NCBI RefSeq assembly: GCF_003058365.1
Contig: NZ_CP028858.1
Coordinates: 1,846,836-1,910,835, forward strand
Reading direction: 5' to 3'
DNA length: 64,000 nucleotides
DNA from: Halococcoides cellulosivorans
GTDB lineage: Archaea > Halobacteriota > Halobacteria > Halobacteriales > Haloarculaceae
A model generated the notes under the pieces. That model searched no databases. It was not told where the DNA came from and saw only the letters and a list, made by a program, of their open reading frames with translations. A program made the translations under genes and the position numbers. Each line of letters begins with the position of its first letter. Within the stretch, counting starts at the first letter, position 1. Positions 1 through 64,000 of the stretch are shown here, one piece after another.

Positions 1-1631
1 GCCGTTTCGTCCGTCGCGTCGGCGGCCGCCGTCACAGCTGTCTGATCCGTTCCCGAAATGATCGGTTCGACGACGGGGTCCTCCTCGCCCGTCGTGATTC
101 CGTCGTCCGACGCCCCGGTGTCTTGTGGAGTCCCGTCGCCAGCCGACGGCTCCGCAGCGTCCGCGGTCTCGTCACCGCTCGACAGCTCCACAGCGTCCGC
201 GGTCTCGTCACCGCTCGACGGCTCCGCAGCGTCCGCGGTCTCCTCGTCCGCCTCGGATTCGGTCGACGGATCGAGCGCCGCCAGCGCCCGGGGGATGGCC
301 TCGGCGAGCCGATCGTTCGTCGCGCCGCGCAGCGCGGCGATCTGGTCGTCCACGGGCCGGACCACCGCCGGGCGCTGTTCGGCCAGCGCGGCGAGCGTCT
401 CCGCGCTCCGGGCCTGGACGGCCGTGTCGTCGTGATCGAGTGTCGCGGCGATCCGTTCAACGTGGTCGACGAGTGCGTCCGGGTGGGCCCCGGCGACGGT
501 GGAGAGCGCTTCGAGGGCCTGTTCGACCACGGCAGGACCGTCGTCGAGGCGGGCGACGAGGTCGGCGACGGCGGGGCGAACGTCGTCGGGATACACACGC
601 CCGACGGACGCGAGGAAGTCCGCCGCAAGTCGTCGCGTCGACGAGTCGTCGGCGTCGAGCACCGCGACCGCGTCGTCGGTGAGGTGTCGAACGGCGTCCG
701 GATGCGAGTATCCGAACTTCGTGAGCGCCCAGAGCGCGGCGGTGCGGGTTCGTGGCTCGTCGTCGATGACGCCGCCGAGCGGGTCGACGGCGGGGGCGAC
801 GGCACCGGGATGCGCTCTGGACACCTCCCGACAGATGATCGCGGCGTATGCCCGACAGTCGTCGGTATCGTGATCGAGATGGGCCGCGACGTCCACCACT
901 GCCCCCTCGACGGCATCGGGACACTCCGTCGCGATCCCGGCGAGCGCGAGCAGGGGGTCCCGCATCGTGTCGTGATCCTCACGATGAAGGAGCGTCCGGA
1001 GCGCTGGCACGGTCGATCGGACGCGCTCGGGATACGTGCTGGCGATCCCACCGAGCGTGCCCGCCGCCCTGGTCCGCACCTCCGGGGCGGGATTGTCGAG
1101 TTGCTGGGCGAGCCAGTCGATCTCGGGAACCACCAGGTCGGCGTCGTCCCAGGCGAGCTGTCGGAGCGCACCGAGGAGGTTGATCCGGACGTCACACTGC
1201 GATCCGTGGAGCGCGGCCCGGATCGCCTGGCTCTGAGCGCCCACATCGTCGATATTCTGGTCCGCGATCCCGTCGATGGCACGCGCGGCGGACACACGAA
1301 CGCGGTAGTCCGGAGCGTCGAGATACGGGAGAAACTGCTCGGTCTCCCACCCGATGATGTCGTATTCGATGCCTCTCGAGATCGTGTCGAGGGCCCGGCG
1401 TTCGAGCCGTTCACCATACTCGGACCGGTCGACCACGCGGTCGAACGCCGCATCGATTGCGTCGAAATCGGTCGTCGCGAGCGCACGGAGCGCGGCCGCG
1501 GCGTCCCGACGGGTGTCCTCGCGGTCGACGTTCAGGAGGCCGACCAGATACGGCGCTTCGGACGCGATCGACGATGGGTCGCGCTCGGCCTGGTCGCGGA
1601 GGTGGGCCGCGCGCCGACGTCGCTGCTGCAT
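1..1631 (-). CDS. HEAT/PBS-lyase-like repeat protein, 3' end runs off window start (partial); acidic C-terminal tail with 12-aa tandem repeats
   Basis: Manual minus-strand translation from ATG at 1631 gives an acidic protein with repeated A-x-x-ALxxIG/-DxxVRxxAAxAL HEAT/PBS-lyase motifs. The frame stays open to position 1, which is why it is absent from the complete-ORF track. Competing plus/minus ORFs (32..1486, 123..2042) are Arg/Ser-rich artefacts. Confidence 0.6.
   Translation of the reverse strand, partial: MQQRRRRAAHLRDQAERDPSSIASEAPYLVGLLNVDREDTRRDAAAALRALATTDFDAIDAAFDRVVDRSEYGERLERRALDTISRGIEYDIIGWETEQFLPYLDAPDYRVRVSAARAIDGIADQNIDDVGAQSQAIRAALHGSQCDVRINLLGALRQLAWDDADLVVPEIDWLAQQLDNPAPEVRTRAAGTLGGIASTYPERVRSTVPALRTLLHREDHDTMRDPLLALAGIATECPDAVEGAVVDVAAHLDHDTDDCRAYAAIICREVSRAHPGAVAPAVDPLGGVIDDEPRTRTAALWALTKFGYSHPDAVRHLTDDAVAVLDADDSSTRRLAADFLASVGRVYPDDVRPAVADLVARLDDGPAVVEQALEALSTVAGAHPDALVDHVERIAATLDHDDTAVQARSAETLAALAEQRPAVVRPVDDQIAALRGATNDRLAEAIPRALAALDPSTESEADEETADAAEPSSGDETADAVELSSGDETADAAEPSAGDGTPQDTGASDDGITTGEEDPVVEPIISGTDQTAVTAAADATDET
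145..245. repeat. 36-bp tandem repeat (about 2.7 copies) inside the HEAT-repeat gene, encoding ETADAAEPSSGD-like 12-aa repeats
   Basis: Units gacggctccgcagcgtccgcggtctcgtcaccgctc at 145-180 and 181-216, plus a partial third copy, are visible directly. Confidence 0.7.
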
Positions 1632-1752
1632 CGTCCGACCGTGCGCACCGGTGGGTCAAAAGGGTCGTGTCTACCACCGCGCACGGTGACGATCGCGAGC
1701 ACACGTCGAAACGCCAATATGCGGGCCCCGCGGACGTGCGGCAAGCTCACAG

Positions 1753-3648
1753 ATGGAGCCATTCAGCCCCTGGATCGGCGCAGCATCGGCACTGTTCGTC
1801 GTCGCCGTGCTCGCGGCGTACATGGACGCACTCGAACAGCCGACCTGGGAGCAGGTGCTCGCCCTCGGAGCGATCTTCGTCTCGACGGCTGGCCTGCTCG
1901 TCACCTTCGACTGGCGGATCATCCCGATCGGTGTCGTCGGGACTGTCCTGTACGTCTTCGTCGACGAGGACGACGGCGAATCGCTCGGGTCGGACGACAA
2001 CGACGAGCACGTCACCGACGCCGAGGACCTCGTCGAGAGTGACCCGGGACGGGATTTCGACGACGTCGGCGGCATGAACGACCTGAAAGCGACGCTGCGC
2101 GAGCGGGTCATCCGGCCGTTACGATCGCCCGGGCAGTACCAGCGGTACGGCCTCGGAGCGACCGACGGCGTGCTGTTGTACGGCCCGCCCGGCTGTGGGA
2201 AGACGTACATGGCGGGCGCGGTCGCGGGCGAACTGGGGTTCAACTTCATCGAGGTCGGCCCGACGGACTTCGCGAGCAAGTGGGTCGGGCAGGCCCCACA
2301 GAACGTCGAGAACGTCTTCGAGGCCGCACGCGAGCACAGTCCGTGTATCGTCTTCATCGACGAGATCGACGCCGTCGCGGGCGACCGGAGCAGTGACATG
2401 ACCAACAGCGAACAGCAGATGGTCAACCAGTTGCTCACCGAACTCCAGTCCGACAACGACGACGTCGTCGTTATCGGCGCGACGAACTACCTCGACGATA
2501 TCGACGACGCAATCCTCCGATCGGGCCGGTTCGACGAGCGCATCGAAGTGCCCCCACCGGACCCCGCCGCCCGTGAAGAGATCTTCGCGTTGCACTTGCC
2601 CGATCGGAAGACCACCGACGGGATCGACCTCGACGCCGCGGTCACGGCGACCGAGGGATACGCGTCGAGTGACGTCGAACTCGTCGCCGAACTCGCCGCA
2701 CGCCACGCGATGGCGGCCGGCGACCCGGTCGACAGCGGGCACGTCGCGGCAGCCATCGAGGAGACCACGACGAGTCTGACCGGGTGGCTCCACCGCTACG
2801 ATCACATCGGACTCGGCGAGGACAGTTCGGTCGCCCAGCCGGACGGGACGAACCTCCCGGCCGCAGAGGTCGTCGAGAGCGACCTGGCGACGACCTTCGA
2901 CGACGTCCCCGGCATGAACGATCAGAAACGAGCACTCGTCGAACGGTTGATCGAACCGCTCGCGAACCCCGACGCGTACGCCGATCACGACGTCGACGTC
3001 GTCGACGGCGTCGTACTCTACGGCCCACCGGGCTGTGGGAAGGCGGCGCTTACTCGCGCACTCGCGGGTGAACTGGGGCTTCCGCTGATCGAACTCGGCC
3101 CCGAGACCCTGGTCGAGCGCGACGACGCCGATCCGGGCGAGGTCGTCGACGAACTCTGTGCCATCGCGCGGGCGAACGCCCCGTCGGTCCTCCACGTCGA
3201 GGCGCTGGAGACACTCGCCCCGACCGACGCCCGTCAGGCCACGCTCGGCCACCACCTCGCCAGCGCGCTCCGGGCGATCGAATCGGCCGACGTCGTGGTC
3301 GTCGGGACGACCAGTGACCTGACGAGCGTCGAGAACGAGGTCCTCGCGACGGGCGTGTTCGACGATCGCATCGAAGTCCCCGCTCCCGATCGCGACACTC
3401 GGCAGGCGGTACTCGAAGCGTGGATCGACGCCGACGTCGTCGCCGACCACTTCGACTGGGGGCGTGGCGCACGCGTGCTCGACGGCTATGCGCTGACCGA
3501 CATCGAGACGATCGCCGAACAGGTCGCCCGGACCGCCGTCCGTACCGACGATCCCGCGACCGTCGGCGACGTGGAGCGCGTCGCCGAAGAGATCGGCTCC
3601 AGTCTCGGTGAGTCCGTCGAACAACCTGGGCTGAGTTACATCAATTAG
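1753..3648 (+). CDS. Membrane-anchored tandem AAA+ ATPase (Cdc48/VCP-like D1 with intact Walker A/B; degenerate D2)
   Basis: N-terminal hydrophobic segments, then GPPGCGKTY...IVFIDEIDA (AAA D1). A second GPPGCGKAAL domain lacks the DExD Walker B. An acidic linker separates them. Confidence 0.8.
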   Translation: MEPFSPWIGAASALFVVAVLAAYMDALEQPTWEQVLALGAIFVSTAGLLVTFDWRIIPIGVVGTVLYVFVDEDDGESLGSDDNDEHVTDAEDLVESDPGRDFDDVGGMNDLKATLRERVIRPLRSPGQYQRYGLGATDGVLLYGPPGCGKTYMAGAVAGELGFNFIEVGPTDFASKWVGQAPQNVENVFEAAREHSPCIVFIDEIDAVAGDRSSDMTNSEQQMVNQLLTELQSDNDDVVVIGATNYLDDIDDAILRSGRFDERIEVPPPDPAAREEIFALHLPDRKTTDGIDLDAAVTATEGYASSDVELVAELAARHAMAAGDPVDSGHVAAAIEETTTSLTGWLHRYDHIGLGEDSSVAQPDGTNLPAAEVVESDLATTFDDVPGMNDQKRALVERLIEPLANPDAYADHDVDVVDGVVLYGPPGCGKAALTRALAGELGLPLIELGPETLVERDDADPGEVVDELCAIARANAPSVLHVEALETLAPTDARQATLGHHLASALRAIESADVVVVGTTSDLTSVENEVLATGVFDDRIEVPAPDRDTRQAVLEAWIDADVVADHFDWGRGARVLDGYALTDIETIAEQVARTAVRTDDPATVGDVERVAEEIGSSLGESVEQPGLSYIN

Positions 3649-4336
3649 GCAGCCAGCCGAACTCGATCGCGAGTACGACCGCGACCACGAGGACGCCAAG
3701 CACGGCGACCAGACGATGCGCCCCGGTCGATTTCGGCGCGCGGTAATCGGAGATCATCAGCGGACAGGCCAGAACGATCGTCAGCGCCGCGAGCCACCCG
3801 TTCCAGACGTCGGTCAACGCCACCAGCAAGTAGTTCGCCACGACGACAGCGTTCGTGTGGACGACGGTCGTCCCATGATAATATTTCGTCTGATCGATCT
3901 CGGTGAACCCCTCGACGGTGTGGCGAACGAGTCGCAGACCGCCGATGGCGAGGATGGCGAAGCCGACGACGACGCTCGCGCCGACGTGTGGGGACAGTTC
4001 CAGATCGAAGAGTAGCGCCGCTGTCACCAGGTAGACGAACACGTCGACGTAGGAGTCGATCCGGCGGCCGAGATCCGAGTCCGTCCCGCGATATCGCGCC
4101 CACGATCCGTCGAGTTTGTCGAACACGAACGCCGCGATCATCGCGACGATCGCCCAGTTCGGCTCCCGGCCGACGAACAACAGCGTCGCCACCCAGGCGA
4201 AAAAGAGGGCGACGAGACTCAGCAGATCGGCCCCGACGAGCGTGGAGACCACACTCGTCCGATCCGCGTCCGCCGTCGGGTCGATCCAGGGCAACCGCCG
4301 ACGGAGTTCGCGGATCGGCCCCCAATCGTCGGGCAT
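3641..4336 (-). CDS. CDP-alcohol phosphatidyltransferase family protein (archaetidyl-serine/inositol-phosphate synthase-like)
   Basis: DG-x2-AR-x8-G-x3-G-x3-D-x3-D motif (FDKLDGSWARYRGTDSDLGRRIDSYVD) and a multi-TM profile. Start placed at the internal ATG (MPDDWGPI) because upstream residues are Arg-rich junk. Confidence 0.75.
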   Translation of the reverse strand: MPDDWGPIRELRRRLPWIDPTADADRTSVVSTLVGADLLSLVALFFAWVATLLFVGREPNWAIVAMIAAFVFDKLDGSWARYRGTDSDLGRRIDSYVDVFVYLVTAALLFDLELSPHVGASVVVGFAILAIGGLRLVRHTVEGFTEIDQTKYYHGTTVVHTNAVVVANYLLVALTDVWNGWLAALTIVLACPLMISDYRAPKSTGAHRLVAVLGVLVVAVVLAIEFGWLPN

Positions 4337-4457
4337 TGTCGGGCGGAGATTGCGCCCCCGCGCTGAAAAAGCCCCCACGTTGGCGTGGTCGGGTCGCCCG
4401 GAGCACTCTCGTCTCGGTCGCGGTAGATTCATCCTGACGGGCGCCGACCGACAGCGC

Positions 4458-4901
4458 GTGCGCATCGACCGCGACGAACTCCGCGCTGGCCTCCGTGCGA
4501 CCACCCCGTACCTGCTCGCCCACCACACGCCCGATGCGTGGGATCACTGTTACCGAACCACGATATTGGGGCGGACCATTCGGCTCTGTGCGCGGTGTCT
4601 GGGGATCTATCCGGGTGTGCTCGTCGGCCTCGTGCTCGCGACGGCGCTCCCGTCCGGCCCTGGCCTGGCCCTCGTCGCGGTCGGCCCGCTCCCCGCACTG
4701 CTCGACTGGACGATCACCGGCCTGACCGACCGTCGGGGAGTCAATCCGGTCCGGACGGCGACCGGCGCGGCGCTCGGTATCGCCTACGGCGTCGGCCTCT
4801 GGACGCTCGTCGTCGACCGATCGGCGGTGGTGTTCGCCGTCGGTGTCGGCTACGCCCTCCTCGCGGTCGGGGCGCTGGTCGTCGTCCACCGAAAGGAGTA
4901 G
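4458..4901 (+). CDS. Integral membrane protein with CxxC/CARC cysteine motif (DUF2085-like?); start codon uncertain (no in-frame ATG; GTG 4458 or TTG 4380)
   Basis: C-terminal 100 aa are strongly hydrophobic (ALPSGPGLALVAVGPLP...). The upstream part of ORF 4116..4901 is antisense to the CDP-OH transferase gene. Confidence 0.45.
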   Translation: MRIDRDELRAGLRATTPYLLAHHTPDAWDHCYRTTILGRTIRLCARCLGIYPGVLVGLVLATALPSGPGLALVAVGPLPALLDWTITGLTDRRGVNPVRTATGAALGIAYGVGLWTLVVDRSAVVFAVGVGYALLAVGALVVVHRKE

Positions 4902-4937
4902 TTTTTTCTCGGGTCTCCGAGACGGTTCTGGCGAGAG

Positions 4938-5264
4938 ATGGCTTACTGTCAGAACTGCGGTGAGAGCGTCGAGGAGTCCGCGGACGTCTGTCCCGAGTGT
5001 GGGGCCAGCCTGCCCTCCGAGGACGCCACGGACTCCGAAAAGGTGGTCGCGGGCGTGTTCGCGATCCTCCTCGGGAGTATCGGGGCCCACAAGTTCTACC
5101 AGGGGAACACCAAACTCGGCGTCCTCTATCTCTGCTTTTTCTGGACGGGCCTCCCCGGCGTGATCGGTCTCGCTGAGGGAATTTTGATGCTCGTTGCCGA
5201 CGACCACGAGTACGAGCAGAAATACGCCGACGGGAGCGTCTTCGGGAGTTTCGATTTCGACTGA
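4938..5264 (+). CDS. TM2-domain protein with N-terminal zinc ribbon
   Basis: CQNCG...CPECG zinc ribbon followed by a TM2-like segment (FAILLGSIGAHKFYQGNTKLGVLYLCFFWTGLPG). Confidence 0.8.
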   Translation: MAYCQNCGESVEESADVCPECGASLPSEDATDSEKVVAGVFAILLGSIGAHKFYQGNTKLGVLYLCFFWTGLPGVIGLAEGILMLVADDHEYEQKYADGSVFGSFDFD

Positions 5265-5304
5265 GGGCCGGGATCGAAACTGCGCCGACAGGTGACCGGG
5301 CCGT

Positions 5305-7887
<2,583 letters not shown>

Positions 7888-8099
7888 GCTCTGGCGGTCG
7901 CGGGCCGGCTTCAAAGCCGTTGGGTCCCCGACCGGACTCACGATGAGCCGACGGGTCGTCGACCCCCAAGACATCGAGGGCAGTCCCAGCGTCGGTCCCA
8001 ACCCGGACTGGCGCTTCAAAATATTGTAGCTGATACTGTAACTCCCCAGCGGGCGACAGACGCGCCCGACCCTAATTCGCAATTTTGGGTTCTTTTCCG

Positions 8100-8209
8100 T
8101 GTGTTTTAGCAAAATTCAGCCACCAGTTACGGCCACACTACCGACACAATTATCAATACTGATTGTAGTAACACCACATTGAAGGCGAGTAAGGAGGTAT
8201 TAATCAGCG
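8100..8209 (+). promoter_or_regulatory. AT-rich promoter region of the archaellum accessory operon with Shine-Dalgarno-like AAGGAGGT upstream of the start
   Basis: The only AT-rich stretch locally (ttttagcaaaattc, caattatcaatact: TATA-like). GGAGGT lies about 14 nt before ATG 8210. Confidence 0.3.
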
Positions 8210-9784
8210 ATGAGTGCCCTCGCGTCGATCCCCCTCGATGTCGTCCATTCGGTCGACCCGGGGACGGTCGCGGTGTTCTCGGTTCTCGCTGGCGGCCTCG
8301 GCATGAGCATCCGGAACGTCTTCGACTCGATCATGTCCGAGGAAGACGGCGACGAGGACGACGAGGGCGACGAGGACGACCTGATGGGCGGTGACGACGA
8401 CCTCGGAGGACTGGGCGATTTCGACGACGGCGACGACGAGTTCGGTGACTTCGACGACGGCGACCTGGGCGACATGGAGGGCGACGGCGCCGACACGGAC
8501 GAACTCGAACACCGTCTCGACGAGATCGAAAACGAGGTCGGGAGTCTGTCCTCGACGGTCAACACCGTCCGCAACGAGAACGAACAGATCAGTGAGACCG
8601 TCGACGACGTCGAAGAGAACGTCCGCAAACTGCTCGACATCTACGAGATGGTGACTCGCGGCGTGAACCCCTTCGCTGACGACGTCGAGGGGTCCGGGTT
8701 CGCCGGCGGCGGAGCCGAGGGCTCCTTCGGACTGTTCGACTCCGAACCCGACGAACAGGACGACGACGACGCTCTCGACGAGGATCTCGCGGACGCCGAC
8801 CCCGAGGGCTTTTTCGACGAAGACCTCGCGGACGATCCGGACGATTTCGACGACGTCGACGACTTCGGCAGCGGAGCCATCGACAGCGGTGAAAGTGACG
8901 GATCGAGCAGTGCCGACGATAGCGGTGGCGACGGCGGCAAGTCGTTTCAGGACCTCAAAGACGAGTACGAGAACGGCGACGCGGAGTGGGCCGAGGGTGA
9001 GGACCCGGACGACGTGGAGAGCTTCGACGACGAGTTCGACGACGAAGCCCTGGACGACGAGTTCGACGACGAGGCTCTGGACGACGATTTCGACGACGAG
9101 GCCCTTGACGAGGCCGCCGAGGACGCGCTCGACGACGGACTGTCAGAGGACGCCTCCGACGACGCGGACGAGACGAGCGACGAGGCGATGGACGATCTGG
9201 CCGACGACGACCTGTTCGACACCGTCATCGACGACGAGGAACCGACCGCTGAAGAACCGACCGACGAGTCGGGCGATGACCCTGCGCCCAGTCAGGATCC
9301 CGAACCGTCGCCGGATCCCGATCCAACCACCGAGACGACCGCACGACCGGATTCGGTCGACGACACAGACGCGGCCACCGATGAAGACGCGATCGACGAG
9401 ACCGCAGATCCCGCGACGGCGACCGATGACGGCGAGTCGGCAGCCACGACCGCTGGCGACGGGAAGCCCTACCTGACGACGGTCCCCGACGGGCCGGTCC
9501 GTGAGGTCGTGACGATCGAGTGGCTCGAACACCTCGTCGACCGCCTCGGGACGAGTAACGCCCGACAGGCACTCCAGTACTACGAGCGGATCGGCTGGAT
9601 CAGCGCGGACGCGCGTGCGGAACTCGAACGCTATCTCGCGGGCATCGACGGCGAGCCGACGGGAGTCGACCCCGACGTCGAGGTCCACACGACCAGCCTG
9701 GGGTACATCCAGGAATTGAACGGGACGGGCCGATCGTCGATCGGCCTCGGCAGTGGAGGTGACCTGGATGGGATTCAGCGTTAG
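8210..9784 (+). CDS. flaCDE: Archaellum accessory protein FlaC/D/E-type (ArlCDE): N-terminal coiled-coil FlaC-like region, about 270-aa D/E-rich linker, C-terminal FlaD/E domain
   Basis: C-terminal WLEHLVDRLGTSNARQALQYYERIGWISADARAELERYLAGI is the FlaD/FlaE domain signature. It sits first in the F-G-H-I-J operon. Confidence 0.8.
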   Translation: MSALASIPLDVVHSVDPGTVAVFSVLAGGLGMSIRNVFDSIMSEEDGDEDDEGDEDDLMGGDDDLGGLGDFDDGDDEFGDFDDGDLGDMEGDGADTDELEHRLDEIENEVGSLSSTVNTVRNENEQISETVDDVEENVRKLLDIYEMVTRGVNPFADDVEGSGFAGGGAEGSFGLFDSEPDEQDDDDALDEDLADADPEGFFDEDLADDPDDFDDVDDFGSGAIDSGESDGSSSADDSGGDGGKSFQDLKDEYENGDAEWAEGEDPDDVESFDDEFDDEALDDEFDDEALDDDFDDEALDEAAEDALDDGLSEDASDDADETSDEAMDDLADDDLFDTVIDDEEPTAEEPTDESGDDPAPSQDPEPSPDPDPTTETTARPDSVDDTDAATDEDAIDETADPATATDDGESAATTAGDGKPYLTTVPDGPVREVVTIEWLEHLVDRLGTSNARQALQYYERIGWISADARAELERYLAGIDGEPTGVDPDVEVHTTSLGYIQELNGTGRSSIGLGSGGDLDGIQR

Positions 9785-10208
9785 TGGGTCGGCAGCGATC
9801 ATCTTCGCCGCGATGTTCATCGCGTTCGGAATGTTTTATACAGCGACGACGACCAGCGCCGATCGGGTGACCGACGCCACCGACGACTGGCGCGACCGAT
9901 CGCTCGACCTGCAGAACGCGGCGATCACCGTCGAGAACGTCACCGTCGAGTCCAGCGGCGGGACCTACGCCGTCAACGCGACGGTCCTGAACACGGGCGG
10001 AGCGACGCTCGCAGTCTCTCGGACGGATTTCTTGATCGATAACACCTACCAGACCGCGTTCGTCGACCGGGCCGTCGAGGGTGACGGCGAGACCGACCTC
10101 TGGGTGCCCGGCGAGCGTCTGACCGCGAACATGACCGTCGGGAGTGCGCCGAGCCGACTCCGGGTCGTCACCGACCACGGCGTCGCCGCGACGGAGGTGA
10201 TCGCCTGA
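9768..10208 (+). CDS. flaF: Archaellum protein FlaF (ArlF)
   Basis: N-terminal TM helix plus beta-rich body (FlaF/FlaG family) and operon position. GGAGGTGA lies before the ATG at 9768; the track start 9753 is GTG. Confidence 0.8.
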   Translation: MGFSVSGSAAIIFAAMFIAFGMFYTATTTSADRVTDATDDWRDRSLDLQNAAITVENVTVESSGGTYAVNATVLNTGGATLAVSRTDFLIDNTYQTAFVDRAVEGDGETDLWVPGERLTANMTVGSAPSRLRVVTDHGVAATEVIA

Positions 10209-10657
10209 TGGCGAGCGTCTCGGCGTCTCACCTGATCATCTTCATCGCGAGCATTCTCGTCGCGGCGACCGTCGCCGGAACGATCACCGCGACGGTTGCC
10301 GACATGAGTCAGTCACTCGAAACACAGGGTGTCGACGTCTCGGATCAGATCGCGACCGATTTCGCGGTCATCACCGACGCCGGCGCACAGGTGTACGATC
10401 GCGACGGGGCAGAGAACGTCACCCTACACGTCAAAAACACCGGGTCGCGGTATCTCCCGGACGACGCCAGTCAGATCGACGTCTTCGTCGACGGTGAGTA
10501 CACGACCGACGTGACGGTGACGATCGTCGACGGGACGGCCTGGACGCCCGGGTCAGTCGCGCGGTTCGACGTCGCCGCCCCCGGCCTGACGACTGGCGAT
10601 CACCGCGTCAAGATCGTCGCCGGCGGCCACGAGGAGGTGTTCGAATTCCGACTATGA
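10208..10657 (+). CDS. flaG: Archaellum protein FlaG (ArlG)
   Basis: N-terminal hydrophobic helix (MASVSASHLIIFIASILVAATVAG), FlaG fold-like body, and operon position. Confidence 0.8.
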   Translation: MASVSASHLIIFIASILVAATVAGTITATVADMSQSLETQGVDVSDQIATDFAVITDAGAQVYDRDGAENVTLHVKNTGSRYLPDDASQIDVFVDGEYTTDVTVTIVDGTAWTPGSVARFDVAAPGLTTGDHRVKIVAGGHEEVFEFRL

Positions 10658-11415
10658 GCGTCGCAACACAAGACCTGTACTCGATCGGACTGAGCGAGCG
10701 AGACCGACTGAACAAGGAACTCGGCGGCGGGTTCCCCCCGGGCAGCATCGTCCTCATCGAGGGCGACTACGGGGCCGGCAAGTCCGCGATGACCCAGCGG
10801 TTCTCGTATGGCCTCTGTACGGAGGGCCACCAGGTCACCTATCTCTCGACGGAGATCACCGTCGGCGGCTTTCTCGAACAGATGCACTCGCTGGACTACG
10901 GCATGGTCCAGCACCTCCTGGACGAGCAGATTCTCTTCTTGCACGCCGACATCGCGGACACGAACACGTTCCAGAACAGCGACGAAGAGACCGAGCGCAA
11001 GGAACTGCTCCGGCGTCTGATGGAGGCCGAGGCGATGTGGGAGTCGGACATCATCCTCATCGACACGTTCGACGCCATCCTGCGGAACGACCCCAAATTC
11101 GAGGCGCTGATCCGCCAGAACGACGAACGACAGGCGGCCCTGGAGATCATCTCCTTTTTCCGTGACGTCATCTCGCGGGGGAAGGTCATCGTGTTGACGG
11201 TCGACCCGTCGACGCTGGCCGAGGAGGCGATCGGGCCGTTCCGGTCGATCGCTGACGTCTTCCTCGAACTGGAGATGGTCGAGGTCGGCAACGACGTCCG
11301 CCGCCAGATCTCCGTCAAGCGGTTCGCGGGCATGGGCGAACAGGTCGGAGACAGTATCGGCTACTCCGTCCGCTCGGGGACGGGGATCGTCATCGAATCG
11401 AGGAGTGTCGCATGA
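10654..11415 (+). CDS. flaH: Archaellum ATPase-like protein FlaH (ArlH), KaiC/RecA-like
   Basis: Walker A GDYGAGKSAM and a KaiC-like fold. Its start overlaps the flaG stop. Confidence 0.9.
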   Translation: MSVATQDLYSIGLSERDRLNKELGGGFPPGSIVLIEGDYGAGKSAMTQRFSYGLCTEGHQVTYLSTEITVGGFLEQMHSLDYGMVQHLLDEQILFLHADIADTNTFQNSDEETERKELLRRLMEAEAMWESDIILIDTFDAILRNDPKFEALIRQNDERQAALEIISFFRDVISRGKVIVLTVDPSTLAEEAIGPFRSIADVFLELEMVEVGNDVRRQISVKRFAGMGEQVGDSIGYSVRSGTGIVIESRSVA

Positions 11416-13079
11416 CCGAACAAGGCACGGCCAAGCCGTCGGACGAACTCCGGCGTCACGCCGCGCGCCGCCCGCACCTCAGCGAGCACCTCAAGAAGTT
11501 CAAGCAGATCACCGGCGAGTTCCCGATGTTCGTCGACGAGATCGGCGGCGATTACGAGACCGACCGGCCGAACGTCATCTACCCGGTCGGTGGCCCGATC
11601 TACACGCACATCTACGGCGACATCGGCCAGGACATCAAATACTACGCCATCGAACCGGAACTCGACGACGACGAGCGCGTCGTCTTCGATCAGGTCCGGG
11701 ACCGCCTGCTCGAAAAGAGCGTTCACGGGGCCGCCCCCGAGGCCGACGACGAGTACGACGACCGTATCGAGGAGCTCCTGGGAGAGACGACACGGATCCG
11801 TGACGACGAGACGGGCGTGCTTTCGCGACTCTCGAAGCTGCGTGACGTCGGCAAGGTCGACCTCGACGAATCGACCTACGAGAACATCCGGTATCGCTTG
11901 AACCGCGACATCGTCGGGCTGGGCCCGCTCGAACCGGTGATGCGCGATACGGCGAACGAGGACATTCACGTCATCGGGCCCCACGAGTGTTACGTCGACC
12001 ACGAAGTGTACAGCCTGATCGAGACGACCGTCGACTTCGGAGAACCCGACGAGTTCGAACAGTGGCTGCGAAACATGGGCGAGCGGATCGGTGACCCCGT
12101 CTCGGACAACGACCCGATCATCGACTCGACACTGCCCGACGGGTCGCGTATCAACATCATCTATTCGGACGACGTTTCGGTCAAAGGCCCCTCGCTGACC
12201 ATCCGGCAGGGCCAGGAAGAGCCGCTGAGCACGTTCCAGATCGCGAAGTGGGGGACGCTCAGCCCCGAACTCGCGGCGTACCTCTGGCTCGCTTTAGAGA
12301 ACGAACAGACGATCTTCGTCGTCGGGGAGACGGCGTCCGGGAAGACGACGACGCTGAACGCGATCACGTCGTTCATCCCCCGCGACTCGAAGATCTACAC
12401 CGCCGAGGACACCGCCGAGGTCATGCCGCCACACAACACCTGGCAGCAACTCATGACCCGGGAGGGCGACGACGAGTCCAGTAGCGTCGACATGTTCGAT
12501 CTGGTCGCGGCCGCACTCCGGTCGCGGCCCGATTACATCATCGTCGGTGAGGTTCGTGGGGAGGAGGGGCGGATGGCGTTCCAGGCCGCCCAGACCGGCC
12601 ACCCGGTCATGCTGACCTTCCACGCGTCTGACATCGTCTCGATGATTCAGCGGTTCACCGGCGACCCGATCAACGTCCCCGAGACGTTCATGGACAACGC
12701 CGACATCGCGCTGTTCCAGAACCGGGTCAAACAGGGCGACGACGTGCTCCGCCGGGTCACGTCGGTCCAGGAGATCGAGGGCTACTCCAAGGAGATGGAC
12801 GGTGTCGTCACCCGACAGGCCTTCTACTGGGATCCCGTCGAAGACGAGATCGTCTTCCAGGGGATGAACAACTCCTACGTGCTCGAAGAGCAGATCGCGA
12901 CGCTGCTGGGCTACGAAGACACCCGCGACATCTACGACGATTTGCAGTTCCGCGCGAAGTTGATCGAGCGCGCGATCCAGGAGAACATCCTCGGCTACCA
13001 CGAGGTCAACGAGTTCATCGAGAACTACCAGCGTGACGGCCTCGAAGGGGTTCCGTTCGACATCCACCGGGAGCAATAA
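11412..13079 (+). CDS. flaI: Archaellum assembly ATPase FlaI (ArlI), type II/IV secretion ATPase family
   Basis: VVGETASGKTTTLNAITSFIP Walker A, and an Asp box plus His box typical of VirB11/PilT-like ATPases. Confidence 0.95.
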   Translation: MTEQGTAKPSDELRRHAARRPHLSEHLKKFKQITGEFPMFVDEIGGDYETDRPNVIYPVGGPIYTHIYGDIGQDIKYYAIEPELDDDERVVFDQVRDRLLEKSVHGAAPEADDEYDDRIEELLGETTRIRDDETGVLSRLSKLRDVGKVDLDESTYENIRYRLNRDIVGLGPLEPVMRDTANEDIHVIGPHECYVDHEVYSLIETTVDFGEPDEFEQWLRNMGERIGDPVSDNDPIIDSTLPDGSRINIIYSDDVSVKGPSLTIRQGQEEPLSTFQIAKWGTLSPELAAYLWLALENEQTIFVVGETASGKTTTLNAITSFIPRDSKIYTAEDTAEVMPPHNTWQQLMTREGDDESSSVDMFDLVAAALRSRPDYIIVGEVRGEEGRMAFQAAQTGHPVMLTFHASDIVSMIQRFTGDPINVPETFMDNADIALFQNRVKQGDDVLRRVTSVQEIEGYSKEMDGVVTRQAFYWDPVEDEIVFQGMNNSYVLEEQIATLLGYEDTRDIYDDLQFRAKLIERAIQENILGYHEVNEFIENYQRDGLEGVPFDIHREQ

Positions 13080-14818
13080 TGGCGACCCAGGAGGCCACCG
13101 TCGATTCGTCGCTGTCGGAGTTGTTCGCCTCCCTCGTCGACTCGTATCGCCGGTTGCCGATGCCGCTCGGGGTGTATCTCACCCGGTATCTCGTCCCGGC
13201 GGGCGTCTTTTTCGTCGTCACACTGATCGCCCCGTTCGTCCTCCCGCTGCCGCTCGGGATCGCCCTGCCGATCCCGCTGCTCGGCCTGTTGATCTTCGGG
13301 TCGGTCGTGTTCTATCCGAAGATCCTGATCTCTCAGCGACGCCGCGCACTCAACAATCGCTTTCATCTGATGGTCACACACATGACCGTGCTCTCGACGA
13401 CGAACATCGACCGGATGGAGGTGTTTCGCGCGCTCTCGAAAGAAGAGGAGTACGGCGCGCTGGCCGAGGAACTCCGCCGGATCGTCGAACTCGTCGACAC
13501 CTGGAATCTCAGTCTCGACGACGCGTGTCGCCGCCGCGCCAAGGAAGTCCCCAGCGATCACCTCAGTGATTTCTTCGATCGGCTCTCCTACACGTTGGGG
13601 GCCGGCCAGTCGCTGGAAGACTATCTCGTCAGCGAGCAGGACATGATGATCGAGAACTACAAGACCGTCTATCGGGGGACGCTGGGGAACCTGAACGTCA
13701 TGCAGGACCTGTATCTGTCGATGATCCTCTCGATGACGTTCGCGCTCGTCTTTGCGATCGTCCTGCCGATCCTCACCGGGACGAACCCCACGATGACCGT
13801 CGCCGCGGTCATCTTGATGTTCATCCTCGTGCAGTCGGGGTTCTATCTGGCCGTCCGGTCGATCGCTCCGTACGACCCGGTCTGGTTTCACCCCACCAGC
13901 GTCGAGGGGCCCATCCAGCAGCGACTCGATCGCGCGTTCAAGATCGGTGTCGGCCTGTCGGCGCTGTTGGTCCTGATCGCGTTCGGCGGCACGCTCGGCG
14001 TCACGCCCGGATTCGAGGCGTTGCTCCCCTGGGTCGACGAGTTGCCGCTCCCGCTCTATGTCGCCATCCCGATGACGCCCATGCTGTACCCGGGAATCGT
14101 CGCCCGCCAGGCCGAACAGAAGATCAAAGGCCGCGACGACGAGTTCCCGAGTTTCATCCGCGCGCTGGGTGCGACCGAAGGCGCCAAGCAGTCGACGACC
14201 GGGGCCGTGCTGGCCAGTCTGCGCAACAAGGACTTCGGCCCGCTGACCGAGAACGTCGACAACCTCTATCGTCGGCTCAACATGCGTCTCGAACCCGCGA
14301 AGGCCTGGCATCACTTCGCCGCCGGCACGGGATCGTACCTCATCCAGAAGTTCTCCGAGATGTATCTCGTCGGCCGGAAGATGGGTGGGTCTCCGAAGAT
14401 GCTCGGTGAGTTGATCAGCGCCAACATGAACGAGATCCTCCAGCTCCGCCAGGAGCGCACCCAGGAGACGACGACGCTCATCGGGATGTTGTACGGGATC
14501 ACCGCCGCGTCGGTCTTTGCCTTCTTCATCGGCCTTGAGATCGTCACGATCCTCTCGGGGATGAGCCTGGATCTGGCCTCGTCGGCGGAGTTCGACGTGA
14601 ACTCGCTGATCAACGCGAGTGTCTACAACATCCCGCTGATCGAGGCACTGCTGATCGTCGTCATCGTGTTCAACGCGATCCTTTCGGCGCTGATGATCCG
14701 GACGCTCGACGGCGGGCACAAGATGAACACCTACATGCACATCGTCGCGCTCACCTGGATCGGCGCGATCACCGGCGTATTCACGCGGTGGATGGTCGGC
14801 CAGTTCCTCGCGATCTGA
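13079..14818 (+). CDS. flaJ: Archaellum membrane platform protein FlaJ (ArlJ)
   Basis: Polytopic membrane protein with TadB/C-like repeats. Its ATG overlaps the flaI stop (TAATGG). Confidence 0.9.
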   Translation: MATQEATVDSSLSELFASLVDSYRRLPMPLGVYLTRYLVPAGVFFVVTLIAPFVLPLPLGIALPIPLLGLLIFGSVVFYPKILISQRRRALNNRFHLMVTHMTVLSTTNIDRMEVFRALSKEEEYGALAEELRRIVELVDTWNLSLDDACRRRAKEVPSDHLSDFFDRLSYTLGAGQSLEDYLVSEQDMMIENYKTVYRGTLGNLNVMQDLYLSMILSMTFALVFAIVLPILTGTNPTMTVAAVILMFILVQSGFYLAVRSIAPYDPVWFHPTSVEGPIQQRLDRAFKIGVGLSALLVLIAFGGTLGVTPGFEALLPWVDELPLPLYVAIPMTPMLYPGIVARQAEQKIKGRDDEFPSFIRALGATEGAKQSTTGAVLASLRNKDFGPLTENVDNLYRRLNMRLEPAKAWHHFAAGTGSYLIQKFSEMYLVGRKMGGSPKMLGELISANMNEILQLRQERTQETTTLIGMLYGITAASVFAFFIGLEIVTILSGMSLDLASSAEFDVNSLINASVYNIPLIEALLIVVIVFNAILSALMIRTLDGGHKMNTYMHIVALTWIGAITGVFTRWMVGQFLAI

Positions 14819-14876
14819 GCGGAGTCCGTTTTAATCGCCCCCGACACCGTCGCTCATTCGCTCACGACACCGCCCA

Positions 14877-15650
14877 TCATTCACCCTCGAAGCCTGGCGT
14901 CTCGTCGTTCAGAAACGCCTCGACACCCCGGCGGGCGTCGTCACTTGCGGCGAGCGTCCCGAACGCCTCGGCCTCGACCGCGAGGCCGGCCTCGAAATCG
15001 TCCCGACCGGCACGCATCGCGCGTTTGGCGGCGGCCTGGGCCAGCGGCGGGCCCGCCGCGATCCGATCGGCCAGGTCTGAGAGCGCCGCATCCAGATCCT
15101 CGACCACGTCACTCAGAAAGCCCATCTCGGCCATCTCGTCGGCGGCGTACTGATCGCCCGTGAGGACGATCTCGCGGGCGCGGCCCTCACCGACGATGCG
15201 CTGAAGCCGCTGGGTGCCACCCCAGCACGGAATGACACCGAGGTCGATCTCCGGTTGGCCGAACCGGGCGTCGGGCGTCGCGATCCGTAGGTCCGCCGCG
15301 GCGGCGAGTTCCATCCCGCCGCCGAGTGAGACCCCGTCGATCCCCGCGATCACCGGCGTCGGGCAGGCCTCCAGGCGATCGAACGTCTCCTGGCCGCGTC
15401 GAGCGCCCGCCCGTGCGCCCGCCGCGTCGGGGTCGAGGATCAATTCCTCGACGTCCGCGCCGGCACAGAACGCCCGATCACCGGCCCCCGTGATCGTGAT
15501 CGCGCGCACCGCCTCGTCGGCCCCCAGCCGATCGATCGCGGCGGCGAGATCCTCGAGCATCGCGGCGTTCAGCGCGTTCAGTCGGTCGGGTCGATCGAGT
15601 GTGATCGCGCCGATGCGATCCTCGCGGTCGACGGTGATGGCTTCGGACAT
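14877..15650 (-). CDS. Enoyl-CoA hydratase/isomerase (crotonase family)
   Basis: ITLDRPDRLNALN...AITITGAGDRAFCAGADV oxyanion-hole motifs. Confidence 0.9.
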   Translation of the reverse strand: MSEAITVDREDRIGAITLDRPDRLNALNAAMLEDLAAAIDRLGADEAVRAITITGAGDRAFCAGADVEELILDPDAAGARAGARRGQETFDRLEACPTPVIAGIDGVSLGGGMELAAAADLRIATPDARFGQPEIDLGVIPCWGGTQRLQRIVGEGRAREIVLTGDQYAADEMAEMGFLSDVVEDLDAALSDLADRIAAGPPLAQAAAKRAMRAGRDDFEAGLAVEAEAFGTLAASDDARRGVEAFLNDETPGFEGE

Positions 15651-15728
15651 GACTCTGGGGAGCGCGGCGACGCTCTTGGGCGTTCCGCCCGGACAGTCGC
15701 GAAGACACCTCGCGGCCCAACGACCGTC

Positions 15729-16568
15729 TCAGACCCCAAGGACGAACAGGATCAGGTTGTTGACGGCGGGGCCGAGACCGAGCGCGATCACGACGACGTA
15801 GAGGAGGTTCGCCCGGACGGGTTCGTCGTCCAGAAAGTCCGAGAGATACACCGCGATCACGACCGCGACGGCGATTTTGACGACGACGAACGCCCAGCCA
15901 GCGCCGATGTACTGCTCGGTCGGGAGCGCCGCGGCGCTGTCCATGATGAGTCGAGGGATCGGCGACCGTTCGGTGACCTGGAGGAGGTCGTAGCCGACGG
16001 CGGTCGTCGTCCCGTCGAGCGCGTGCGCGAAGATCACCAGCGGCGTCACCAGCCAGGCCCGACTCACGGCCTCGGTCGCGCGCAGCGCCGTCGCCAGCCA
16101 GACCACCGCCGAGAGGGCGATCGCTGCGGCGACCGCGATGGCCGGCTCGATCGGAGCGAGACCGCTCGGCTGCGCCCAGTAGAGGGTCGCGACCAGCAGC
16201 GTCACCGCGACGCCGACGCCGACATAGAGGAGATACATCGGCGTCGAGTCCTCGGTGCCCGCCGCCGTCGCGAGGAAGATCAACCCGATCCAGGTCGCCC
16301 CCGTGACGACGAAGACCGTGAGATAGACCGCCGGCGCGGCGAACAGGTCCGCGACCACCGGCGGGTATGGGCTCCCCTGGGGGAGTACGGTCAGGGCGTG
16401 TACAATTCCCCCGACGATCATCCAGGGGATCAACCCGAGGACGACCCACTGATCGATCCGGGGTTCGAGTGCGACCAGAAACGCGACCACGACCGCCGCC
16501 GCGACGAGCAGGGCGACCGCCAGCCACAGATCGGGGAACACCAACCCACTCGGGAGCACCAGGTACAT
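15729..16568 (-). CDS. Polytopic integral membrane protein (archaeal DUF-type; function unknown)
   Basis: About 8 hydrophobic helices; ATG at 16568 (MYLVLPS). The track start at 16583 is GTG. Confidence 0.6.
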   Translation of the reverse strand: MYLVLPSGLVFPDLWLAVALLVAAAVVVAFLVALEPRIDQWVVLGLIPWMIVGGIVHALTVLPQGSPYPPVVADLFAAPAVYLTVFVVTGATWIGLIFLATAAGTEDSTPMYLLYVGVGVAVTLLVATLYWAQPSGLAPIEPAIAVAAAIALSAVVWLATALRATEAVSRAWLVTPLVIFAHALDGTTTAVGYDLLQVTERSPIPRLIMDSAAALPTEQYIGAGWAFVVVKIAVAVVIAVYLSDFLDDEPVRANLLYVVVIALGLGPAVNNLILFVLGV

Positions 16569-16667
16569 GGTATGCAGTCCCACGGGCGCGTGAAGAAACC
16601 TTTTGGTTCACGACCGGGGCCGCCGGCGACGCGAGGTTTTTCGGCGTGGGCGCGAACGGTCAATCGA

Positions 16668-17918
16668 ATGGCCCGCTACTACGTCGAAACCTACGGCTGT
16701 ACGTCCAACCGGGGCGAGAGCCAGGCCATCGAGCGCGAGCTCCGCGAGGCGGGCCACCGGCCGGTCGAAAGCGTTGACGCCGCGGACGTCGCGATTCTCA
16801 ACACCTGTACGGTCGTCGAGACCACCGAAGACCGGATGCTCCGGCGCGCGCAGGCGCTGGACGACGCGACCAGCGAGTTGGTCGTGACTGGCTGTATGGC
16901 GCTCGCCCAGGGCGAGGCGTTCGACGAGTCCGGCATCACCGCCGAGATCCTCCACTGGGACGAGGTCGCCCAGCAGATTCGCAACGGCGAGTGCCCGACA
17001 CCGCCGACGGAGCCGACGCCACTCCAGAACGGCGTCGTGGGCATTCTCCCGATCGCGCGGGGCTGTCTCTCCGATTGTTCGTACTGTATCACCAAACACG
17101 CCACCGGGACGATCGACTCCCCGCCGATCGACGAGAACGTCGCGCGCGCGAAGCGCCTGCTCGACGCGGGGGCCCGCGAGATCCGCATCACGGGCCAGGA
17201 CACCGCGGTGTACGGCCGCGATCACGGCGAGTGGTGGCTCCCCGACCTCCTCGATCGGATCTGTGCCCTCGACGGCGAGTTTCGGGTGCGCGTCGGGATG
17301 GCGAATCCGAAAGGCGTCCACCCGATCGCAGACGAACTTGCGAGCGTGTTCGCCCGGAACGAGGAACTGTACAACTTCCTCCACGCGCCCATCCAGAGCG
17401 GCAGCGACGCCGTCCTGGAGGACATGCGCCGCCGCCACCGGAGCGGCGACGTCGCCGACATCGTCGACACCTTCGATCGCCACCTCGACGAGTGGACGTT
17501 CGCGACCGACGTGATCGCGGGCTTTCCGACCGAGACGCCCGCCGACCACCGCGAGACGGTCGCCGCCCTCCGCGAACACCGCCCCGAGAAGATCAACGTC
17601 ACGCGATTCTCCAAGCGGCCGAACACCGACGCCGCCGCGATGGACGGCCTGGGCGGCCAGACCAAAAAGGATCGCTCGAAGGAACTCACCGACGTGAAGA
17701 TGTCGATCGTCGGCGCGGCCCACGAGGCGATGGTCGGGACCGAGCGGGAGGTGCTGTTCGTCGAGGACGGCACCGACGAGTCGCTCGTCGGCTACGACCG
17801 GACCCACCGTCAGATCGCGGTCCCGTCAGCCCAGGAACTCGGGTACAGTGTCGGGGATCGCGCCCGCATCGAGGTGTACGATCACCAGCGCGTGTACGCG
17901 TTAGGCGACCCGGTCTGA
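16668..17918 (+). CDS. mtaB: tRNA methylthiotransferase, MiaB/MtaB (CDK5RAP1-like) radical-SAM family
   Basis: MARYYVETYGCTSNRGES...NTCTV (MTTase N-domain), radical-SAM CSYC (LSDCSYCITKHATG), and a TRAM-like C-terminus. The upstream part of the listed ORF is antisense junk. Confidence 0.85.
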   Translation: MARYYVETYGCTSNRGESQAIERELREAGHRPVESVDAADVAILNTCTVVETTEDRMLRRAQALDDATSELVVTGCMALAQGEAFDESGITAEILHWDEVAQQIRNGECPTPPTEPTPLQNGVVGILPIARGCLSDCSYCITKHATGTIDSPPIDENVARAKRLLDAGAREIRITGQDTAVYGRDHGEWWLPDLLDRICALDGEFRVRVGMANPKGVHPIADELASVFARNEELYNFLHAPIQSGSDAVLEDMRRRHRSGDVADIVDTFDRHLDEWTFATDVIAGFPTETPADHRETVAALREHRPEKINVTRFSKRPNTDAAAMDGLGGQTKKDRSKELTDVKMSIVGAAHEAMVGTEREVLFVEDGTDESLVGYDRTHRQIAVPSAQELGYSVGDRARIEVYDHQRVYALGDPV

Positions 17919-18099
17919 GCGTGCCCGGCAGTCCACCCAGGCGGCCCGAGCGGACGGCTCGACCCGCTTCAGGTCGGCTCTCGACGCGACCGACGGGCAT
18001 TTTCGCCTCTGTGCCAGCGCTCGCCGCCCGGTCTCGACCGGGGCCATCTCGTTCCGTGAGTGCGAGAGACATTTCCCCGCTGATTTCCTATGGACAGTC

Positions 18100-18903
18100 A
18101 TGAAACGAACTGCCATCGGAGTCGTCGCCGTCGCGGTCGTCGTCGCGCTCGCGAGTCCCGCCGTCGTCGGGGCCGCAGACGGCCCCGTGCTGAATGGAAC
18201 CATGTCGGGCGAAGACACCGTCGTCGTCGCGATCGAGACCGTCCCCGACGGCGGAATCTCGGGGTTCGACCTGACCGTCGAGGCGACCGGTGACGCTTCG
18301 TTCGAGTCGGCCGCCGCCGGGAGCGATTTCCTCGTCTCGAACGCCAAAGTGGCCGACGACGGCCGATCCGTGAGCGTGAAGGCAGCCGACTCCGCAGAGC
18401 AGATCTCGGGCGGCGAGACCGATCTGGAGTTGGCGACGATCCAGTTGTCCGGGACCGCCGACCGACCACCGGTCGACATCACCGACGTGGAAATCCAGGC
18501 CAACGACGGAACCGAGTACGACGTGACGATCCGCGTCGAAGGGGCCGACGACTCGTCGAGTGGCGGTGGGGCCGACCCGACGGCGACCGACACGGACGAC
18601 ACGCCGACTGCGACGTCGACGACCGCGGAGACGACGACAGAGTCGACGAGCACGGAGACGACCGCGGCCACCGACGAAACGACCGAGAGCGTCGATGCGG
18701 AGACGACCGCCGTCGAATCCACGACCGCGTCCGAGGACGACCCAGCCACGACCGAGGCGGACGCCGACGACGTCACCACGGCCGAGACCACCGACGGCGG
18801 TGGCGCACCGGCGACGACCGGGTCGGGCCCGGGCTTCGGCGTGGCGCTCGCACTCGCAGCGCTGGCGGCGATCGGCCTGTTCGCGCGCGTCAGGCCGTAC
18901 TGA
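18100..18903 (+). CDS. Secreted cell-surface protein with Sec signal peptide, beta-rich N-domain, Thr/Glu/Asp-rich linker and PGF-CTERM archaeosortase (ArtA) sorting signal
   Basis: MKRTAIGVVAVAVVVALASPAVVGA signal, a T/E/D low-complexity region, and terminal PGFGVALALAALAAIGLFARVRPY. Confidence 0.85.
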   Translation: MKRTAIGVVAVAVVVALASPAVVGAADGPVLNGTMSGEDTVVVAIETVPDGGISGFDLTVEATGDASFESAAAGSDFLVSNAKVADDGRSVSVKAADSAEQISGGETDLELATIQLSGTADRPPVDITDVEIQANDGTEYDVTIRVEGADDSSSGGGADPTATDTDDTPTATSTTAETTTESTSTETTAATDETTESVDAETTAVESTTASEDDPATTEADADDVTTAETTDGGGAPATTGSGPGFGVALALAALAAIGLFARVRPY

Positions 18904-20068
18904 CGATCGCAATCACGTCCCCTTCTTCCAGTACCGTCTCGTCGCTGATCTTTCGATCCTCGCGGGCGTCGATCGCGTGGAGATAGCCGTCACCGATGTC
19001 CGAGTGGACGGCGTAGGCCAGATCGACCGGCGTCGCGTCGTCGCTCAAGAGGTGCGCGTCCGGGAGCACTCGCCCGTCGCCGTCGGTCCAGTCGCTCGCG
19101 TTCTGGACTGGATAGACCGTGATCCGCTCGAGGACGTCGTAGACCGCGGTGTCGAGCGCGCGCTGGACGCCCGTCGAGCCGTACTCGTCGAGCAGCGCAG
19201 CGATCTCGTCGAGCGCGTCGCGTTGCTGGGCAGCGGGATCACCCAGAATGTCGAACGTTGCGTCGCCGGGGTCGTAGTCGATCAGGTCCGCCTCGGCCGC
19301 GCGCCGGAGCGCGCGCTCGCTCTCGGCGCTGGCGGGGACGACCCGCTCGGCCGCGTCGGCGAGCCGATCGAGCGTCTCGGGGTCGGCGGCGTCGGCTTTG
19401 TTCGCGACGACGACCATCGGTTTGGTGCGTGCGCGGATCTCCCGGGCGAGGTCGCGCCGATCGGCGTCGGTCCAGGCGATGGGGTCGGGGTCGTACTCCA
19501 TCCCGCGGAGGATGCGCGCGACGTCGGTCGCGGTCGCGCCGATGCCCGTACAGAACTCGGTGAGCGCGTCCTCGAAGTCGAAATCGGGCGATCGCGCCTG
19601 GCGCTCGATGCCCTCCCAGTTGTCTGCGACGACGCTCGCGAGCCAGCGATCGAGTTCCTCCGCGACGAAATCGACGTCGTCGACGGGGTCGTGACTGCCG
19701 GGTTCGACGGGTTCGCCCTCGCTATTTGTCGCGCCCGACGCGTCGACGACGTGCAAGATCACGTCGGCGTCGGTGAGTGCGTCGAGGAACTGATTGCCCA
19801 GGCCACGGCCCTCGTGTGCGCCGGGGACCAGCCCCGCGACGTCGAGCAGTTCGACCGGGACGTAGCGTGTGCCGTCCCGGCAGTTATCACTGTCACATCG
19901 CGCCGCGCGGTCGAGACAGGGGCAGTCGGTGCGGGCGTAGCTGACACCGCGGTTCGGGTCGATCGTCGTGAAGGGGTAGTTGCCCACGTCGACGTCGGCG
20001 CGAGTCGCGGCCTCGTAAAACGTCGACTTGCCGGCGTTGGGCTTGCCAGCGAGCGCGACGGTGATCAT
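18890..20068 (-). CDS. Obg/DRG/YchF-superfamily GTPase with Cys4 insertion and C-terminal TGS-like domain
   Basis: G1 ALAGKPNAGKST, G2 NYPFTT, G3 DVAG, G4 NKAD; CPC...C..C cluster; C-terminal EGDVIAIVS. Start set at ATG 20068 (MITVALAG). Its 3' end overlaps the PGF-CTERM gene by 14 bp. Confidence 0.8.
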   Translation of the reverse strand: MITVALAGKPNAGKSTFYEAATRADVDVGNYPFTTIDPNRGVSYARTDCPCLDRAARCDSDNCRDGTRYVPVELLDVAGLVPGAHEGRGLGNQFLDALTDADVILHVVDASGATNSEGEPVEPGSHDPVDDVDFVAEELDRWLASVVADNWEGIERQARSPDFDFEDALTEFCTGIGATATDVARILRGMEYDPDPIAWTDADRRDLAREIRARTKPMVVVANKADAADPETLDRLADAAERVVPASAESERALRRAAEADLIDYDPGDATFDILGDPAAQQRDALDEIAALLDEYGSTGVQRALDTAVYDVLERITVYPVQNASDWTDGDGRVLPDAHLLSDDATPVDLAYAVHSDIGDGYLHAIDAREDRKISDETVLEEGDVIAIVSTA

Positions 20069-20262
20069 GGTTCGGGGTCGGCGGCGGCGCGCAAGTCGGT
20101 TGCGGTCGATCGGCATGCGGGCCGGTCGAGGCCGTCCCGCTCGAACCACTTCCCGTCTCCTCCCCACCACACCCATCGAGACTCGACGGCCCGAAAGTGA
20201 TAAGAACGCCACTCGCCGTATCCCTGCCCGATGACTGCGGTTGTGCCAGCCGGTGAGTGCGT

Positions 20263-22758
20263 ATGCGGCTGATCGTCACCGAGAAAGACAACGCCGCCGA
20301 GCGCCTCGCTGCGATCCTCAGCGACGGGCGCGCGTCGGTCGAGCGCCGCGGCGACGTCCCCGTCCGGACGTGGGGCGACAGTAGCGTGATCGGGCTCTCG
20401 GGTCACGTCGTCGAGGTGGACTTCCCGCCCGAGTACGGCGAGTGGCGCGACGTCGAGCCCGTCGAGTTGATCGACACCGACGTGATGACTCGCCCGACCC
20501 GCGAGGACATCGTGGGGACGCTCCAGACGCTCGCGAGTGACGCCGACGACATCGTCATCGCGACCGACTACGATCGCGAAGGTGAGCTCATCGGGAAGGA
20601 GGCCCACGACCTCGTCCGCGACGTGACCGACGCGCCGATCGAGCGCGTTCGCTTCTCCTCGATCACCGAAGGCGAGGTCCGCGAGGCGTTCGAGACGCCC
20701 GATTCGCTGGATTTCGATCTCGCAGCGGCGGGCGAGGCCCGCCAGATCATCGATCTGGTGTGGGGCGCGGCGCTGACGCGGTTTCTCTCGCTGGCGGCGG
20801 GCCAGTTGGGCGAGGATTTCATCTCGGTCGGGCGCGTCCAGAGCCCGACGCTCAAGCTCTTGGTCGATCGCGAGCGCGAGATCGAGGCGTTCGATCCCGA
20901 CGACTACTGGGAGATCTGCACCGATCTGGACGTCGAGGGCACCGCCCTCGAAGCCCAGTACTTCTACGACGACGAGGGCAGCGAGGCCGAGCGGATCTGG
21001 GACGCCGATCGCGCCGCACAGGTCGTGGAGGCGCTCCGGACGGCAGACAGCGCGGCGATCACGACCGTCCGCCGGCGCACCCGCACCGATCGCCCGCCCG
21101 CGCCGTTCGACACGACGGCCTTCATTTCGGCGGCGGGATCGCTGGGCTACTCCGCCCAGCGCGCGATGTCGATCGCCGAAGAGCTGTACACCGAGGGGTA
21201 TCTGAGCTACCCGCGGACCGACAACACGGTCTATCCCGACGATCTGGACGCGCGCGAGCGCATCGCCGATTTCGAGGGGACGGCGTTCGACGAGTCGGTC
21301 GAGCGCCTGCTCGCCCGCGAGGAGATCGATCCGACGCGTGGCGACACCGAGTCGACCGACCACCCGCCGATCCACCCGACCGGCGAACTGCCCGATCGTG
21401 GCGACATCGGCGAGGACGCCTGGGAGCTGTACGAACTCGTCGTGCGGCGCTTTTTCGCGACGTGTGCGGGGCCCGCCGAATGGGAGCACCTCCGGATCGT
21501 CGCGACCGCGACCGGCGACGAAGACCACCAGTTGAAGGCGACGGGCAAGCGCCTGCTCGAAGAGGGCTATCACGCGGTCTACCCGTATTCGGGGGCGAGC
21601 GAGCACCATCTCCCCGACCTCGACGAAGGGCAACGCGTCGCGATCGAAGGGGTCGATCTCCAGACCAAACAGACCCAGCCGCCGCGCCGGTTCGGCCAGT
21701 CGCGGCTGATCGAGCGCATGGCCGACCAGAACCTCGGGACGAAGGCGACCCGGCACAACATCATCGAGAAGCTGTACGACCGGGGCTACGTCGAGAACGA
21801 CCCGCCCGTGCCGACCGCGCTCGCCCGCGCGGTCGTCAGCGCCGCCGAAGATCACGCCGAGCCGATCGTCACCGCCGCGATGACTGCCGAACTGGAGCGG
21901 GACATGACCGCGATCGCAGACGGCGAGAGCAGTCTCGACGCCGTCACCGACGAGTCCCGCGAGATGCTGCACGAAGTGTTCGATGCACTCCACGAGTCTC
22001 GGGAGGCGATCGCGGACGAACTCCGATCGTCGCTCAAAGACGACCGCCGACTCGGCCCGTGTCCGGAGTGTGGCGAATCACTCCTGATCCGCCGGAGTCG
22101 ACAGGGCTCGTATTTCGTCGGCTGTGACGGCTATCCCGACTGTGAGTTCACCCTGCCGCTGCCCGATGCGGGCGAGCCAGTCACGATCGAGGAGTCGTGT
22201 ACGGATCACGACCTCGCCCACGTCAAACTGCTCGACGGCCGGGACACCCGCGTCCACGGCTGTCCATTGTGTCACGCCGAGACCGCCGCCGAGAGTGAAG
22301 ACCGCGTGATCGGGCCCTGTCCGGAGTGTGGCGAGACCCACGGCGGCGAACTCGCGATCAAGCGCCTCCGCTCGGGGTCACGACTGGTCGGCTGTACACG
22401 CTATCCCGACTGTGAGTACTCCGTCCCCGTGCCCCGCCGTGGGGAGATCGCGATCGACGACGAGGATCGGTGTGAGATCCACGACTTGCCCGCGATCGCG
22501 ATCGTGAGCGACGATGACGACGATCCGTGGGAGTTGGGCTGTCCGATCTGTAATTTCGAGGCCTACCAGGCCGAGCAGGCCCCCGACGAGTTGGAAGATC
22601 TGAACGGCGTCGGGCCGGCGACCGCCGACAAACTCGCGTCGGAGGGCGTCGAGTCGCCGGACGACCTCGTGGAGCTGGACGCCGAGGGCCTCGCCGAGGC
22701 GGTCAGCGGCGTCAGCGCCGATCAAGTTCGGGAGTGGCAGGCCGAACTCGGTGTGTGA
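20263..22758 (+). CDS. topA: DNA topoisomerase I (type IA)
   Basis: TOPRIM N-terminus (LIVTEKDNAA), catalytic Tyr region, three C4 zinc ribbons (GPCPECG...GCDGYPDCEF) and terminal HhH. ATG at 20263; the track start is GTG 20257. Confidence 0.95.
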   Translation: MRLIVTEKDNAAERLAAILSDGRASVERRGDVPVRTWGDSSVIGLSGHVVEVDFPPEYGEWRDVEPVELIDTDVMTRPTREDIVGTLQTLASDADDIVIATDYDREGELIGKEAHDLVRDVTDAPIERVRFSSITEGEVREAFETPDSLDFDLAAAGEARQIIDLVWGAALTRFLSLAAGQLGEDFISVGRVQSPTLKLLVDREREIEAFDPDDYWEICTDLDVEGTALEAQYFYDDEGSEAERIWDADRAAQVVEALRTADSAAITTVRRRTRTDRPPAPFDTTAFISAAGSLGYSAQRAMSIAEELYTEGYLSYPRTDNTVYPDDLDARERIADFEGTAFDESVERLLAREEIDPTRGDTESTDHPPIHPTGELPDRGDIGEDAWELYELVVRRFFATCAGPAEWEHLRIVATATGDEDHQLKATGKRLLEEGYHAVYPYSGASEHHLPDLDEGQRVAIEGVDLQTKQTQPPRRFGQSRLIERMADQNLGTKATRHNIIEKLYDRGYVENDPPVPTALARAVVSAAEDHAEPIVTAAMTAELERDMTAIADGESSLDAVTDESREMLHEVFDALHESREAIADELRSSLKDDRRLGPCPECGESLLIRRSRQGSYFVGCDGYPDCEFTLPLPDAGEPVTIEESCTDHDLAHVKLLDGRDTRVHGCPLCHAETAAESEDRVIGPCPECGETHGGELAIKRLRSGSRLVGCTRYPDCEYSVPVPRRGEIAIDDEDRCEIHDLPAIAIVSDDDDDPWELGCPICNFEAYQAEQAPDELEDLNGVGPATADKLASEGVESPDDLVELDAEGLAEAVSGVSADQVREWQAELGV

Positions 22759-22772
22759 GACTTTTTCGATCC

Positions 22773-23198
22773 CTAGAGGAGCCAGCCAAAGAGCAACGGC
22801 GAGAGCAACAGCGTCAGCGGCACCGCGATCCAGACCTCGCCCGCGCGCACGTCGTATTGACCGATGGTTTCCTCGACCGGCGTGTCCTCCAGGTGGCCCA
22901 CGAGAAACTCGAAGCCGACGGTGAGGGCCGTCCACCCGACGCCGATCGCGAGGCGTTCGGCCAGCGTGTGAGCCTCTCCGAACGACGCGAAATAGAGCCC
23001 AGCGATCGTGAGGATGATCGCGACGAGCATCGCCGTGCTGATCCGGTGCGCGCGTCGCTCGGAGTATCGTGCGGTCAGCACCGTCTCGCGAAAGATCCCG
23101 TTCGCGACGGCCGTAACCGCGAGGACGAGCCAGACGATCGCCGGGAGCGCGAACGCTCCGGGATCGATCCCCCACGTGGACTGCAAGAGTGCGTCCAT
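22773..23198 (-). CDS. Small membrane protein (4 TM), function unknown
   Basis: Hydrophobic profile; convergent with topA, next to a T5 tract. Confidence 0.5.
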   Translation of the reverse strand: MDALLQSTWGIDPGAFALPAIVWLVLAVTAVANGIFRETVLTARYSERRAHRISTAMLVAIILTIAGLYFASFGEAHTLAERLAIGVGWTALTVGFEFLVGHLEDTPVEETIGQYDVRAGEVWIAVPLTLLLSPLLFGWLL

Positions 23199-23276
23199 AG
23201 CGGGGGTTCGACGGCCGAGTGTTTAGCGATGGCGGCGGCCAATCGATTAAATTGTCGCCAAATGCAGCCCAAAAGA

Positions 23277-23298
23277 CGCCCGAGGCGGGATTTGAACC
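23277..23298 (-). repeat. 22-nt exact copy of the tRNA-Asp 3' end (T-arm/acceptor fragment), att-like direct repeat
   Basis: cgcccgaggcgggatttgaacc is identical to 23663-23684 of the intact tRNA-Asp. The T-stem does not pair, so it is a fragment, not a gene. Confidence 0.7.
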
Positions 23299-23396
23299 GG
23301 ATGCAGACGTGCTCGTTCGCTTGCTCACTGCGCGCGACTGCCAGGGTTCAAATCCGCACCGGTCGCTCTACTCGTCACGTTCTTCCGTTACAATAA

Positions 23397-23469
23397 CGCC
23401 CGGAGCGGGATTTGAACCCGCGTCACGACCGTGACAGGGTCGTATGATGGGCCACTACACCATCCGGGC
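23397..23469 (-). tRNA. tRNA-Asp (GUC), copy 1
   Basis: Reverse complement folds as GCCCGGA / D-arm / CGACC-CTGTCAC-GGTCG (anticodon GTC) / GCGGG-TTCAAAT-CCCGC / TCCGGGC + G. CCA is not encoded. Confidence 0.85.
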
Positions 23470-23662
23470 TCGCACCCTCACTTTCCGGGACGGCATATTA
23501 AGACTTTCTTCTGGCCCTCGACCACACGCAGGCTCCGGGGTCACGGAGTCTTTATCAGTCAAAGCGGAACGGACCGGAAGCCGACCCAGATCGATCACCC
23601 CGTTCGCAGAGACGGGATCGAATGGCAGTCGCTTCGCTCACCACGATGTTCCTCACAGAAAG

Positions 23663-23735
23663 CGCCCGAGGCGGGATTTGAACCCGCGTCACGACCGTGA
23701 CAGGGTCGTATGATGGGCCACTACACCACCCGGGC
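23663..23735 (-). tRNA. tRNA-Asp (GUC), copy 2 (acceptor G6-U67 wobble)
   Basis: Near-identical to copy 1 with the same anticodon arm; 3 nt differ in the acceptor stem. Confidence 0.85.
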
Positions 23736-23946
23736 TTCCATTCCATGCTTCGCGGACGGAGACATAAGCCTTCCCTCTCGGGGTCGGCGTGAGTCGGCGT
23801 CCCGTGGGGCGATTCGACACGCCAATTCCCCCGCTGCGGGCGACCGCTCGCCACTGACCGGCCGAAACGGACTTGACAACCGTTAAGTAGCCGCCGGCGG
23901 TACCCGCCTGTAGTATCTCGAAGCGGATTCTCCGACCCCCCAACCC

Positions 23947-24174
23947 ATGGTCAATGTAAGCGCCCACGAACTCGTGCCCGACCACAGCATCCTCGACAGC
24001 GACGACCTCGAGGACGTGCTCGCGGAGTACAACATCCGAAAGACCGACTTGCCGAAGATCGCGTCCGACGACCCGGCCCTGCCCGAAAAGGCCGACGTCG
24101 GTGACGTGATCCGCATCATTCGGGACTCGCGAACGACAGACACCGCCGTCAACTACAGACTCGTGACCGAATAA
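23947..24174 (+). CDS. rpoH: DNA-directed RNA polymerase subunit H (Rpb5-like)
   Basis: 75-aa RpoH signature (VPDHSILD...IRKTDLPKI...GDVIRIIR), directly upstream of rpoB. Confidence 0.9.
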
Positions 24175-24175
24175 C

Positions 24176-25735
24176 ATGGATCAACACGACCGCCGCACGA
24201 TCTCACGGGAGTACTTCTCGCGGGAACGACTCGCAGACCATCACTTCCGGTCGTTCAACGGCTTCCTCGACCGGGGCATGCAGGAGGTCGTCGACGAGAA
24301 GGCGACCATCGACACCGACATCGGTGACAAGGAAGGCGAAGAGCCCGTCTGGGTCGAACTCGGTGACGTACGCATCGTCACCCCGCGCGTGCGAGAGGCC
24401 GACGGGAGCGAGGAACTGCTCTACCCCCAGGAGGCCCGTCTGCGGAACATCACCTACGCCGCCCCGGTGTTCATGGAGATGGCGATCGTCAAGGGCGGCG
24501 AAGAGGAAGAGGAACGCGTCGTCGACCAGACCGAGACCAAGGTGGGCCAGATGCCCGTCATGGTCGGGTCGAACAAGTGCAACATCGCGGGGTTCAATCG
24601 CGAGGAACTGATCGACATCGGCGAAGACCCCGCCGACCCGGGCGGGTACTTCCTGGTCAACGGCTCCGAGCGCGTCCTGATGACCAGCGAAGACCTCGCG
24701 CCCAACAAGATCCTCGCGGAGTACGACACGAAGTACGGTGACGAGATCCAGGTCGCGAAGACGTTCTCCCAGCGGCGGGGGTACCGTGCGCTCGTCCTGG
24801 TCGAGCGCAACCGTGAGGGACTGCTCGAAATTTCGTTCCCCTCGGTCTCGGGGAGTGTCGATTTCGTCACGCTCGTGCGCGCGCTCGGCCTCGAAAGCGA
24901 CGAGGAGATCGTCCACCGCGTGAGCGACGACCCCGAGATCGTGAAGTTCATGCTCGAAAACCTGGAGGCCGCCGACGTCCACTCCACCGAGGAGGCCATC
25001 GAGACGCTCGGGCAGCGCGTCGCCGCCGGGCAGGGCAAAAACTACCAGCTCAAACGCGCGAACTACGTCATCGACCGGTATCTCCTGCCCCACCTCCACG
25101 AAGAGGGCGTCGACGACGAGGAGGTCCGGATCAACAAGGCGTTCTATCTCTGCCGGATGGCCGAGGCGTGTTTCGAACTCGCACTCAATCGACGGGATTC
25201 CGACGACAAAGACCACTACGCCAACAAGCGCCTGAAGGTCTCTGGCGATCTGATGCGCGACCTGTTCCGGACCGCGCTAAACAAGCTCGCCCGCGACGTG
25301 AAATACCAGCTCGAACGGGCGAACATGCGGAATCGCAACCTCTCGGTCTCGACGGTCGTTCGCTCGGACGTCCTGACCGAACGGCTCGAACACCCGCTCG
25401 CGACGGGCAACTGGGTCGGCGGTCGATCCGGAGTCTCTCAGCTCGTCGACCGGACGGACTTCATGGGTGTACTCAGCCACCTCCGCCGACTGCGCTCGCC
25501 GCTCAGCCGGTCACAGCCACACTTCGAGGCCCGCGACCTCCACGCCACGCAGTGGGGTCGGATCTGTCCCTCCGAGACGCCCGAAGGGCCGAACTGTGGG
25601 CTGGTGAAGAACTTCGCGCAGGCGATGGAGCTCTCCCAGCACGTCGAGGACGAGAAGCCGCTCAAGCGGACTCTCTCGGAGATGGGCGTCGAGGGCGTCC
25701 CCGGCGTGACCGACGACATGCCAGCAGACGACTGA
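24176..25735 (+). CDS. rpoB2: DNA-directed RNA polymerase subunit B'' (N-terminal half of RpoB)
   Basis: Rpb2 N-half motifs ending at GRICPSETPEGPNCGLVKN; 519 aa matches haloarchaeal B'' of about 520 aa. Confidence 0.9.
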   Translation: MDQHDRRTISREYFSRERLADHHFRSFNGFLDRGMQEVVDEKATIDTDIGDKEGEEPVWVELGDVRIVTPRVREADGSEELLYPQEARLRNITYAAPVFMEMAIVKGGEEEEERVVDQTETKVGQMPVMVGSNKCNIAGFNREELIDIGEDPADPGGYFLVNGSERVLMTSEDLAPNKILAEYDTKYGDEIQVAKTFSQRRGYRALVLVERNREGLLEISFPSVSGSVDFVTLVRALGLESDEEIVHRVSDDPEIVKFMLENLEAADVHSTEEAIETLGQRVAAGQGKNYQLKRANYVIDRYLLPHLHEEGVDDEEVRINKAFYLCRMAEACFELALNRRDSDDKDHYANKRLKVSGDLMRDLFRTALNKLARDVKYQLERANMRNRNLSVSTVVRSDVLTERLEHPLATGNWVGGRSGVSQLVDRTDFMGVLSHLRRLRSPLSRSQPHFEARDLHATQWGRICPSETPEGPNCGLVKNFAQAMELSQHVEDEKPLKRTLSEMGVEGVPGVTDDMPADD

Positions 25736-25847
25736 TGGGTCGCGTGCACGCGCCACGCGACTCCCGTATCGATTGCCGACCGGCGACCGACGACAGCGGG
25801 GACCGACGGTCCCCACACAATCGGGCTCCGCCCGACGACACCAACAC

Positions 25848-28799
25848 ATGAGTACGGGCCATTCCCCCCAGGAAATCGGGTCGATCAGCTTCGGGCTGAT
25901 GGACCCCGAGGAGTATCGCGACATGAGTGCCACGAAGGTCATCACCGCCGACACCTACGACGACGACGGGTTCCCCATCGACATGGGGCTGATGGACCCC
26001 CGACTCGGCGTCATCGACCCCGGGCTGGAGTGTAAGACCTGCGGCAAGCATTCCGGGTCGTGTAACGGCCACTTCGGTCACATCGAACTCGCCGCACCGG
26101 TGATCCACGTCGGGTTCGCGAAGTTGATCCGACGCCTGCTCCGGGGCACCTGTCCCGAGTGCTCGCGGCTGAGCCTCACCGAAGACGAGCGCGAGGACTA
26201 CCGCGAGAATCTGAAGCGCACGAAAGCCCTCGACGGCGATCCGACCGACGTGATGAAAGCCGGGATTCGCGACGCGCGCAGTCGCGACCGGTGTCCGTTC
26301 TGTGGCACGCCCCAGAACGACATCAAACACGAGAAGCCGACCACCTACTACGAGGTCATCGACGTCCCCCACGAGGAGTACCCCGACCGGGTCGTCGAGG
26401 CGATGGAAGGCGGCGAGGACCGCGAGCGCACGACGCCCGAGGACCTCGCCGAGGAGACCGGGATCGAACTGAGCCGGATCAACGACATCATCTCGGGTGA
26501 CTTCCGCCCGAGCGTCGACCAGCTCGGGGCGATCGCCGACGCGATCGGCGTCAACCGGACGACGTTCCTCGAAGAGGACATGGACAAGCTGATGCCCTCG
26601 GATATCCGGGACTGGTTCGAGGAGATCCCCGACGAGGACCTCGAAGTGCTGGGGATCAGCTCCGAACTGTCGCGGCCCGAGTGGATGATTCTCACCGTCC
26701 TGCCGGTCCCGCCGGTGACGGCCCGCCCGTCGATTACCCTCGACAACGGGCAACGCAGCGAGGACGACCTGACACACAAGCTGGTGGACATCATCCGGAT
26801 CAACCAGCGGTTCATGGAGAACCGCGAGGCCGGTGCGCCCCAGCTGATCATCGAAGACCTCTGGGAACTGCTGCAGTACCACGTCACGACGTTCATGGAC
26901 AACGAGATTTCGGGGACGCCGCCGGCCCGCCACCGCTCGGGGCGGCCGCTGAAGACCCTCTCCCAGCGCCTGAAAGGCAAGGAGGGTCGCTTCCGAGGGT
27001 CGCTGTCGGGCAAGCGTGTGAACTTCTCCGCGCGGACGGTCATCTCGCCGGACCCGACCCTCTCGCTCAACGAGGTCGGCGTCCCCGACCGCGTCGCCAG
27101 CGAGATGACACAGACGATGAACGTCAACGAGCGGAATCTCGCCCAGGCCCGCCAGTACGTCGCCAACGGGCCCGAAAACCATCCCGGCGCGAACTACGTC
27201 CGCCGGCCCGACGGACGCCGACTGAAAGTCACCGAGAAGAACTGCGAGGAACTCGCAGAGAAGGTCGAGGCTGGCTGGGAGGTCGCTCGCCACCTCGTCG
27301 ACGGCGACATCGTGATGTTCAACCGTCAGCCGTCGCTGCACCGGATGTCGATCATGGCTCACGAGGTCGTGGTCATGCCCTACAAGACGTTCCGCTTGAA
27401 CACGACGGTCTGTCCGCCGTACAACGCTGACTTCGACGGCGACGAGATGAACATGCACGCCCTCCAGAACGAGGAGGCACGTGCCGAAGCACGGGTCCTG
27501 ATGCGCGTGCAAGAACAGATCCTCTCGCCGCGCTTCGGGGAGAACATCATCGGGGCGATTCAGGACCACATCTCGGGACTGTATCTGCTGACCCACGAGA
27601 ACCCCCGGTTCAACGAGACCCAGTCGCTGGACTTGCTGCGGACGACCCAGGTCGACGAACTGCCCGAACCGGACGGGTATCGCGACAGGCCGTCGGCGCA
27701 TCGAGACGGCGACGCCGTCGACGACAGGGCGCCCTACTGGACCGGCCGATCGATCTTCTCGGAGTTGCTCCCGGACGATCTCGACCTCGAATTCACGTCT
27801 TCGGCGGGCGACACGGTCGTCATCGACGACGGCCAACTCCTGGAGGGGACGATCGACGAGGACGCCGTCGGTGGGTTCGGTGGCGACATCGTCGACACCA
27901 TCGCGAAAGCCTACGACATGACGGCCGCACGGATGTTCATCAACGAGGTCTCCTCGCTCGCGGTCCGAACGATCATGCACTTCGGGTTCTCGATCGGGAT
28001 CGACGACGAGTCGATTCCCGAGGCCGCGACGGCTCAGATCGACGAGGCGATCGACAACGCCGAAGAGCGCGTCCAGGAACTCATCGAGACATACCGACAG
28101 GGCGACCTGGAGAGTCTGCCGGGCCGCACCGTCGACGAGACCCTGGAGATGAAGGTCATGCAGACGCTCGGCAAGGCCCGTGACTCTGCGGGTGACATCG
28201 CCGAAGACCACTTCTCCGACGACAACCCCGCGGTCGTGATGGCCGAGTCCGGGGCGCGTGGGTCGATGCTGAACCTGACTCAGATGGCCGCCTGTGTCGG
28301 CCAGCAGGCCGTCCGTGGCGAGCGGATCAACCGTGGCTACGAGGGGCGGACGCTCAGTCACTTCAAGGCCGACGACCTCTCCTCGGAGGCCCACGGGTTC
28401 GTCGAGCACTCCTACCGCGAGGGCCTCGGCCCGCGGGAGTTTTTCTTCCACGCGATGGGGGGCCGGGAGGGCCTGGTCGACACGGCCGTCCGAACGTCGA
28501 AGTCGGGCTACCTCCAGCGTCGCCTGATCAACGCGCTCTCGGAACTCGAAACCCAGTACGACGGCACCGTCCGGGACACCGGCGACAAGATCGTCCAGTT
28601 CGAGTTCGGCGAGGACGGCACCAGTCCGGTGACGGTCTCCTCGTCGGCCGACAACGACATCGACGTCGAGTCGATCGCCCAGCGCGTCCTCGACAAAGAG
28701 TTCGACAGCGACGCCGAGCGCGACGAGTTCTTCGGGCGCACTGAACAGCCGACCAACCTCTCCGAACACGCCGACGACCGCTGGCAACAGCAGGCCTGA
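25848..28799 (+). CDS. rpoA1: DNA-directed RNA polymerase subunit A'
   Basis: Zn-binding [20 protein letters not shown], catalytic [10 protein letters not shown], and trigger-loop regions. ATG at 25848 ([11 protein letters not shown]). Confidence 0.95.
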
Positions 28800-28803
28800 A
28801 CCA

Positions 28804-30027
28804 ATGAGCCAACACGACACCGACTACGACCCGACAGGTTCGTTCGACGCCGTCGACACCGATATCGAACTCGTCGTCGAGGACACCGACCTCCCGCGTC
28901 GCCTGAAGACCGAAGTCTATCGCGAGATCGACGATCGCGAACTCGACACCGAGGGCGCACAGGAAGTCGCGAGCGCCGTCGAAGCGCGGTATATCGACAC
29001 GCGCGTCGATCCGCTCGACCCCGTCGGGACCGTCTCGGCCCAGTCGATCGGTGAACCTGGCACACAGATGACAATGAACACGTTTCATTACGCCGGGGTC
29101 GCAGAAATCGACGTCACACAGGGCCTGCCGCGCCTGATCGAGCTGGTCGACGCGCGCAAGGAACCTGACACGCCGATGATGACCGTCCACCTCGACGAAG
29201 AGCACGCGACCGATCGCGAGCGCGCTCACGAGGTGGTCTGGAAGATCGAATCGACGCGGATCCTCCAGCTCGGTGACGTCTCGACGAACGTCGCGGACAT
29301 GATCGTCGGGATCGAACTCAACCCCGACACGCTCGCCGAGCGCTGGCCGACCGTCAGCGTCGAGGAGGCCGCCGAGGACATCGAGTCGACGATCGCAGAC
29401 ACGCTCGGTGTCGACACCCGTCGCAGCGAGAACGTCATCGAGTTCGGGCCCGACGAGCCGTCCTATCGGGAACTGCTCCAGTTGGTCGAGGAACTCCGGG
29501 AGATCACCTTCAAGGGAATCAGCGAGGTCTCGCGGGTCGTCATCCGCAAAGAAGAGACCGACCATCCCGAGCGCGAGGAGGAGTTCGTCCTCTACACCGA
29601 GGGGTCGGAGCTCAGTGACGTCCTCGAAATCGAGGGCGTCGACGCGTCCCGGTCGACCTGTAACAACATTCACGAGATCCACGAGTGTCTCGGAATCGAG
29701 GCCGCCCGCGAGGCGATCATCAACGAGACGATGAACACCCTCGAAGAGCAGGGCCTGGACGACGTGAACGTCCGGCACCTGATGCTCGTCGCGGACATCA
29801 TGACCAATCGTGGCGAGATCCAGTCGATCGGGCGCCACGGCATCTCGGGCAACAAAGACAGCGTCCTCGCGCGCGCAGCGTTCGAGGTGACGGTCTCACA
29901 CCTGCTCGACGCCGCGATTCAAGGCGAGATCGACGACCTCGACGGCGTCACCGAGAACGTCATCGTCGGGAAGCCGATCAAACTCGGGACGGGCGACGTG
30001 AACCTGCGGATGGGTTCGACCGACTGA
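28804..30027 (+). CDS. rpoA2: DNA-directed RNA polymerase subunit A''
   Basis: Homology to the C-terminal third of Rpb1/beta' ([16 protein letters not shown]...). Confidence 0.95.
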
Positions 30028-30452
30028 TGCGACGCCTGGACGACGAGGCCCGCCGCCTGGCGGGTGCGATCGACGAGGCGACCGGCGGGACCGTCCGGGA
30101 CTGTGTCGTCGAGGCCGATCGCGCGATCGTCCTCATCGCGCCCGAGGACATGGCCCAGGTCATCGGCGAAGGTGGCGGCCGGATTCGCGACCTCGAAGAG
30201 CGTGTCGGCCGTGATCTCAAACTCGTCGCGGACGCACCAACGCCCGAGGGCCTGATCGGGAACGCCCTCGAACCCGCCGCGGTCGGTGCGGTGACCATCG
30301 AGGACCGTGAGGACGAACGCGTCGCCGTCGCGCAGGTCGACCCCGCGGATCGCGGCGTCGCGATCGGTCGAGACGGTCGGAACGTCGCGGCGGCGGAGAC
30401 GCTCGCGGCCCGTCACACCGACGTCGATCGCGTCGAGATCGACACCGCGTGA
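30027..30452 (+). CDS. nusA: Archaeal NusA-like KH-domain transcription factor
   Basis: Two KH domains (GGxxG: [15 protein letters not shown]). TGATG overlap with rpoA''. Confidence 0.85.
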
Positions 30453-30501
30453 ACCGCGAAAGAAGACCCTTAAGTACGTCGACCGGGTAGCGATCGCTAC
30501 T

Positions 30502-30930
30502 ATGGCGAACGGCAAATACGCCGCGCGCAAACTCAAGCAGGACCGCCAGAAACACCGGTGGTCCGACACGGATTACGCCCGTCGGGAACGCGGACTCGGC
30601 GAGAAGTCCGACCCCCTCGAAGGCGCGCCCCAGGGACGGGGCATCGTCCTCGAGAAGGTCGGGATCGAGGCCAAACAGCCCAACTCGGCAATCCGGAAAT
30701 GCGTGCGCGTCCAGTTGATCAAGAACAGCAAGCAAGTCACCGCGTTCTGTCCCGGTGACGGCGCAATCAGCTTCATCGACGAGCACGACGAGGTCACGAT
30801 CGCCGGCATCGGCGGCGCGAAGGGTCGTGCGATGGGTGACCTCTCCGGTGTCAACTACAAAGTCGAGAAGGTCAACGGCGTCTCGATGATCGAACTCGTG
30901 CGCGGGAACGCCGAGAAACCGGTGCGATAA
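30502..30930 (+). CDS. rps12: 30S ribosomal protein S12 (uS12)
   Basis: [13 protein letters not shown]...VTAFCPGDG signature. Confidence 0.95.
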
Positions 30931-30932
30931 CC

Positions 30933-31544
30933 ATGTCCGCAGAGAGCGAATCCGACGACACCCCCGAGGAAAGCGAAGAATCGACGATCGGCGCGAAACT
31001 GTTCGGTGAGTACGCGACCGACGGCATCGAGTTCTCGGACCCGTCGACCGAGCGGTACGTGACGATCACGCCGATCGCCCACACGATGGGGCGTCACACC
31101 GGCAAGCAGTTCGACAAAAGCGAGATCTCGATCGTCGAGCGCCTGATCAACCGGCTGATGCAGACCGACGAGAACACCGGGAAGAAACAGCAGACCACGC
31201 GGATCGTCCGCGAGGCGTTCGCGATCATCGAGTCCCGGGCCGACGAGAACCCGATCCAGGTCCTCGTCGGGGCCGTCGAGAACGCCGCGCCGCGCGAGGA
31301 GACCGTCCGTCTGAAATACGGTGGCATCTCCGTCCCGAAGGCCGTCGACATCTCCCCGCAGCGCCGCGTCGACCAGGCGCTGAAGTTCATCGCGGAAGGC
31401 GTCTACAAGGACGCGTTCAAGACGACGACCGACGCCGAAGACGCGCTCGCGCGCCAGTTGATCGGCGCGGCCGACGACGACGTCGACACCTACGCCGTCA
31501 ACCAGAAAGAAGAGAAAGAGCGCGTCGCCGCCGCCGCGCGATAG
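30933..31544 (+). CDS. rps7: 30S ribosomal protein S7 (uS7)
   Basis: uS7 fold motifs with an acidic N-terminus. Confidence 0.95.
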   Translation: MSAESESDDTPEESEESTIGAKLFGEYATDGIEFSDPSTERYVTITPIAHTMGRHTGKQFDKSEISIVERLINRLMQTDENTGKKQQTTRIVREAFAIIESRADENPIQVLVGAVENAAPREETVRLKYGGISVPKAVDISPQRRVDQALKFIAEGVYKDAFKTTTDAEDALARQLIGAADDDVDTYAVNQKEEKERVAAAAR

Positions 31545-31669
31545 TCGGATCTTTCTTCTACGCCGTCCGTTCTCGAAACGGGCACAGAACGCCCTCCAGA
31601 GGGGGTCAGTCACACCGTCTCAACTCTGCCATCGCGTCCCAACCCGGCACGGCCCGCGGATCGGTCGGT

Positions 31670-31690
31670 CGTTTCATCTACTTTTTTGTG
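31670..31690 (+). terminator. Oligo-T archaeal terminator after rps7
   Basis: cgtttcatctacttttttgtg T6 tract about 130 bp after the S7 stop. Confidence 0.4.
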
Positions 31691-31712
31691 ATCTGATGGT
31701 ATAGCAAAAATC

Positions 31713-32288
31713 ATGAATCCACTCTTCCTGGCGGGGATCCCAGACATCGCGTTCTGGGGCAGTCTCGGCGTCGCTGCACTGGTCGCCATCGTCGTCCCTC
31801 AGTCGCTCGCCATCATCGAAACCCACGAGAACGGTGCAGTGTTCGTCCTCGGACGCTACAGACGGATCCTCGACCCCGGAGTCCACCTCGTCGTCCCCTT
31901 CGTCAGCACCGTCGAGCGAATAGATATGCGGATGCAAACACTCGAATTCGAGGAGATCGAGGCACGGACCCAGGATAGCTGCGAGATCTCCCTCGACGCA
32001 TCGGTGTATTTCGTGGTCAGCGACCCCGAGGCCGCAGTGACCGAGATTCCAGACACTGACGACAGTGTGGCTGCCATCGCGGAGACGTGCGTGCGGTCGG
32101 TCCTGGGTGAGCACACCGGTGAGACGGTGGCCACCGATCCAGTCAGCATTCAGGAGGCCGTGCTCGACGAACTCGACGATGCGATCGTCGACTGGGGCTT
32201 CGACGCGGAACACGTCGAGATCGAGAACGTCGACGTCGAGCAACTCGTCGTCGACCGCGTTCCAGTCACGGAATCGGACGACGACTGA
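31713..32288 (+). CDS. SPFH/band-7 (stomatin/prohibitin-like) protein
   Basis: N-terminal TM followed by an SPFH core (VFVLGRYRRILDPGVHLVVPFV...). Confidence 0.8.
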   Translation: MNPLFLAGIPDIAFWGSLGVAALVAIVVPQSLAIIETHENGAVFVLGRYRRILDPGVHLVVPFVSTVERIDMRMQTLEFEEIEARTQDSCEISLDASVYFVVSDPEAAVTEIPDTDDSVAAIAETCVRSVLGEHTGETVATDPVSIQEAVLDELDDAIVDWGFDAEHVEIENVDVEQLVVDRVPVTESDDD

Positions 32289-32326
32289 TCGAACACGATC
32301 GAGTGATAGAGGGGCCTCCCGAGGCC

Positions 32327-33322
32327 TCAGGCGTCGGTGAGTTCGAGTCCGCGAACCTCGACGGCAGGTTCGCCCGCCTCGACCGTCCCGATCACGCGCC
32401 CGTCTGTGTCGGCGGCGAGCCCATCGGCCTCGTCGGGCGCGACCGCCGCGACGAAGCCCGTCCCCATGTTGAACGTCCGGTGCATCTCGGCGTCGCTGAC
32501 CGAGCCAGCGTCCTGAATGACCTCGTAGATCGGCTGAGCCTCGAACGGATCGTCGACCTCGTAGCGATGGTCACCCATCCGGAGGAGGTTCCGCCAGCCA
32601 CCGCCGGTGACGTGGGCCGCGGCGTGGGTCTCGGCCCCGCGGAGGGGCACGAGCAGGTCGGCGTAGATCCGCGTCGGTTCGAGGAGCACTTCACCAATCG
32701 TCCGGTCGGGATCGAACGGGGCGGGGTCGTCGTAGGCGTACCCACCGGGCCCGGTGAGCGCTTCGCGAGCGAGTGTCAGGCCGTTGGAGTGCACGCCACT
32801 CGACGGCCAGGCGACGATCCGATCGCCGGGTTCGGCCGCGCCGGGGAAGAGGGTGCCCTCGGGCGCGAGGCCGACACACGCGCCCGCGAGGTCGTACCCC
32901 CGAATGACCTCCGGGAGGACCGCCGTCTCGCCGCCGACGAGTGCGACGCCCGCCTGCTCGGCCCCCGTCTGGAGGCCCTGGCCAATCTCGGCGGTGAGCG
33001 CGTCGTCGGGATCCTCCAGGGCGAGATAGTCGACGAAGGCGACGGGGTCGATCCCCTGGGCGAGCAAGTCGTTGACGTTCATCGCGATGCAGTCGATGCC
33101 GATCGTCGAGTGGTCGTCGACGGCTGCAGCGACGAGCAGTTTCGTGCCGACGCCGTCGGTCGCCAGCGCGAGATGGCGATCACCCAGGTCGATCAGGCCC
33201 GCGAAATCGCCCTCGAAATCGCCGGTCGCCGCGACGAGTGCCGCCGTCGCGGCCTCGCTATCGGCGATGTCGACGCCCGCCTCGCTGTAGGTCAACCCCT
33301 CCTCGGTGTCCTCGGTGGTCAT
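32327..33322 (-). CDS. purM: Phosphoribosylformylglycinamidine cyclo-ligase (AIR synthetase)
   Basis: AYSEAGVDI..., LATDGVGTKL, HVTGGG motifs. Confidence 0.9.
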   Translation of the reverse strand: MTTEDTEEGLTYSEAGVDIADSEAATAALVAATGDFEGDFAGLIDLGDRHLALATDGVGTKLLVAAAVDDHSTIGIDCIAMNVNDLLAQGIDPVAFVDYLALEDPDDALTAEIGQGLQTGAEQAGVALVGGETAVLPEVIRGYDLAGACVGLAPEGTLFPGAAEPGDRIVAWPSSGVHSNGLTLAREALTGPGGYAYDDPAPFDPDRTIGEVLLEPTRIYADLLVPLRGAETHAAAHVTGGGWRNLLRMGDHRYEVDDPFEAQPIYEVIQDAGSVSDAEMHRTFNMGTGFVAAVAPDEADGLAADTDGRVIGTVEAGEPAVEVRGLELTDA

Positions 33323-33369
33323 ACCCCAGCGAGGGGGCCGACTGCACAAAGGACCACCGTTTGACCGCC

Positions 33370-34530
33370 TCAGAAGAAATCGCGGAGGAACACGCGTTCG
33401 GTCGGCAGCCAGCGATCCAGCACGTCGAGAGCCGACCGGTTGGTGACGTCGATTCGATCACGCCGGGCAACGGTCGCGGGGCGGTGGGCCCCGACGACGA
33501 TGGCCGAGAGCGCCCGGACGCCCATCGTGAGTTCGGGCTCTTCGGTGGTCGGCTCGGCGCGCAGGTGCCCATCCGCTGGCGTGAGCGCGACGGTCGTTCG
33601 GTCCTCGGTCAGCGGATCGGAGACTGCGAGGACGACCCGCCCGTCGGCGTCCGGGCAGGGCAGTCCGTCGAGGGCCGCCACGGGATCGGTCACCCGCACC
33701 ATCGGTCCGGGCGCACAGGTGGACTCGATCGCGTCGGGACGCTCGACCATCGCGAACAGGTCGGTCTCGGCGGGCCGCTCGAAGCGCACGCGATCGATCT
33801 GGGGGCCGTGTCGCCCGAGAAAGCCCAGGAGCGCGCGATAAGCCCGGTGGTCGACGGCGTCGAGCGTCGCCACGTCGATCACGCCGTCCCTGACCTCGTA
33901 GGCGACGACGCCCGCGGGCGACCCGTCCCGGTCGTACCGATAGACGTGGCGGCGCTCGTCCCCGAACCGCCGGAAGACGCGCTCGCGCCACCACTGCTCG
34001 GTGCGATCGATCGCGAGCGTCTCCCCCGCGCCCGCGCGCCGCCCCACCGGCGCCACCGTCGCCCAGTCGTCGGGATCGATCGGCTGGACCCGGCCCGCCC
34101 CGTCGTCGAGGGTGGCCAGGACCGACGGCGGACAGTCGTAGGTCGTCATCGCCGTGGCCGTCGCCCACCCGAGCCGGCGATAGAACGCCGTCTCGAACGG
34201 CCAGAGCGCGACGATCGCGACGTCGTCGCCGGCGAACGACGCGACCGCCGCAGCGAGCAGGCGACGGGCGTGGCCCACACCGCGGTGCTCGGGTGGCGTC
34301 GCGACCCCGCCCAGACCGCCCAGCGTGACCCACGCCCCCCGAACACGGGCGTCGAAGCGGTACTCGATATCGACGCTGGAGAGCGTCTCGTCGACGAGTG
34401 CGACGCGTCGGCCCACCGCGTCGCTGCCGACCGACTCGACAGTGGGACCGGCCCCCGGGTCGAAGGCGTACTGCAGGATCTGATCGAACCGGGCGCGTTC
34501 GTCGGATGCGATCTGGCGATACTCGGACAT
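33370..34530 (-). CDS. Eis-like GNAT N-acetyltransferase with C-terminal SCP2-like domain
   Basis: GNAT core (RGVGHARRLL) and three-domain Eis architecture, about 390 aa. Confidence 0.6.
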   Translation of the reverse strand: MSEYRQIASDERARFDQILQYAFDPGAGPTVESVGSDAVGRRVALVDETLSSVDIEYRFDARVRGAWVTLGGLGGVATPPEHRGVGHARRLLAAAVASFAGDDVAIVALWPFETAFYRRLGWATATAMTTYDCPPSVLATLDDGAGRVQPIDPDDWATVAPVGRRAGAGETLAIDRTEQWWRERVFRRFGDERRHVYRYDRDGSPAGVVAYEVRDGVIDVATLDAVDHRAYRALLGFLGRHGPQIDRVRFERPAETDLFAMVERPDAIESTCAPGPMVRVTDPVAALDGLPCPDADGRVVLAVSDPLTEDRTTVALTPADGHLRAEPTTEEPELTMGVRALSAIVVGAHRPATVARRDRIDVTNRSALDVLDRWLPTERVFLRDFF

Positions 34531-34646
34531 GGACTCATCACGAATTTCCCCGAAAAAGAGCCTGTCGACGCCGGTTCGACCGGTCAGCGTGTCGTTCGCT
34601 CAGCCCCGCCACAACGCCCAAGACCCGTGAGACCGTATGTCACGAT

Positions 34647-34919
34647 ATGGAGTCGGCCTGGACCTGGATCCTGGTCTACGTGCTGGCCTTTGGGGTCTTC
34701 CAGTACGTCATGTACCGATACCTCCAGCGCGAGGACCAGGTCGGGCAGGCAGTGCCGGACACCCCCGACGGGGCCGCACCGCCATCGCCCGAGCCACGGC
34801 CGGGTGACGACCCAGACCTCGTCCGGTGTCCGAGTTGTGGCACGTCGAACGAGGCCGTCGGCACGTTCCGATACTGCCGGGACTGTCTCTCGGAGTTACC
34901 CCGAGGCTATCGGCGCTGA
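34647..34919 (+). CDS. Small membrane protein with C-terminal zinc ribbon
   Basis: One TM (WILVYVLAFGVFQYVMY) then CPSCG...CRDC. 46 bp upstream of the kaiC-like gene. Confidence 0.55.
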   Translation: MESAWTWILVYVLAFGVFQYVMYRYLQREDQVGQAVPDTPDGAAPPSPEPRPGDDPDLVRCPSCGTSNEAVGTFRYCRDCLSELPRGYRR

Positions 34920-34964
34920 GAATCACCGGGAAACGTTCATCCCCCTCTCGGAGCAATCACCGGC

Positions 34965-35651
34965 ATGCGCGTTTCGAGTGGCGTCCCCGGGTTCGACGAC
35001 CTCGTCCAAGGGGGGCTATTGACCGAACGGCTCTACGTCGTGAGCGGGCCACCGGGCAGCGGGAAGACCACCTTCTCGACCATGTTCATCATGGAAGGGG
35101 CCCGATCGGGCGAGAACTGCCTCTACGTGACGATGCACGAGACCGAAGAGGAACTCGTTCAGGACATGGCGGGGTTCGACTTCGGGTTCGAGAAGGCCGT
35201 CCAGTCGGATGCGATCCGATTTCTGAACCTCGTGACCGAGCAAGGGAAACGCGAGATCACGCAGTTCGGCTCCGACGGCGGCCTGACCAACCGGCTGGTG
35301 GGGTACATCGAGGCCAACGACGTCGACCGCGCGGTCATCGACTCGACGATGTTGCTCCAGCACTTCCTCTCGGACGCCAGCGACGAGATCACCGGCTTTC
35401 TGTCCGCGCTGAAACAGACCGACGCGACGATCGTGTTGATCTCGGAGATGACCGATCCGTCGGCGTACTCCGACGAGCACTACCTGGCTCACGGCGTGAT
35501 CTTCTTTCACAACTACCTCGAATCGGGCGGGATGACCCGTGGGATCCAGGTGATCAAGATGCGCGGGACCGCGATCGACTGTGACATCCACTCCATCGAG
35601 TTCACCGATCGCGGCCTCGTCGTCCATCCCGGGGAGAAGATCCGGGACTGA
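34965..35651 (+). CDS. KaiC-like / RecA-superfamily ATPase (single domain; signal-transduction type)
   Basis: GGL..ERLYVVSGPPGSGKTTFS Walker A, Walker B VIDS, and KaiC-like fold. Confidence 0.85.
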   Translation: MRVSSGVPGFDDLVQGGLLTERLYVVSGPPGSGKTTFSTMFIMEGARSGENCLYVTMHETEEELVQDMAGFDFGFEKAVQSDAIRFLNLVTEQGKREITQFGSDGGLTNRLVGYIEANDVDRAVIDSTMLLQHFLSDASDEITGFLSALKQTDATIVLISEMTDPSAYSDEHYLAHGVIFFHNYLESGGMTRGIQVIKMRGTAIDCDIHSIEFTDRGLVVHPGEKIRD

Positions 35652-35653
35652 CC

Positions 35654-36070
35654 ATGTCGCTGTACGACCGAACCTACGGCACCGACTGGGACGACCTCGA
35701 CCGGGAAAGCGTGATCGCGCGCGCGTTCGCGCTGGGCGTCGACGAGGCACTGGGCAATCCGAACCCCGAAGAGCGCGAGAGACTCGTCGAGACCATGGGG
35801 TCGGCCTACGATCGCAGCGTCGTCGATCTGGCCTACCAAGAGGGGCTGAAGAAGGCCTCGAACCGGACGCCGACCGGCGAGACCGACGAGAGATCCGTCT
35901 GGCGTGATCTCGTCGACGGCGACAGCGACGACCCCGTCGACGTCCCGCCGGACCCCACCGAGGGCGGGCGGACGTCGCTACCCTCCGCACTCTCCTCGAT
36001 CGAGGCGCTCGAACGCAAGGCCGAGGACAGTCGAGACTCCCTCCAGCGACCGGAGTTTCTCGACGGGTGA
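35654..36070 (+). CDS. Acidic hypothetical protein, translationally coupled to the KaiC-like ATPase
   Basis: Its ATG lies 3 nt after the KaiC-like stop. D/E-rich with no recognisable domain. Confidence 0.55.
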   Translation: MSLYDRTYGTDWDDLDRESVIARAFALGVDEALGNPNPEERERLVETMGSAYDRSVVDLAYQEGLKKASNRTPTGETDERSVWRDLVDGDSDDPVDVPPDPTEGGRTSLPSALSSIEALERKAEDSRDSLQRPEFLDG

Positions 36071-36114
36071 ACGACGAACGAAGGGGCTATGCGCCCAGGG
36101 ACCAAACATCTGGT

Positions 36115-36261
36115 ATGCAGTGTCATTACTGCGATCGGGAGGCGGACATCGCCGTCGAGAAAGACGGCATCCGGGTGGGCGTCTGCGAGGAGCATTTCCG
36201 CGAGCAGATCGACCGCCTCGAAGACCAGGACCTCCTCTCGGAAGTCGATCCGACCGAGTGA
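36115..36261 (+). CDS. Small zinc-ribbon protein (C-x2-C...C-x2-H); alternative GTG start at 36067
   Basis: MQCHYCDREADIAVEKDGIRVGVCEEHF. Follows the cassette in the same orientation. Confidence 0.4.
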   Translation: MQCHYCDREADIAVEKDGIRVGVCEEHFREQIDRLEDQDLLSEVDPTE

Positions 36262-36852
36262 TCAGACCACTGTGGTCACGATCGCCATCGCCGTCGCCGC
36301 CGCCGGCGCGATGGTGAGATTGTCGTCGATGACGTATCCTCGAACCGTCGGTTTGAGGCCGTCGGCCGCGGTCGCGGCGAGTGCGCCGGCGATCGCAGTC
36401 GTCGAAGGCACGAACGGCCAGGCCAGTCCGACACAGATCAAAAAGACGAGTGCGAGGACGGGGCCGGATTTCCGCCCCGGCGTACTCGACCGACTCACGA
36501 TCCCGCTGACGGGATCACCGATCGTCAACATGAGCATGGCAGGCACGGCCACGCGCGGGTCGAACGCGACTGCCGTGATCGCCATCCCGATCGCAAAGAG
36601 CGCGTAGCCCGCGAGGTTGTCGGCCTCGTAGGGCCGCGTCAGGTAATCGAAGATTCGCCAGTCCAGCCCGACCAGCAGGCGGACCGTCTCCAGCGCGAGT
36701 GCGCCGACGAGCATCACGATCACCAGGACGCGAATCGCCTGCCAGCCGACCTCCGCGACGAGCAGATAGCCGATGGGGATCGCACTCCCGGTGGCGTGGA
36801 CCGCCCGCCGCGCGATCGATCGGTCGGTCAGCGCGTCGACGACCCGATTCAC
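36262..36852 (-). CDS. Integral membrane protein, polyprenol/dolichol kinase-like (COG0170-like), tentative
   Basis: 6 TM, with a cytidylyltransferase/dolichol-kinase-like C-terminal motif. Immediately downstream of glyS on the same strand. Confidence 0.4.
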   Translation of the reverse strand: MNRVVDALTDRSIARRAVHATGSAIPIGYLLVAEVGWQAIRVLVIVMLVGALALETVRLLVGLDWRIFDYLTRPYEADNLAGYALFAIGMAITAVAFDPRVAVPAMLMLTIGDPVSGIVSRSSTPGRKSGPVLALVFLICVGLAWPFVPSTTAIAGALAATAADGLKPTVRGYVIDDNLTIAPAAATAMAIVTTVV

Positions 36853-36854
36853 CG

Positions 36855-38624
36855 TTACAGCTCCTCGAAGGACTGCTCGCCGTCACGAAGCCCGACGAGC
36901 ACCGCGTCGAGCTCGTCGATCGGAACGCGCACCTGGTCGGTGCTCGACCGATCCCGGACCGTGACGGTGTCGTCCTCGCTGGTCTCGTAGTCGACGGTCA
37001 CACAGTAGGGCGTCCCGATCTCGTCCTGACGACGGTAGCGTCGCCCGATCGCGCCCGAATCGTCGTAGGCGACCGCCAGGCCCGCCGCCCGGAGGTCCTC
37101 GACGATCGCACGCGCGCGGTCGTCCAGGCCGTCGGCGTCCATCAGCGGGAACACCGCGACCGTCGTCGGCGCGACCCGTGCCGGCAGTTCGAGGACGGTC
37201 CGTTCCTCGCCATCGATTTCGTCTTCGGTGAGAGAGTGATCGATCACGGTGTACAGCGCCCGGTCGATCCCGAGCGACGGTTCGATCACCTGCGGGTGGA
37301 CGTGCTCGCCCGACTCGGTGACCGTCTCGCGGGCAAAGCCCGTCGCCTCGATCGGCACGTCGAACGCCTCGTCCTCGACGGTGACGGTGATCGCCTCGCC
37401 CGGATCGACGGCCTCGAACGCCGCGGGATCGTCGGCCGCGCGGGCTTCGAGCGCGTCAGCGATCGCGGCGGCCGACCCACCGAACTCCGGGCCGAGCACG
37501 CTCATGTCCGGGTCGACCGTCGCGCGCTCGATCTCGCGAGGCTCGTCGTAGGCCTCGAAGACCGTAAAGGCCTCACCGGAGTGGGCCTCGTGTTTGTCGA
37601 GGTCGTAGCTCCCGCGGTCCGCGAACCCACCGAGTTCGATCCAGTTGCCGTCGATCTCGCTCTCGGCGTCCCAGCAGTCGCTGGCGTAGTGGGCACGCTC
37701 GCCCGCGCGGTGCTGACGGAATCGGAACCGATCCATATCGACGCCAATCGACCGATACCACTCCGCGGCGACGCCGAGATAGTACGCGATCCAGGGGTCG
37801 GCGACGATCCCCTCCGCGTGGGCCTCGGCGATCGTCAACTCGCGGACGGCCCCCTCGGCCGATCGATCGCCGTCCTCGACGGCGGCCTGGGCCTCGGCGG
37901 AATAGAACGGGGCCGTCACGTCCGCGACCGCATCGAGATCGGGGCCGTCACCCGATGGGTGGACGAACAGTTCGAGTTCGGCCTGGGTGAACTCCCGGAC
38001 GCGGATCAACGATCGTCGGGGGCTGATCTCGTTGCGGTAGGCCCGGCCGATCTGGGCGACGCCGAAGGGCAGTTGCCCACGTGCGTACTCGGCGAGTTGA
38101 GGAAACTCCACGAAGATGCCCTGGGCAGTCTCGGGGCGGAGATAGCCGGGATCGCTGGATCCCGGGCCGATCTGGGTCTCGAACATCAGATTGAACGGTT
38201 CGATCGCCTGGTCAGCGAGACCCGTCCCGCAGGTCGGACACGCGAGTTCGAGTTCGGCGACGATCCCCTCCATGCGCTCGATCGGCAGCGACTCGGCGTC
38301 TTCGCGGTCGGTGTGGTCCTCGATGAGGTGATCGGCGCGATGCGAACGCCCACACTCGGGGCACTCGATCAGCGTGTCGGCAAACCCGTCGAGGTGTCCC
38401 GAGGCCTCGAAGACGGGTTCGGGCAACACCGTCGGCGCGTCGACGGTCATGTGGCCCTCGGCGACGACGAACCGATCGCGCCAGGTGGCTTCGAGGTTGG
38501 TCTTGAGCGGTTCGCCCCGCGGACCGAACGTGTAGAATCCGGAGACACCGCCGTAGACCTCGCCCGTCGGGACGAAAAAGCCGCGCCGCTTGGCGAGTTC
38601 GATCACCGCCTCGCTGTCGGCCAT
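36855..38624 (-). CDS. glyS: Glycyl-tRNA synthetase (archaeal/eukaryotic alpha2 type)
   Basis: Class II aaRS motifs, zinc ribbon CPECG, and a C-terminal anticodon-binding domain. Confidence 0.95.
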   Translation of the reverse strand: MADSEAVIELAKRRGFFVPTGEVYGGVSGFYTFGPRGEPLKTNLEATWRDRFVVAEGHMTVDAPTVLPEPVFEASGHLDGFADTLIECPECGRSHRADHLIEDHTDREDAESLPIERMEGIVAELELACPTCGTGLADQAIEPFNLMFETQIGPGSSDPGYLRPETAQGIFVEFPQLAEYARGQLPFGVAQIGRAYRNEISPRRSLIRVREFTQAELELFVHPSGDGPDLDAVADVTAPFYSAEAQAAVEDGDRSAEGAVRELTIAEAHAEGIVADPWIAYYLGVAAEWYRSIGVDMDRFRFRQHRAGERAHYASDCWDAESEIDGNWIELGGFADRGSYDLDKHEAHSGEAFTVFEAYDEPREIERATVDPDMSVLGPEFGGSAAAIADALEARAADDPAAFEAVDPGEAITVTVEDEAFDVPIEATGFARETVTESGEHVHPQVIEPSLGIDRALYTVIDHSLTEDEIDGEERTVLELPARVAPTTVAVFPLMDADGLDDRARAIVEDLRAAGLAVAYDDSGAIGRRYRRQDEIGTPYCVTVDYETSEDDTVTVRDRSSTDQVRVPIDELDAVLVGLRDGEQSFEEL

Positions 38625-38625
38625 C

Positions 38626-39471
38626 CTACGCGGCCTCCAGCAGGTGAATGTCCCGGACGATGCCCACGAGGTCGTCGCCGCTGACCAGCGGCAACTGTTC
38701 GATCTCGTTGCCGACGAGCAGTTGGGCGGCCTCGGTGACCGACCGGCGGCCCCCGACGCTGATCGGGTCGGCGGTCATGAACTCCTCGACGGGCCCGTCG
38801 GGGAACTCGACGTTTCGGGTGGGCATGTAGCGGTTGCCGACGGCCTTGATGCCCTCCCACATCCACTCGTCGTCCTGGTTGGCGATCGACTCGCCGGTGT
38901 CGGCCTCGCCCTCGACGACTTCAGCGACCGCGAGCACGTCGACTTCGGTGAGGATGCCACACATCTCGCCCGCGTCGTCGAGGACGATGCCGTAGGGCAC
39001 CTCCGCGTAGGAGAGTTCGCGCTCACCGACCGCCAGGGGTGCGCCCGCGTAGACGGTGTTGACTTCGCCAGCGGCGACGTCACCGACGGTAGCGTCGACT
39101 TCGAGGTCGCCGTCGGCCATCGCGCGCAACACGTCCGTGACGGTGACGATGCCCTCGAACTCACCGTCGACGACCGGAATCCGGCGCTCGCCCGTCTCGG
39201 CCATCAACTGGGCGACCTCTCGGAGGTCCGAATCGGCGGTCGTCGTGGGCACCTCCTCGACGAGCAAGGCGAGTTGGTCCTCGTCGGGCTGGTCGATCAG
39301 CGCGTCGCGGGTGACGATCCCGCGAAACTCTTCGCCCTCGTCGGTCGGTTTGATCACGGGCACCGAAGAGAACAGGTCTTCCTGGAGCGCTTCGAGGACG
39401 TCCGTCCTCGTCCCGGGAAGTTCGGCCATCACGACCGACTCTCGTGGAGTCATGGCGTCGGCAACGATCAT
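38626..39471 (-). CDS. CBS-domain protein (four CBS motifs)
   Basis: Repeated CBS pairs (VPV..., GIVT..D.L). Confidence 0.8.
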   Translation of the reverse strand: MIVADAMTPRESVVMAELPGTRTDVLEALQEDLFSSVPVIKPTDEGEEFRGIVTRDALIDQPDEDQLALLVEEVPTTTADSDLREVAQLMAETGERRIPVVDGEFEGIVTVTDVLRAMADGDLEVDATVGDVAAGEVNTVYAGAPLAVGERELSYAEVPYGIVLDDAGEMCGILTEVDVLAVAEVVEGEADTGESIANQDDEWMWEGIKAVGNRYMPTRNVEFPDGPVEEFMTADPISVGGRRSVTEAAQLLVGNEIEQLPLVSGDDLVGIVRDIHLLEAA

Positions 39472-39592
39472 GAAAACAGGTCTCGTGGGGGACAGTAAGT
39501 CCTTTTCCTTCGGCGCCCCCGCGGCGCACTCCCGTGAGGACTCACGGACCGGAGTCGCTACGTTTATGTATGAGTGTGACTAACATGGAAGT

Positions 39593-39763
39593 ATGTCGCA
39601 GGAGACCGACGCCATTGCGACGTCCGTTGCTGAGGACCCCGAGGTCATGGCCTCAGTCGAGCACGGCCGCCAGGACACGTTCATCCTCGCCGACGTAACC
39701 TGTGACGACGCCTATCTGACGGTGCCGCTCGAATCGGCCGCGGCGCTGCCCGAGTGGCGCTGA
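39593..39763 (+). CDS. Small acidic hypothetical protein (56 aa)
   Basis: MSQETDAIATSVAEDPEVMASVEHGRQDTFILADVTCDDAYLTVPLESAAALPEWR; haloarchaeal-like composition, AT-rich upstream. Below the ORF-track length cutoff. Confidence 0.35.
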   Translation: MSQETDAIATSVAEDPEVMASVEHGRQDTFILADVTCDDAYLTVPLESAAALPEWR

Positions 39764-39897
39764 ATCGAGTGTTCGTTCGACGGAATTGCGAGTTGTGCCC
39801 GGACAGTTCCGATACCCGTTTGGTCCGGCAGTTCACCAGACCGGAGACTCACGAGATTAGCGACTGATCGATTCGAACGAGCGGAAGAATTGGGGAG

Positions 39898-39968
39898 TGC
39901 GCTGGCCGAGATTTGAACTCGGGTTAGGACCGTGGCAGGGTCCTGTGATACCACTACACTACCAGCGC
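39898..39968 (-). tRNA. tRNA-Gly (GCC)
   Basis: Reverse complement: GCGCUGG acceptor, GGACC-CUGCCAC-GGUCC anticodon arm (GCC), CCGAG-UUCAAAU-CUCGG T-arm, CCAGCGC + A. 71 nt. Confidence 0.85.
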
Positions 39969-40243
39969 CCTGTTGCAATTTACCGTTTGCGCTTATCGCA
40001 TTAAGACTTGTGAATCGCCCGGCGGCGTTCGGCCAATATGAGGCACATCAATAAAATATCGTCTCTCACGTGCGTACGACGCGCGTGGTAGCGACCCCAG
40101 CCCGATGGACGACACCCAGTTCGTGACGTGCCGACAGTCCTGGTCGAAAAAGCACCGGAACGGATACGAGCCGGCGTCTCACTGTCCCGACCCATATTTT
40201 AGGAATTAGAAACAACTAAAAGACCGACCGAACATTCCATCCT

Positions 40244-43200
40244 ATGACAGGAGATCGACCGGCCGATGATGCGGTGAGCCGGTTTGGACGGCGACGATTT
40301 CTACGGAGCGCGCTCGCCATCACTGGGCTGGGCTCACTCGCGAGTACCGTCCGTGCCGACGATTTCGATCAGGCGATCGAAGGGTCGGGCACTCGTGCGG
40401 ACCCGTTCGTACTCGCCGGTGTCGAAGATCTGGGCGCGCTCGGTGCCGCCCCAGAGGCACAGTTCGAACTCGCGGCCGACATCGACGCCACGGCCGGTGA
40501 CCGGCCGGGAAACATCCCCATCGAGACGTTCGCCGGGACACTGGAGGGCGAGGGCCACGAGATCCGTGGCCTGACCATCGAGCGACCCGACGGAGAGAAC
40601 ATTGGCCTGTTCAGCCGACTCGAGGGGACGGTTCGAAACCTCGCGCTGCCGGAGGTCACGATCGAAGGTGGATTTCAGACCGGCGCACTCGCCGGCGCCG
40701 CTGTCGCCGCGACGATCGAATCGGTCACCGTCTCTGGGACCGTCAGCGGGGCCGAGCGGGTCGGCGGACTCGTCGGCTCTCTCGACGCCGAGACCGGCGA
40801 ACCGGCCGGATCGACGATGATCGACTGTACCGGCGACTGTGAGGTCCGGGCCGACGAGGGATCGGCCGGGGGACTCGTGGGGCGAGCCCACGGGAGTCAG
40901 GCGGCCCGGGTGGACGTGATCGACAGCGAGGCGAGCGGATCGGTCACCGGAGAGAGCTTCGTCGGCGGCCTCGTCGGGGGGATGGACAGCGCCTTCGACA
41001 TGGAAGGCGTCGTGGTCGAGAACTGCCGCGCTTCGGCGTCGATCCACACGACGGACGATCCGGGGTCGCACTTCGGCGGGTTGGTCGGAGGGATCAACGA
41101 CGGCCTGATCGCGTCGTGTCGAGCCACGGGGTCGCTTTCGTGCGGATCGGCCTCCGAAGTCGGTGGCCTCGTCGGCGAGATTCGCGATCCGAACGCGACA
41201 GTCGAACATTCGGCGGCGACCGGCGACGTCAGCGGCGACTACGATGTCGGCGGCCTCGGCGGACATATCGTCTACGGCACCGTCAGGCAGTGTTTCGCAA
41301 CCGGCGACGTCACCGGGTCCGAACGGGTCGGCGGTATCGGAGGCGAGGTCCGCGAGGCGACCGTCGTCGATTCGTACGCTCGTGGCGCCGTCACCGGCGA
41401 AAAAGCGGTCGGCGGGATCGCGGGAATTCACCGAAAAACCTTCGGAAACCCGTGTATCGTCGAGCGAACCCTGGCGACCGGACCGATCGACGGCGACGAG
41501 TCAGTCGGCGGGGTCGTCGGCGGCGTCGACGGGACCGACGTCGATGCCTCGTACTACGACACCGAGGCCACGGGCATCGACCAGCCCGATCCGGGCGCCG
41601 ACGGCGACGCGGACGGCAGCGACCAGGGCATCGGTCTACCGACCCAGGAGTTGCAGGGGCAGTCGGCCAGCGACTCGCTCGTCGAATTCGACTTCCAGAA
41701 CGTCTGGCAGACTGCCACCGACGAGTATCCAACGCTCCAGACGTTCGGGCGCGACGCCGGGGGCGAGACCACGGCCACGATCGACGGACTCCGGCTGCGA
41801 CAGACTGTCGAACACACGCGGGCGTTCGACGACGACGCGACGCTCCGGATGACGGCCGGGGAGAGCCTACCAGCCGCCCAGTCACTCGTGGGATCGACGG
41901 ACGATCCCGCGGTCGTCTGGTCGGCGTCGACCCCGGACCTCGTCGAGAGTCGGCAGACGGTCCCACTGTTCGACTGCCGAGTCGACGATCCCGACGCGAT
42001 CGCACAGGCGGTCGACGTCGAAACGCGACTCGTCCGTGACGGCGAGACCCTCCTCGAGGCGACCGGGTCCCTCGGACCGGCCACGATTGCGGGGACGGAT
42101 CCGGACCGACGCGAGAATCTGGAGAACGCCGGGATCGAACCGCCCGCCCACCTCCCGGTCGTGGAGATACTCGCCGGCGCGAACGACGACGCCAGGGGTG
42201 CGCTCCCGACACTGCCGGCGGTGCCAGACTGCGAGTACGAGGTGACCGTCGCCGGGCCGAACCTCGCCGAACCGGTGACCGCGAGCGTCTCGACCGGTGG
42301 CGAGACGGTCTCGGCACCCACACTTCAGGTCGGCGTCATCGCCATCGAGGGGCACTGGAGCATCTCCGAGGAGTTCGACTTCGATCAGGAGCCACGGATG
42401 GACCTGTACGCGGAGCGACTCGGTCAGTACCTTCTCCAGACCTATCCGGTGAGAACCGTCGACGTCGTCGTCTACGAGGGGCCAGTCTACGAAGGATATA
42501 TTCACACCAAGCATCACCTGGCGAGCAAGGTCGAAGACGGGTTCGTAGACACGTATGGACGGTACGACCGTCAGACGACGATCCGGCACACGGTCGACGG
42601 GACACAGTTCAGAGTCGACGAACCGGTCTCACTCGACGCCGAGATCGCCGTGGTGCCACCCGAGTTTTTCGACGGCGAGGAAACCGGAGCCGTACCCGAG
42701 GCCAACGGAACGCCGCGCACTGACGTCATCCTCGTCGAGTTCGGTTCACCACTCGTCGCGGCCCACGAACTCGGTCACTACTTCCTCGGCGGTGACGAGG
42801 CCTACGCCGGGGCTGGTGTCCCGGACGACGACAGCGGCGCCCACGCCGGCGATTCGGTCACCTCGACTGGCCTCGAGATCCAGGGCGAGAAATTCGCCGT
42901 CCACCCGGGCCGGAGGTCGGTGATGGCCTCGAGCGGGAGCGACCTCTGGCCGGACGCTCACTTCACCCAGCAGTTAATCGACGGCGAGTTCGACGCCGAG
43001 ACGACGTCACTCGCCGGGGGCGTCGTCGATGCGATCGGCGACATGATCAGAGGACTGGCGTTCGCCGGTAGCGGACTCGACCGGCTCGAAAGCAGCCCGG
43101 AGACCGACCACGTCGATATCGTCGACGCGATCGAGACGGTCGACGAGGCCACCGAGCGACTCGCGGAGACGCAGTCGGACGCGAACTCCCAGTTCCAGGT

Positions 43201-44149
43201 GCCAGATCTGCCCCCGGACCTCGAGGACGACCTCGACACAGCGGGCGAGGCGCTCCAGCGCGTCGGCCGGGACCTCCAGGGTGGCCCACCGGCTGCCGTC
43301 CCCCATCCAGACGGCGGGGGGACGACCACGGCCACCGCCGCCGGGCAGTGGACCGAGCGACTCGGCGAGCGCCTCTGCGACGACGCCAGCGACCTCCAGA
43401 CGGACGCGATCGACTGGATGCTCCGGGTCGTCGGCTACATCGACGACGAGTTGACCGTCGAAGCCGAGGTCATCCCGGTCCTCGACCGCCCCGCGGAGGG
43501 AGACACCGAGGAGTCGATCGTCGCGCGGGGGCCTGGCGGGGCCGAGTTGGCCCGCGGGGACGCCACCGCGTTGATCGAGAGCGTCAGCACCGCCGGTCGC
43601 GAGTCGATCGACGGCGCCGTCTCCGGGATCGTCCGGGTGCCCGCCGAGACGACGACCGTCGAGGTGCGCGTCTCCACGGACGGCAGCGAGCACCACACGA
43701 CGATCGATCCCGTCGTCGATCCGGTCCGAGCAGGACTGGACGGACTGCCGAGCGCGGCGGTCACCGATCCCGACGGCCTGGACACCGCAGCCGCGGCCCT
43801 CGAGCGCGCGAGCGAGCAACTCGCCGAGGGGAACCGCGACGCCGCCGTGGAGACGCTCCGGAGCGCGCGAGACGATCTGGAGCGCGCGGTCGACGCTGAC
43901 GCCGAATCCGGGCCCGGCGAAGCCGATCCCGGGGCCGTACTTGCCCGACTCGACGGACAGATCGACCGGGTGCGCGGCGTCGGTGAGTCCGATGGGTGGG
44001 GCCTGCTCCCCTGGCTGATCGGCGGTGGCGTCCTGGCCGGCGGCGGATTGGTGACCGGCGGTGTCGTCACCGGTGGGCTACTCTACCGATATCGCAACGC
44101 GATTTTCGGTGGCGGAGAAAACGACGGGCCCGATTCTGAGGCCTCTTAG
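40244..44149 (+). CDS. Giant (1301 aa) Tat-secreted surface protein with about 9 GLUG-motif repeats, HExxH zinc-metallopeptidase-like motif, and C-terminal Gly-rich TM anchor
   Basis: Twin-arginine signal SRFGRRRFLRSALAITGLG. Recurrent VGGLVG/VGGIGG GLUG units (aa 170-430). AAHELGHYFLGGDEAY (aa about 845). C-terminal LLPWLIGGGVLAGGGLVTGGVVTGGLLY. Confidence 0.7.
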   Translation: MTGDRPADDAVSRFGRRRFLRSALAITGLGSLASTVRADDFDQAIEGSGTRADPFVLAGVEDLGALGAAPEAQFELAADIDATAGDRPGNIPIETFAGTLEGEGHEIRGLTIERPDGENIGLFSRLEGTVRNLALPEVTIEGGFQTGALAGAAVAATIESVTVSGTVSGAERVGGLVGSLDAETGEPAGSTMIDCTGDCEVRADEGSAGGLVGRAHGSQAARVDVIDSEASGSVTGESFVGGLVGGMDSAFDMEGVVVENCRASASIHTTDDPGSHFGGLVGGINDGLIASCRATGSLSCGSASEVGGLVGEIRDPNATVEHSAATGDVSGDYDVGGLGGHIVYGTVRQCFATGDVTGSERVGGIGGEVREATVVDSYARGAVTGEKAVGGIAGIHRKTFGNPCIVERTLATGPIDGDESVGGVVGGVDGTDVDASYYDTEATGIDQPDPGADGDADGSDQGIGLPTQELQGQSASDSLVEFDFQNVWQTATDEYPTLQTFGRDAGGETTATIDGLRLRQTVEHTRAFDDDATLRMTAGESLPAAQSLVGSTDDPAVVWSASTPDLVESRQTVPLFDCRVDDPDAIAQAVDVETRLVRDGETLLEATGSLGPATIAGTDPDRRENLENAGIEPPAHLPVVEILAGANDDARGALPTLPAVPDCEYEVTVAGPNLAEPVTASVSTGGETVSAPTLQVGVIAIEGHWSISEEFDFDQEPRMDLYAERLGQYLLQTYPVRTVDVVVYEGPVYEGYIHTKHHLASKVEDGFVDTYGRYDRQTTIRHTVDGTQFRVDEPVSLDAEIAVVPPEFFDGEETGAVPEANGTPRTDVILVEFGSPLVAAHELGHYFLGGDEAYAGAGVPDDDSGAHAGDSVTSTGLEIQGEKFAVHPGRRSVMASSGSDLWPDAHFTQQLIDGEFDAETTSLAGGVVDAIGDMIRGLAFAGSGLDRLESSPETDHVDIVDAIETVDEATERLAETQSDANSQFQVPDLPPDLEDDLDTAGEALQRVGRDLQGGPPAAVPHPDGGGTTTATAAGQWTERLGERLCDDASDLQTDAIDWMLRVVGYIDDELTVEAEVIPVLDRPAEGDTEESIVARGPGGAELARGDATALIESVSTAGRESIDGAVSGIVRVPAETTTVEVRVSTDGSEHHTTIDPVVDPVRAGLDGLPSAAVTDPDGLDTAAAALERASEQLAEGNRDAAVETLRSARDDLERAVDADAESGPGEADPGAVLARLDGQIDRVRGVGESDGWGLLPWLIGGGVLAGGGLVTGGVVTGGLLYRYRNAIFGGGENDGPDSEAS

Positions 44150-44301
44150 ATGTCCTCGACACTGTGTCGAGAGCGGTGATCACACCGTCGGTCGTGATCA
44201 CGGCCAGTGCCGGACGAGTGAGTGCCCCACGACGACGGCAGGAAAGGCCGACGGGTGACCAGTCGCCGGAGTTCGATCGTCGTCGAAGCTCCGGTATCGT
44301 C

Positions 44302-44916
44302 TCAGTTCTCCGGGTGGGACTTCTCGCGCACGACACGCGTGCCCGCGAGTCGATCACCCAGGCGGCGGTAATCGTCACGACCGACCAGCACGACGATTTC
44401 GACCAGCCCCCACGCCCCGATCAGAGCCAGCGCCATCGGGTCGAAAAGCCAGTTGATCACCGGGATGCCGCCGAGCAGACCGGCGAGGACGATTACCACC
44501 GGGAGCGGCACCAGCAAGACCGCGGTCCGGGTGACGGACTGCCGCAGCGTCATCGCAGTGCCGTCCGAAGAGACGGCACGCAGATCGAACAACTCCTTCC
44601 CGAGCGTCTGCCCAGCAAGGATCGGCGCGCCGGCGTAGTAGCCCACCCACAGCACGGTCAGCGTCACCCACTTGATCACGGCGAGGACGGCGCTCATCAC
44701 CACCGTCGCCCCGATAATGGTGGCGAACGCTTCGATTTCAGCGGATTCAGACGCGTACGATTCCGGCGAGAGAGCGCCGAGCAGGACAGCGCCCAGAAGC
44801 TGATTGATGGCATAGAAGAATCCGATCGCGAACACGAGCACTCCGCCAGCGACGAGCGCATCCACCCCAGCGGCGAGCAGACGGTCCTGAAGATACTCGT
44901 CGTCGGTGTCGGGCAT
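44302..44916 (-). CDS. RDD-family membrane protein
   Basis: RDD-domain topology (3 TM; R..D..D pattern). ATG 44916; the track start is GTG 44952. Confidence 0.6.
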   Translation of the reverse strand: MPDTDDEYLQDRLLAAGVDALVAGGVLVFAIGFFYAINQLLGAVLLGALSPESYASESAEIEAFATIIGATVVMSAVLAVIKWVTLTVLWVGYYAGAPILAGQTLGKELFDLRAVSSDGTAMTLRQSVTRTAVLLVPLPVVIVLAGLLGGIPVINWLFDPMALALIGAWGLVEIVVLVGRDDYRRLGDRLAGTRVVREKSHPEN

Positions 44917-45236
44917 GTCCGATCGGTCGATCGGCCGTGGGATATGCGTCACGACACGAGCGCCCGGACCGTCGAGCGTCTCGATGCTCGCGAGGGACGG
45001 GCGCTCGGACGGGCGCTCGGGCGGGCACCCGGATGGAAAGCGGTCACAGAGAGGCGTTCGGGAGTGACCCCTCTCCTCTTCCCCCCCCTTCCCACCCCCA
45101 AACGTGGTAGACGCCGCCTACCCCCCATCGAGGCGCGTGTGAACGGCCCGCACTGCCGACGAGAAGCGGACCCTTTTTGGGTGTCGGCGGGAGAGAACCG
45201 GCACAGTCTAGTGTCACGGCGGGGAAGCGCCCCGGC

Positions 45237-46091
45237 ATGACGCTCAGCCTGCTCGTGCCGTCGTCGCTCACGCGGGAAGCCCCGGACAAACGCGAAGCGA
45301 CCCGGAAGATCGGTACCGTCGCTCGGACGGCGGTGATCTTCGGGGTCGACCGGATCACGGTCTATCCGGATCCGGACGGGGACGCCGCCCGCGGCGGCGG
45401 GTTCGTCGCCACGGTGTTGGCCTACGCCGCCACACCCCCCTACCTCCGAAAGGACGTATGGGACAGGCGGGACGAACTGGAGCAAGTTGGCGTCTTGCCG
45501 CCGCTCCGCGTCGGAACACGGACCGGCTCCGGATCGGACGATTCGGGGTCGTTGAGACAGGGACTCGTGACCGAGGTCGGATCTGATGGGCGCGTCCGGG
45601 TCAATTGCGGACTGCAACACCCGATCTCCCTGCCCGTTCCGGGCGACCGGAGCGTTCGCAAGGGAGAGCGCGTCACCGTCAGGATCTCTTCGAGACGACC
45701 GGTCCGCGCGAAGATCGTCGACCACGACCCACCGGGGTACAGTGTCGACCGAGCGGACCTGGACACCGCGCTCGATCGAGCCGATTCCGGACTCCGGGTG
45801 GCTGCGTCGCGACACGGCGTGGCGACCACGACCGGCCGGCTCGATCGACTCGTCGGAGCGATCGCCGATCGCGGCGGACTGACCGTCGCCTTTGGCGCAC
45901 CCGAACGCGGTCTCCCGGCCATCCTCGGCCGGGACCCGCCGGCAGCAGAGTGGCCGGCAGACCTGGAGTCCGGATCGGACGGCGACCGATTCGACCTCTG
46001 GCTCAACACGATCCCGGATCAGGGCAGCGAGGTCGTTCGCACCGAAGAGGCTGCGATCGCGACGCTCGCCTGCCTGACGCTGACGGAGTGA
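45237..46091 (+). CDS. SPOUT-superfamily RNA methyltransferase (COG2106-like)
   Basis: Trefoil-knot MTase-like motifs, located immediately upstream of rpl3. Start at the internal ATG 45237. Confidence 0.55.
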   Translation: MTLSLLVPSSLTREAPDKREATRKIGTVARTAVIFGVDRITVYPDPDGDAARGGGFVATVLAYAATPPYLRKDVWDRRDELEQVGVLPPLRVGTRTGSGSDDSGSLRQGLVTEVGSDGRVRVNCGLQHPISLPVPGDRSVRKGERVTVRISSRRPVRAKIVDHDPPGYSVDRADLDTALDRADSGLRVAASRHGVATTTGRLDRLVGAIADRGGLTVAFGAPERGLPAILGRDPPAAEWPADLESGSDGDRFDLWLNTIPDQGSEVVRTEEAAIATLACLTLTE

Positions 46092-46098
46092 GAACGCG

Positions 46099-47109
46099 AT
46101 GCCACAACCAAACCGACCACGGAAAGGCTCGATGGGCTTCAGCCCGCGCTCGCGAGCGGCCAGCGAGACGCCACGATTCGAGAGTTGGCCAGACGACGAC
46201 GGCCAGCCCTCGATCCAGGGCTTCGCCGGCTACAAAGCCGGCATGACCCACGTGGTGATGATCGAAGACCGCCCCGACGCCCCCCGCGAGGGGATGGAGA
46301 CGACGGTGCCGGTCACGGTCGTCGAGACACCGCCGATGCGCGCGGTGGCCCTCCGAGCCTACGAAGAGACGCCGTACGGCCTGCGCCCACTGACGGAGGT
46401 CTGGACCGACGAGTTCCACGCGGACCTCGATCGCGCCCTGGACCTGCCCGAGGGCCCGGCCGGCGGCACTGAAGCACAGATCCGAGACGCCATCGAATCG
46501 GGCGATCTGGGCGACCTGCGGGTCATCACCCACACGGTCCCCGAGATGCTCGACGGCGTCCCGAAGAACAAACCCGACGTGATGGAGACGCGCCTCGGCG
46601 GCGGCACGCTCGAAGATCGGCTGGAGCACGGCCTCGAACTCATCGAGGACGGTGGAGAACACGGCGTCAACGACGTGTTCCGTGCCGGCGAGTACGCCGA
46701 CATCGCAGGCGTCACCAAGGGCAAGGGCACCCAGGGCCCCGTCAAGCGCTGGGGCGTCCAGAAACGAAAGGGGAAACACGCCCGCCAGGGCTGGCGCCGA
46801 CGCATCGGCAACCTCGGCCCGTGGAACCCCTCCCGGGTGCGCTCGACGGTGCCCCAGCAGGGGCAGATGGGCTACCACCAGCGGACCGAACTCAACAAGC
46901 GCCTCATCGACATCGACGAAGAGGGCGTCACCCCCGACGGTGGCTTCGTCAACTACGGCGAGGTCGAGGGGTCGTACACGCTGGTGAAAGGCTCGGTGCC
47001 CGGTCCGCAGTCCCGTCTGGTGCGCCTGCGGCCGGCCGTCCGGCCGACCGACCAGCCGCGTCTCGACCCCGAGGTGCGGTACGTTTCCACGGAGTCTAAC
47101 CAGGGATAA
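46099..47109 (+). CDS. rpl3: 50S ribosomal protein L3 (uL3)
   Basis: FAGYKAGMTHV signature. Confidence 0.95.
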   Translation: MPQPNRPRKGSMGFSPRSRAASETPRFESWPDDDGQPSIQGFAGYKAGMTHVVMIEDRPDAPREGMETTVPVTVVETPPMRAVALRAYEETPYGLRPLTEVWTDEFHADLDRALDLPEGPAGGTEAQIRDAIESGDLGDLRVITHTVPEMLDGVPKNKPDVMETRLGGGTLEDRLEHGLELIEDGGEHGVNDVFRAGEYADIAGVTKGKGTQGPVKRWGVQKRKGKHARQGWRRRIGNLGPWNPSRVRSTVPQQGQMGYHQRTELNKRLIDIDEEGVTPDGGFVNYGEVEGSYTLVKGSVPGPQSRLVRLRPAVRPTDQPRLDPEVRYVSTESNQG

Positions 47110-47112
47110 CCC

Positions 47113-47856
47113 ATGCAGGTACCAGTACGCGACCTGGACGGCGAGGCCGAGGGCGAGCGAGAGCTGCCCGAGGCCTTCGAGACGCCCGTTCGACCGGAAC
47201 TGATCCGGCGGGCCGTCCACGCCGCCCAGGCCAATCGCACGCAGGATTACGGCACAGACGAGTACGCGGGCCTTCGAACGCCCGCGGAATCGTTCGGTAG
47301 CGGTCGCGGTCAGGCCCACGTGCCCCGCCAGAACGGCGTCGGGAAACGCGTTCCCCACGCCACCGGCGGGCGCGCGTCCCACGGGCCGACGACCGACACC
47401 GACCGGACGAAATCGATCAACGACAAAGAGCGCAAACTCGCCGTTCGATCGGCGGTCGCAGCGACCGCCGACCCCGAACTGGTCGAAGAGCGCGGGCACG
47501 TCTTCGACGACGACATCGACCTTCCGATCGTCCTCGACGACGAGTTCGAAGACCTCGAAAAGACCCAGGATGCGCTGGCAGCCTTCGAGGCGCTGGGTCT
47601 CGCGGGCGACGTCGAGCGCGCCGACGAGACGAGCGTCAAGGCCGGCCGTGGGACGACCCGCGGACGGGGCCGTCGACGCCCGACCGCAGTGCTCGTCGTC
47701 ACGAGCGAGGAGCCCTCGCGGGCCGCTCGCAACCTCGCTGGGGTCGACGTGACCACCGGCCGCGAAGTGGACGCCGAGGACCTCGCACCGGGCGGCCAGC
47801 CCGGTCGGCTGACCGTCTGGACTCAATCGGCGCTGGAGGAGGTGGCCGAGCGATGA
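47113..47856 (+). CDS. rpl4: 50S ribosomal protein L4 (uL4)
   Basis: uL4 family; operon position. Confidence 0.95.
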   Translation: MQVPVRDLDGEAEGERELPEAFETPVRPELIRRAVHAAQANRTQDYGTDEYAGLRTPAESFGSGRGQAHVPRQNGVGKRVPHATGGRASHGPTTDTDRTKSINDKERKLAVRSAVAATADPELVEERGHVFDDDIDLPIVLDDEFEDLEKTQDALAAFEALGLAGDVERADETSVKAGRGTTRGRGRRRPTAVLVVTSEEPSRAARNLAGVDVTTGREVDAEDLAPGGQPGRLTVWTQSALEEVAER

Positions 47857-48116
47857 CCGATCCGATCGATATCATCGAGCACCCGACCGTCACGGAGAAG
47901 GCGATGGACAAGATGGACTTCGAGAACAAACTCCAGTTCATCGTCGACATCGACGCCGCCAAACCCGAGATTCGGGATGCGATCGAAGAGCAGTTCGACG
48001 TCTCGGTCACCTCGGTGAACACCCAGGTGACCATGGACGGCACGAAAAAAGCTGAAGTCACGCTCTCGGCCAGCGACGACGCCGAGGAAGTGGCCTCGCG
48101 AATCGGGGTGTTCTGA
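47853..48116 (+). CDS. rpl23: 50S ribosomal protein L23 (uL23)
   Basis: uL23 family; operon position. Confidence 0.95.
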   Translation: MTDPIDIIEHPTVTEKAMDKMDFENKLQFIVDIDAAKPEIRDAIEEQFDVSVTSVNTQVTMDGTKKAEVTLSASDDAEEVASRIGVF

Positions 48117-48118
48117 AC

Positions 48119-48856
48119 ATGGGACGACCGACTCAAGGCCAGCGACGCGGGCGCGGCAGTTCGACGTTCCGTGCGCCCTCCCATCGCTACAAGGCGAACC
48201 TGGAACACCACGAGACGACCGACGAGGAGACGATCAGCGGCGAGGTCGTCGACATCGAGCACGACCCCGCGCGCAGTGCGCCGATCGCGGTCGTCGAATT
48301 CGACGACGGCGGCGACGAGCCAGACCAGCGGATGGTGCTCGTCCCCGAAGGCGTCGGCGTCGGTGACGAACTCCAGATCGGCATTTCCGCCGCTGTGGAG
48401 CCGGGCAACACGATGCCGCTCTCGGAGATTCCCGAGGGCGTCCCGATCTGTAACGTCGAGTCCAACCCGGGCGACGGCGGGGTCTTCGCGCGCGCATCTG
48501 GCGTGAACGCCCGCCTGATGGCTCACGACCGCAATGTGGCGGTCGTCCAGCTGCCCAGCGACGAAGTCAAGCGGCTCGACCCGGACTGCCGGGCGACGAT
48601 CGGCGTCGTCGCGGGCGGTGGCCGGACGGACAAGCCGATGGTGAAAGCCGGGAACAAGTACCACAAGATGGCTGCACGCGGGACGAAATGGCCCAGCGTG
48701 AGCGGCGTCGCGATGAACGCCATCGACCACCCCTTCGGTGGGGGCGGTCGCCAGCACCCCGGTCGACCCAAATCCGTTTCGCGGAACGCCCCGCCGGGTC
48801 AGAAGGTCGGGGACATCTCCTCGCGACGGACCGGACGCGGTGGTGACGACGAATGA
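48119..48856 (+). CDS. rpl2: 50S ribosomal protein L2 (uL2)
   Basis: uL2 motifs (GRNxxG, HP). Confidence 0.95.
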   Translation: MGRPTQGQRRGRGSSTFRAPSHRYKANLEHHETTDEETISGEVVDIEHDPARSAPIAVVEFDDGGDEPDQRMVLVPEGVGVGDELQIGISAAVEPGNTMPLSEIPEGVPICNVESNPGDGGVFARASGVNARLMAHDRNVAVVQLPSDEVKRLDPDCRATIGVVAGGGRTDKPMVKAGNKYHKMAARGTKWPSVSGVAMNAIDHPFGGGGRQHPGRPKSVSRNAPPGQKVGDISSRRTGRGGDDE

Positions 48857-48914
48857 GTTCTGTCACACGCTCCGCGCGCGACACCCTCATGAGTCTCACC
48901 GGAGGTGAGAACGA

Positions 48915-49340
48915 ATGAGTTCTAGTGATTACCAGATCGGCCACGAGGGTGAGTTCACCTACCGTGGCTACACGGTCGACGAGTTGCAGGAGATGTCGGT
49001 CGACGAGGTCGCGGAACTGCTCCCCGCACGCCAGCGGCGAACTATCGAGCGCGGCCTGTCCTACGAGAAAGAACAGCTTCTCGAAGCGGCCCGCGAGGCC
49101 GGTGAAGAAGAGACTGCGAACGACCCGATCCGGACGCACCTCCGGGACATGCCGATTCTCCCGGACTTTATCGGGATCACCTTCGCGGTCCACACTGGCC
49201 AGGCCTTCGAGCGCGTGAAGGTCGAACCCGAAATGCTCGGGCATTACCTCGGGGAGTTCCAACTCACCCGGACGTCGGTCGAGCACGGACAGGCCGGCAT
49301 CGGAGCGACGCGCTCCTCCAAGTTCGTGCCACTCAAATAA
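48915..49340 (+). CDS. rps19: 30S ribosomal protein S19 (uS19)
   Basis: [14 protein letters not shown] signature; GGAGGTGA SD-like motif upstream. Confidence 0.95.
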
Positions 49341-49343
49341 CCC

Positions 49344-49811
49344 ATGGGAATCAGCTACAGTGTCGACGTCGATCCCGATCGCACGGCGAAAGCCATGCTC
49401 CGGGAACGACAGGTAAGCCACAAGCACAGCAAGGCCATCGCGCGCGAGATCAAGGGCCGCACCGCCGGCGACGCCCTCGACTATCTCGACAGCGTCATCG
49501 AGGGCGAGCGGTCCGTCCCGTTCAAGTCCCACAACACCGGCGTCGGACATCGCTCGGACATCGAGGGCTGGGACGCGGGCCGGTACCCCGAGAAGGCCGC
49601 CGGGGCCTTCGTGGACCTCCTGGAGAACGCGGTCGGCAACGCCGACCACCAGGGGTTCGACGGGGAGTCGATGACCATCGCCCACGTCGCCGCCCACAAG
49701 GTCGGTGAGAGCGAGGGGCGCAAGCCCCGGGCGATGGGGCGGGCCAGTCCCTGGAACACCCCCGAGGTCGACGTCGAGTTGATCCTCGAAGCACCGGAGG
49801 GTGATGCCTGA
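49344..49811 (+). CDS. rpl22: 50S ribosomal protein L22 (uL22)
   Basis: uL22 family; operon position. Confidence 0.95.
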   Translation: MGISYSVDVDPDRTAKAMLRERQVSHKHSKAIAREIKGRTAGDALDYLDSVIEGERSVPFKSHNTGVGHRSDIEGWDAGRYPEKAAGAFVDLLENAVGNADHQGFDGESMTIAHVAAHKVGESEGRKPRAMGRASPWNTPEVDVELILEAPEGDA

Positions 49812-50719
49812 TGGCCGACGAACTGCAGTTCATCGAGGACGGCCTCCAGCGCACCCAGATCGACGAGTTCTTCGAAGACGAACTCGGTCGAGCGGGCTAC
49901 GGCGGCATGGACGTCGCCAAGACGCCGATGGGGACCCAGATCGTCCTCAGGGCCGAGAAACCCGGCATGGTGATCGGGAAAGGCGGGAAGAACATCCGCA
50001 AGATCACCACCGAACTCGAAAACCGCTTCGGCCTCGAAGACCCCCAGGTCGACGTGCAGGAGGTCGACGAACCCGACCTGAACGCGAAGATCGTCGCTGA
50101 TCGCCTGGCGAACGCGCTCGAACGCGGCTGGTACTTCCGCAAGGCCGGCCACACCACGATCGACCGGATCATGGACGCCGGCGCGAAGGGTGCCGAGATC
50201 GTCCTCAGCGGGAAGGTCACCGGCGCGCGCTCGCGCGTCGAGAAGTTCAACCGCGGGTACATCAAGCACAACGGCGAACCCGCCCAGGAGATCGTCGACC
50301 ACGGACAGGGCGTCGCCGTCATGAAACTCGGCACGATCGGGGTGGACGTGAAGATCATCCCGCCCGAGGCCGAGTTGCCCGACGACTTCGAGGTCTACGA
50401 CGACATCGACGTCAGCGAGTACGTCGAGGACGTCGAAGAGGGCTCCGTCGAGGAGCTGCTCGCGGGCGAACCCGAAGAGGGTCCCGAGGGCGACGCTGCC
50501 GACGACCTCGTCGAGGCCGACGACGCCGCGGAGGCCGAGGAGGCCGACGTGGACGAGGCAGACGACGCGCCCGACGAAGAGGCGATCGAGACGCCCGATC
50601 CCGACGCCGTCGAGGAGGAACTCGACGACCTCGACGAGGAGACCGAGGCTGACGCCGAAGAGCTCCTCGACGAGATGGACGAACAGAGTGACGAGGACAG
50701 CGAGGGTGACGACGAATGA
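49811..50719 (+). CDS. rps3: 30S ribosomal protein S3 (uS3) with about 90-aa acidic C-terminal extension
   Basis: KH domain GKGGKNIRKI; D/E-rich tail. Confidence 0.95.
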   Translation: MADELQFIEDGLQRTQIDEFFEDELGRAGYGGMDVAKTPMGTQIVLRAEKPGMVIGKGGKNIRKITTELENRFGLEDPQVDVQEVDEPDLNAKIVADRLANALERGWYFRKAGHTTIDRIMDAGAKGAEIVLSGKVTGARSRVEKFNRGYIKHNGEPAQEIVDHGQGVAVMKLGTIGVDVKIIPPEAELPDDFEVYDDIDVSEYVEDVEEGSVEELLAGEPEEGPEGDAADDLVEADDAAEAEEADVDEADDAPDEEAIETPDPDAVEEELDDLDEETEADAEELLDEMDEQSDEDSEGDDE

Positions 50720-50922
50720 GTATCGTTCACCCGACGGAGCTTCGAGACATGACGCCGGCCGAGCGCGAGGCCGAACTGGAAGACCTCCAGACCGAGCTGA
50801 TGAACTCCGAGGCCGTGAAGGCCACTGGCGGCCAGCCCGAGAACCCCGGTCGGATCTCGGAACTGCGCAAGGCCATCGCACGGATCAAGACGATTCAGCG
50901 CGAGGAGGGGGACCTGGACTGA
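50716..50922 (+). CDS. rpl29: 50S ribosomal protein L29 (uL29)
   Basis: uL29 family. Confidence 0.9.
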   Translation: MSIVHPTELRDMTPAEREAELEDLQTELMNSEAVKATGGQPENPGRISELRKAIARIKTIQREEGDLD

Positions 50923-51248
50923 TGGCCCTGACGCCCGCGACGCTCCCGCGACACGAACTGACCGGCCTGCCCGCACGCGTGCGGGCGGCCGCCGACGAGG
51001 GTCGGGTCGGAACGACCGGCCGGATCACCGCCGAGACGACTGCAACGCTGACGATCGCGACGAGCGAGCGGGCGCTCCAGGTGCCCAAGCGGGGGACAAC
51101 GTTCGCGATCGGCGTCCCACGCGACGGCGACCACCGGCGAGCGGCGATCGACGCCGCCGACGCCGAGTGGGTCGCAGTCAGCGGCGACCGCCTGATCGCA
51201 CGCCCCGCACGACGGACCGAACATAGAGGTGACTCAACATGGCGCTAG
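50922..51248 (+). CDS. rnp1: RNase P protein component 1 (Rpp29/Pop4 homolog)
   Basis: Sits at the conserved L29-Rnp1-S17 position, with an Sm-like beta-barrel sequence. TGATGG overlap with rpl29. Confidence 0.75.
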   Translation: MALTPATLPRHELTGLPARVRAAADEGRVGTTGRITAETTATLTIATSERALQVPKRGTTFAIGVPRDGDHRRAAIDAADAEWVAVSGDRLIARPARRTEHRGDSTWR

Positions 51249-51583
51249 GACTGAACGTCGACCGACCGGACGCGACCTGTGACGACGATAACTGCCCGTT
51301 CCACGGCACGCTCAGCGTGCGCGGGCAGACGATCGAGGGCACAGTCGCGTCCACGGACATGGACAAGACCGTAATCGTCGAACGAGAGTACGACGTGGGT
51401 GTCCCGAAATACGACCGGCTGATGAAACGCCGGTCACGGGTCCCCGCGCACGCTCCCGAGTGTCTCGACCTCTCGGAGGGCGCGACCGTGACGATCGCTG
51501 AGTGTCGACCACTCTCGAAGACGAAAAGCCACGTCGTCGTCGACGTGGCCGAGGCATCGGACGAGCCCGGAGGTGCGGACTGA
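51239..51583 (+). CDS. rps17: 30S ribosomal protein S17 (uS17)
   Basis: uS17 OB-fold signature. Confidence 0.95.
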
Positions 51584-51981
51584 TGGAGGCGTTGAACGCC
51601 GACGTCACACAGGGCCTCGAAAAGGGATCGATCATCAACTGTGCGGACAACACCGGCGCACGCGAGCTGAAAGTCATCAGCGTGGCCAACTACGGCGGGA
51701 CGAAAAACCGCCACCCGAAGGCCGGCCTCGGTGACAAGATCACCGTCTCGGTGACGAAAGGCACGCCGGAGATGCGCCGCCAGGTCCTCGAAGCGGTCGT
51801 GATCCGCCAGCGCAAGCCCGTCCGACGGCCGGACGGCACGCGGGTCAAATACGAGGACAACGCCGCCGTCATCGTCGACGAGAACGACGACCCCCGCGGC
51901 AACGAGATCAAGGGGCCGGTCGCCCGCGAGGTGGCCGAACGGTTCGGCGCGATCGGATCGACCGCGACGATGATCGTCTAA
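51583..51981 (+). CDS. rpl14: 50S ribosomal protein L14 (uL14)
   Basis: [15 protein letters not shown] signature; ATG 51583. Confidence 0.95.
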
Positions 51982-51983
51982 CA

Positions 51984-52346
51984 ATGACTGAACAACCACA
52001 CAAACAACGCAAGCGACAGGCGAACGCGTCGCTGCACGAGCGACACGCCCAGGTCCGATCGACACTGACCGGTGACCTCCGCGAGGAGTACGGCCAGCGA
52101 TCGGTCCGGGTCAACGAGGGCGACACCGTCGAGGTCATGCGTGGCGACTACGCGGGCGAGACCGGCGAGGTCGTCAACGTCGACCTGAAAGACGCCTCGC
52201 TGTTCGTCGAGGACGTCACGCTCGAAACCGCCGACGGCGAGGAAGTCCCCCGACCGCTCGACGCGAGCAACGTCCGGGTGACCGCTCTCGACCTCGACGA
52301 CGAGCGACGGGTCGAACGCCTGGAATCGGAGGCGGATACCGCATGA
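51984..52346 (+). CDS. rpl24: 50S ribosomal protein L24 (uL24)
   Basis: KOW motif. Confidence 0.95.
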
Positions 52347-53158
52347 GCAACCATCAGAAGCGACTGTCAGTACCGAACTCCTGGCCAGTCGAGCGCAAGA
52401 CCGAGACGTTCACGGTCGCGCCCGAGGGCCCGCACGGCGAGGCAGGGGTCCCCCTGCTCATCGTCCTGCGGGACGTTTTGGGCTACGTCGACAGCCGGAA
52501 GGAAGCACGGTACGCCCTCGAACAGGACCAGGTCCTGATCAACGGCGACCCCGAGCACGACGAGACGCGCCCGGTGGGGATGTTCGACATCCTCGCCTTC
52601 AGAGAGCGCGACGAGTACTACCGGGTGTTCCCCGGCCAGGGCGGACGCCTCGCCCTGACCGCGATCGACCCCGACGACGCCGAATCGAAGCTCGGCAAGA
52701 TCACCTCGAAGACCGAGGTTTCGGGCGGGAAGATCCAGCTCGGCCTCCACGACGGCGAGACGCTCGTCGTCGAGGACCAGGGCTACGCGCCCCGGGACTC
52801 GATCGTCGTCGCGAACGACAGCGAGGAGATCCTCGCGCACTTCGAGTACGAAGAGGGCGAACTCGTCACTGCCGTCGACGGCCAGCACGCCGGCGAAGTC
52901 GGCCGGATCGAGGAGATCCAGGTCACGCCCGGCAGCGGGACGAACAACGTCCTCGTCGAGCAGGCCGACGGTCCGGGCTTCGAGACCATCGAAGAGTACG
53001 TCGTCGTCATCGACGAGAACTTCACCGAGAGTGACGACGAGGCCGACGCCGACGCAGAGGCTGAGGACGCCGACGACGCCGAGGAGGCCGACGCGGACGC
53101 TGAGGCCGACGAGGCCGATGCGGAGGCTGAGGCCGACGACGGAGGTGCGGACGAATGA
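52343..53158 (+). CDS. rps4e: 30S ribosomal protein S4e (eS4) with acidic tail
   Basis: eS4 family; D/E/A repeat tail. Confidence 0.95.
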
Positions 53159-53682
53159 GCTCGACCGACACCGGGTTCCACGAGATGCGCGAACCCAGCA
53201 TCGAGAAGGTCGTCGTCCACATGGGCATCGGCCACGGTGGCCGAGACCTGGCGAACGCCGAGGAGATCCTCGAAGCCGTCGCCGGCCAGGAGCCCGTGCG
53301 GACGTCCGCGAAAGCGACCGTCGGTGAGTTCGACATTCGCCAGGGCGACCCGATCGGCGCGAAGGTCACGCTGCGCGGCGAGGACGCCGAGGAGTTCCTC
53401 GAAACGACCTTCGAGTTCACCGAGCTGTCAGCGAGTCAGTTCGACGAGACCGGCAACGTCAGCTTCGGCGTGGAGGAACACACGGAGTTCCCCAGCCAGG
53501 AGTACGACCCCGAGACGGGGATCTACGGGCTCGACGTGACCGTCAACCTCGTCCGACCGGGCTATCGCGTCGCGAAACGCGAGCAGGCCAGTCGGGCGAT
53601 TCCGGACGGCCACCAGTTGACGCCGGCGGACGCGATTCAGTTCGTCGAGCAGCGGTTCGACACGGAGGTTACAGATGAGTGA
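53155..53682 (+). CDS. rpl5: 50S ribosomal protein L5 (uL5)
   Basis: uL5 family. Confidence 0.95.
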
Positions 53683-53851
53683 GAGTGAGAGTGACGCGAC
53701 GGGCGAGCAAGCCGCCAAGCGCACCGGTTCGCGTGAGGCCTGCCAGCGGTGTGGCCGCGAGCAGGGCCTGGTCGGGAAGTACGACATCTGGCTCTGCCGG
53801 CAATGCTTCCGCGAGATCGCTCGTGACATGGGCTTCGAGAAGTACAGCTAA
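53675..53851 (+). CDS. rps14: 30S ribosomal protein S14 type Z (uS14), zinc-binding
   Basis: [25 protein letters not shown]; below the ORF-track cutoff, found by manual translation. Overlaps the rpl5 stop. Confidence 0.85.
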
Positions 53852-53853
53852 CG

Positions 53854-54246
53854 ATGACATCTAACGATCCACTCAGCGACGCGCTGTCGGCGATCGACAA
53901 CGCCGAGAGCGTCGGTAAGCTGGACCAGCGAGTGACGCCCGCCTCGGACGAGATCGGGTCAGTCCTCGAAGTACTCTACGACCGCGGCTACGTCGCGGGC
54001 TTCGAGTACGTCGAGGACGGCACGAGTAGCGCCTTCGAGGTCGAACTGAACGGTGCGGTCAACGAGTGTGGCTCGGTCACGCCCCGCTATTCGGCGGGGG
54101 CCGACGAGTTCGAGCGCTGGGAGAAGCGCTTCCTCCCGGCACGTGACTACGGCACACTCGTCGTGACCACCAGCCACGGGATCATGAGCCACTACGAGGC
54201 CCGAGAGGCGGGCATCGGTGGCCAGGTGATCGCGTACGTCTACTGA
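53854..54246 (+). CDS. rps8: 30S ribosomal protein S8 (uS8)
   Basis: uS8 family. Confidence 0.95.
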   Translation: MTSNDPLSDALSAIDNAESVGKLDQRVTPASDEIGSVLEVLYDRGYVAGFEYVEDGTSSAFEVELNGAVNECGSVTPRYSAGADEFERWEKRFLPARDYGTLVVTTSHGIMSHYEAREAGIGGQVIAYVY

Positions 54247-54248
54247 CA

Positions 54249-54815
54249 ATGCCACGAATCGAATGCGAACTGCCGGACGCAGTCGACGCGACGGTCGATC
54301 ACCTCGACGTGACCGTCGAGGGCCCCGAGGGGACGGTCTCGCGACGGCTCTGGTACCCCGACGTCTCGGTCTCGATCGAGGACGTTCCGACGGAGTCCGA
54401 CGAGGACACCGTCGACGCGGTCGTCATCGAGTCCGAGGAGTCTGACGCCGAGACCCGCGCGACCCTGGGGACCTTCGAGAGCCACGTCGAGAACATGATC
54501 CACGGAGTGCAAGAGTCCTGGACCTACGAGATGGAGGTCTACTACTCGCACTTCCCGATGCAGGTCTCCGTCGAGGGAGACGACGTCGTCATCGAGAACT
54601 TCCTCGGTGAGGCCGCCCCGCGTCGCACCGCGATCCACGGCGACACGACGGTCGAGGTCGAGGAGGATCGAATCACCCTGTCCGGGCCCAACATCGAAGA
54701 CGTGGGCCAGACCGCAGCGGACATCGAGCAGTTGACCCGCGTCACCGACAAGGACGCGCGGGTCTTCCAGGACGGGGTCTACATCACCGAGAAGCCATCC
54801 CGAGGTGAGGTCTGA
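54249..54815 (+). CDS. rpl6: 50S ribosomal protein L6 (uL6)
   Basis: uL6 family. Confidence 0.95.
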
Positions 54816-55789
54816 TGAGTACACCCGAAACGATCGACGACATCAGCGGCGTCGGTGAAGCCAAAGCCGAGGCGCTCCGCGAGGCGGGCTACGACTCCGT
54901 CGAGGCGGTCGCCGCGGCCGAACAGGAAGAACTGGCCGACATCGAGGGAGTCGGGAACGCTCTCGCAGCCCGGATCAAGGCCGATCTGGGCGACCTCGAG
55001 GTCGACAGCGATGCCGACCCATCGGACGACAGCGATGCCGACGAGGATGCCACGGCAGACGCCACGGACACCGAGTCCGACGCAGACGCCGAGGAGTCCG
55101 AACCGGACGACCAGCCCCAGACGCTCACCGACATCAGCGGCGTCAGCGACGAGCGCGCCGCCGCACTGGACGAGGCGGGCTACGAGTCCGTCGCGGACGT
55201 CGCGAGCGCCGACCAGGAGGATCTGGCCGAGGTCGAGGGCATCGGCAACGCCCTCGCGGCGCGGATCAAAGCCGACCTGGGCGATCTGGACGTCGAGGAC
55301 CGCGAGGTCCCCGAACCGGAGTCCGAAACCGAGACCGAGGAGGTCGAGACCGAACTCCGAGCGCGCGGGCTGACCGAGAAGACGCCCGACCTGGACGGCG
55401 AGACCGAGCGCCTGCTGGCCCAGCGCCAGCGGGTCTCGAAACCGCAGTTCAACCGCCAGGACTACCACAAAAAACTGCGCGTCCCGACCTCCTGGCGGAG
55501 TCCCAAAGGCGACCTCTCGAAACAGCGCCGCGGGATCAAGGGCAAAGGCGACACCGTCGAAGCGGGCTTTCGATCACCGAAAGCGACGCGTGGCCTGCAC
55601 CCCAGCGGCTTCGAGGAAGTCCGGGTCCACAACACCGACGACCTCGAGGGCGTCGACCCCGACACCGAGGCGGTCCGTATCGGTTCGACGGTCGGCGACC
55701 GGAAACGCGAACGCATCGAAGAGCAGGCCGAGGACGCCGAGATTCGCGTCCTGAACCCGACCTACGTCGAAGTGGAGGTATCAGAATGA
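54815..55789 (+). CDS. rpl32e: 50S ribosomal protein L32e (eL32) with duplicated N-terminal HhH-like extension
   Basis: eL32 core ([16 protein letters not shown]...) preceded by two about 100-aa near-identical modules ([21 protein letters not shown]... / [21 protein letters not shown]...). Confidence 0.9.
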
Positions 55790-56232
55790 CTGACCTGAGC
55801 GCACAGAAGCGCCTCGCCGCGGACGTCCTCGACGTGGGCAAGAACCGACTCTGGTTCGACCCCGACGCCCAAGACGAGATCGCCGACGCGATCACCCGGG
55901 CGGACATCCGCGAGCTGATCGACGACGGGACGATCCAGGCCGACGAGCCGGAAGGCAACTCCCGTGGTCGGGTGCGCAAACGCAACGCCAAACGCGCCGA
56001 GGGCCACCGGAAAGGCCACGGTACGCGGAGCGGAACCGCCGGCGGGCGCGAGGATCCGAGTGCGGTGTGGACCTCGACGATCCGCGCGCAGCGCAACCGG
56101 CTGCAGGAACTTCGCGACGACGGCGACCTCGATCGGTCGACGTATCGCACGCTGTACGACCGGGCGAGCGGCGGCGAATTCGACAGTGTCGCTGACCTCG
56201 AACGGTATATCGACGACAACTACGGTGACTAA
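55786..56232 (+). CDS. rpl19e: 50S ribosomal protein L19e (eL19)
   Basis: eL19 family. Confidence 0.95.
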
Positions 56233-56233
56233 T

Positions 56234-56797
56234 ATGGCAACAGGACCACGCTACACGGTGCCGATGCGGCGCCGCCGCGAGGGCCGGACGGACTACCATC
56301 AGCGGTTGCGCCTGCTGAAATCCGGCAAGCCGCGGCTCGTCGCGCGGACGAGCAACGCGGCAGTCAGGGCGCAGCTGGCGACCCCGACCCCCGACGGCGA
56401 CGAGACACTCGCAGCGGCCGTCTCGACCGACCTCGCGGAGTACGGCTGGGAGGCGCCGACGGGCAACCTGCCCGCGGCGTACCTCACGGGCGTCCTCCTG
56501 GGGCGGCGCGCCCAGGCGATCGGGATCGAAGAGGCCGTGCTCGACATCGGCCTCAACACCCCGACGCCGGGCAGCAAGGTGTTCGCAGTACAGGAAGGTG
56601 CAATCGACGCTGGGCTCGACGTTCCCCACAACGACGACGTCCTCGCAGACTGGTCACGCACGCGCGGCGAGCACATCGCCGCGTACGCCGACCAGCGTGA
56701 GGAGGACCTCTACAGTGGAGACTTCGACGCCACGGAGCTGCCCGCACACTTCGATTCGATGCGGGAGCAACTGCTCGAGGAGGACATCGAACTATGA
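56234..56797 (+). CDS. rpl18: 50S ribosomal protein L18 (uL18)
   Basis: uL18 family; ATG 56234. Confidence 0.9.
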
Positions 56798-57429
56798 GCG
56801 CAGACGGATGGGAACCACAGACGCGCCTCGGTAAGCAGGTTGCCGAGGGCGAGATCGACTCGATGCGCGAGGCCCTGAACGCCGGGCTCCCGCTGAAAGA
56901 ACCGGAGATCGTCGACCAGCTCGTCCCCGGGCTGGAAGACGAAGTCCTGGACATCAACATGGTCCAGCGCATGACCGACTCCGGCCGCCGGGTGAAGTTC
57001 CGGTGTGTCATCGTCGTGGGCGACCGCGACGGGCTGGTGGGGTACGCCGAGGGGCGTGACGACCAGGTCGGCGGCGCGATCCAGAAGGCCATCGAGATCG
57101 GGAAGCTGAACCTGATCGACGTCTCCCGCGGCTGTGGGTCGTGGGAGTGTGGCTGTGGCCGACCGCACACGGTCGCGCTGCGCACGAAAGGAAAGGCCGG
57201 GTCGGTCGAGGTCGAACTCCAGCCCGCGCCGCGTGGGCTCGGACTCGCGGGCGGAGAGACCGTCCGACACGTCCTCGAACTCGCCGGCATCGAAGACGCC
57301 TGGACGCGATCCAGTGGGAACACCCGGACGACGGTCAACTTCGCGAAAGCGACGTTCGACGCGCTCCGGAAGACCGCCGAGGCGCGCGTCCCCGAGCGAA
57401 CGTTCGAGAAACGCGAGGTGATCGAGTGA
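56794..57429 (+). CDS. rps5: 30S ribosomal protein S5 (uS5)
   Basis: uS5 family. Confidence 0.95.
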
Positions 57430-57884
57430 TGGAAGCGCTCGTCCAGCTTCGCGGCGAGGTCGACATGACCGGCAAGACCCAGGACACCCTGGAGATGCTC
57501 AACCTCGGGCGCGTCAACCACGCGACGGTCGTCCCCGAGACCGACGCCTACAACGGTATGATCGCAGTCGTCAACGACTACGTCGCCCACGGCGAGCCCT
57601 CCGCGGACGTGCTCGGGACAGTCATCGAGCGCCGCGGAGCGGCCACCGAGGCCGACAGCGTCGAGGCGGCCCTCGACGCGGCCGGCTACGACGACGCGAC
57701 CGCGGCTGCCGAGGCCCTCCTCGACGAGGAGACGACGCTTCGCGACCTCGGTCTCGAACCGACGCTGCGCCTGCACCCGCCGCGCGGCGGGCACGACGGC
57801 ATCAAACAGCCGAAACAGACCGGCGGCCAACTCGGACCGGCCGACACCGACCGAATGGACGACCTGCTGGAGGCGATGCGATGA
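57429..57884 (+). CDS. rpl30: 50S ribosomal protein L30 (uL30)
   Basis: uL30 family; TGATGG overlap with rps5. Confidence 0.9.
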   Translation: MEALVQLRGEVDMTGKTQDTLEMLNLGRVNHATVVPETDAYNGMIAVVNDYVAHGEPSADVLGTVIERRGAATEADSVEAALDAAGYDDATAAAEALLDEETTLRDLGLEPTLRLHPPRGGHDGIKQPKQTGGQLGPADTDRMDDLLEAMR

Positions 57885-58360
57885 CGTCCAAGAAACGACG
57901 CCAGCGCGGGAGTCGAACCCACGGCGGCGGATCCCAGAAGAACCGGCGCGGTGCGGGGCATCGCGGTGGCCGCGGCGACGCCGGACGGACCAAACACGAA
58001 CAACTGATCCACGACCCCATCGGCAAGTCGGGCTTTACCCGCCCCGAGAAGGTCACCGACGACGTCGCGGAGGTCTCACTCCAGAAGCTGGACGAGGACG
58101 CCGCGCTGCTCGCGGCCGACGGCCTTGCCGAAGAGGTTGAGGGCGGCTACCGGATCGACGCCCGGGAGATTGCCGACGATGACGAGGCAGACTTCGTGAA
58201 GGTACTCGCCACCGGGCAACTCCGACGCGAACTCGAAGTCGTGGCCGACGCGTTCAGTGACGGGGCCGAGGAGGCCATCGAGGCCGCCGGCGGCACCGCC
58301 GAGTTGACCGACCTGGGCCAGGATCGCCAGACAGAAGACGACGGCGAGAGCGACGACTAG
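57881..58360 (+). CDS. rpl15: 50S ribosomal protein L15 (uL15)
   Basis: uL15 family. Confidence 0.95.
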   Translation: MTSKKRRQRGSRTHGGGSQKNRRGAGHRGGRGDAGRTKHEQLIHDPIGKSGFTRPEKVTDDVAEVSLQKLDEDAALLAADGLAEEVEGGYRIDAREIADDDEADFVKVLATGQLRRELEVVADAFSDGAEEAIEAAGGTAELTDLGQDRQTEDDGESDD

Positions 58361-58362
58361 CG

Positions 58363-59874
58363 ATGAGCTGGAAGGACACCGCCGAACCGGTCCTCACGCG
58401 GATGCCCACAGTGCGGCGTCCACAGCGACACGTCCCGTTCAAACGGAAGCTGATGTGGACGGCCGGGATTTTGGTGCTGTATTTCTTCCTGACGAACGTC
58501 CACCTGTTCGGCATGCCGGTCGATCCAGAGGCGGGCGACGCGTTCGGCCGGTTCCGGTCGATCCTGGCCGGTGGGGCCGGGACGATCATGCACCTCGGGA
58601 TCGGGCCGATCGTCACCGCGAGCATCGTGTTGCAGTTGCTCGGCGGGGCGGACTTACTCGGCCTCGACACCGAGAACAACCCCCGCGATCAGGTGCTCTA
58701 CCAGGGCCTTCAGAAGTTCCTGGTACTGGTGATGATCTGCCTGACGGGCCTGCCGATGGTGTTCGCGAGCGACTACCTGCCCGCGAGTAGAGCGGTGCAG
58801 GAACTGCTCCCCATTGGAAAAATGGGACTGAAGTGGCTCATCTTCGCCCAGATCGCACTCGGCGGTGTCCTGATCCTGTACATGGACGAGATCGTGAGCA
58901 AGTGGGGCGTCGGCAGCGGTGTCGGCCTGTTCATCATCGCTGGCGTCAGCCAGCAGCTGTTCGGTGGACTGACCATCCGGCAGTTCGGCGACGCCGGATC
59001 GTTCGCAGACCTCTCACTGGGGCTCATCCCGCGATGGGCCGGCTTCGTCTCGAACTGGCTCAATCTCGGTGTCGGAGAAGTCGAGTTCCCGACGACAGTG
59101 AGTGGGTGGCTGTTGACCGACGCCGGACTGGAGATCATCCCGATCATCACGACGATCCTGATCTTCGTGATCGTCGTCTACGCCGAATCGGTCCGCGTGG
59201 AGATCCCGCTGAGTCACGCCCGCGTGAAGGGGGCCCGTGGACGGTTCCCCGTGAAGCTGATCTACGCGAGCGTCCTGCCGATGATCCTCGTCCGGGCGCT
59301 CCAGGCCAACATTCAGTTCCTCGGCCAGATCCTCCACCAGCAGTGGGCCGGCATGCCTGGCTGGGTCGGCCAGTACGCCGACGAGGGGGCCCAGGTCACC
59401 GGTGGCGTGTTCTACTATCTCGCGCCGGTCCAGAGCCGTCAGGAGTGGATGTGGTGGCTCGGTGGTCAGGCCTCGAACATGGAGCCCTGGCAGATCTTCC
59501 TCCGGGTCGGCATCGACCTCGGAATCATGGTGTTCGCCGGTGGGCTGTTCGCGATCTTCTGGGTCGAGACGACCGGGATGGGCCCGGAATCGACCGCCCA
59601 GCAGATCCAGAACTCCGGGATGCAGATCCCCGGGTTCCGCCAGAACCCGTCGGTCCTCGAAAAGGTGCTCGAACGGTATATCCCGCAGGTGACGGTCATC
59701 GGCGGGATGCTCGTCGGGTTCCTCGCCGTGATGGCGAACCTGCTCGGCACGATCGGTGGCGTCTCGGGGACGGGACTGCTGCTGACCGTGAGCATCACCT
59801 ACAAGATCTACGAGGAGATCGCCGAAGAGCAACTCATGGAGATGCACCCCATGATGCGCCAGATGTTCGGCTAA
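58363..59874 (+). CDS. secY: Preprotein translocase subunit SecY
   Basis: 10 TM helices with SecY signature; canonical position after rpl15. Confidence 0.95.
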   Translation: MSWKDTAEPVLTRMPTVRRPQRHVPFKRKLMWTAGILVLYFFLTNVHLFGMPVDPEAGDAFGRFRSILAGGAGTIMHLGIGPIVTASIVLQLLGGADLLGLDTENNPRDQVLYQGLQKFLVLVMICLTGLPMVFASDYLPASRAVQELLPIGKMGLKWLIFAQIALGGVLILYMDEIVSKWGVGSGVGLFIIAGVSQQLFGGLTIRQFGDAGSFADLSLGLIPRWAGFVSNWLNLGVGEVEFPTTVSGWLLTDAGLEIIPIITTILIFVIVVYAESVRVEIPLSHARVKGARGRFPVKLIYASVLPMILVRALQANIQFLGQILHQQWAGMPGWVGQYADEGAQVTGGVFYYLAPVQSRQEWMWWLGGQASNMEPWQIFLRVGIDLGIMVFAGGLFAIFWVETTGMGPESTAQQIQNSGMQIPGFRQNPSVLEKVLERYIPQVTVIGGMLVGFLAVMANLLGTIGGVSGTGLLLTVSITYKIYEEIAEEQLMEMHPMMRQMFG

Positions 59875-59899
59875 CAGCGCCGGCCATCACCCCGGCCGA

Positions 59900-61213
59900 C
59901 TACTCGACGATCGACGGCTCTTTTCCGGCGGCGACATAGTACAGCGCCCCGCACAGCGCGATCGCCCCGCCGACCGCGAGTGCGACCGGTGGCGCGACCC
60001 ACGTCCAGAGCGCGCCACCGAGCGCCGCACTCGGGATGACGACGACGTTGCGCACCAGATAATAGGTTCCCGTGACGCGCCCGCCGGCGTCCGTGGCGGC
60101 CGGCCCGACGATCGCCGCCTTGTGGGCGGGCAAGCCCGCGAACCGCAGGCCCGACGCCCCGAAGACGACGATCATCGCCCACGGCTTCGCGGGCGCAACG
60201 ATCAGTGCGAGTGGGATCAGCCCGTAGACGGCGAACCCACTCGCGACGACGGGCTTGTACCCGATCCGATCAGCGATCGCCGCCGCGGGTATCATGACGG
60301 CGATCGCGACGCCCATCTCCAGGCCGAACAGCAGGCCCACGAACGTCGCGGGCGCGAGATCGATCGCCCAGGTCCACTGGCCGACCGCGATCGTCTCCAG
60401 GCCGACCGCGAGCCACCGGGTGACGACGAGGACGAGAAACACGTAGACGACGCCGTTGCCGAACCGGACGAGCGTATCACCCACGAGCAGCGGGCGCAGG
60501 GACGGCGGCATCGCCCGGAGGTCCGCGACGATGCGATCGATCCCCGCGAACGCCCGCCCGATCGAATCCTGGCTCGCGTCGTACAGGCGGTGCTGGACGA
60601 GGGTCCCGAGCGCGCCGGCCCCGACCGCGAGCGCGAGCACGTATCGAAACCCCGCCTGGAAGTCCGCGCCCTGCGCGACGAGCACGGCCGCAAGCACCGG
60701 GCCGAGCAGAAAGGCCAGCCGACGGACGCTCTCGGTGCTCGCGAAGCCGGCGGCGAGTCGCCCCGGCGCGGTGGCCTGGCGGACGACCGCGAACGTCGCG
60801 CCCAGACCGAACGACTTCCAGGCCTGTGCGAGCAGGAGGCCGACGAACACCCAGATCCAGGGCTCGACGACGAATGGGCCCACCTGGATCGGCCCGAGCC
60901 AGGAGGCCCCCAGCCAGACTGCGAAGCCCAACGTTGCGACCGCGCCGAACAGCGTCAGCGCCCGCCGCGAACCGATCCGATCCGAAATCGCACCCCCGGG
61001 GTACGGATAGAGCGCGCCGATGGCGTTGCCCACCGTCCCGAACAGGCCGACGACCAGCCCCGACGCGCCCAGCACCTGGAGGTACTCCGGGAGGTATCGT
61101 GTCGTCATCTGAAAGCCCAGACTGAACGCGAACATCGCCACCGAGAGGACGAGGACGCCACGATCGAACGCGAACACAGTATCGAGTCGGTCCCGGACGG
61201 GCGAGCGGCCCAT
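59900..61213 (-). CDS. MFS transporter
   Basis: 12 TM helices; MFS loop motifs. Confidence 0.8.
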   Translation of the reverse strand: MGRSPVRDRLDTVFAFDRGVLVLSVAMFAFSLGFQMTTRYLPEYLQVLGASGLVVGLFGTVGNAIGALYPYPGGAISDRIGSRRALTLFGAVATLGFAVWLGASWLGPIQVGPFVVEPWIWVFVGLLLAQAWKSFGLGATFAVVRQATAPGRLAAGFASTESVRRLAFLLGPVLAAVLVAQGADFQAGFRYVLALAVGAGALGTLVQHRLYDASQDSIGRAFAGIDRIVADLRAMPPSLRPLLVGDTLVRFGNGVVYVFLVLVVTRWLAVGLETIAVGQWTWAIDLAPATFVGLLFGLEMGVAIAVMIPAAAIADRIGYKPVVASGFAVYGLIPLALIVAPAKPWAMIVVFGASGLRFAGLPAHKAAIVGPAATDAGGRVTGTYYLVRNVVVIPSAALGGALWTWVAPPVALAVGGAIALCGALYYVAAGKEPSIVE

Positions 61214-61311
61214 ACGCCGTCTGGTCGCGCCGGTGCCAACAGTGTTCGGGACGCCGGGACCGCGTCACCCACGTTGAAAGCCTTAAACGGACCCTTCCAC
61301 AACCTCGTAGT

Positions 61312-61716
61312 ATGGATTACGACGAGATGCTCGACCGCGGCATGGACGAAACACCCGAAATCGGCGACCGGAGCGGCCGGTTCGAGGTCCCCGACCCGAC
61401 CCTCCGCCAGGAGGGCAACGTCACCGTCTTCGAGAACTACCAGTCGGTGATCGACGACATCGACCGCGACGAAGAGCACGCGATGAAGTCACTCCAGAAC
61501 GAACTCGGGACCAGCGGGCACATCGACGAGAGCGGGCGCGCTCGCCTCACCGGCGAGTTCAGTCAGCGCCGAATGGCCGACGCCCTCGACGCCTACGTCG
61601 AAGAGTTCGTGATCTGTCCGGAATGTAACCTTCCAGACACGCATCTCGAACGCGAACAGGGCGCGCTGCTCTTGCAGTGTGAAGCCTGTGGGGCCCGATC
61701 CTCGACGAACTCGTAG
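61312..61716 (+). CDS. Translation initiation factor 2 subunit beta (aIF2-beta)
   Basis: C-terminal zinc ribbon CPECNLPDT...CEACG. Confidence 0.9.
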   Translation: MDYDEMLDRGMDETPEIGDRSGRFEVPDPTLRQEGNVTVFENYQSVIDDIDRDEEHAMKSLQNELGTSGHIDESGRARLTGEFSQRRMADALDAYVEEFVICPECNLPDTHLEREQGALLLQCEACGARSSTNS

Positions 61717-61774
61717 AGTCCCCCCACCGCCGGTCGTCGTGGACGCGTCGTGGAATCGGGCCCAGAAACGCGAG

Positions 61775-62077
61775 TTACTCGAAGTCGGATTCGAACTCGT
61801 CGTCCGAGGAACTCGACTCGGTCGATTCGACCGTCTCGGACTCGCCACGACCGGACTCCGAAGACGACGAGACCGCGCCGTCTTTGATCTCTTCGAGTTC
61901 CTGTTCGACTTCCTCGCGGCCTTTCTTGAACTCGCCCATCGCCTCGCCGGTCGAGCGAGCGAGCTTCGGAATCTTGTTCGCGCCGAAGAGCAGGACGGCG
62001 ATCAGGAGGATGACGAGCAGTTCGGGCCCCCCAGCCATGCCACCCATACCCGGGATCAGGACGATCATGTCTACCAT
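61775..62077 (-). CDS. tatA: Sec-independent (twin-arginine) translocase protein TatA/E
   Basis: GPELLVILLIAVLLFGANKIPKLARSTGEAMGEFKKG with an acidic tail. Start at internal ATG 62077. Confidence 0.85.
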   Translation of the reverse strand: MVDMIVLIPGMGGMAGGPELLVILLIAVLLFGANKIPKLARSTGEAMGEFKKGREEVEQELEEIKDGAVSSSSESGRGESETVESTESSSSDDEFESDFE

Positions 62078-62259
62078 CTGTACCCCAATGTAGCCTGGTT
62101 CCGAATATAGGCTTTTTGTTCGGCCGTGTTGGACTGGCGCACGGACCGATCGACGGCTCCTCGTTTTCGAGCGCCCACGACCGGGAACCGACCGCACGAG
62201 GGCGATCGATCGAAACCTTCAATGGGGGCCACCCGATACGACTGAATGCACACCAGCGA

Positions 62260-62334
62260 GGGTTCGTGGTCTAGGCTGGTTATGACACCTCCTTGACATG
62301 GAGGAGGCCGGCGGTTCAAATCCGCCCGAACCCA
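62260..62334 (+). tRNA. tRNA-Val (GAC)
   Basis: GGGUUCG acceptor, CCUCC-UUGACAU-GGAGG anticodon arm, GGCGG-UUCAAAU-CCGCC T-arm, CGAACCC + A. 75 nt. Confidence 0.85.
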
Positions 62335-62467
62335 TCAGCATTTTCGCGGATCGAGGCTCCACCGAGCGAAGCGGAAACGCGCAATGGTGAGGGCGGATTC
62401 GAAACAGGGAACGACTGGGAGCGACGCGAGCGGTGAAACCGCGAGCGAAGCGAACGGGAGTGACCGA

Positions 62468-62489
62468 GGTTCAAATCCGCCCGAACCCA
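62468..62489 (+). repeat. 22-nt exact direct repeat of the tRNA-Val 3' end (T-loop plus acceptor), att-like
   Basis: ggttcaaatccgcccgaaccca is identical to 62313-62334. The preceding T-stem is not conserved, so no second tRNA. Confidence 0.7.
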
Positions 62490-62644
62490 CGAGACGACCT
62501 TTTTACGTCGACGGATCGCTTCCAGCGACCCGATCTGCTCACGGCCGCGAAGTCGCCGGTCGGGATCGAACAGCGGGCACACCCTGAGGCAAGGGACAGG
62601 GGCGTTCCGGGCACCCATATGGAACAGGCGAGGTAAGACATACA

Positions 62645-63154
62645 ATGACCCAGGAACGAACGGACCCGTACGACCGATTTGCATCCCAGGCCGAAAGCTA
62701 CGGGGTCGAACTGACCGAGGTGTCGCCCGAAGCGGTCGCCGGGGCGATCGCGGACGCGATCGATCCGCCGGCGATCGGAACGGCGCTCCCGTGGGACGAC
62801 GTTGCACTACCAGCAGGCGTCGCGACAGAACCGACCCCGACGGACATCGAGGCGGCAGTCACGGGCGTGACGGCCGCGTCGCTGGCCATTGCCGACTACC
62901 GGAGTGTCGTCCTCCGGATGGACGAAGCCGGTAGCGAGCCGGTCAGCCTGTTCAACGACCGCCACGTCGCCGTGCTCCGCAAGGACGACCTCGTCCCCGA
63001 CATGGAGGCGGCGTTCGAGTGGTTCGGTGAGCACCTCCGCGAGACACGCGACTCCGCGATCATCGCGACCGGTCCCTCGGCCACCGCCGACATGGGGGCG
63101 CTCGTCCAGGGTGCCCACGGCCCGAAAACCGTCGAGGTGATCGTGATCTCATGA
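62645..63154 (+). CDS. LUD-domain protein (LutC/YkgG-like)
   Basis: DUF162/LUD family features; overlaps the start of the downstream LutB-like gene. Confidence 0.6.
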   Translation: MTQERTDPYDRFASQAESYGVELTEVSPEAVAGAIADAIDPPAIGTALPWDDVALPAGVATEPTPTDIEAAVTGVTAASLAIADYRSVVLRMDEAGSEPVSLFNDRHVAVLRKDDLVPDMEAAFEWFGEHLRETRDSAIIATGPSATADMGALVQGAHGPKTVEVIVIS

Positions 63155-64000
63155 GTTCGAACCGTGACGCGAAGGCAGCCCACATCCGCCACCTCATGGC
63201 GACGGAGGGCGAGGCCGTCGGGACCAACACCCGAGAGTTCAACGACGGGCGGTACGCGTCCGTCGCGAAACTCGACGACTACGAGGCACTCAAAGACGAG
63301 GCCCGCGCGATCAAAGCGGACGCCATCGAGCGGTTGCCCGCCCTCATCGACGAGCTCACCGAAACCATCGAAGACAACGGGGGCACCGTCTACGTCGCGG
63401 ACGATGCTGCCGACGCGAACGCGTACATCGCGAAAGTCTGTGCCGACCGCGACGCCGACCGCCTCGTCAAGAGCAAATCGATGACCAGCGAGGAAATCGA
63501 GGTCAACGACCACCTCGAACGAGAGGGCGTCGACGTCGTCGAGACGGACCTGGGCGAGTGGGTCCTTCAGGTCGCCAACGAAGCGCCAAGCCATATCGTG
63601 GCTCCGGCGATCCACAAGTCACGGGCGGCGATCGCTGATTTGTTCACCGCGACCTTCGACCCCGACGAGGACCTGGAAACCGCCGAAGAGCTGACGATGT
63701 TCGCCCGTGAGCGTCTCGGCGAGTTGATCCAGGGCGCCGACGTGGGTATGACGGGCGCGAACTTCATTACCGCCGACTCGGGAACGATGGCGCTCGTGAC
63801 GAGCGAAGGCAACGCCCGCAAGACAGTGGCCGTCCCGGAGACACAGATCGCCGTCGCGGGCGTCGAGAAGATCGTTCCGAGCGTCGAGGACCTCCAGCCG
63901 TTCGTCGAACTCATCGGCCGGTCCGGGACGGGCCAGGACATTACGAGCTACATCTCGCTGTTGACGCCCCCGCTGGACTCGCCCACCGTCGATTTCGACG
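63151..64000 (+). CDS. LutB-like iron-sulfur protein (LUD domain; partial, continues past window end)
   Basis: N-terminal LUD-type domain (RLVKSKSMTSEEIEVNDHLE...). The 3' end is truncated by the window. Confidence 0.6.
   Translation, partial: MSSNRDAKAAHIRHLMATEGEAVGTNTREFNDGRYASVAKLDDYEALKDEARAIKADAIERLPALIDELTETIEDNGGTVYVADDAADANAYIAKVCADRDADRLVKSKSMTSEEIEVNDHLEREGVDVVETDLGEWVLQVANEAPSHIVAPAIHKSRAAIADLFTATFDPDEDLETAEELTMFARERLGELIQGADVGMTGANFITADSGTMALVTSEGNARKTVAVPETQIAVAGVEKIVPSVEDLQPFVELIGRSGTGQDITSYISLLTPPLDSPTVDFD

Follow-up and report, generated by a model that had tools for sequence, protein, structure and literature searches.

An RNA polymerase operon without rpoB' between rpoB'' and rpoA' in the archaeon Halococcoides cellulosivorans

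The RNA polymerase operon of Halococcoides cellulosivorans is located within the 64-kb stretch of contig NZ_CP028858.1 analyzed here (hereafter the window) and comprises, in this order, rpoH, rpoB'', a gap of 112 bp, rpoA', rpoA'', nusA, and the genes for ribosomal proteins S12 and S7 (Table 1). As in other archaeal split-B operons, rpoH is found directly upstream of rpoB'', with a single nucleotide between the end of the former and the start of the latter. The product of rpoB'' is close to the approximately 520 residues typical of this half-subunit, possesses the Rpb2_1, Rpb2_2, and Rpb2_3 domains only, and terminates at the usual position (...PADD), and the order of rpoA', rpoA'', and nusA-S12-S7 downstream is canonical. 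RpoH and RpoA' of the window are 100% identical to the H. cellulosivorans entries in the protein databases, the next RpoH matches being 80% and then at most 76% identical, and the next best RpoA' matches 82-83%. The nearest RpoH relative (80% identity, from Logan) is encoded on a contig of 1651 bp that does not reach the rpoB''/rpoA' junction. Within domain 1 of RpoA', residues 196-237 give a weak match to the Pfam HTH_3 domain (E = 7.6e-06), which is also listed for some, though not all, related A' proteins.

What this operon does not contain is the gene for subunit B', which corresponds to Rpb2 domains 4-7, includes the catalytic and clamp-binding parts of the enzyme, and is indispensable. 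The initial annotation, made by reading the sequence, had stated that rpoB' is lacking between rpoB'' and rpoA', that only a 112-bp spacer separates the two genes, and that no frame nearby encodes B', and all of these statements proved correct. The gap measures exactly 112 bp, and a Pfam scan detected Rpb2 domains 1-3 but no Rpb2 domains 4-7 ahead of rpoA', so that rpoB' does not directly follow rpoB''. In addition, a tblastn search of the whole 64 kb with the 608-aa RpoB' of Haloarcula rara (extracted from L004:9568-11391) yielded nothing better than E = 0.8, which means that rpoB' is missing from the entire window and not from the gap alone.

Table 1. Genes and sequence features in and around the RNA polymerase operon of the window.
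Feature	Position	Strand	Basis or remark
29-nt third copy of the tRNA 3' end	23270-23298	-	just upstream of rpoH
tRNA-Asp(GTC), two complete tandem genes	23397-23469, 23662-23735	-	
rpoH (subunit H, 75 aa)	23947-24174	+	Pfam RNA_pol_Rpb5_C, E = 1.3e-23
rpoB'' (N-terminal half of subunit B, 519 aa), intact	24176-25735	+	Pfam Rpb2 domains 1, 2, 3
Open frame of 38 codons running from the rpoB'' stop (TGATG) into the rpoA' start (ATGA)	25735-25851	+	
Spacer in the usual slot of rpoB' (about 1.83 kb)	25736-25847	.	sequence reading, 112 bp
Hairpin 1, GTCGCGTG-7 nt-CACGCGAC	25739-25761	+	direct reading, RNA fold
42-nt block identical in the window and L081, holding hairpin 2	25775-25816	+	
Hairpin 2, GGGGACC-GAC-GGTCCCC, perfect	25798-25814	+	RNA fold
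Hairpin 3, CGGGC-TCC-GCCCG	25822-25834	+	RNA fold
rpoA' (983 aa), intact	25848-28799	+	Pfam Rpb1 domains 1-5
rpoA'' (407 aa)	28804-30027	+	Pfam Rpb1 domain 5
nusA-like KH protein (141 aa)	30027-30452	+	Pfam KH_2, KH_5; translation
Ribosomal protein S12	30502-30930	+	Pfam Ribosom_S12_S23; translation
Ribosomal protein S7	30933-31544	+	Pfam Ribosomal_S7

Few gene orders in archaea are as stable as the rpoH-B''-B'-A'-A'' block, and the claim that it is broken here was supported by comparison with relatives. A scan restricted to one genome per species, with RpoB'' of the window as the query, returned 80 loci, 61 of which belonged to Halobacteria and the others to Methanosarcinia, Methanotrichales, Methanoperedens (ANME), and Archaeoglobi-like relatives; rpoB' is located between rpoB'' and rpoA' in every one of the 80. 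The same is true of Haloarculaceae archaeon H-GB2-1, whose RpoA' is the most similar (83%), and on three short JGI contigs that encode RpoB' and come from other samples, the adjacent gene directly precedes rpoB' as in the canonical operon. Compared with such canonical haloarchaeal and methanogen operons (for example, those of Haloarcula rara and H-GB2-1), the remaining seven genes of the window have the same order, strand, and tight spacing, protein identities are approximately 60-75% for RpoH, 85-90% for B'', and 77-81% for A' (83% for H-GB2-1), and the ATGA-type overlap at the start of rpoA' is common to both; the difference is that the relatives carry rpoB' (608 aa, Rpb2 domains 4-7) where the window has 112 bp of unrelated non-coding DNA. 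As in other Halobacteria, methanogens, and Archaeoglobi, subunit B is still made in two pieces and rpoB'' is a stand-alone gene; however, in all other genomes examined the genes for the two halves lie side by side and overlap or almost do so, whereas here they would be unlinked, at least 24 to 34 kb apart.

Metagenomic data lead to the same view. Degenerate DNA patterns were designed that combine the RpoB'' motif GLVKNFAQ with an N-terminal motif of RpoA' no more than a few hundred bases away. Among all JGI metagenome contigs, the pattern whose gap would accommodate a spacer of about 0-30 bp had no match, and the pattern whose gap fits the observed spacer had exactly one, the contig described below as L081. 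A direct rpoB''-rpoA' junction is thus very rare. A search of the literature found no description of an rpoB'-less arrangement, the genome itself being public. A separate peculiarity was noted among the relatives, in ten of which (L008, L011, L018, L030, L032, L034, L052, L057, L058, and L063) the best match to rpoA'' starts late, at residue 87 in several of them, at residue 32 in L018, and at residue 273 in L057, and lies 0.8-4.4 kb past the end of the best rpoA' match rather than directly after it. This displacement suggests that a sequence, possibly an intein, has been inserted within rpoA'' or immediately ahead of it.

Since gene order is so uniform among relatives, an artefact is the natural first suspicion, namely that rpoB' truly lies between rpoB'' and rpoA' and that about 1.8 kb was dropped from the assembly. 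An exact look-up of RpoH led to an independent JGI metagenome contig, Ga0207756_103462 (2770 bp, sample 3300026989; hereafter L081), which is 95.5% identical at the nucleotide level to positions 23864-25933 of the window and in which rpoH and rpoB'' are followed, after an equally long spacer of 112 bp, by the first 28 codons of rpoA'. The junction is thus reproduced in a strain that differs by 4.5%, and two assemblies of two strains, obtained independently, exclude both a mis-join and a deletion made during assembly. Moreover, the spacer is unique sequence, offering no repeat that could cause a collapse, and a single closed scaffold (2,723,120 bp, 65.74% G+C) was reported for the genome of strain HArcel1 (PMC10267330). 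Taken together, an assembly error is extremely unlikely, and the Halococcoides lineage carries the rpoB'-less arrangement as a heritable trait. Three options had been offered at the outset, relocation, deletion, and an assembly join: the L081 junction removes the assembly join and any artefactual deletion, and relocation, itself inferred, is the best reading of what remains. It had also been foreseen that the arrangement might turn out to be the norm of its lineage, which is right in so far as a close relative shares the junction, although the lineage in question is very small and stands by itself. The gene-order oddity is real but modest, and confined to this lineage.

A loss of rpoB' at this site would be harmless if the window contained a decaying or specialized duplicate of the operon, with a complete canonical version, rpoB' included, located elsewhere. 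The state of the neighboring genes speaks against this. Between the window and L081, rpoB'' differs at 75 nucleotides, 69 of which are third codon positions, with only four amino acid changes, and all four differences in rpoH are at third positions and change no residue; judged from these substitution patterns, rpoB'' is under strong purifying selection. Its divergence is also normal, the protein being 85-90% identical to 61 haloarchaeal B'' proteins (median 87.7%, compared with medians of 87-90% for the other haloarchaea among themselves). One H. cellulosivorans RpoA' and one RpoH were present among the best 120 matches to each protein, both identical to the window and neither accompanied by a paralogue, although these matches reach down to approximately 80% identity for RpoA' and 65% for RpoH, which argues that there is no spare copy of the operon. 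The canonical nusA-S12-S7 genes downstream likewise do not fit a second copy. Such a copy is hence highly improbable, and the operon in the window appears to be the working operon of the organism and no decaying duplicate.

The spacer itself shows no trace of its former occupant. Aligned with that of L081, it differs at 11 of 112 positions (9.8%), without insertions or deletions and without any bias in codon position, a divergence close to the third-position rate of rpoB'' (13%); it evolves like non-coding DNA. The possibility that it is a degraded remnant of rpoB' was rejected, as local alignment with 57 haloarchaeal rpoB' genes gave a score of 28 against a mean of 27.9 for shuffled controls and hence no similarity. 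A repeat or miniature mobile element was rejected as well, the sequence being unrepeated both in the window and in the fetched loci. Rfam returned only chance-level matches for the spacer (E at least 2.4, far below gathering scores). RNA folding predicts three short G+C-rich hairpins (energy z-score, -2.5). In L081, the stem of hairpin 1 is cut to 6 bp by two non-compensated changes, hairpin 3 keeps its stem and differs in the loop alone, and hairpin 2 falls within a run of 42 identical nucleotides that is barely longer than expected by chance (P about 0.05). No oligo-T terminator is evident by direct reading, no run of T in the spacer being longer than two, so read-through from rpoB'' into rpoA' would be the simplest expectation.

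The spacer is spanned by an open frame of 38 codons, overlooked in the initial annotation, whose ATG overlaps the stop codon of rpoB'' and whose TGA overlaps the start codon of rpoA', an arrangement that mimics the ancestral B''/B' and B'/A' junctions of relatives. It could therefore be imagined as a translated bridge, on which ribosomes restart after rpoB'' and again on rpoA', so that translational coupling is preserved. Neither of the two known sequences has a stop within the frame, direct reading reveals no Shine-Dalgarno-like GGAGG ahead of rpoA', and the chance of such a frame arising was roughly estimated at about 1%, a figure calculated post hoc. However, the peptide is not conserved: seven of 38 residues differ between the window and L081, and the 11 nucleotide differences are distributed 2/4/5 over the three codon positions, without the third-position excess expected of purifying selection, although a comparison of two sequences has low power. 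In a simulation, 71% of random variants with 11 substitutions kept the frame open, and its retention is accordingly uninformative. The 38-codon frame is probably not a protein-coding gene, and a role as a translated bridge is unlikely.

If rpoB' is neither in the window nor lost through an artefact, the question is where it went. Given that B' is indispensable, that rpoB'' is strongly constrained, and that the organism is a cultured isolate with a published RpoB phylogeny, an rpoB' gene would be expected elsewhere in the genome. RpoB-based phylogenies are mentioned for strain HArcel1 (PMC10267330), which implies that an RpoB' sequence exists. We consider it very likely that, in the Halococcoides lineage, rpoB' was relocated, or was re-acquired elsewhere and lost here, and that the present operon is single and functional. 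According to this model, a clean removal would have taken rpoB' out of the ancestral position between its two neighbors, with the 112-bp non-coding spacer and an otherwise intact operon as the result, and an intact rpoB' would be expressed from another locus, over 24 kb away on the upstream side or over 34 kb away on the downstream side. The likely route would be that a second rpoB' copy first appeared elsewhere, through duplication or transposition or through acquisition, and that the original was lost afterwards. The genes rpoH-rpoB'' and rpoA'-rpoA''-nusA-S12-S7 are probably still co-transcribed across the spacer, and synthesis of B' would be uncoupled, both transcriptionally and translationally, from that of B'' and A'.

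Several searches bear on the present location and origin of the gene. There was no Halococcoides entry among the best 120 of 7425 RpoB' homologues, these 120 all being at least 90% identical to the Haloarcula rara query, and a Halococcoides RpoB' with the expected identity of approximately 88-90% would fall just below these. Six multi-member clusters derived from the same homologue search contained no Halococcoides member. A plasmid-borne rpoB' was sought in PLSDB, which gave no haloarchaeal match, and a viral or proviral one in viral contigs, which gave only the RPB2 genes of giant viruses. A special case of an rpoB' located elsewhere is xenologous replacement, in which a foreign rpoB' was gained at another locus and the native gene was then deleted. 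That a single gene was lost so cleanly agrees with such an acquire-then-lose sequence, and the upstream flank of the operon is an integration and rearrangement hotspot, with two tRNA-Asp genes in tandem, an att-like third copy, and DNA unlike that found at this place in L081. On the other hand, that the Halococcoides RpoB' is not among the listed Haloarcula RpoB' matches of at least 90% identity is what would be expected of a vertically inherited and equally divergent protein, and a foreign origin is doubtful.

With regard to this flank, the 29-nt copy of the tRNA-Asp 3' end looks like an att-type remnant of an integrative element; it lies 2.3 kb upstream, away from the junction. Similarity between L081 and the window ends about 83 nt ahead of the rpoH start codon (window position 23864; L081 positions 1-700 lie beyond this point), and the upstream flank of L081 carries genes for DUF7286 and DUF7125 proteins that are found nowhere in the 64-kb window. 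These differences show that DNA beside the operon is actively rearranged in the Halococcoides lineage, although they do not account for the loss of rpoB'. Transposase or integrase domains were not detected in the window proteins scanned, which comprised those up to the ribosomal-protein stretch beginning at about 48.9 kb, and the junction, with its unique spacer, gives no sign of a scar left by a mobile element.

Unlinked halves of a single ancestral protein have a parallel in reduced archaeal genomes of the Nanoarchaeum equitans type, in which split genes are reportedly encoded at distant loci. The likeness would be that the halves are produced from separate loci and joined after translation. 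Unlike those cases, the split of subunit B is ancient and common to many archaea, only the linkage has been lost, and the organism is a free-living haloarchaeon with a 2.72-Mb genome. It appears improbable that the unlinking is non-neutral, with B' supply under independent control (for example, in RNA polymerase assembly) and the conserved hairpin-rich spacer or the 38-codon frame serving as a coupling or processing element that ties rpoA' expression to that of rpoB'', or that B' is foreign.

The stability of the rpoH-to-rpoA'' block is usually explained by a need to make the large RNA polymerase subunits in a balanced and coupled manner. A cultured, free-living haloarchaeon in which rpoB'' and rpoB' have come apart would represent a natural experiment indicating that adjacency of the two genes is not obligatory, and Halococcoides may help to address how stoichiometry and assembly are maintained without this linkage. 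There are also practical consequences. Phylogenetic studies of haloarchaea use rpoB' as their standard second marker, and the primers for its amplification lie in rpoB'' and rpoA' (PMC12445982). Primers HrpoB2 1420F (25595-25614, plus strand) and HrpoA 153R (25980-25999, minus strand), with sequences taken from the same source, match the window perfectly, and the amplicon predicted for this pair is 405 bp without rpoB', compared with the usual product of approximately 2.2 kb. Annotation or marker-extraction pipelines that rely on synteny could likewise miss or mis-call rpoB'.

Other parts of the window show some additional features. The gene for EF-2 does not follow that for S7; it is replaced between positions 31545 and 46000 by a stretch in which Band-7, AIR-synthase-like, GNAT acetyltransferase, KaiC-like ATPase, class II tRNA synthetase, and CBS proteins and a 1301-aa protein with GLUG motifs are encoded. 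This absence was considered as a second break in synteny and rejected, as H-GB2-1 also lacks EF-2 at that place and the absence is thus nothing unusual in the family. A strong match to the Rfam L4-Archaeoglobi ribosomal-protein leader (RF03135, 71 bits) is located at 45583-45682 on the plus strand and precedes the L3-L4-L23-L2 cluster of ribosomal protein genes, which begins at 46099. Finally, an archaellum cluster is located at 8210-14818 on the plus strand and includes FlaC/D/E-like proteins, two proteins with a flagellin fold, a KaiC-like FlaH, the FlaI ATPase, and FlaJ.

What the first reader, a model, noticed from the sequence alone, without database searches (positions are those of the whole stretch)
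34647..36261. KaiC-like ATPase cassette with membrane zinc-ribbon protein and two small translationally coupled partners
Four co-oriented genes make up the cassette: a 90-aa TM plus zinc-ribbon protein, a single-domain KaiC/RecA-like ATPase, a 138-aa acidic protein whose ATG is 3 nt from the KaiC stop, and a 48-64-aa CxxC..CxxH mini zinc-ribbon. Archaeal KaiC-like ATPases are proposed signal-transduction hubs that partner with variable small proteins, and this particular partner set is not a described module. It sits divergently from an Eis-like acetyltransferase.
Basis: inference. Interest (0 to 1): 0.6.

Follow-up and report, generated by a model that had tools for sequence, protein, structure and literature searches.

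The report
Haloarchaeal cirD operon with small neighbours
This locus is the Halococcoides copy of the haloarchaeal KaiC-like gene cirD, which is always followed by a tightly coupled small gene of unknown function; the two zinc-ribbon genes beside it are lineage-specific neighbours, not parts of one four-gene machine.

Summary
All four co-oriented genes exist at 34647-36261, and each belongs to a conserved family: DUF7577 (TM plus Zn-ribbon), a KaiC domain, DUF8057 and DUF6757. They are not one cassette.

- **Conserved core.** The KaiC-like gene (34965-35651) and the 138-aa gene (35654-36070) are adjacent in 49 of 49 haloarchaeal loci examined. The spacing is usually -4 to +10 nt.
- **Identity.** The ATPase is the ortholog (63% identity) of Haloferax volcanii CirD (HVO_2232), a named "cryptic circadian" KaiC homolog. 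The 138-aa protein is the ortholog of HVO_2233, an unstudied conserved hypothetical.
- **Promoter.** The pair has its own conserved upstream region: a TATC-N5-TGAGAAT motif followed by a BRE/TATA-like element about 23 nt before the ATG.
- **DUF7577.** It lies upstream only in Haloarculaceae and has its own conserved upstream sequence.
- **DUF6757.** It starts at ATG 36115, 44 nt after the DUF8057 stop, so it is not translationally coupled. In relatives it follows a PHP gene that is missing here.
- **DUF8057 structure.** A confident roughly 90-residue helical bundle, a disordered acidic linker and a conserved C-terminal PxFL motif, with no detectable structural relative.

Most likely DUF8057 is an obligate partner or adaptor of a CirD hexamer. 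The locus is a new member of a known kind and of moderate interest.

The parts
34610..34646 (+). Conserved upstream region of the DUF7577 gene (CACAACGCCCAAGACCCGTGAGACCGTATGTCACGAT); probable own promoter or short leader
   Evidence: The same ~40-nt pattern (CCAAACAcCCAAGTgnCGTGnCAACGTATnnCAC-nn-ATG) precedes the DUF7577 ATG in 15 other Haloarculaceae loci. That it is a promoter is inferred; no TSS data were available.
34647..34919 (+). DUF7577 gene: 90-aa protein with one N-terminal TM helix, a Pro/acidic linker and a C-terminal CxxC...CxxC zinc ribbon
   Evidence: Pfam PF24463, 5.7e-13, 48.7 bits against a cutoff of 28. GC3 is 0.82. Orthologs lie upstream of the KaiC gene on the same strand in 20 of 23 Haloarculaceae loci with enough upstream sequence, and in 0 of 23 loci of other families.
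34908..34923 (+). Conserved semi-palindromic motif TATCGGCGCTGAGAAT (family consensus TATCA-N4-TGAnAAC); candidate regulator-binding site upstream of the cirD promoter. It contains the DUF7577 stop codon.
   Evidence: It is the only match in the 64-kb window (expected 0.01). TATCANNNNTGANAA occurs exactly once in each of 19 Haloarculaceae loci, always 43-58 nt before the KaiC ATG. In some Haloferacaceae loci (L020, L034, L037) it appears as the palindrome TATCA-N4-TGATA; H. volcanii L047 has a degenerate version, TCTCAATTTCGATAC. Its function is inferred.
34928..34942 (+). BRE/TATA-like element GGGAAACGTTCATCC of the cirD-DUF8057 operon, ending 23 nt before the ATG. This spacing implies a leaderless or near-leaderless mRNA.
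   Evidence: It aligns with GGAACGATTATAA (Haloferacaceae) and AAAGGTCTATA (Haloarculaceae) at the same distance from the ATG in 26 aligned loci. That it is a promoter is inferred from position and conservation. The TATA part is weaker here than in relatives.
34965..35651 (+). cirD ortholog: 228-aa single-domain KaiC-family (RecA-superfamily) P-loop ATPase
   Evidence: Pfam KaiC PF06745, 1.9e-44. It is 63% identical over its full length to H. volcanii P0133. P0133 is HVO_2232 CirD, shown by gene order and by exact matches of both published cirD qRT-PCR primers. Walker A GPPGSGKT, Walker B-like RAVIDS and KMRGT align with the KaiC motifs.
35654..36070 (+). DUF8057 gene (ortholog of HVO_2233): 138-aa acidic protein, translationally coupled to cirD by a 2-nt spacer
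   Evidence: It lies directly downstream of the KaiC gene in 49 of 49 haloarchaeal loci. It is 35% identical to the H. volcanii protein. Family PF26244 has only 157 clusters at 50% identity among 1.84 billion representatives. In the AF2 model, residues 1-90 form a helical bundle with pLDDT above 90 over most of the bundle, residues 91-127 are disordered, and the C-terminal P133/L136 motif is conserved. HVO_2233 was detected by proteomics.
36080..36092 (+). Promoter-like element GAAGGGGCTATGC upstream of DUF6757
   Evidence: It corresponds to the conserved GCAGGGTTCAATGC found 24-37 nt before the DUF6757 ATG in 16 other loci. Inferred.
36115..36261 (+). DUF6757 gene: 48-aa CxxC...CxxH mini zinc-binding protein. 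Probably an independent unit whose usual upstream partner, a PHP gene, is missing here.
   Evidence: Pfam PF20542, 1.2e-23; the match starts at residue 17 of the 64-aa ORF. Orthologs start MxCHYCDR. In 16 of 17 other loci that have it, a PHP-domain gene lies between DUF8057 and DUF6757. No PHP homolog was found in the 64-kb window.

Best explanation
The locus is the Halococcoides ortholog of the haloarchaeal cirD-HVO_2233 operon, flanked by two small genes that are separate transcription units.

**Shown**
- A single-domain KaiC-family ATPase gene and a DUF8057 gene form an invariant, tightly spaced pair across at least three sampled lineages: Haloarculaceae, Haloferacaceae and the Halanaeroarchaeum/Halodesulfurarchaeum group.
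- DUF8057 family members also occur in Natrialbaceae.
- The pair sits behind a conserved BRE/TATA-like element and a conserved semi-palindromic upstream motif.

**Inferred**
- CirD assembles into a RecA-type ring, most likely a hexamer as in KaiC, that hydrolyses ATP and probably autophosphorylates.
- DUF8057 is made in fixed proportion through translational coupling and binds the ring as its dedicated adaptor or regulator.
- One end of DUF8057, either the folded helical bundle or the C-terminal PxFL(x)R peptide on its flexible acidic tether, docks on CirD. The other end contacts the downstream target.
- The nucleotide or phosphorylation state of CirD is thereby converted into an output.
- In H. 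volcanii, cirD transcript levels are up to about 10-16 fold higher in the dark. CirD protein falls sharply in conditioned (quorum-sensing) medium. The module therefore probably reports light/dark or population-density state, and the conserved upstream motif is the likely site of that transcriptional control.
- DUF7577, a membrane-anchored protein whose ribbon is probably cytoplasmic by the positive-inside rule, may be a Haloarculaceae-specific tether or input.
- DUF6757 most likely belongs with the PHP gene that has been lost here.
For: - **Family and motifs.** KaiC domain and catalytic motifs.
- **Orthology to CirD.** 63% identity over full length, whereas H. volcanii Cir paralogs share only 25-30% (PMC3941300). 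The gene order HVO_2228 PHP / 2229 / cirD 2232 / 2233 / msrB 2234 / UspA 2239 matches L047. Both cirD primers match exactly.
- **Pair conservation and coupling.** 49 of 49 loci; spacing is -4 to +10 nt in nearly all and 44 nt in the two Halodesulfurarchaeum-type contigs.
- **Taxonomic range.** The DUF8057 family is small and, wherever a source organism is named, haloarchaeal, including Natrialbaceae.
- **DUF8057 architecture.**
- **Conserved promoter and motif.**
- **Expression.** cirD transcript is 10-16 fold higher in the dark. CirD protein shows log2FC -3.28 in conditioned medium. HVO_2233 protein was detected and moved in the same direction, -1.09, without statistics.
- **Separate upstream elements for DUF7577 and DUF6757.**
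Against: - No direct evidence shows that CirD and DUF8057 bind each other. No complex model was run, and about 40 sequence pairs are too few for coevolution analysis.
- The first of the two catalytic glutamates of KaiC is His in all CirD orthologs (TMHE[T/S]), so the enzymology may differ from KaiC.
- Oligomeric state, ATPase activity and autophosphorylation are untested for any CirD.
- The promoter and operator assignments rest on conservation only, and the window's TATA-like element is degenerate (GTTCAT).
- The locus sample was gathered with exact peptide patterns and is biased towards two families. Adjacency in Natrialbaceae was not checked.
- The light-dependent cir data come from one qRT-PCR study.
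Confidence: 0.75

Rival explanations
1. One reading: all four genes (DUF7577, KaiC, DUF8057, DUF6757) form one functional cassette, in which a KaiC hub works with a membrane Zn-ribbon input and two small outputs.
For: - All four genes are co-oriented and closely spaced in the window.
- DUF7577 stays upstream of cirD on the same strand in several Haloarculaceae genera although the outer flanks differ.
- DUF6757 stays within about 2 kb downstream in 17 of 26 Haloarculaceae loci.
Against: - Neither Zn-ribbon gene is present near cirD in 19 Haloferacaceae loci or in 4 Halanaeroarchaeum/Halodesulfurarchaeum-type loci.
- DUF7577 is missing from Halapricum loci. DUF6757 is missing in Halomicrobium and Halorientalis.
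- Unrelated genes are inserted between the supposed parts: Nmad3, PHP and DUF5789.
- Each gene has its own conserved upstream element.
- The DUF8057-DUF6757 adjacency in the window arises from the absence of the PHP gene.
Confidence: 0.1
2. A recombination or repair role. The ATPase would be a RadB/Rad55-like accessory of the RecA/RadA system rather than a signalling KaiC. DUF8057 would be a mediator whose C-terminal PxFL peptide mimics a RadA-type polymerisation motif.
For: - NCBI names the family 'RAD55 family ATPase'.
- There are weak RadB/RadA/DnaB profile hits.
- In Halanaeroarchaeum/Halodesulfurarchaeum-type contigs the pair lies next to MCM.
- DUF8057 has a conserved aromatic C-terminal peptide on a flexible tether.
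Against: - The KaiC profile scores far higher (152 bits) than the RecA profile (13.6 bits) or the RadB models (E about 4e-4).
- The best PDB matches are KaiC CI domains.
- No DNA-binding domain was detected.
- The MCM neighbourhood is confined to one lineage.
- Published cirD data point to light and quorum responses, and the knockout has no growth defect.
- The PxFL resemblance to the FxxA motif comes from memory and was not tested.
Confidence: 0.08
3. DUF8057 is not a stable partner of CirD. It would instead be a substrate, or an antagonist such as an inhibitor or anti-adaptor that is phosphorylated or sequestered. Alternatively it is functionally independent and merely co-expressed.
For: - DUF8057 evolves much faster than CirD (35% against 63% identity between Halococcoides and Haloferax).
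- It has a long disordered Ser/Thr/acidic region.
- Natrialbaceae variants carry an extra roughly 100-residue low-complexity tail.
Against: - Invariant adjacency and tight spacing in all 49 loci argue for a stoichiometric relationship.
- No Ser/Thr position in the linker is invariant. The invariant residues are in the helical bundle and the C-terminal PxFL motif.
Confidence: 0.07

Closest known systems
Haloferax volcanii CirD (HVO_2232), one of four 'cryptic circadian' KaiC homologs (Maniscalco et al. 2014, PMC3941300), with its downstream gene HVO_2233
   Same: - The ATPases are orthologous: 63% identity, the same length class and a single KaiC domain.
- The same DUF8057 gene lies immediately downstream.
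- The upstream BRE/TATA-like element is conserved in both. The TATCA-N4-TGA motif is clear in Haloarculaceae and in some Haloferacaceae but degenerate in H. volcanii itself.
   Different: - The Halococcoides locus has a DUF7577 gene upstream and a DUF6757 gene downstream. H. volcanii has an aldo-keto reductase and msrB in those positions.
- The H. volcanii protein has a 6-residue insertion.
- Nothing is known experimentally about the Halococcoides genes.
Cyanobacterial KaiC, the clock ATPase/autokinase working with KaiA and KaiB
   Same: The same domain family, with Walker A, Walker B and KxRGT motifs. The best matches among solved structures are KaiC, and the CI half aligns best.
   Different: - One domain instead of two.
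- The first catalytic Glu is His.
- There is no C-terminal A-loop tail.
- No KaiA or KaiB is encoded alongside.
- No oscillator behaviour has been shown.
H. volcanii CirA (HVO_1212) and ArlH, KaiC-like regulators of archaellum genes and of the archaellum motor
   Same: They are single-domain archaeal KaiC-like ATPases thought to act as regulatory switches through partner proteins (PMC10983859, PMC13286277).
   Different: - They are different paralogs. CirA lies inside the arl cluster, whereas this gene does not.
- ArlH profiles score only 38 bits against a cutoff of 215.
- Their partners (ArlI, and possibly CsmR) are unrelated to DUF8057.
The archaeal KaiC-like 'signal transduction hub' concept (Makarova, Galperin and Koonin 2017, mBio)
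   Same: A KaiC-like ATPase encoded with small, variable, uncharacterised partners.
   Different: I could not read that paper. Whether the CirD-DUF8057 arCOG pair is listed there is therefore unknown. This comparison is from memory and from citing papers only.

Membership tests
KaiC family (Pfam PF06745) | Full-length match to the KaiC ATPase domain profile above the gathering score | tested here: met
   152.2 bits against a cutoff of 26.6; residues 3-224 match profile positions 1-230 of 231.
KaiC family (Pfam PF06745) | Walker A, Walker B and a trans-acting Arg (KxRG) for ring ATPase activity | tested here: met
   GPPGSGKT, RAVIDS and KMRGT align with the KaiC motifs. They are invariant in 39 orthologs.
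KaiC family (Pfam PF06745) | Pair of catalytic glutamates (EE) after strand 2 | tested here: not met
   KaiC F-E-E aligns with M-H-E in the query. All orthologs have TMHE[T/S]. One Glu is retained and the other is His.
Bona fide circadian KaiC (NCBIfam TIGR02655 / NF006799) | Two tandem KaiC domains and a score above the equivalog cutoff | tested here: not met
   The protein has a single domain of 228 aa. It scores 73.9 against a cutoff of 546 and 116.2 against a cutoff of 408.
Bona fide circadian KaiC (NCBIfam TIGR02655 / NF006799) | KaiA and KaiB partners encoded in the genome or locus | not tested
   Neither is among the four cassette genes or the immediate flanks. The rest of the genome was not searched.
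CirD orthologous group (H. volcanii HVO_2232) | Much higher identity to CirD than Cir paralogs show to one another | tested here: met
   63% identity over 232 columns, against 25-30% among H. volcanii Cir paralogs (PMC3941300). The CirA, CirB and CirC sequences themselves were not compared here.
CirD orthologous group (H. volcanii HVO_2232) | Conserved synteny with the HVO_2233-type (DUF8057) gene immediately downstream | tested here: met
   Found in 49 of 49 loci, including H. volcanii L047. The identity of L047 with HVO_2232 is shown by primers and gene order.
DUF8057 (Pfam PF26244) | Match to the family profile | tested here: met
   The precomputed PF26244 hit is on P0001, which is 99% identical, and on all 117 homologs. 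A profile of 45 members retrieves the family at E down to 2.4e-50. The local Pfam copy returned no hit for this protein or for ten other family members, probably because it lacks the model.
DUF7577 (Pfam PF24463) | Zn-ribbon match above the gathering score | tested here: met
   48.7 bits against a cutoff of 28, residues 59-85.
DUF6757 (Pfam PF20542) | Match above the gathering score | tested here: met
   83.4 bits against a cutoff of 27.
Known anti-phage defence systems (PADLOC) | Significant match of any of the four proteins to a defence-system model | tested here: not met
   There were only weak P-loop-level hits for the ATPase (mad8 1.2e-5, MkoA 1.4e-4) and none for the three small proteins.

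The most novel reading that the evidence does not exclude
CirD plus DUF8057 would be a self-contained two-protein post-translational switch or timer specific to Halobacteria. DUF8057 would play the role that KaiA or KaiB plays for cyanobacterial KaiC. Its C-terminal PxFL peptide would gate the nucleotide or phosphorylation cycle of a single-ring KaiC. The conserved TATCA-N4-TGA motif would close a light- or density-responsive transcriptional feedback loop. That would give a mechanistic handle on the long-standing question of whether archaea have Kai-like timekeeping.
Probability: 0.1. Interest if true: 0.75.

Novelty: new member of a known kind. Interest (0 to 1): 0.38.

Why it matters
KaiC-like ATPases are among the most abundant and least understood regulators in archaea. 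cirD is one of the few with any experimental record: light/dark-dependent transcription, arrhythmic cir expression in knockouts, and a strong drop in quorum-sensing medium.

- **A testable partner.** cirD never occurs without a tightly coupled DUF8057 gene (HVO_2233). This gives the field a specific candidate partner in a genetically tractable organism.
- **A possible confound.** The published cirD knockout is a 122-bp internal deletion, which shifts the reading frame. It may also have disturbed expression of the coupled downstream gene.
- **A site to probe.** The conserved upstream motif is a defined place to look for the regulator behind the light or density response.
- **For genome scanning.** A tidy four-gene row in one genome can be a by-product of local gene loss rather than a functional module.

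Tried and rejected
- **Exact look-up of the window's KaiC protein in assemblies.** Not on record. I used orthologs instead.
- **Is the ATPase CirA?** Rejected. cirA (HVO_1212) lies in the arl cluster.
- **UniProt name 'Circ4'.** The UniProt name for the H. volcanii protein gave no literature hits. The link to cirD came from a proteomics supplement and from primer matching.
- **Makarova et al. 2017.** The paper is not held, so I could not check whether this pair is listed there.
- **Literature on DUF8057.** None found.
- **Sequence search of DUF8057 against the PDB.** Only a chance hit at E=0.093.
- **Domain fusions of DUF8057 as functional clues.** The longer members (Natrialbaceae) carry only low-complexity acidic tails with no Pfam domain.
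- **Defence-system reading.** No PADLOC support.
- **Is the PHP gene near cirD the same in both families?** No. The Haloarculaceae and Haloferacaceae PHP proteins share only about 31-33% identity over the first 100-120 residues, so they are different paralogs.
- **Bacterial-type promoter/terminator scan.** Not used, because haloarchaeal promoters are outside its scope. I used cross-species conservation of upstream regions instead.
Full report
**What is in the window.** The sequence is high-GC haloarchaeal DNA. It is essentially identical to Halococcoides cellulosivorans: the KaiC-like protein is 100% and the 138-aa protein 99% identical to proteins of that species. The species belongs to the family Haloarculaceae. 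Between a divergent Eis-like GNAT gene (33370-34530, minus strand) and a convergent membrane-protein gene (36262-36852, minus strand) lie four plus-strand genes:
- 34647-34919: 90 aa, with one N-terminal hydrophobic helix and a C-terminal CxxC...CxxC ribbon. Pfam DUF7577, 48.7 bits.
- 34965-35651: 228 aa. Pfam KaiC domain, E=1.9e-44, covering the whole protein.
- 35654-36070: 138 aa, pI 4.2, starting 2 nt after the KaiC stop codon. Family PF26244/DUF8057.
- 36115-36261: 48 aa, CxxC...CxxH. Pfam DUF6757, 83.4 bits.

All four genes have GC3 of 0.82-0.89, as expected for real genes in this genome. The 64-aa GTG form of the last gene is not supported, because the Pfam match and all orthologs begin at the internal Met, M-x-CHYCDR. 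The gene starts 44 nt after the DUF8057 stop and is not translationally coupled.

**Neighbourhood conservation.** A scan of one genome per species gave 38 haloarchaeal loci encoding close relatives of the ATPase (60-83% identity), plus 5 distant DPANN or bacterial loci. Look-ups of individual orthologs added 11 more haloarchaeal loci. I searched all of them with tblastn and with profile HMMs built from the orthologs.
- **DUF8057.** It lies immediately downstream of the ATPase gene in 49 of 49 haloarchaeal loci. These cover Haloarculaceae (Halapricum, Halosimplex, Haloarcula, Halomicrobium, Halorhabdus, Halorientalis), Haloferacaceae (Haloferax, Halobellus, Halogeometricum, Halopelagius, Haloquadratum) and Halanaeroarchaeum/Halodesulfurarchaeum-type MAGs. 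The spacing is -4 to +10 nt in nearly all and 44 nt in two contigs.
- **DUF7577.** It is upstream on the same strand in 20 of 23 Haloarculaceae loci with enough upstream sequence. The distance is 45-900 nt, sometimes with a tandem duplicate or an inserted Nmad3 gene. It is absent from all 23 loci of the other lineages and from two Halapricum loci.
- **DUF6757.** It is downstream in 17 of 26 Haloarculaceae loci and in none of the others. In 16 of those 17 a PHP-domain gene lies between DUF8057 and DUF6757. The usual order is cirD, DUF8057, PHP, DUF6757, often followed by a cupin/Zn-ribbon gene. The window has no PHP homolog anywhere in its 64 kb, so the DUF8057-DUF6757 juxtaposition here reflects the absence of that gene.
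- **Eis-like gene.** It is found in none of the other loci.

The only module conserved across these lineages is the ATPase-DUF8057 pair.

**Identity of the ATPase.** The H. volcanii ortholog is P0133 (ADE03950.1, 234 aa). It is 63% identical to the window protein over its full length. Its neighbours on contig L047 run, in order: trpD2-like, ahbA-like, PHP, amine oxidase, HAD, aldo-keto reductase, KaiC, DUF8057, MsrB and, further on, Usp. A proteomics supplement for H. volcanii lists exactly this order: HVO_2228 PHP, HVO_2229 amine oxidoreductase, HVO_2232 cirD, HVO_2233 conserved hypothetical, HVO_2234 msrB, HVO_2239 UspA (PMC12240190). Both cirD qRT-PCR primers published by Maniscalco et al. 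(PMC3941300) match the L047 KaiC gene exactly. [quoted passage not shown] The window gene is therefore the cirD ortholog, and the 138-aa gene is the HVO_2233 ortholog (35% identity). It is not cirA, which sits in the archaellum cluster as HVO_1212.

**What is known about CirD.**
- cirD transcripts are about 16-fold higher in constant dark than in constant light, and rise about 10-fold in each dark phase of a 12:12 cycle.
- Single cir knockouts make expression of the remaining cir genes arrhythmic, without a growth defect (PMC3941300).
- CirD protein drops strongly in conditioned (quorum-sensing) medium (log2FC -3.28) and from early to late log phase (-1.91).
- HVO_2233 protein was detected and moved in the same direction (-1.09, no statistics).
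- I found no paper that mentions HVO_2233/DUF8057 or treats the two genes as a unit.
- The Makarova et al. 2017 survey of archaeal KaiC neighbourhoods is not held, so I cannot exclude that the pair is tabulated there.
- The published cirD knockout is a 122-bp internal deletion. Because 122 is not a multiple of three, it may have affected the coupled downstream gene.

**The ATPase itself.** It aligns best with the CI half of cyanobacterial KaiC. Walker A (GPPGSGKT), Walker B (RAVIDS) and the KMRGT motif are present. The EE catalytic pair of KaiC, however, is H-E, and this holds in all 39 orthologs compared. It is a single domain and falls far below the NCBIfam cutoffs for clock KaiC, for the archaeal KaiC subfamilies and for ArlH. 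It is a KaiC-family protein but not a clock-type KaiC.

**The partner.** DUF8057 is a small family: 157 clusters at 50% identity among 1.84 billion representatives. Wherever a source organism is named, it is haloarchaeal, including Natrialbaceae, whose members carry an extra low-complexity tail. Invariant residues are Y4, W12, R23, G28, E40, E63, G64, W83 and L86 in the N-terminal part, and P110 and P133 (with L136 nearly invariant) near the C-terminus. AlphaFold2 with a 45-sequence alignment gave three regions:
- a confident five-helix bundle for residues 1-90, with pLDDT above 90 for most of it;
- a disordered acidic/proline segment at residues 91-127;
- a short helix at the conserved C-terminal PxFL motif.

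**Transcription units.** I aligned the 85 nt upstream of the ATPase ATG from 26 loci of both families. This shows a conserved BRE/TATA-like element: GGAACGATTATAA in Haloferacaceae, AAAGGTCTATA in Haloarculaceae and GGGAAACGTTCATCC at 34928-34942 in the window. It ends 22-24 nt before the ATG, the spacing expected for a leaderless haloarchaeal mRNA. About 8 nt further upstream lies a conserved semi-palindrome, TATCA-N4-TGAnAAC. It is a full TATCA-N4-TGATA palindrome in some Haloferacaceae loci (L020, L034, L037) and degenerate in H. volcanii itself.
- In the window the motif is TATCGGCGCTGAGAAT at 34908-34923. It is the only match in 64 kb (expected 0.01), and it includes the stop codon of the DUF7577 gene.
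- In 19 Haloarculaceae loci the motif occurs exactly once, always at the same position.
- DUF7577 and DUF6757 each have their own conserved upstream sequence.

The most economical reading is three units: DUF7577, then cirD-DUF8057, then DUF6757. These promoter assignments rest on conservation and position only.

**How it most likely works.** The shown steps are orthology to cirD, an invariant and tightly spaced gene pair, a conserved dedicated upstream region, and the expression of both proteins in H. volcanii. The inferred steps follow.
- CirD forms a RecA-type ring with ATPase and possibly autokinase activity.
- DUF8057 is produced in fixed ratio and binds the ring as a dedicated adaptor or regulator that links its nucleotide or phosphorylation state to a target.
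- Transcription of the pair responds to light/dark or cell-density signals through the upstream motif.
- DUF7577 may tether or feed into the module in Haloarculaceae. Its basic residues after the helix suggest a cytoplasmic ribbon.
- DUF6757 more likely belongs with the PHP gene.

I put about 0.9 on the orthology and the two-gene operon, and about 0.5-0.6 on a physical CirD-DUF8057 complex with an adaptor role.

**Alternatives.** All three rank well below the main explanation; the evidence is set out under the rival explanations.
- A true four-gene cassette.
- A RadB/Rad55-like repair role.
- DUF8057 as a substrate or antagonist of CirD rather than a stable partner.

A defence-system reading has no support.

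**Verdict.** The locus is a new member of a known kind, namely a KaiC-like regulatory ATPase with a lineage-specific small partner, and specifically the cirD locus. Its value is that it defines CirD's invariant partner and a candidate operator, both directly testable in H. volcanii. Interest is moderate.

Noticed in passing
window 34908-34942; L005 4944-4975; L047 about 6943-6975: A conserved semi-palindromic motif (TATCA-N4-TGAnAAC) followed by a BRE/TATA-like element lies upstream of cirD orthologs in two haloarchaeal families. It occurs once per locus and always at the same distance from the ATG. In the window it overlaps the stop codon of the upstream DUF7577 gene.
   Followed up: partly
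window 36070-36115, compared with L005 6101-7186 and L053 5093-6404: In most Haloarculaceae a PHP-domain phosphoesterase gene sits between DUF8057 and DUF6757. The window has no PHP homolog in 64 kb, yet it keeps a DUF6757 promoter-like element (GAAGGGGCTATGC). This points to a clean loss or relocation of the PHP gene in this lineage. L006 also lacks the PHP gene but keeps a 0.5-kb spacer.
   Followed up: partly
L047 3204-4073 (-), L052 2354-3133 (-), compared with L005 6224-7036 (+): PHP-domain genes occur near cirD in both Haloferacaceae (HVO_2228; directly divergent in a Haloquadratum MAG) and Haloarculaceae. They are different PHP paralogs, about 31-33% identical over the N-terminal 100-120 residues only. 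Whether this recurrent neighbourhood is functional (a phosphatase for a KaiC-like autokinase?) or coincidental is open.
   Followed up: partly
H. volcanii cirD, L047 7001-7705 (literature, PMC3941300): The published cirD knockout is a 122-bp internal deletion, which is not a multiple of three. Because HVO_2233 starts 10 nt after the cirD stop codon, the mutant phenotype may include effects on the downstream partner.
   Followed up: no
L015 5001-5681: In one MAG (Halobacteriales archaeon QS_1_68_17) the cirD reading frame contains an in-frame stop about 290 nt into the gene, although the rest of the gene and DUF8057 are intact. This is a sequencing or assembly error, or a recent pseudogene.
   Followed up: no
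L009, L012, L016-L019 (for example L018 4046-4330 and 4580-4846): The DUF7577 TM/Zn-ribbon gene is tandemly duplicated upstream of cirD in several Halosimplex-like genomes and MAGs.
   Followed up: no
Proteins P0281, P0294, P0306, P0323 (Natrialbaceae): DUF8057 members from Natrialbaceae are 230-260 aa long. After the PxFL motif they carry a second short conserved motif (G-E/D-R-T/S-V/I-F-G-R) and a long acidic low-complexity tail. One of them is annotated as plasmid-borne.
   Followed up: partly
L005 7537-8004, L004 3027-3503, L028 2442-2924: A 155-160-aa cupin-like protein with a C-terminal double CxxC zinc ribbon follows DUF6757 in many Haloarculaceae loci. It is absent from the window.
   Followed up: no
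window 36262-36852 (-): A 196-aa multi-pass membrane protein has no Pfam or NCBIfam match. It is convergent with DUF6757, with no spacer between the two stop codons. It is followed by glycyl-tRNA synthetase (36855-38624, minus strand).
   Followed up: no
L048 959-3061, L051 1-3209: In Halanaeroarchaeum/Halodesulfurarchaeum-type contigs the cirD-DUF8057 pair lies divergently next to the MCM helicase gene. In one contig that gene contains inteins.
   Followed up: no
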